NCBI GenBank assembly: GCA_034933145.1
Contig: JAYFOA010000068.1
Span: 1 to 12,363 of the forward strand
DNA from: Clostridiaceae bacterium
Lineage (GTDB): Bacteria > Bacillota > Clostridia > Oscillospirales > Butyricicoccaceae
Direction of reading: 5' to 3'
DNA length: 12,363 nucleotides
Shown: positions 1-12,363 of the stretch, piece after piece
How the letters are laid out: each line of letters starts with the position of its first letter
Position numbering within the stretch: the first letter of the stretch is position 1
Position numbers and translations under genes: made by a program
Notes under the pieces: model-generated
Seen by the model: only the letters and a program-made list of their open reading frames with translations
Told to the model about the DNA's origin: nothing
The model's database searches: none

Positions 1-204
1 GGCGGGAATATCCACATAACAGTTTGTGGAGATTTCGCCCATCACCAGAACCATGCCGGTGGTGGCAATGGTTTCGCAGGCCCCATGGGCCCCCGGATCC
101 TGAGAGATGATCGCGTCGAGTACCGCGTCGGAGATCTGATCGCAAAGTTTGTCAGGATGTCCTTCCGTGACGCTCTCTGAAGTAAATAATTTTTTGTTTG
201 CCAT
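1..204 (-). CDS. metK: S-adenosylmethionine synthetase, N-terminal 68 codons (gene continues beyond window start)
   Basis: Reverse-complement translation from the ATG at 204..202 gives [68 protein letters not shown]. This matches the highly conserved MetK N-terminus, including the [13 protein letters not shown] motif. It is absent from the ORF track only because it runs off the window. RBS GAAAGGAAGG is upstream. Confidence 0.85.
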
Positions 205-230
205 ACTGCTGCCTTCCTTTCAAATTCGGG

Positions 231-261
231 ACAAAAAACAGGCCCCCGATGAAGGAGCCTG
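231..261 (-). terminator. Intrinsic terminator hairpin forming the expression platform of the metK leader riboswitch
   Basis: Minus-strand RNA caggcuccuucaucgggggccug forms an 8-bp GC-rich stem with a 7-nt loop. It is followed by UUUUUUGU and lies about 25 nt upstream of the metK start codon. Confidence 0.6.
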
Positions 262-372
262 TCGCAATATCTATAGACCACTCCTTATCGCTGTCAGCGG
301 AACCACCTTGCCGTCACGACAGGTTGGTGTGCGGTCATCGAGCTGACTCTCTACCGCAACTCTGGATAATGG
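262..372 (-). ncRNA. SAM-I (S-box) riboswitch aptamer in the metK 5' leader
   Basis: Minus-strand sequence cauUAUCcAGAGuugcgguAGAGAgucagcucGAUGAccgcacaCCAACC...cAAGGUGguuCCgcugacagcGAUAAGgag contains S-box-like elements. These are a UUAUC/GAUAA P1 closure, AGAG, GAUGA, CAACC and AAGGUG. It sits between a sigma-A-like promoter and metK and is followed by a terminator. metK is the classic S-box-regulated gene in Firmicutes. I could not run a covariance model. Confidence 0.55.
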
Positions 373-402
373 CGTCTGTTCAGTTGTCCTGTTTACATTT
401 GA

Positions 403-431
403 AGTATACCATATTATTGCAAAAATTTCAA
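403..431 (-). promoter_or_regulatory. Sigma-A-type promoter for the metK leader (TTGAAA -17- TGgTATACT, extended -10)
   Basis: On the minus strand: TTGAAAtttttgcaataatatggTATACT. This gives a 17-nt spacer and a TG extended -10, about 25 nt upstream of the predicted riboswitch start. Confidence 0.5.
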
Positions 432-565
432 CCCCCTGCATTTTTCAATATTTTGTAACAACGGCAAAAAACTTTGATTCGGAGGCAGTATGCATTTTTC
501 GGTTTCTCCCGATCTGTCTGGATTCGAAGCAGCCGTCCCCTTGTTTCCTCTTCTGGCAAATATTG

Positions 566-594
566 TTGTATCCCGCAATGCGCTTTGCTATAAT
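566..594 (+). promoter_or_regulatory. Sigma-A-type promoter for the tandem M55 peptidase genes (TTGTAT -17- TGcTATAAT)
   Basis: TTGTAT at 566-571, then a 17-nt spacer, then TG at 586-587 and TATAAT at 589-594. RBS AAAGGAG at 615-621 precedes the ATG at 630. Confidence 0.5.
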
Positions 595-629
595 GGGCTT
601 ATATTCAGGAAAGACAAAGGAGTGATTCC

Positions 630-1427
630 ATGAAAGTATTTATCAGCGCGGACATCGAGGGCGTTACCAACACGACCATCTGGGAGGAGACCGAAAAGGA
701 CCAGGCGGTCTATGCTGCCGCTGCCCGACAGATGACGGCGGAAGTCAAGGCCGCCTGCGAGGGTGCCATCGCCGCCGGTGCGGATTACATCCTGGTTAAC
801 GACGCCCACGACTATGCCGTCAATCTGGATTTGTCCCAGCTTCCCGAGTGCGCCGAGGTTATCCGCGGCTGGACCGGCAGCCCTTATGCTATGGTGGACG
901 GCATCGACAAGCGCTTTGACGCCGCCATGTTTGTCGGCTATCATTCCGCCGCCGGCCGCTGCGGAAATCCGCTGTCCCATACCTATACCACCAAGACCGT
1001 CTGGGTCAAATTAAATGGTGTCAAATGCAGCGAGTTCCGTCTCTATAGCTGGGCGGCGGCAATGGAAAATGTACCCACCGTCCTGCTTACCGGCGATAAA
1101 ATGTTGTGTGAGGACAGCAAGGACATCCATCCGATGTGCAAGTCCGTCGCCGTTAAGGACGGATTCGGCGGCCTGACCCGTTCCATCAGCCCGTCGCTGG
1201 CCTGCAAAAAAATCCGGGAAAATGCGGAGGCTGCCCTGAAACAGGACCTTTCCAAGGCGCTGTGCACCCTGCCGGAGCATTTTGTGTTTGAGGTATGCTA
1301 CAAGATTCATGAGCATGCCATCGCCCGCTCTTATTATCCCGGTTTCCAGCTGGTAGAAGACAATGTCATCCGCATGGAGACCGACAACTTTATGGACGTG
1401 CTGCGGGCTGTCGTCTTTGTCTTGTAA
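630..1427 (+). CDS. Peptidase M55 family D-aminopeptidase (DppA-like), copy 1
   Basis: 265-aa ORF with a good RBS. The N-terminus MKVFISADIEGV, the ILVNDAHD motif and VGYHSAAG...SHT resemble B. subtilis DppA (MKLYMSVDMEGISG..VLVNDSH..LGYHA). The size is typical for the M55 family. Confidence 0.8.
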   Translation: MKVFISADIEGVTNTTIWEETEKDQAVYAAAARQMTAEVKAACEGAIAAGADYILVNDAHDYAVNLDLSQLPECAEVIRGWTGSPYAMVDGIDKRFDAAMFVGYHSAAGRCGNPLSHTYTTKTVWVKLNGVKCSEFRLYSWAAAMENVPTVLLTGDKMLCEDSKDIHPMCKSVAVKDGFGGLTRSISPSLACKKIRENAEAALKQDLSKALCTLPEHFVFEVCYKIHEHAIARSYYPGFQLVEDNVIRMETDNFMDVLRAVVFVL

Positions 1428-1437
1428 GAGGTGGCGT

Positions 1438-2244
1438 ATGAAAGTCTATATCAGCTGTGACATTGAAGGCATTGCCACCACAACTCGCTGGGAGCAGACC
1501 CATACCGTCACGGAAAATGCCAAGGCCGCGCCCTATGCCCGCCAGATGACCGAGGAGGTCAATGCCGCCTGCGAGGGCGCCATCGCCGCCGGCGCGGATT
1601 ATATTTTGGTCAAGGACGCTCATGGATCCGGCACCAACATAGACATCTCCCGCTTTCCCGAATGCGTGGAAGTCATCCGCAGCGGATCGGGCAGCCCGTT
1701 TTCCATGGCGGATGGCGTCCAGACCGCCGATTTTGACGCGGCCATGTTCGTCGGCTATCACTCCGCCGCCGGCCGCTGCGGCAACCCGTTGTCCCATACC
1801 TTTACCACCAAGACCGTCTGGGTCAAATTGAACGGCGTAAAGTGCAGCGAATTCCGCCTTTTCAGCTGGGTGGCCGCCCTTTGCGGCGTGCCCACCGTTC
1901 TGCTGTCCGGCGACCGGATGCTGTGTGAGGACAGCCGAGATTTGCATCCGAAACTTCTTACCGTGCCGGTCAAAGACGGGCTTGGCGGCATGACCCGCTC
2001 GCTCCACCCTGTTCTGGCCTGCCGCCGGATCAAAGATGCCGCTGAGCGTGCGCTGCGGCAGGATCTCTCGGACGCGCTGTGCACCATGCCGGAGCATTTT
2101 GTGTTTGAAATCTGTTATAAAGAGCACCGGGATGCGGTGGCCCGGTCCTTCTTCCCGGGTTTTTCCCTTGTGGAGGACAATGTCATCCGTATGGAAACCG
2201 ACGCTTATTGGGAGGTACTCCGTAGCATCCGGTACATTCTCTGA
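1438..2244 (+). CDS. Peptidase M55 family D-aminopeptidase (DppA-like), copy 2 (tandem paralog)
   Basis: The ORF track shows 1363..2244. The ATG at 1438 (MKVYISCDIEGI) aligns with the copy-1 start and has RBS AGAGGTGG 3 nt after the copy-1 stop. The protein is about 60-65% identical to copy 1, with identical blocks AACEGAIAAGADYILV, AAMFVGYHSAAGRCGNPLSHT and TTKTVWVKLNGVKCSEFRL. Confidence 0.8.
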   Translation: MKVYISCDIEGIATTTRWEQTHTVTENAKAAPYARQMTEEVNAACEGAIAAGADYILVKDAHGSGTNIDISRFPECVEVIRSGSGSPFSMADGVQTADFDAAMFVGYHSAAGRCGNPLSHTFTTKTVWVKLNGVKCSEFRLFSWVAALCGVPTVLLSGDRMLCEDSRDLHPKLLTVPVKDGLGGMTRSLHPVLACRRIKDAAERALRQDLSDALCTMPEHFVFEICYKEHRDAVARSFFPGFSLVEDNVIRMETDAYWEVLRSIRYIL

Positions 2245-2265
2245 ATTTCAGTTTAAATTTAAAAA

Positions 2266-2293
2266 AAGAACGGAGCGCAGGCTCCGTTCTTTT
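2266..2293 (+). terminator. Rho-independent terminator after the M55 gene pair
   Basis: gaacggagc-gcag-gctccgttc forms a 9-bp stem followed by TTTTTT. An A-tract precedes it, so it may act bidirectionally. Confidence 0.7.
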
Positions 2294-2314
2294 TTCTGTC
2301 TTTTTGCGCAACAT

Positions 2315-2342
2315 TTTCCAAACATATCGACAAAAACGCCGA
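2315..2342 (+). promoter_or_regulatory. Possible forespore sigma-G/sigma-F-type promoter for the SASP gene
   Basis: CATACTA at 2336-2342 matches the sigma-G -10 consensus CATnnTA. ACATA lies about 16-17 nt upstream, against the -35 consensus GnATR. SASP genes are canonical sigma-G targets. Confidence 0.35.
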
Positions 2343-2384
2343 ACATACTATGGACGTAAACTTCATGAAAAGGAGAAAAATCTC

Positions 2385-2582
2385 ATGACCAGCAACAACA
2401 ACAAGTCCAATATGACTTCTGCGGCCAAGGAGGCTCTGCATCAGTTCACGATGGAGACCGCCCGCGAGGTCGGCGTCAACCTGAAGGAAGGCTACAATGG
2501 CGACCTGACGAGTCGTCAGGCCGGCTCCATCGGCGGCCAGATGGTCAAAAAGCTTATCCAGCGCGCCGAGAGCAGCCTGTAA
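2385..2582 (+). CDS. Small acid-soluble spore protein, alpha/beta type (SASP)
   Basis: The ATG at 2385 is preceded by AAAGGAG. The 65-aa product MTSNNNKSN...AKEALHQFTMETAREVGVNLKEGYNGDLTSRQAGSIGGQMVKKLIQRAE matches the alpha/beta SASP signature (E-x-A-x-E-x-G-V...YNGDL(S/T)SRQ.GS(V/I)GG(E/Q)MVK(R/K)(L/M)(V/I)). The track ORF begins at 2304, but that upstream extension lacks an RBS. Confidence 0.85.
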   Translation: MTSNNNKSNMTSAAKEALHQFTMETAREVGVNLKEGYNGDLTSRQAGSIGGQMVKKLIQRAESSL

Positions 2583-2603
2583 ATCTCATACTGACGCGAA
2601 TGG

Positions 2604-2637
2604 CGCGGAGGGCAGTCGCCCTCCGCGCACTTATTTT
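2604..2637 (+). terminator. Terminator after the SASP gene
   Basis: gcgcggagggc-agtc-gccctccgcgc forms an 11-bp GC stem. It is followed by acTTATTTTAT. Confidence 0.6.
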
Positions 2638-2679
2638 ATGAAAAAATTAGCGGATGCATTCAAAAATCTCGCTGGTGTA

Positions 2680-4095
2680 TCATTCCGCTGCTTCCGCCGC
2701 CGGCTTTTCCGTCTGCGGCAGCTCCGCCGTTTCGGATGCCGCGGCCGGCTTTGCCAGATATTCCGGCAGCTGCATTCCTGCCATGTTGAACAGCTCCGCC
2801 ATCGGCGGAATGGATTTCATCATCCCGGACAAAAAGTTTGCCGTAGCGGGTGTGCCGTCCTTTCCGCCCATTCCGTCCCAAACCGTGACCTTGTCGATCT
2901 TGATATTCTTGATGGCCTCCACCTGTACCTTGATCAGGTCTTCCAGCTTGTCGGCCACCATCAGCCGGATTGCATCGTCTGCCTTTCCGCCCGCCGCCCG
3001 AACGATCTCCGCAAGACCGGCGGCCTGTTTGGTCAGGATTTCCTGCATGCCGCGGCCTTCCGCCTCCATTTTGGCGAAAATCGCGTCGGCCTCGCCGCGC
3101 GCCCTACGGCGCAGCTGCTCCGCGTCGGCTTCGGCGGCAATTTCCACCTTGCGTTTTTCGATCTCGGCCTTAACGATGACATCGGCCTCCTGCGTGGCCC
3201 TCTCCTTGTCGGCACGCACCAGTTCGGCAGCCTTTTCGGCAGAATACGCCTCTTCCAGCGCCTTTGCTGCCATGATCTTTTCGGCAGAGACTGCGCGGCG
3301 GTTGGCATCGGCTTCCCGTTCACGGCGGGTCGCATCCGAATCGGCGACCTGCGCCTTCGCATTGTTTTCACCCTGAATGGCCTCGGAGTTTGCTTTCGAA
3401 ACCTGAATTCTCTGCTCACTATTGGCGTTTGCTTCGCCGATGGCGCCTTCACGATCGGCCTCGGCCACCGATTTCTTGGCATCATTGATGGCCTTCGCGG
3501 CGGCCTCTTTGCCGAGGGCCGTGATGTACCCCGACTCATCGCTGATGTCGGTCACGTTTACGTTGATCAGGCGCAGACCGATCTTTTTCAGTTCGGTCTC
3601 TACGTTGCCGGATACGGCTTCCAGAAACTTATCCCGGTCGGTATTGATCTCCTCGATGTCCATGGTGGCAATAATCAGGCGCAGCTGACCGAAAATGATA
3701 TCCTTTGCCAGCTCCTGAATCTCGGTGAGTTTCAATCCGAGCAGGCGCTCTGCCGCATTCTGCATGACACCGGCCTCGGTGGAAATACCCACGGTAAAAC
3801 GGGAAGGAACATCGATGCGGATATTCTGCCGGGACAGCGCATTGGTCAGATCGACGCTGATGGACAGCGGTGTGAGATCCAGATATTCAAAGGACTGGAA
3901 AATCGGCCAGATGAATGCTGCGCCGCCGTGAATGCAGCGGGCCGAGCGGGAAGTCCCGTCCGGGTTGTTGCCGACCTTACCATATATGACCATAATTTTG
4001 TCGGACGGGCATTTGCGATACCGGGAAAGGATCACGATGATGGTAGTGATAAACAGCACGGCCACCACAAGAAGCAAAATGAGCAAACTATCCAT
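2680..4095 (-). CDS. floT: Flotillin (SPFH/band-7 domain; FloT/YuaG-like)
   Basis: 471-aa protein with an N-terminal TM segment (LLILLLVVAVLFITTIIVIL) and an SPFH domain. It has a long Ala/Glu-rich 'EA-repeat' coiled-coil region and a C-terminal VWDGMGG segment. Overall it is collinear with B. subtilis FloT. Its start overlaps the nfeD stop (ATGGATAG), and the RBS GGAGGT lies inside nfeD. Confidence 0.85.
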   Translation of the reverse strand: MDSLLILLLVVAVLFITTIIVILSRYRKCPSDKIMVIYGKVGNNPDGTSRSARCIHGGAAFIWPIFQSFEYLDLTPLSISVDLTNALSRQNIRIDVPSRFTVGISTEAGVMQNAAERLLGLKLTEIQELAKDIIFGQLRLIIATMDIEEINTDRDKFLEAVSGNVETELKKIGLRLINVNVTDISDESGYITALGKEAAAKAINDAKKSVAEADREGAIGEANANSEQRIQVSKANSEAIQGENNAKAQVADSDATRREREADANRRAVSAEKIMAAKALEEAYSAEKAAELVRADKERATQEADVIVKAEIEKRKVEIAAEADAEQLRRRARGEADAIFAKMEAEGRGMQEILTKQAAGLAEIVRAAGGKADDAIRLMVADKLEDLIKVQVEAIKNIKIDKVTVWDGMGGKDGTPATANFLSGMMKSIPPMAELFNMAGMQLPEYLAKPAAASETAELPQTEKPAAEAAE

Positions 4096-4792
4096 TTTTT
4101 ACCTCCGTCTCTTGTTTTTTAAGTTGTGTTTCCGCAGGAATGACGATCAGGGTATCCTCATCCTCCATCCCTACCACCCGTACGAACTCGCCGGGTTTTA
4201 AATCGCGGTCTGAGGTTGTCACCGCACCGCATTCGGAAAAGCGGCCCTGAAAGGTCAGCGTGACCTTTCCCTCACTTTTTCCGCCGGCCGGAATCCGGAT
4301 ATACACCTTCGCCGTCTTTCCGACCGCATTGCTCAGCAGCTGATTGCCTGCGGACTGAAGCCTGGTTGCTTCCCGGAACAGCAGGGCGATCCCGTACAAT
4401 GCCGCCGTCCCCGCAGATATTGCCAGCGTGACGGTCAGTATGGGCGGAAGACCCGCACCGTCCAGCACAATGCCGGTCCATCCGCCAACCGATAGAAATG
4501 CGACGATCCCGCGGATGCTGAACAGGGCAAGCCCGTCTCCGCCGTCTGCCGTCCCGTCATCAGGTGCATCCATTTCCTCTGTCCCATCGGGTCCGCCGGC
4601 GGCATCGATTCCATCGATCCCGTCGGGGCCGTCGCCAATACCGTCGACTGATGTCGAGTCGCCGGTATCCGTATCATTCCCCAGTCCGATGATGACCAGT
4701 ACCGTCTGAATGACCAGCACCAGCGTTGCGGGCAGCGCGGCAAAAGCAAAAATTCTCTGTAGACTTGAGAGCGCTTCCCACCATTCCCGCAT
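4088..4792 (-). CDS. NfeD-family membrane protein (YuaF-like), partner of flotillin
   Basis: 234-aa protein with N-terminal and central hydrophobic helices and a C-terminal beta-rich OB-fold-like region (KVYIRIPAGGKSEGKVTLTFQGRFSECGAVTTSDRDLKPGEFVRVVGMEDEDTLIV). It lies immediately upstream of flotillin and is translationally coupled to it (8-nt overlap). This is the canonical nfeD-floT (yuaF-yuaG) arrangement. RBS AAAGGGGGG is upstream. Confidence 0.8.
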   Translation of the reverse strand: MREWWEALSSLQRIFAFAALPATLVLVIQTVLVIIGLGNDTDTGDSTSVDGIGDGPDGIDGIDAAGGPDGTEEMDAPDDGTADGGDGLALFSIRGIVAFLSVGGWTGIVLDGAGLPPILTVTLAISAGTAALYGIALLFREATRLQSAGNQLLSNAVGKTAKVYIRIPAGGKSEGKVTLTFQGRFSECGAVTTSDRDLKPGEFVRVVGMEDEDTLIVIPAETQLKKQETEVKNG

Positions 4793-4874
4793 GATATACC
4801 CCCCTTTCTGATGGTTTTCATATATAAACCGGCCGGCAGCAAACGCTTTCGACTGCGCACACCGCCGGCATTTA

Positions 4875-5438
4875 TTATTCTCTCAGCTGGTCGAGCATGC
4901 GCTCAGCGTCGTCTTTCATGCAGGCGCAGCTGTAACCTGTCACCAGGATTTCCAGCGCCCTGCGAAGCCGTTCCGCCGCCCCGGGAATTGTCTCTTTGTA
5001 TTGCCGCACGCACCCATCGATGGCATCATGCAGCTTTCGGCGGTCCCCCAGATCAGGGGCTCCGCTCTCTGTAATGATCCGACAGAAGTATTCATACAGC
5101 ACCGACTCCGGAATAATGTCATCGGAGAGGTCGTCAACCCTGCCGTTGATATAGGACAGAAGAAAAGCAATGGATTCGAGTGAAAATACCCCGCGCAGCA
5201 TATTGATAATCAGGATCCGCGACACCTGATCGATGCCATATCGTTTCTTGATCGGAGGAGAAACCCAGCCGCGCTTCACCCAGTTCTGAAGCGCCGGCGC
5301 ATCCAGTCCCGTGATCTCCCGAACCTGGGAGAGCATCAGTCCCGAAGTTGCCGTAAAGATTCCTGAAAGGAATCCGCACCCACCCGGTCCCGATCCGTTC
5401 GCCGCGGGAATCACCGTTCCAGGTATATTCATCCGCAT
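4875..5438 (-). CDS. Hypothetical protein, probable MerR-like HTH / DUF1836-family protein
   Basis: 187-aa ORF with the same orientation as nfeD-floT. The segment LSQVREITGLDAPALQNWVKRGWVSPPIKKRYGIDQVSRILIINMLR resembles the DUF1836 / MerR-type helix-turn-helix signature found in Firmicutes. The RBS GGAAAGGGGG abuts the start. The true start may instead be the internal Met at +2 codons (MNIPG...). Confidence 0.65.
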   Translation of the reverse strand: MRMNIPGTVIPAANGSGPGGCGFLSGIFTATSGLMLSQVREITGLDAPALQNWVKRGWVSPPIKKRYGIDQVSRILIINMLRGVFSLESIAFLLSYINGRVDDLSDDIIPESVLYEYFCRIITESGAPDLGDRRKLHDAIDGCVRQYKETIPGAAERLRRALEILVTGYSCACMKDDAERMLDQLRE

Positions 5439-5463
5439 CCCCCTTTCCTTCGTCCTTGTCTCT

Positions 5464-5492
5464 ATTAAAACACAAGTTCATATGAATGTCAA
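5464..5492 (-). promoter_or_regulatory. Candidate sigma-A promoter for the DUF1836-nfeD-floT cluster (TTGACA -17- TTTAAT)
   Basis: Minus-strand TTGACA (plus 5487-5492) and TTTAAT (plus 5464-5469) with a 17-nt spacer. The promoter is embedded in an AT-rich inverted repeat. Confidence 0.35.
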
Positions 5493-5537
5493 TAGAGTTT
5501 ATATGAACTTTTTATATTTTCTTTTGAATTCTTTGTG

Positions 5538-6362
5538 CTAGCAGTTGCCTGTATATACATATCGCAGATGCTTCGCCGCGATGTCCCGCAGCCGATAGAT
5601 TGTCTGTACCGGCGTCGGACTGCGGTCGCATAACCGATACTGGGGGAAAAATCGGCTGATATGCAGGGGAATGGACATATCCACCGAGGCAATCCATGCG
5701 CCGATCGCCTCCATATCCTCATCCGTATCATTTTCTCCCGGTATAACCAGCGTCGTCACCTCCACATGGCATCGCGGTGCGGAAAGGGCAATGGTGCGCC
5801 GGACGCTTTCAAAATCCCCTCCCACAAAATCATAAAACGTCTGCGAAAAGCCCTTTAGATCCACGTTCATTGCATCGATGTGCGGCAGCAGTTCCTCCAG
5901 CGGCCCTTCGCATACCGTCCCGTTGGTGATGAGGACGTTTTTCATCCCGGCGGCATGGATCAGCTCTGCACAGTCACGAACGTATTCGTATCCCACCAGC
6001 GGCTCATTATAGGTAAAGGCCAATCCGATATTTCCGCGGCTCTGCAGCGCGCAGGCCCGCGCGACCAACTCTTCCGCCGGGAAAAAGACCGTCTCCGCCT
6101 CCGCGCCCGCCATGGAAATGTCGCTGTTCTGGCAGAAGGGGCAGCGCAGGTTGCAGCCGTAGCTGCCGACGGACAGAAGATAGCTTCCGGGATAAAACCG
6201 TGCCAGCGGCTTTTTCTCAACGGGGTCGAGAGCCATCGAGGTCAGCTTTCCATAATTATCGCAGACAACCCGGCCGCCGACGTTTTTCCGCGCGCGGCAG
6301 AGGCCGGTCTGTCCTTCCTCCAGCGCGCAGTGGTGAAAACAAACAGGGCAGATCGCTCTCAT
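5538..6362 (-). CDS. AmmeMemoRadiSam-system radical SAM enzyme (pyruvate formate-lyase activase-like)
   Basis: 274-aa protein. The N-terminus MRAICPVCFHHCALEEGQTGLCRARKN...DPVEKKPLARFYPGSYLLSVGSYGCNLRCPFCQNSDIS carries the CxxxCxxC radical-SAM cluster motif in the family-specific GCNLRCxFCQN context. Its start overlaps the stop of the upstream Memo-AMMECR1 gene (ATGA). Confidence 0.85.
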   Translation of the reverse strand: MRAICPVCFHHCALEEGQTGLCRARKNVGGRVVCDNYGKLTSMALDPVEKKPLARFYPGSYLLSVGSYGCNLRCPFCQNSDISMAGAEAETVFFPAEELVARACALQSRGNIGLAFTYNEPLVGYEYVRDCAELIHAAGMKNVLITNGTVCEGPLEELLPHIDAMNVDLKGFSQTFYDFVGGDFESVRRTIALSAPRCHVEVTTLVIPGENDTDEDMEAIGAWIASVDMSIPLHISRFFPQYRLCDRSPTPVQTIYRLRDIAAKHLRYVYTGNC

Positions 6363-7744
6363 AAATGCCGCACCGCCTGAAAACGGGAAAGTTCTACATC
6401 CTCCCGCAGGCCGATGCCGGCCTTCTGCCTGCAGATGGCAATCTGTTCCTCCACGGTATCGACGCCCTCCAAATCGGGCAGCAGTAGCCCCCGGCGTGTA
6501 CCGCGAGACACGATGACGCCGTACTTTTTCGGGTCAAGCTCGGTTTCTGAGGAAACCGGCTCCGGCGCGGTCAGCACGTCAACGCTATAAACGAGTTTCG
6601 GCAGTTCCGCCGCCGTCACGGGCGGAAACCGGGGATCCTCCGTCCCGGCGGAGACGGCATTGCGCAGGATCTCTTTTGCCAGGATAGACTCCGTCGGTGC
6701 AAACGTACCGATGCAGCCGCGCAGCAGGCCGTCTTTTTTCAATGAAACAAAGGCTCCGGCTCTTTGTGTCAGCAGTTCCGGCGGCAGCTGATCGGGCATC
6801 TCGGCCCGTTTCCCCGTGCGGACATAGGTTTCCAACGACAGCCGCGCCAGTCGGACGTAGGGATCTTCCTTCGCCTTGCTGCGCGCCAGCATCGCTGCTT
6901 CCTCCGCTTCCAGCGCCGCGCCGAACTGCCTTCTGGCATCCTCACCCGCCGGCAGAAAGACCGCCGTGGCATAGCCGACGCCGAAGGGGCCTTCATAGGA
7001 CAGCAGCTCGCTTTTTACCTTTTTTCCGTCCATCGTGCCAGCCATAATCTGAAAGGCACGCAAGCCACATTCGCCCGCTGCATCGCAAAATGCAGGGGAA
7101 AGGTGCAGCAGCGCGCCGAAATCTCCGGCCGCAAGTGCCTCTGTCACGAGCCGATCGAAGACCGGCCCTTCGGGCGCGAAACCGTAGGGCCCATCCTCCG
7201 CCAGCCGATGGGAAAGATCGCCGCTGGCGATGATCGCCGTCCTGCGGGAAAGCTTCTCCGACACCTCCGCGATGCATTTCCCCAATGCATAATGAGTTAC
7301 CGGCGGCAGGCCGGACAGACCAATACGCACAATCCGGCAGGTAAGTCCCGTTTCGCCCAGAAAGCGCAGAGGGATCACCGAAGCGTGGTCCAGCGAGGCA
7401 TTCCGTTCCCCCTGGGTGCCGGCGGGTACATCCTTTTCCGCACACAGCCGAGACAGCGCCTGCGTAAACTCCGCGTCGTAGGACGCCTCCACCCGCACGC
7501 CCGGAACCCCAAACTGCGAAAGATCGCCCCATGCCCTCACGCCCGGGGAAATGTGGAACCAGTCCGCATACATCACCGCATGGGGGCTGAGCAGCACAAC
7601 CGTATCCGGCCGAAGCTCCGCCAAGCGCATCATCGCTGTGCGATAGGCGTCGATGGTTTTCTGAATTTTCTTTTCCTCTCCCCGGCCGACTTCCGGCAGG
7701 ATAAGCGGCGGATGGGGCACCGCAATCGCGCCCAGAACAGACAT
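6359..7744 (-). CDS. Fusion protein: N-terminal Memo/LigB-type (class III extradiol dioxygenase-like) domain + C-terminal AMMECR1 domain
   Basis: 461-aa protein. The N-terminal ~270 aa (MSVLGAIAVPHPPLILPEV..., LLSPHAVMYADW, IIASGDLSH) resemble the Memo/LigB superfamily (compare Memo APHAGYTY and SSDFCH). The C-terminal ~190 aa carry the AMMECR1 hallmark LRGCIG (…AFVSLKKDGLLRGCIGTFAPT…). Strong RBS AAGGGAGGA. Coupled to the radical SAM gene by a 4-nt overlap. Confidence 0.85.
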   Translation of the reverse strand: MSVLGAIAVPHPPLILPEVGRGEEKKIQKTIDAYRTAMMRLAELRPDTVVLLSPHAVMYADWFHISPGVRAWGDLSQFGVPGVRVEASYDAEFTQALSRLCAEKDVPAGTQGERNASLDHASVIPLRFLGETGLTCRIVRIGLSGLPPVTHYALGKCIAEVSEKLSRRTAIIASGDLSHRLAEDGPYGFAPEGPVFDRLVTEALAAGDFGALLHLSPAFCDAAGECGLRAFQIMAGTMDGKKVKSELLSYEGPFGVGYATAVFLPAGEDARRQFGAALEAEEAAMLARSKAKEDPYVRLARLSLETYVRTGKRAEMPDQLPPELLTQRAGAFVSLKKDGLLRGCIGTFAPTESILAKEILRNAVSAGTEDPRFPPVTAAELPKLVYSVDVLTAPEPVSSETELDPKKYGVIVSRGTRRGLLLPDLEGVDTVEEQIAICRQKAGIGLREDVELSRFQAVRHL

Positions 7745-7758
7745 GTGAGTCCTCCCTT

Positions 7759-8229
7759 TCAGTCAATCAGTTCGGTCAGTGTTGCATGTGCGTAGGCGAT
7801 CAACTGCTCCGGTGGCAGAATAAGCTGCAAGCCGCGCTGTCCGGCGCTGACCGCGATTTCAGCCCACAGTGCGGCGGTTTCGTCCATATAGGTCGGCAAT
7901 TTTTTCTTCATCCCGATGGGCGAGCAGCCGCCGCGAAGATAGCCGGTCAACGGAAGCAGTTCTTTCAGATGAATCAGCTCCACCTTCTTGTTGCCCGAAG
8001 CCGCGGCCGCACGCCGAAGATCGAGTTCTTCCGCCACCGGAATACAAAAAACCAGCGGCCCGGTTTTATCCCCGCGGGCGACCAGCGTCTTAAACACCTG
8101 CTCCGGCGGCATCCCGATCGCCGCCGCCGCGTGAACACCGGACAAGTCGTTTTCATCATATGCATATTCCGCCGTGCGGTAAGTGATCTTTTCCGCATCC
8201 AGCAGGCGCATGGCATTGGTTCTGACCAT
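7759..8229 (-). CDS. ybaK: YbaK/ProX-family aminoacyl-tRNA deacylase (Cys-tRNA(Pro) deacylase-like)
   Basis: 157-aa protein starting at MVRTNAMRLLDAEKI, with RBS AGAGGTGA upstream. The block KKVELIHLKELLPLTGYLRGGCSPIGMKKKLPTYMDETAA aligns with E. coli YbaK [39 protein letters not shown]. The ORF-track N-terminal extension to 8430 has no RBS or homology. The stop lies 14 nt before the next gene's start. Confidence 0.85.
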   Translation of the reverse strand: MVRTNAMRLLDAEKITYRTAEYAYDENDLSGVHAAAAIGMPPEQVFKTLVARGDKTGPLVFCIPVAEELDLRRAAAASGNKKVELIHLKELLPLTGYLRGGCSPIGMKKKLPTYMDETAALWAEIAVSAGQRGLQLILPPEQLIAYAHATLTELID

Positions 8230-8254
8230 GAAATCACCTCTATTCTTTACGATT

Positions 8255-8290
8255 ATTATAGCACAAATCCACTGTCGGAAAACGAAAAGC
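8255..8290 (-). promoter_or_regulatory. Candidate promoter of the ybaK-Memo/AMMECR1-rSAM operon (extended -10 TGcTATAAT)
   Basis: Minus-strand ...ttccgacagtggatttgTGcTATAATaatcg gives a perfect -10 with a TG motif (plus 8255-8263). The -35 is weak (TTTTCC/TCGTTT). It lies about 25 nt upstream of the ybaK ATG. Confidence 0.45.
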
Positions 8291-8462
8291 TGACGCCGCC
8301 GACCTCCCCTGCTGTGCCTCTCGGTAAGCAGGAACATGTGCCGCTTTTCTTCTCCGCCCCATTTGCCGACCGGTATCTCAAAAGTACCGAACAACAGGTG
8401 GATACATACGCATTTCCCATGAAAAGGCAACCACCGGTTGACAAAATAACAGGCCGAGCTGA

Positions 8463-8491
8463 TAGACAGCCGCCCTCGTTTCCCTTATACT
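8463..8491 (+). promoter_or_regulatory. Candidate sigma-A promoter for the XRE-family membrane protein (TAGACA -17- TATACT)
   Basis: TAGACA at 8463-8468, a 17-nt spacer, then TATACT at 8486-8491. Also a perfect TTGACA at 8438-8443 with a poorer -10 partner. RBS AGGGAGGA at 8504-8511 precedes the ATG at 8516. Confidence 0.35.
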
Positions 8492-8515
8492 GAAGGCAGC
8501 AAGGGAGGAACGGAA

Positions 8516-9787
8516 ATGAGCATTGGCAGCCGGATCGCCGAGATCCGAAAAAACAGCAGACTGTCGCAGGAGGCGTTCGGCGCCTCTCTTGACGTTTCCC
8601 GGCAGGCGATATCCAAATGGGAGTCCGACCAGAGCCTTCCGGATGTGGAAAAGCTGATCTCCATAGGACGCATCTATGGCGTTTCCATCGGCTGGATTCT
8701 GGGAATGGAAGAAGAAAAAGCTCCAACCGGAGAGCTTACCGAGGAACAGATGCGCATGGTAAAAGAGATCGTGCGGCAGTATATCGAGGCGCTTCCCAAA
8801 CCAGGCGTGGGCGCAGATCATGATCACGAAAAAAAACACTCATGGCTGCAGCGGCGGCTCCCGCTTCTGTCGGCCCTTCTGATTATTGCACTGATCCTTT
8901 GGTGCGGTCAGATCTCCGGCAGACTCCGGGATATGCGGTCGCAGCAGAATAACCTTCTCAATGATATCAACGGTATTCGCTATTCTGTCGACGACCAGAT
9001 CAGCGGTATTGCAAACCGGGTGGAAGATATTCTGAAGGCGCAGAACTCCCTCCTGGCGGACTATTCCGCGGAGGTTTCATCCACGGATCTGCGTGCGGGG
9101 ACGATCAGCTTTTCCGTAAGCGCCGTTCCCAAAACTTATACCCCGGGTATGAAGGTCGAATTCGTCGCAGATGACGGTGCTCAGCCGGTTACCGTCGTCG
9201 GATCAGAGGGGGCCGGACACACATTTTCGGCATCGGTCACCTGTGGATTGACCGATGGCATTTCGCTCTCCGCGGTACTGCAGGAGGACGGCAAAGCACA
9301 GACACAGCTGCTGGATACCTACCAAAATCGCCTGGATGACAGCTATCTGATTCTCTCAAGCGAGTATATTTCCGGAACGCTTTGGAGCGAAACGCCGGAA
9401 ACGCTGACGCGCAGCCCCGAAATCGCAACCGATGTGTATTTTGCAAATGCCCAGAAAGTAGAAAAATCCTCGGAAAGCCTTACGGCAGAGGCCGTCAAAA
9501 TCTGCCTGTTCGTCAATGGCGAAAAGGCCGCGGAAACTGCCGGCAGCCCGATACCCGAAGCCGCCGGTTCTGCGGAGGGTGAAGGCTCCTATGGCTTTCA
9601 CCTGAAGATTCCAACGGACTTTGCCGCGACGCTGCAGGAGGGGGATGAAGTGGTGGTCGCCATCGTCGCCACAGACAGCTGCGGCAGAAGCTATTGCGTT
9701 TCTTCTTCTTCTTATGCATTAAAAAATGGAATGCTTGATTTCGTTTCGGCGCGCAATGTATGGGATCGCACCCTGGGCGTAGACTAA
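8516..9787 (+). CDS. Membrane-anchored XRE (Cro/C1-type) HTH transcriptional regulator with an uncharacterized extracytoplasmic C-terminal domain
   Basis: 423-aa protein. The N-terminus IAEIRKNSRLSQEAFGASLDVSRQAISKWESDQSLPDVEKLISIGRIYGVSIGWILG is a canonical HTH_3 domain. A single predicted TM helix LPLLSALLIIALILWCGQI follows at about residue 115-135. After it comes a ~290-aa Ser/Thr/Asp-rich domain with no motif I recognise. Confidence 0.8.
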   Translation: MSIGSRIAEIRKNSRLSQEAFGASLDVSRQAISKWESDQSLPDVEKLISIGRIYGVSIGWILGMEEEKAPTGELTEEQMRMVKEIVRQYIEALPKPGVGADHDHEKKHSWLQRRLPLLSALLIIALILWCGQISGRLRDMRSQQNNLLNDINGIRYSVDDQISGIANRVEDILKAQNSLLADYSAEVSSTDLRAGTISFSVSAVPKTYTPGMKVEFVADDGAQPVTVVGSEGAGHTFSASVTCGLTDGISLSAVLQEDGKAQTQLLDTYQNRLDDSYLILSSEYISGTLWSETPETLTRSPEIATDVYFANAQKVEKSSESLTAEAVKICLFVNGEKAAETAGSPIPEAAGSAEGEGSYGFHLKIPTDFAATLQEGDEVVVAIVATDSCGRSYCVSSSSYALKNGMLDFVSARNVWDRTLGVD

Positions 9788-9796
9788 ATATACTGA

Positions 9797-9838
9797 TGCA
9801 AAGGCAAAGGCCGCCGATTGGCGGCCTTTGCCTTTGCA
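9797..9838. terminator. Bidirectional terminator between the convergent XRE gene and the GAPDH gene
   Basis: tgcaaaggcaaaggccgcc-gatt-ggcggcctttgcctttgca forms a perfect 19-bp stem with a 4-nt loop. A TTTT run flanks it on the minus-strand side and AAAA on the plus side. It sits exactly between two convergent stop codons (9787 and 9896). Confidence 0.7.
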
Positions 9839-9895
9839 AAACCATAGACTGTGCTCTGACAAGCCGCAGCTGCGGCCAGGAAGGCATTTCCGAGG

Positions 9896-10912
9896 CTATT
9901 TCCCCACGCCGTCACAGGCGGCCATGTGGGCGATCAGCCGGGTCACGTTGGCGGAATATCCGTACTCGTTGTCGTACCAGGCAACCAGTTTTACAAAGGT
10001 ATCGTCCAGGGCGATCCCTGAGGCAGCGTCGAAAATACAGCCGTGGGAATTGCTGATGAGATCGGAAGAAACGACCGGCCATTCGGCATAGGAGACATAG
10101 TCTGCCAGGTCACCATCTGCAGCTTTTTTAACCGCAGCGCAGATCTGTTCATAGGTGGCGGGGGTCTTCAGTTCCACCGTCAGGTCGACTACCGACACGT
10201 CGGGAACCGGCACCCGGAATGCCATTCCGGTCAGTTTGCCGGCCAGCGAGGGCAGCACCTTCCCGACGGCCTTTGCCGCGCCGGTGCTGGAGGGAATGAT
10301 ATTGGAATAGGCGGCACGTCCGGCCCGCGGGTCCTTTTTGGACGGTCCGTCCACCGTCGGCTGGGAAGAAGTGACGGCATGGACGGTGGTCATCAGCCCC
10401 CGCCGGATGCCGAAAGCCTCATCCACAATCTTTGCCAGCGGCGCCAGACAGTTGGTGGTGCAGGAAGCGTTGGACACGATGGCCTGCCCCTGATAGGCAT
10501 CCTGATTGACGCCCATGACGAACATCGGCGTGTCATCTTTCGGCGGTGCGGTGATAACCACATGTTTTGCCCCGCCGGCCAGATGGGCGCCGGCCTGTTC
10601 CGCTGTGAGAAACACGCCGGTGGCCTCCACTACATAGTCCGCTCCCATCTGCCCCCACGGCACCTGTCCCGGCTCACGGCTGGCAAAGCAGGGAATGCGG
10701 CGGCCGTCGATGGTAATAAAATCGTCACCATAGCCGATTTCCCGGCCCAGCGGCCCATGCACGCTGTCATGGGACAGCAGATAGGCAATGGTTTCGGGCT
10801 TTAAAAACGGATCGTTGATGGCGGCAACCCAAAGGTTGTCCAGGGAAATCGCTGCGCGGACGACCAGCCGTCCGATACGGCCGAAGCCGTTGATCCCGAT
10901 TAGAGGTCTCAT
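9896..10912 (-). CDS. gap: Glyceraldehyde-3-phosphate dehydrogenase, type I
   Basis: 338-aa protein with the NAD-binding motif INGFGRIGR, the active-site motif [12 protein letters not shown] and the C-terminal WYDNEYGYS. These are textbook GAPDH signatures. The Asp in VAAINDPF suggests an NAD-preferring enzyme. Confidence 0.9.
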
Positions 10913-10999
10913 ATCAGATGCCCCCTATTAAAATAAATGTAAATTTTCCATATTTTGTTCAAAATAGCGTATCACATACCTATGGCAAAGTCAAGCGCC

Positions 11000-11028
11000 G
11001 TTGACTTCCCAAAACGGATATGATAGAC
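11000..11028 (+). promoter_or_regulatory. Candidate sigma-A promoter driving the cobalamin riboswitch / SBP transcript (TTGACT -17- TAGACT)
   Basis: TTGACT at 11000-11005, a 17-nt spacer, then TAGACT at 11023-11028. It lies upstream of the riboswitch-like leader. Confidence 0.45.
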
Positions 11029-11084
11029 TGTGGATACAAATGAACAGCGAGCGTATCCGCACCTGACCGTGCCGGCGTGAAAGC

Positions 11085-11353
11085 GCCGAGGGAATCGGAT
11101 GAAAATTCCGAGCTGTCCCAGTAACCGTGAAGCGGACGAATGGGAATTACGCCACTGCCGAACCGCGATCGCCCTCCGGCGGTCGTTTTGGCGGGAAGGC
11201 CCCAGGAGAATGATGCCAAGCCGGGAGACCTGTTTACGCGTCGGCAGCCGCCGTATGGATTTTCAATCCGTCCGGCCGCTGCCTGGGACCTCTGGGTTTG
11301 GGCATGGCTAAAAGCGAATGTCCGCAGCGCTGCTGCGGTCGTTACGCGTGTTT
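11085..11353 (+). ncRNA. Cobalamin (AdoCbl/B12) riboswitch
   Basis: Conserved elements are present: GGGAAucGGaUGaAAAUuCC...GCuGuCCC at 11090-11125, GCCACUG at 11151-11157, GGGAAGGC at 11194-11201 and the B12-box AAGCCGGGAGACCUG at 11217-11231. It is upstream of a BtuF-like binding-protein gene and is followed by an intrinsic terminator. The boundaries are approximate. Confidence 0.65.
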
Positions 11354-11354
11354 G

Positions 11355-11384
11355 AGCCGCTCCCCATGGGGAGCGGTTTTATTA
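11355..11384 (+). terminator. Intrinsic terminator (expression platform of the cobalamin riboswitch)
   Basis: agccgctcccc-at-ggggagcggtt forms a 9-11-bp GC-rich stem. It is followed by TTTTATTAATAAT and lies about 55 nt upstream of the SBP start codon. Confidence 0.7.
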
Positions 11385-11440
11385 ATAATCCCGTCCCTTC
11401 CGCTTCTTCATTTGAATTTTACCGAAAGGGGTCTTCTGTA

Positions 11441-12363
11441 ATGAAGCCCGCAAAAATTCTCGCACTTCTGCTCTCCTTCGCAATGCTCCTGTCTTTTGCC
11501 GCCTGTGCAAAGCCGAACGAAACGCCGGCACCCGCCGATACCTCGGTCGACGTAACCGACATGACCAAGCGCCAGGTTAAGCTGGACGCCCCCGCGACCA
11601 AGGTTGTTGCGCTTGACGCCGCCGACTGTGAAATTCTCTATGCCCTCGGCGCCGGTGATACGCTGGTCGGCCGCGGCGAATACTGCGACTATCCGGAAAC
11701 CGTGGCGGATATTTCCTCTGTCCAGTCCGGCTCGGAGACCAATATTGAGCAGATCATCGCGCTGGAGCCTCAGGTGGTCATTATGAGCACGATGGATCAG
11801 ACGACCGAACAGGAAGAGGCGCTGGAAAACGCCGGCATCCGCGTTGCCGTCACCGACGCCCAGACAATCTCCGACGTCTATGAGGCCATTCGGCTGATTG
11901 GCGCGCTGGTCGGCAAAAACGACGAAGCCGGTACGCTGGTGCTGAATATGGGCAAAACCTTTGCCGACATTCAGGACAAGGTGGACAGCGACGGTGAAAA
12001 GACCGTCTATTTTGAGGTTTCACCCCTTCAGTACGGCCTCTGGACTGCCGGCAGCGGTACGTTCATGGACGAGCTTGCCACGCTGTTGGGCGTCAAAAAC
12101 GCTTTTGCCGACGTAGAGGGCTGGGCTGAGATCTCCGAAGAGCAGGTGTTGGAACGCGACCCCGACTATATTGTCACGATCGCGATGTATTATGGTGAGG
12201 GCCAGACGCCTGTGGAAGAGATCATGTCCCGCACAGGCTGGGAAAACCTCAAGGCCATCAAAAGCGGCGATGTATTCAATGCCGATACCAACCAGGTTGC
12301 CCGGCCCGGCCCGCGTCTGACCGACGGCGCGCAGGCCCTGTATGACTTCTTTTACGGCGAATA
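11441..12363 (+). CDS. ABC transporter substrate-binding lipoprotein, BtuF/TroA-like (cobalamin/siderophore-type periplasmic binding protein); 3' end beyond window
   Basis: RBS AAAGGGG, ATG at 11441. It has a signal peptide with lipobox MKPAKILALLLSFAMLLSFAAC. The following segments KVVALDAADCEILYALGAGDTLVGRGEYCDYPE and PDYIVTIAMYYGEGQTP and the C-terminal ARPGPRLTDGAQAL are typical of PF01497 class III binding proteins. The ORF is open to the end of the window. The upstream B12 riboswitch supports a role in corrinoid uptake. Confidence 0.8.
   Translation, partial: MKPAKILALLLSFAMLLSFAACAKPNETPAPADTSVDVTDMTKRQVKLDAPATKVVALDAADCEILYALGAGDTLVGRGEYCDYPETVADISSVQSGSETNIEQIIALEPQVVIMSTMDQTTEQEEALENAGIRVAVTDAQTISDVYEAIRLIGALVGKNDEAGTLVLNMGKTFADIQDKVDSDGEKTVYFEVSPLQYGLWTAGSGTFMDELATLLGVKNAFADVEGWAEISEEQVLERDPDYIVTIAMYYGEGQTPVEEIMSRTGWENLKAIKSGDVFNADTNQVARPGPRLTDGAQALYDFFYGE

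What the first reader, a model, noticed from the sequence alone, without database searches (positions are those of the whole stretch)
5538..8229. ybaK + Memo/AMMECR1 fusion + radical SAM: an AmmeMemoRadiSam-type operon coupled to a tRNA-editing deacylase
Three tightly coupled minus-strand genes make up this cluster:
- a YbaK-type Cys-tRNA(Pro) deacylase homolog;
- a 461-aa protein that fuses a Memo/LigB-like domain to an AMMECR1 domain (LRGCIG motif);
- a radical SAM enzyme with the GCNLRCPFCQN cluster motif.
The gaps are 14 nt with an RBS over the ybaK stop, then a 4-nt ATGA overlap. The AMMECR1 + Memo + rSAM trio is a computationally defined system conserved from archaea to humans. I know of no established biochemical function or substrate for it. 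Co-transcription with an aminoacyl-tRNA editing enzyme is a concrete lead that the system may act on tRNA, aminoacyl-tRNA or an aminoacyl/Cys-containing substrate. This is the most likely place for undescribed biology in the window.
Basis: partly seen in the sequence, partly recalled or inferred. Interest (0 to 1): 0.8.

Follow-up and report, generated by a model that had tools for sequence, protein, structure and literature searches.

The report
Known AMMECR1–radical SAM pair beside ybaK
The three genes are real and correctly identified, but the radical SAM pair is an already catalogued, very common anaerobe system of unknown function, and its position next to the tRNA-editing gene ybaK occurs only in this one species, so it gives no clue to function.

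Summary
Observation confirmed. Three minus-strand genes sit at the stated coordinates:
- ybaK, 7759-8229
- a 461-aa LigB-type + AMMECR1 fusion, 6359-7744
- a 274-aa radical SAM enzyme, 5538-6362

The junctions are a 14-nt gap with an AAGGGAGG ribosome-binding site, then an ATGA overlap. All quoted motifs are present. Curated models place them in TIGR00011 (YbaK), TIGR04335 (system protein A) and TIGR04337 (system radical SAM enzyme), each above its cut-off. PflA and NrdG models score far below theirs. The N-terminal domain is LigB/class III extradiol-dioxygenase-like, with an invariant His/His/Glu triad. It is not a strict Memo domain.

ybaK lies next to the fusion only in the window and in a 98%-identical metagenome contig.
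- It is absent from 80 species-representative loci (52-62% identity).
- It is absent from the six closest other relatives (65-68% identity).
- None of 70 assessable YbaK-seeded loci carries the fusion or the radical SAM gene.

No third gene recurs beside the pair. The AMMECR1 + dioxygenase + radical SAM neighbourhood, the fusion, and an RNA-modification hypothesis were published in 2007.

Verdict: an ordinary member of a known, biochemically uncharacterised system that happens to sit downstream of a housekeeping ybaK.

The parts
7759..8229 (-). ybaK, a Cys-tRNA(Pro) trans-editing deacylase (156 aa). It is a housekeeping gene and not part of the AMMECR1/radical SAM system.
   Evidence: TIGR00011 189.9 bits against a cut-off of 153.25. 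PF04073 83 bits. It aligns with E. coli YbaK (2DXA, E 4e-24) and H. influenzae YbaK (1DBU), with the FKTL lysine and the GGxSPxG motif conserved.
8255..8263 (-). Candidate extended -10 promoter element (TGcTATAAT) upstream of ybaK. It is the only strong promoter-like site upstream of the three genes.
   Evidence: Custom scan and the sequence. The stricter two-hexamer scan found no minus-strand promoter in 4700-8700. This is a consensus match only, with no functional test.
7751..7758 (-). Ribosome-binding site AAGGGAGG for the fusion gene, inside the 14-nt ybaK-fusion gap.
   Evidence: Read directly from the sequence. The same 14-nt junction is present in L081.
6359..7744 (-). LigB-type + AMMECR1 fusion protein (461 aa), annotated as 'AmmeMemoRadiSam system protein A' or 'A/B'.
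   Evidence: Profile hits. More than 8000 homologues at E<=1e-10, of which the 120 best listed are full-length; source names include 'AmmeMemoRadiSam system protein A/B'. AlphaFold2 model with pLDDT 91.4 and pTM 0.81.
6968..7729 (-). LigB/class III extradiol-dioxygenase-like domain (residues 6-259). H11, H55 and E225 are the putative metal triad and H179 the putative catalytic base.
   Evidence: PF02900 131.3 bits. The four residues align with the metal and catalytic residues of HpaD (8IQ8) and aminophenol dioxygenase beta (3VSG_B). They are invariant in 50 homologues. Foldseek gives TM 0.84 to 5HEE, 0.7-0.8 to extradiol dioxygenases and 0.53 to MEMO1. TIGR04336 scores 25.5 bits against a cut-off of 26 here, and 49 of 50 homologues match it at E<=0.001.
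6371..6856 (-). AMMECR1 domain (residues 297-458), with RGCIG (Cys344, codon 6715-6713) and DPRF (D370, R372, F373).
   Evidence: PF01871 155.2 bits; TIGR04335 129.8 bits against a cut-off of 99. The motifs are invariant in 50 homologues and correspond to the RGChG and DxRa signatures of PMC2034487. Structural match to PH0010 (1VAJ): rmsd 1.7, 37% identity.
5538..6362 (-). AmmeMemoRadiSam-system radical SAM enzyme (274 aa).
   Evidence: TIGR04337 257.3 bits against a cut-off of 220. The next best model is PflA, at 53.4 bits against 231.75. The gene lies downstream of the fusion in 68 of 80 species-representative loci (directly in 67, about 2 kb away in L049) and in all six closest relatives, where it has the same 4-nt overlap.
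6132..6155 (-). CX3CX2C motif (C70, C74, C77) for the radical SAM [4Fe-4S] cluster.
   Evidence: Read from the sequence. 100% conserved in 63 non-identical homologues.
6297..6350 (-). N-terminal C5-x2-C8-x3-C12-x9-C22 motif of the radical SAM enzyme. It is a putative second metal or Fe-S site.
   Evidence: The four cysteines are 97-100% conserved in 63 homologues. Its role is inferred and was not tested.

Best explanation
The core is a canonical, self-contained two-gene module. One gene encodes a fusion of a LigB-type metal domain with an AMMECR1 domain. It is translationally coupled to the family-specific, PflA-like radical SAM enzyme (TIGR04337). This is the fused form of the catalogued 'AmmeMemoRadiSam' system, which is very common in anaerobes.

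In this one species the module lies 14 nt downstream of ybaK, a housekeeping Cys-tRNA(Pro) deacylase gene. It is probably read through from the ybaK promoter. That juxtaposition is a recent, lineage-specific genome rearrangement and not a functional coupling.

Inferred mechanism of the module (not shown here):
1. Under anoxic conditions the radical SAM enzyme cleaves SAM at its CX3CX2C [4Fe-4S] cluster, producing a 5'-deoxyadenosyl radical.
2. The radical abstracts a hydrogen atom from a substrate held by the fusion protein.
3. The invariant AMMECR1 cysteine (Cys344, in RGCIG, beside DPRF) acts as a covalent or thiyl relay.
4. The His11/His55/Glu225 metal site of the LigB domain binds a ring or vicinal-heteroatom moiety of the same substrate.

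No pathway-specific gene ever accompanies the pair. The substrate is therefore most likely a universal cell constituent. An RNA base is the published prediction, but it remains unproven.
For: Shown:
- Family membership above curated cut-offs.
- Fusion and radical SAM adjacency in 68 of 80 species-representative loci. Five of the 12 exceptions are cut by contig ends.
- An identical ATGA-type 4-nt overlap in the six closest relatives, each preceded by its own intergenic region of 135-540 nt.
- ybaK is adjacent only in the window and in L081, the 98%-identical relative.
- 0 of 80 fusion-seeded loci have a ybaK hit at E<=1e-3; 74 of them hold at least 600 nt upstream.
- 0 of 80 YbaK-seeded loci (56-76% identity, 70 with at least 300 nt downstream) have a fusion or radical SAM hit.
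- There is no shared synteny with other window genes.
- Clustering of all neighbouring ORFs finds only the fusion (88 of 88) and the radical SAM gene (77 of 88) recurring.
- Upstream neighbours fall into 89 Pfam families in 74 loci, with at most 4 loci per family. Downstream neighbours fall into 88 families in 62 loci, also at most 4 per family.
- The catalytic-type residues are invariant.
- The only strong promoter-like element is upstream of ybaK.

From the literature:
- The neighbourhood, the fusion and the conserved-cysteine/RNA-modification proposal are in PMC2034487.
- PF01871 occurs in 50.7% of anaerobes against 3.4% of aerobes (PMC13386939).
Against: - The 14-nt gap and the lack of an internal promoter mean that ybaK and the module probably are co-transcribed in this species. 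Some regulatory coupling therefore exists here.
- Absence of conservation does not strictly exclude a functional link in this lineage.
- The mechanistic steps (hydrogen abstraction, cysteine relay, role of the metal site, RNA substrate) are inference from motifs and published predictions. No biochemical data exist.
- The loci sampled are the best 80 of about 600 matches and all carry the fused form. Unfused systems were not surveyed.
Confidence: 0.85

Rival explanations
1. Functional coupling. The AMMECR1/LigB/radical SAM module acts on tRNA, aminoacyl-tRNA or a Cys-containing aminoacyl substrate together with YbaK, and the shared operon reflects this.
For: - The junction is tight (14 nt) and there is no internal promoter-like site.
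- The arrangement is conserved in the 98%-identical relative.
- AMMECR1 has independent published RNA-related context: a predicted RNA base modification (PMC2034487) and an archaeal neighbourhood with NFACT and the Mut7-C RNase (PMC4075521).
- A seryl-tRNA synthetase gene lies upstream in 2 of 74 loci, L001 and L012.
Against: - ybaK adjacency is absent in 80 of 80 diverse loci, in six of the six closest relatives, and in 0 of 70 assessable YbaK-seeded loci.
- The 98%-identical relative is the same species, so it is not an independent observation.
- Two aminoacyl-tRNA synthetase neighbours in 74 loci is about what chance gives for abundant housekeeping genes.
Confidence: 0.05
2. The radical SAM enzyme acts on a protein rather than on a small molecule or RNA. 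By analogy with PflA acting on PflB, it would install a radical or a post-translational modification on the fusion protein itself, for example at or near the invariant RGCIG cysteine, or on a peptide. The fusion protein would then be the radical-bearing catalyst.
For: - The closest characterised relatives of the radical SAM enzyme are glycyl-radical-enzyme activases. PflA is the best solved-structure match (E 3e-8), and the best non-family NCBIfam hits are PflA, YjjW and NrdG.
- Radical SAM domains related to those of the Memo-AMMECR1 systems occur in predicted peptide-processing systems (PMC7159879).
- The strict two-gene self-sufficiency, with translational coupling, fits an enzyme and its activase.
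Against: - The fusion has no glycyl-radical (RVxG[FWY]) domain.
- The similarity to activases is far below the family cut-offs.
- No experimental data exist.
Confidence: 0.15
3. Ordinary catabolic genes. The 461-aa protein would be an aromatic ring-cleavage (LigB/HpaD-type) dioxygenase with an unrelated C-terminus, and the radical SAM enzyme a generic anaerobic activase.
For: - Some database names call homologues '3,4-dihydroxyphenylacetate 2,3-dioxygenase' or '2-aminophenol 1,6-dioxygenase beta subunit'.
- The 2-His-1-Glu triad is intact.
Against: - The HpaD equivalog scores 41.5 bits against a cut-off of 316.
- The C-terminus is a full AMMECR1 domain above the TIGR04335 cut-off.
- No aromatic-catabolism genes recur nearby.
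- The hosts are anaerobes, and the partner radical SAM enzyme (a superfamily with oxygen-labile [4Fe-4S] clusters, from general knowledge) is family-specific (TIGR04337, 257 bits against 220) (PMC13386939).
Confidence: 0.02

Closest known systems
AmmeMemoRadiSam system (NCBIfam/TIGRFAMs TIGR04335 protein A, TIGR04336 protein B, TIGR04337 radical SAM enzyme). This is the AMMECR1 + ring-opening dioxygenase/Memo + radical SAM neighbourhood of Balaji & Aravind 2007 (PMC2034487), treated again in Burroughs et al. 2019 (J Biol Chem 294:10211), which I cite from memory and from reference lists because the paper is not held.
   Same: - The AMMECR1 domain and the radical SAM enzyme score above the curated cut-offs.
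- The genes are adjacent and translationally coupled.
- The RGChG and DxRa motifs and the CX3CX2C motif are present.
- The fusion of AMMECR1 to the dioxygenase-like partner was already noted in 2007.
- Sources annotate homologues as 'AmmeMemoRadiSam system protein A/B'.
   Different: - The B component is not a separate Memo-type protein. It is an N-terminal LigB-type domain, at 25.5 bits against the TIGR04336 cut-off of 26, and structurally nearer to TK2203 and extradiol dioxygenases than to MEMO1.
- In this species only, the pair is appended to ybaK.
YbaK/EbsC Cys-tRNA(Pro) deacylase (TIGR00011; E. coli YbaK 2DXA, H. influenzae HI1434 1DBU)
   Same: It is a full-length match above the equivalog cut-off. 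The conserved lysine (FKTL) and the GGxSPxG motif are present.
   Different: Nothing notable. Its position directly upstream of the AMMECR1/radical SAM pair is peculiar to this species.
Class III (LigB-type) extradiol dioxygenases and TK2203 (5HEE)
   Same: The fold matches (TM 0.7-0.84), and the His/His/Glu metal triad and the catalytic His are conserved.
   Different: - Scores are far below every dioxygenase equivalog cut-off.
- The domain is fused to AMMECR1 and partnered with a radical SAM enzyme (a superfamily generally oxygen-labile) in anaerobes.
- O2-dependent ring cleavage is therefore unlikely. This last point is inference.
Glycyl-radical-enzyme activases (PflA TIGR02493, NrdG TIGR02495)
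   Same: It is a small radical SAM enzyme with an N-proximal CX3CX2C motif, and PflA is the closest solved structure.
   Different: - It scores 53 and 40 bits against cut-offs of 232 and 131.
- It has an extra conserved N-terminal four-cysteine motif.
- No glycyl-radical enzyme is encoded nearby.

Membership tests
AmmeMemoRadiSam system | AMMECR1-family protein A scoring above the TIGR04335 cut-off | tested here: met
   129.8 bits against a cut-off of 99. 50 of 50 homologues match.
AmmeMemoRadiSam system | Family-specific radical SAM enzyme scoring above the TIGR04337 cut-off, with a CX3CX2C motif | tested here: met
   257.3 bits against a cut-off of 220. C70, C74 and C77 are 100% conserved.
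AmmeMemoRadiSam system | Memo-type protein B scoring above the TIGR04336 cut-off | tested here: inconclusive
   - 25.5 bits against a cut-off of 26.
- 49 of 50 fused homologues match at E<=0.001, the best at 1e-9.
- Pfam Memo gives no hit and Pfam LigB gives 131 bits.
- By structure, TM is 0.53 to MEMO1 and 0.84 to TK2203.

The domain occupies the place of B but is LigB-like.
AmmeMemoRadiSam system | Components encoded together (adjacent or fused) across genomes | tested here: met
   The radical SAM gene lies downstream of the fusion in 68 of 80 loci (directly in 67, about 2 kb away in L049) and in six of the six closest relatives.
AMMECR1 (PF01871) | RGChG cysteine motif and DxRa motif (PMC2034487) | tested here: met
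   R342-G343-C344-I345-G346 and D370-P-R372-F373 are present. Of these, I345 is nearly invariant (at least 90%) and the others are invariant in 50 homologues.
YbaK Cys-tRNA(Pro) deacylase (TIGR00011) | Equivalog score above the cut-off, with a conserved active-site lysine and the GGxSPxG motif | tested here: met
   189.9 bits against a cut-off of 153.25. The alignment to 2DXA shows FKTL and GGCSPIG.
YbaK Cys-tRNA(Pro) deacylase (TIGR00011) | Deacylation of Cys-tRNA(Pro) | not testable with these tools
   This needs a biochemical assay.
Proposed 'ybaK-coupled AmmeMemoRadiSam operon' | Recurrent ybaK linkage in independent lineages | tested here: not met
   - Fusion-seeded loci: 0 of 80.
- Closest relatives (65-68% identity): 0 of 6.
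- Assessable YbaK-seeded loci: 0 of 70.
- The only other case is the 98%-identical L081.
LigB-type extradiol dioxygenase | 2-His-1-carboxylate metal triad plus a catalytic His | tested here: met
   H11, H55, E225 and H179 align with HpaD and AmnB residues and are invariant.
LigB-type extradiol dioxygenase | Score above a characterised dioxygenase equivalog (for example HpaD, TIGR02298) | tested here: not met
   41.5 bits against a cut-off of 315.95.
Glycyl-radical activases (PflA/NrdG) | Score above the TIGR02493 or TIGR02495 cut-off | tested here: not met
   53.4 bits against 231.75, and 40.5 bits against 131.15.

The most novel reading that the evidence does not exclude
The ybaK link could be meaningful after all. 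AMMECR1 is linked in archaea to NFACT and the Mut7-C RNase (PMC4075521). From my own knowledge, NFACT is the RqcH/NEMF family that recruits tRNA during ribosome quality control. On this reading the bacterial LigB-AMMECR1 + radical SAM module would act on a tRNA or aminoacyl-tRNA species, and this species would have placed it under ybaK's promoter because both serve translational quality control. The window's organism would then offer a natural operon for testing the long-standing open function of AMMECR1 and Memo.
Probability: 0.05. Interest if true: 0.7.

Novelty: already known. Interest (0 to 1): 0.2.

Why it matters
The AMMECR1/Memo-or-LigB/radical SAM system is a real open problem.
- The AMMECR1 domain is present in about half of anaerobic prokaryotes (PMC13386939).
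- It is homologous to a human disease gene.
- I found no experimental function for it.

This locus adds nothing that makes the problem more tractable, because the one new clue, ybaK linkage, is not conserved. The useful result is negative. The ybaK lead should not be followed as comparative-genomic evidence. The fused module behaves as a free-standing two-gene unit with no conserved partner, which points to a universal rather than a pathway-specific substrate.

Tried and rejected
- **Third partner:** I looked for any recurrent third partner of the pair by clustering all ORFs of 88 loci and by Pfam scans of the nearest upstream and downstream neighbours. Nothing exceeded 4 loci in the Pfam scans. 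In the clustering, the largest real clusters were an ABC-type ATPase in 12 of 88 loci and an AI-2E transporter in 9 of 88, the latter mostly among close relatives.
- **Synteny:** I searched for synteny of the window's other genes around YbaK or fusion homologues, to reconstruct how the junction arose. Only L081 shares them.
- **Terminator:** I looked for an intrinsic terminator after the radical SAM gene. The scan count equals the shuffled expectation, and the 3' region does not fold better than shuffles (z = -0.59). The 3' end of the transcript is therefore undefined, and it may run on into the DUF1836 gene 99 nt downstream.
- **RNA leader:** I looked for an RNA leader, such as a T-box, upstream of ybaK. 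Rfam found only a cobalamin riboswitch elsewhere in the window, and there are no tRNA genes.
- **Burroughs et al. 2019:** I tried to read the paper by DOI and by PMC6664185. It is not held, so I cite it from memory and from reference lists only.
- **Literature:** I searched for an experimental function of AMMECR1 or the system and found none.
- **Co-folding:** Co-folding of the fusion with the radical SAM enzyme could not be done, because the structure tool predicts single chains only.


Full report
**1. Observation**

The ORF table and the minus-strand sequence confirm three co-directional genes.
- ybaK: 7759-8229, 156 aa. The ATG at 8229 is preceded by GAGGTGA at 8240-8234.
- A 461-aa gene: 6359-7744.
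- A 274-aa gene: 5538-6362.

The ybaK stop (7761-7759) is followed by a 14-nt gap that consists mostly of the ribosome-binding site AAGGGAGG (7758-7751). The second and third genes overlap by ATGA (6362-6359). The quoted motifs are present: LRGCIG, with Cys344 at 6715-6713, and GCNLRCPFCQN, with C70, C74 and C77.

**2. Identities**

NCBIfam and Pfam searches give the following.

| Protein | Model | Bits | Cut-off |
|---|---|---|---|
| YbaK | TIGR00011 | 189.9 | 153.25 |
| Fusion, C-terminal half | PF01871 AMMECR1 | 155.2 | 25 |
| Fusion, C-terminal half | TIGR04335 | 129.8 | 99 |
| Fusion, N-terminal half | PF02900 LigB | 131.3 | 26.3 |
| Fusion, N-terminal half | TIGR04336 (Memo-type protein B) | 25.5 | 26 |
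| Fusion, N-terminal half | PF01875 Memo | no hit | - |
| Radical SAM enzyme | TIGR04337 | 257.3 | 220 |
| Radical SAM enzyme | PflA (TIGR02493) | 53.4 | 231.75 |
| Radical SAM enzyme | NrdG (TIGR02495) | 40.5 | 131.15 |

The radical SAM enzyme is therefore the family-specific enzyme and not a generic activase.

YbaK aligns with E. coli and H. influenzae YbaK. The FKTL lysine and the GGxSPxG motif are intact.

An AlphaFold2 model of the fusion is confident (pLDDT 91.4, pTM 0.81). Foldseek against the PDB gives these matches.
- The N-domain is closest to TK2203 (5HEE, TM 0.84).
- It also matches class III extradiol dioxygenases at TM 0.7-0.8.
- MEMO1 is much further away, at TM about 0.53.
- The C-domain matches the AMMECR1 protein PH0010 (1VAJ; rmsd 1.7, 37% identity).

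Alignment to HpaD and aminophenol dioxygenase maps H11, H55 and E225 onto the metal triad and H179 onto the catalytic histidine. All four are invariant in 50 homologues, as are R342, G343, C344, G346 and D370, R372, F373. At family level, 49 of 50 fused homologues still match TIGR04336 at E<=0.001. The N-domain thus occupies the place of 'protein B' while being LigB-like.

The radical SAM enzyme has the canonical CX3CX2C motif. It also has an N-terminal C-x2-C-x3-C-x9-C motif that is 97-100% conserved in 63 non-identical homologues. PflA, the closest solved structure, aligns only from residue 68 onward, so this N-terminal segment is not covered by that match.

**3. Is the ybaK linkage recurrent?**

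This is the crux of the finding, and the answer is no.

*Starting from the fusion.*
- The protein has more than 8000 homologues at E<=1e-10. The best is 98% identical and the next is only 68% identical.
- A scan of species-representative genomes returned 80 loci at 52-62% identity. They come from Clostridia, Lachnospiraceae, Oscillospiraceae, Christensenellales, Selenomonadales, Coriobacteriia, Sphaerochaetaceae and Deferribacteraceae.
- tblastn with the window's YbaK found no hit in any of the 80, at E<=1e-5 or at E<=1e-3. 74 of them hold at least 600 nt upstream of the fusion.
- The radical SAM gene lies downstream in 68 of 80 (directly in 67; about 2 kb away in L049). Of the other 12, five are cut by contig ends, one holds only fragments, and five, mostly Selenomonadaceae, lack it despite having room.

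*The closest relatives.*
- The 98%-identical protein (L081) shows the same GAPDH, HTH, ybaK, fusion order and the same 14-nt junction. It is evidently the same species.
- The six next-closest proteins (65-68% identity: P0002, P0003, P0004, P0008, P0011, P0017) all carry fusion + radical SAM with the 4-nt overlap. None has ybaK.
- Their upstream genes are a fucose isomerase, a GNAT acetyltransferase, Rce1-like proteases, a GH39 glycosidase, an AdoMet decarboxylase and a glycosyltransferase. Each is separated from the fusion by 135-540 nt.

*Starting from YbaK.*
- 80 metagenome loci encode YbaK at 56-76% identity.
- 70 of them have at least 300 nt downstream.
- None contains the fusion or the radical SAM gene.

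No other window gene is syntenic with either set.

**4. Any other conserved partner?**

- Clustering all ORFs of 88 loci shows only the fusion (88 of 88) and the radical SAM gene (77 of 88) recurring. The other clusters found in 12 or more loci are shadow ORFs overlapping the pair (one lies just upstream of the fusion), apart from one real ABC-type ATPase cluster in 12 loci.
- The nearest upstream neighbours fall into 89 Pfam families in 74 loci, with at most 4 loci per family.
- The nearest downstream neighbours fall into 88 families in 62 loci, with at most 4, for TatD.

The pair is a free-standing bicistronic unit.

**5. Transcription in this species**

- The only strong promoter-like element upstream of the three genes is an extended -10, TGcTATAAT, at 8263-8255, about 26 nt before the ybaK start.
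- Nothing comparable lies between there and the fusion start, and the 14-nt gap leaves no room for a terminator.
- Co-transcription from the ybaK promoter is therefore likely. This is inference from consensus matches only.
- No convincing terminator follows the radical SAM gene. The DUF1836 gene lies 99 nt downstream on the same strand.

**6. What is known**

- Balaji & Aravind 2007 (PMC2034487) described the persistent prokaryotic neighbourhood of AMMECR1 with a radical SAM enzyme and a ring-opening dioxygenase, and gene fusions with the dioxygenase. They also described the RGChG and DxRa motifs and proposed an uncharacterised RNA base modification that uses the conserved cysteine.
- Burroughs & Aravind 2014 (PMC4075521) added an archaeal AMMECR1-NFACT-Mut7-C neighbourhood.
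- Kaur et al. [quoted passage not shown] 2019. That paper is not held.
- AMMECR1 is listed among the priority uncharacterised archaeal families (PMC6393860).
- PF01871 carries the largest importance value among the anaerobe-indicator Pfam families listed in one study, occurring in 50.7% of anaerobes against 3.4% of aerobes (PMC13386939).
- My literature searches found no experimental function.

**7. Mechanism**

Shown here:
- family memberships;
- translational coupling;
- invariant putative catalytic residues;
- the distribution of the AMMECR1 domain (PF01871) in anaerobes, from the literature;
- self-sufficiency of the pair.

Inferred:
- The PflA-like radical SAM enzyme generates a 5'-deoxyadenosyl radical, which activates a substrate held by the fusion protein.
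- The AMMECR1 cysteine acts as a covalent or thiyl relay.
- The LigB His/His/Glu metal site binds part of the same substrate, without O2-dependent ring cleavage.
- The lack of any pathway-specific neighbour suggests a ubiquitous substrate. RNA is the published guess.
- A protein or self-modification model, by analogy with the activases, is a live alternative.

**8. Verdict**

The locus is a routine member of an already catalogued system. The ybaK coupling is a species-specific accident of gene order with no comparative support. Interest is low for this window, although the system's unknown function remains a real open question.

Noticed in passing
window 11064-11251 (+), with an ORF from about 11440 to the window end: A cobalamin riboswitch (RF00174, 74 bits against a gathering score of 31.5) is followed by a lipoprotein-type ORF that runs off the window end. 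In the 98%-identical contig L081 the corresponding genes are Peripla_BP_2, FecCD and ABC_tran. This looks like a BtuFCD-like B12 uptake operon.
   Followed up: partly
window 1 to about 210 (-): The N-terminus of an S-adenosylmethionine synthetase (MetK-like, [26 protein letters not shown]...) runs off the left end of the window. Identified by eye from the translation. Rfam at the gathering threshold found no SAM riboswitch upstream of it.
   Followed up: no
window 630-1427 and 1438-2244 (+): Two tandem paralogous M55 D-aminopeptidase (DppA-type) genes, each a full-length PF04951 match (267 and 259 bits).
   Followed up: no
window 2304-2582 (+): An alpha/beta-type small acid-soluble spore protein (PF00269, 87.7 bits). 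The host is therefore likely an endospore-forming Firmicute.
   Followed up: no
window 2680-5438 (-): A DUF1836 gene (4875-5438) lies upstream of two further same-strand genes that overlap each other by 8 nt: a 234-aa ORF with no Pfam hit (4088-4792; NfeD-like only by eye) and a flotillin/SPFH gene (2680-4095). The DUF1836 gene is 99 nt downstream of the radical SAM gene on the same strand, with no clear terminator between them.
   Followed up: partly
window 8516-9787 (+): A 423-aa protein with an N-terminal XRE-type HTH domain (PF01381) and a long C-terminal region with no Pfam hit. It is divergent from ybaK across a 286-nt intergenic region. It is conserved next to ybaK only in L081.
   Followed up: no
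window 6297-6350 (-); homologues in L001-L087: The system's radical SAM enzymes carry a conserved N-terminal C-x2-C-x3-C-x9-C motif (97-100% in 63 sequences). PflA aligns only from residue 68 onward, so this segment is not covered by that match. It may be an auxiliary metal or Fe-S site.
   Followed up: partly
L014, L056, L065, L071, L003; L027:7418-7663: Several loci, mostly Selenomonadaceae, have the LigB-AMMECR1 fusion but no radical SAM gene within 5-6 kb (L003 holds only about 0.8 kb) downstream. L027 keeps only short radical SAM fragments. The fusion may persist without an adjacent radical SAM partner in some lineages.
   Followed up: no
L012:4665-5951 (+), L001:3431-4714 (+): A seryl-tRNA synthetase gene lies upstream of the fusion in two loci. 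In L012 the gap is 50 nt and the gene is on the same strand. This is 2 of 74 loci, possibly a single event in related Christensenellales-like genomes, and is compatible with chance.
   Followed up: partly
L082-L086, L168-L171 (downstream of the radical SAM gene): An AI-2E family transporter (PF01594) lies convergently just downstream of the radical SAM gene in four of the six closest relatives, and in 9 of 88 loci overall. It is absent from the window.
   Followed up: partly

What the first reader, a model, noticed from the sequence alone, without database searches (positions are those of the whole stretch)
6359..7744. Single-polypeptide fusion of the normally separate 'B' (Memo-like) and 'A' (AMMECR1) components
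In the described family the AMMECR1 protein (~190 aa) and the Memo-like protein (~270 aa) are separate genes. Here one 1386-nt ORF encodes both domains in the order Memo-like then AMMECR1, with no internal stop and a sensible linker (…ARSKAKEDPYVRLARLSLETYV…). A natural fusion argues the two proteins form a physical complex. It also shows which termini are adjacent, which helps mechanistic and structural work.
Basis: partly seen in the sequence, partly recalled or inferred. Interest (0 to 1): 0.6.

Follow-up and report, generated by a model that had tools for sequence, protein, structure and literature searches.

The report
Known LigB-like–AMMECR1 fusion protein
The 461-residue protein is a real single-chain fusion of a metal-binding LigB/Memo-superfamily domain and an AMMECR1 domain, next to its radical SAM partner, but this architecture is widespread in anaerobic bacteria, already annotated and reported in print since 2007, so it is ordinary.

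Summary
The ORF exists as described, on the minus strand: 6359..7744, 461 aa, no internal stop. AMMECR1 is confirmed at aa 297-458 (Pfam E 1.4e-45; TIGR04335 above its cutoff). The N-terminal half is not a Pfam Memo member. It scores as LigB (PF02900, 131 bits). Its closest structures are TK2203 and the aminophenol/HPA dioxygenases; MEMO1 ranks last. Its conserved residues, however, follow the Memo pattern: H11, H55, D176, H179 and C226. E225, the dioxygenase-type ligand, is present here but variable across the family.

A radical SAM gene (TIGR04337) follows with a 4-nt overlap. The fusion is not a frameshift artefact. The identical protein occurs on two independent assemblies. The 120 closest database clusters listed and about 30 genome loci carry the same single ORF followed by the radical SAM gene. 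NCBI names these proteins "AmmeMemoRadiSam system protein A" and JGI "protein A/protein B". Balaji and Aravind (2007) already reported AMMECR1-dioxygenase gene fusions.

Verdict: real, correctly read, already known. The biochemical function of the system remains unknown.

The parts
6359..7744 (-). Fusion gene (461 aa plus stop codon): LigB-like/Memo-superfamily domain followed by an AMMECR1 domain
   Evidence: ORF list and translation; Pfam and NCBIfam; AF2 model with mean pLDDT 91.9 and pTM 0.81
6968..7729 (-). N-terminal metal-binding domain (aa 6-259). It is a Pfam LigB member. Key residues are H11, H55, D119-H120, D176, H179, E225 and C226.
6860..6958 (-). Interdomain linker (aa 263-295), mostly predicted as a helix (aa 274-291) and variable in sequence between homologues
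   Evidence: DSSP on the AF2 model, block pLDDT 86-89; alignment of loci proteins
6371..6856 (-). AMMECR1 domain (aa 297-458) with invariant R342-G-C344-I-G346 and D370-P-R-F373 motifs
   Evidence: PF01871 E 1.4e-45. TIGR04335 at 129.8 bits, cutoff 99. PDB PH0010 1vaj E 1.2e-21. Invariant columns in A1. The motifs were defined in PMC2034487.
5538..6362 (-). Partner radical SAM gene (274 aa, AmmeMemoRadiSam radical SAM enzyme). Its ATG overlaps the fusion's TGA stop (ATGA). It has CX3CX2C at C70/C74/C77 and an invariant N-terminal CX2CX3CX9C motif.
   Evidence: TIGR04337 at 257.3 bits, cutoff 220; sequence of the overlap; the gene follows the fusion in 32 of 33 Bacillota loci; cysteine conservation
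7751..7758 (-). Ribosome-binding site AAGGGAGG, 6 nt upstream of the fusion ATG and 14 nt after the stop of the upstream ybaK-like gene
   Evidence: Sequence read directly

Best explanation
The gene encodes the fused 'B-like + A' subunit of a two-gene AmmeMemoRadiSam-type system in an anaerobic Bacillota bacterium. It is co-transcribed and translationally coupled with its radical SAM partner.

Shown:
- The N-terminal domain has the class III extradiol-dioxygenase (PCAD/LigB) fold and is a Pfam LigB member.
- The residues its family conserves are the MEMO1-type set: H11 = H49, H55 = H81, D176 = D189, H179 = H192, C226 = C244.
- The C-terminal domain is a canonical AMMECR1 with the invariant RGCIG cysteine (C344) and the DPRF motif.
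- The fusion gene and the radical SAM gene are the only genes conserved together across loci.

Inferred:
- The N-domain takes the place of the stand-alone Memo protein (protein B). It binds Fe(II) or another metal through His-His-Cys, with Glu225 as an optional extra ligand.
- It does not act as an O2-dependent ring-cleaving dioxygenase, because the system lives in strict anaerobes next to an O2-labile radical SAM enzyme.

Most likely mechanism (inference, roughly 40%): the PflA-like radical SAM enzyme cleaves SAM and abstracts a hydrogen at the AMMECR1 cleft. The target would be either the RGCIG motif itself or a substrate held there, possibly a nucleotide or RNA base as Aravind's group proposed. 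The adjacent metal domain would then carry out a non-oxidative follow-up step. The substrate is unknown.
For: - Domain identities.
- Conserved H-H-D-H-x-C signature in 150 representatives at 50% identity: H11 140/141, H55 141/142, D176 144/150, H179 147/150, C226 140/142, E225 only 101/142.
- hhalign to MEMO1 plus a bacterial Memo pairs D176/H179/C226 with D189/H192/C244. MEMO1 binds iron through H49/H81/C244 (PMC11081632).
- A true Memo(PF01875)-AMMECR1 fusion with the same domain order exists (L034). The LigB-like domain also occurs unfused between the radical SAM and AMMECR1 genes in Dehalococcoides (L043). The two domain types therefore occupy the same slot.
- The radical SAM gene follows directly in 32 of 33 loci, and nothing else is conserved. 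The start and stop codons overlap by 4 nt.
- After TIGR04337, the best NCBIfam hits of the radical SAM enzyme are glycyl-radical activases such as PflA, YjjW and NrdG.
- Radical SAM-AMMECR1 fusions exist in L033, L039 and L067.
- AMMECR1 is the strongest anaerobe-predicting Pfam family, found in 3.4% of aerobes and 50.7% of anaerobes (PMC13386939).
- pTM 0.81 for the whole two-domain model suggests a defined domain packing.
Against: - No experiment on any member of this system was found in the searchable literature. Every mechanistic step is inference.
- This particular protein retains the complete dioxygenase-type set H11/H55/E225 plus H179, so oxygen chemistry cannot be excluded from sequence alone.
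- By sequence and fold the N-domain is closer to catalytic dioxygenases than to Memo.
- Balaji and Aravind described the radical SAM enzyme as MiaB-related rather than activase-like.
Confidence: 0.85

Rival explanations
1. The single ORF is an artefact: a sequencing or assembly frameshift, or a lost stop codon, has joined two adjacent genes for a Memo/LigB-like protein and an AMMECR1 protein.
For: Unfused versions exist (L043: a 308-aa LigB-like gene followed 15 nt later by a 167-aa AMMECR1 gene). Three Bacillota loci (L009, L032, L080) show the gene split in two.
Against: The identical 461-aa protein occurs on two independent assemblies. All 120 best clusters are full-length. 30 of 33 Bacillota loci have one ORF of 459-467 aa. 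99 of 150 family representatives carry AMMECR1. The linker is modelled as a confident helix.
Confidence: 0.01
2. The N-terminal domain is a working O2-dependent class III extradiol dioxygenase, like HpaD, AmnB or LigB. It would open an aromatic ring, and AMMECR1 and the radical SAM enzyme would process the same aromatic metabolite.
Against: The carboxylate ligand position (E225) is replaced by Q, V, H, T or Y in about 29% of family representatives, whereas C226 is near-invariant. The hosts are strict anaerobes (Clostridia, Dehalococcoidia). AMMECR1 is strongly anaerobe-associated. The obligate partner is an oxygen-labile radical SAM enzyme. No aromatic-catabolism genes are conserved nearby. 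MEMO1, which has the same His-His-Cys site, shows no dioxygenase activity (PMC11081632).
Confidence: 0.07
3. The N-terminal domain is simply a fast-evolving orthologue of AmmeMemoRadiSam protein B (Memo family) that Pfam's models misassign to LigB. On this reading the protein is a plain B-A fusion, exactly.
For: TIGR04336 scores 25.5 bits against a cutoff of 26. 7 of 120 homologues carry a precomputed PF01875 hit. The residue signature is Memo-type. The domain holds the same position as true Memo in L034.
Confidence: 0.2

Closest known systems
AmmeMemoRadiSam system (NCBIfam TIGR04335 protein A / TIGR04336 protein B / TIGR04337 radical SAM enzyme)
   Same: The AMMECR1 half passes TIGR04335 and the downstream gene passes TIGR04337. 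Close homologues are named 'AmmeMemoRadiSam system protein A' by NCBI and 'protein A/protein B' by JGI.
   Different: This locus has two genes rather than three. The B slot is a fused LigB-family domain that falls just below the TIGR04336 cutoff. The radical SAM enzyme is short, covering positions 11-285 of a 349-position model.
MEMO1 / Memo family (PF01875; PDB 3BCZ, 7KQ8)
   Different: There is no PF01875 hit and identity is about 11-12%. The domain lacks Memo's N-terminal extension. It has an additional Glu immediately before the Cys (E225-C226).
Class III extradiol dioxygenases (PF02900 LigB: LigB 1B4U, HpaD 8IQ8, aminophenol dioxygenase 3VSG) and the uncharacterised archaeal TK2203 (5HEE)
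   Different: It is fused to AMMECR1, coupled to a radical SAM enzyme and found in anaerobes. Across the family the Glu is variable and a Cys absent from these enzymes is near-invariant.
AMMECR1 family (PF01871; PH0010 1VAJ, MM0484 1ZQ7; human AMMECR1)
   Same: The full domain is present with the RGChG and DxRa motifs.
   Different: It forms the C-terminal half of a larger protein. Archaeal and eukaryotic members stand alone.
AMMECR1-dioxygenase gene fusions noted by Balaji and Aravind, Nucleic Acids Res 2007 (PMC2034487). The PCAD-Memo superfamily survey by Burroughs et al., J Biol Chem 2019, was not readable here.
   Same: The same neighbourhood (radical SAM enzyme plus ring-opening dioxygenase plus AMMECR1) and the same kind of fusion are described.
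   Different: None that I could establish. The 2019 paper may already name this subfamily, but I could not read it.

Membership tests
AmmeMemoRadiSam protein A / AMMECR1 (TIGR04335, PF01871) | Score above the curated cutoff | tested here: met
   TIGR04335 129.8 bits against cutoff 99; PF01871 155.2 bits against cutoff 25
AmmeMemoRadiSam protein A / AMMECR1 (TIGR04335, PF01871) | Conserved RGChG cysteine motif and DxRa motif (Balaji and Aravind 2007) | tested here: met
   R342-G343-C344-I345-G346 and D370-P371-R372-F373. R342, G343, C344, G346, D370, R372 and F373 are invariant in 44 homologues; I345 and P371 are at least 90% conserved.
AmmeMemoRadiSam protein A / AMMECR1 (TIGR04335, PF01871) | Genomic association with the TIGR04337 radical SAM enzyme | tested here: met
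   The adjacent gene scores 257.3 bits against cutoff 220 with a 4-nt overlap. Adjacency holds in 32 of 33 Bacillota loci.
AmmeMemoRadiSam protein B / Memo (TIGR04336, PF01875) | Score above the curated cutoff | tested here: not met
   TIGR04336 25.5 bits against cutoff 26. No PF01875 hit at E<=0.01. No Memo chain in the PDB profile search at E<=1.
AmmeMemoRadiSam protein B / Memo (TIGR04336, PF01875) | His-His-Cys metal site (MEMO1 H49/H81/C244) with nearby Asp and His (D189/H192) | tested here: met
   H11, H55, D176, H179 and C226 are present and 96-99% conserved. hhalign pairs D176/H179/C226 with D189/H192/C244. H11 and H55 are assigned through CnbCb H13/H62, which PMC11081632 equates with MEMO1 H49/H81. 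Metal binding itself was not tested.
Class III extradiol dioxygenase (PF02900 LigB) | Score above the curated cutoff and matching fold | tested here: met
Class III extradiol dioxygenase (PF02900 LigB) | 2-His-1-carboxylate iron triad plus catalytic His, conserved | tested here: inconclusive
   The set is present in this protein (H11, H55, E225, H179). The Glu is conserved in only 101 of 142 family representatives.
Class III extradiol dioxygenase (PF02900 LigB) | O2-dependent aromatic ring cleavage | not testable with these tools
   Needs an enzyme assay. The context (anaerobes, radical SAM partner) argues against it.
Glycyl-radical enzyme activases (PflA TIGR02493 and relatives), for the partner gene | Score above the curated cutoff | tested here: not met
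   PflA 53.4 bits against cutoff 231.75. The gene is related to the activases but is not a member.

The most novel reading that the evidence does not exclude
The N-terminal domain may represent a distinct lineage with a dioxygenase (PCAD) fold and sequence but a Memo-type His-His-Cys site preceded by an optional Glu (the 'ECG' dyad). This lineage would have displaced canonical Memo in Bacillota and some Chloroflexota AmmeMemoRadiSam systems. Three fusion types exist: LigB-like-AMMECR1, Memo-AMMECR1 and radical SAM-AMMECR1, always with AMMECR1 C-terminal. Together they would point to a ternary complex centred on the AMMECR1 cleft, in which a PflA-like radical SAM enzyme installs or uses a radical at the RGCIG motif. 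If so, this compact two-protein version would be the simplest system in which to discover the unknown biochemical function shared by the human disease-linked proteins MEMO1 and AMMECR1.
Probability: 0.2. Interest if true: 0.45.

Novelty: already known. Interest (0 to 1): 0.15.

Why it matters
As a discovery it matters little. The fusion is in the databases by the hundreds at least, carries standard annotation, and was reported in 2007. Its residual value is practical. MEMO1 and AMMECR1 are conserved, disease-linked proteins whose biochemistry remains unknown. The fused two-gene bacterial form supports their physical association. It fixes the domain order, with AMMECR1 always C-terminal. It also offers a simple pair of proteins for anaerobic reconstitution. 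One point is useful for anyone annotating or modelling these proteins: Pfam files the 'B' half under LigB, yet it conserves the Memo-type His-His-Cys residues rather than the dioxygenase glutamate.

Tried and rejected
- **Frameshift artefact:** rejected.
- **Conserved partners beyond the two genes:** BLAST of the window's neighbours (two DppA paralogues, SPFH, the 234-aa membrane protein, DUF1836, YbaK, the HTH protein, GAPDH) against all 80 loci gave no hits. Clustering of flank ORFs found only the fusion, the radical SAM gene and their antisense shadow ORFs. The YbaK adjacency therefore gives no evidence of a tRNA link.
- **Stand-alone Memo gene in the window:** none found.
- **Experimental function in the literature:** searches for 'AmmeMemoRadiSam', 'AMMECR1' with radical SAM/Memo/LigB/MEMO1, and 'TK2203' found no functional study.
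- **Burroughs et al. 2019:** neither the DOI nor PMC6664185 is held. I could not check whether this subfamily is already named there.
- **Foldseek against afdb50:** not available.
- **Pfam scan of all 150 representatives:** I used my own HMMs instead.
- **MAFFT alignment of Memo (L034) with the LigB-like proteins:** it misaligned the first His motif. I relied on hhalign and phmmer alignments instead.

Full report
**Observation.** The window has an ORF at 6359..7744 on the minus strand. It has an ATG start, is 461 aa long and has no internal stop. A strong ribosome-binding site, AAGGGAGG, lies 6 nt upstream. The quoted linker sequence is at aa 287-308. Pfam finds LigB (PF02900) at aa 6-259 (131 bits, E 4.4e-38) and AMMECR1 (PF01871) at aa 297-458 (155 bits, E 1.4e-45). 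NCBIfam puts the C-terminal half above the cutoff of TIGR04335, AmmeMemoRadiSam protein A (129.8 against 99). The downstream gene (5538..6362, minus strand) is above the cutoff of TIGR04337, the system's radical SAM enzyme (257.3 against 220). The two genes overlap by 4 nt (ATGA).

**Not an artefact.** The identical protein is called as one gene on two independent assemblies with the same neighbours. All 120 best clusters from the 5.8-billion-protein search are full-length, about 461 aa, and carry PF02900 plus PF01871. In a scan of one genome per species, 33 Bacillota loci carry the gene. In 30 of them it is a single ORF of 459-467 aa where complete. In 32 the radical SAM gene follows directly.

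**What the N-terminal half is.** It is not a Memo-family member by any curated model:
- There is no PF01875 hit at E<=0.01, and TIGR04336 scores 25.5 bits against a cutoff of 26.
- A profile of 44 homologues searched against PDB sequences finds HpaD (1.3e-17), TK2203, aminophenol dioxygenase subunits, DOPA dioxygenases and MhpB, but no Memo at E<=1.
- The AF2 model is confident (mean pLDDT 91.9, pTM 0.81). Foldseek ranks TK2203 (E 2e-19, TM 0.84) and the catalytic dioxygenases ahead of LigB (2.6e-11) and MEMO1 (5e-9, TM 0.54).
- phmmer aligns H11, H55 and E225 with the iron ligands H13, H62 and E251 of CnbCb, and H179 with the conserved SH motif of these enzymes, the position of the catalytic His.

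**The residue pattern points the other way.** I searched the N-domain against 1.84 billion representatives. It found 2996 relatives at E<=1e-3 and 724 at E<=1e-30. Conservation in the best 150 was as follows:

| Residue | Conserved in |
|---|---|
| H11 | 140/141 |
| H55 | 141/142 |
| D176 | 144/150 |
| H179 | 147/150 |
| C226 | 140/142 |
| E225 | 101/142 (otherwise Q, V, H, D, T, Y) |

The dominant signature is H-H-D-H-x-C in both fused and unfused members. hhalign of this family against MEMO1 plus a bacterial Memo gives 95.9% probability. It pairs D176, H179 and C226 with MEMO1 D189, H192 and C244. MEMO1 binds iron through H49, H81 and C244, where C244 occupies the position of the dioxygenase glutamate (PMC11081632). 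The domain therefore has a dioxygenase-like sequence and fold but conserves the Memo-type site. The Glu-Cys dyad leaves a one-residue ambiguity about the third ligand, which I could not resolve without the model coordinates.

**Context and variants.** Only the fusion and the radical SAM gene are conserved across loci. None of the window's other genes recurs. Related loci show that the same slot is filled in different ways:
- L034 encodes a true Memo (PF01875, 254 bits)-AMMECR1 fusion with the same domain order.
- L043 (Dehalococcoides mccartyi) has a radical SAM gene, then a stand-alone LigB-like gene (308 aa), then a stand-alone AMMECR1 gene (167 aa).
- L028 has the radical SAM gene followed by the LigB-like-AMMECR1 fusion.
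- L033, L039 and L067 encode radical SAM-AMMECR1 fusions.
- Most Dehalococcoidia loci have the radical SAM gene followed by AMMECR1, with no Memo-like gene recognised next to them; only one such locus was scanned with Pfam, the rest by BLAST with the window's N-domain.

AMMECR1 is C-terminal in every fusion. Of the 150 N-domain representatives, 99 carry AMMECR1, 31 are N-domain only, and 20 have tails that look frameshifted. The fused form is therefore the majority.

**Mechanism.** No experimental work on the bacterial system was found. Established facts are these:
- AMMECR1 has a cleft with an invariant Cys (RGChG) and a DxRa motif, proposed as its active site (PMC2034487). Both motifs are present here and conserved in all 44 aligned homologues: C344 and the D370/R372/F373 positions are invariant.
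- After TIGR04337, the radical SAM enzyme's nearest curated relatives are glycyl-radical activases.
- It also has an invariant N-terminal four-Cys motif.
- AMMECR1 is the strongest anaerobe-predicting Pfam family.

My best inference is as follows. The fusion is a metal-binding, non-oxygenase 'B-like plus A' subunit. The radical SAM enzyme acts at its AMMECR1 cleft, either on the protein itself or on a substrate bound there. The metal domain carries out a follow-up step. This mechanism is inference only.

[quoted passage not shown] NCBI and JGI annotate the homologues as protein A or A/B. Burroughs et al. (2019) surveyed the PCAD-Memo superfamily, but that paper was not readable here. The finding is therefore real and largely well read, but already known. 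The 'Memo-like' label holds at superfamily and active-site level, not at family level.

Noticed in passing
window 5538-6362 (-): The radical SAM partner has the canonical CX3CX2C motif (C70/C74/C77). It also has an N-terminal CX2CX3CX9C motif (C5, C8, C12, C22) that is invariant in all 65 full-length orthologues examined, which suggests an auxiliary Fe-S or zinc site. Bacillota versions are about 279 aa, against about 327-336 aa in Dehalococcoidia. The window protein covers only positions 11-285 of the 349-position TIGR04337 model.
   Followed up: partly
L034 5665-7077; L033 3579-5360; L039 3254-4888; L067 1241-2926: Other fusion types occur in the same system: a true Memo (PF01875)-AMMECR1 fusion (470 aa) and radical SAM-AMMECR1 fusions (544-593 aa) in Dehalococcoidia/Chloroflexota. 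AMMECR1 is always the C-terminal domain.
   Followed up: partly
L043 4935-7340: Dehalococcoides mccartyi carries the unfused arrangement: a radical SAM gene (346 aa), then a stand-alone LigB-like protein (308 aa, 37% identical to the window N-domain), then a stand-alone AMMECR1 (167 aa). Gene order is also reversed relative to Bacillota, with the radical SAM gene first.
   Followed up: partly
window 630-1427 and about 1438-2244 (+): Two tandem paralogous D-aminopeptidase (DppA, Peptidase_M55) genes, each with a full-length Pfam match.
   Followed up: no
window 2680-4792 (-): An SPFH/Band 7 (flotillin-like) gene (471 aa) overlaps the end of an upstream 234-aa predicted membrane protein that has no Pfam hit. 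The arrangement resembles NfeD-SPFH pairs.
   Followed up: no
window 7759-8229 (-): A YbaK-type Cys-tRNA(Pro) deacylase gene ends 14 nt before the fusion gene and probably shares its transcript. This adjacency is not conserved at any of the other loci examined.
   Followed up: yes
window 6764-7795 (+) and 6993-7766 (-): Long shadow ORFs (343 aa antisense; 257 aa in another frame on the same strand) overlap the fusion gene. Equivalent shadow ORFs recur at homologous loci as a by-product of the high GC content and are not genes.
   Followed up: partly
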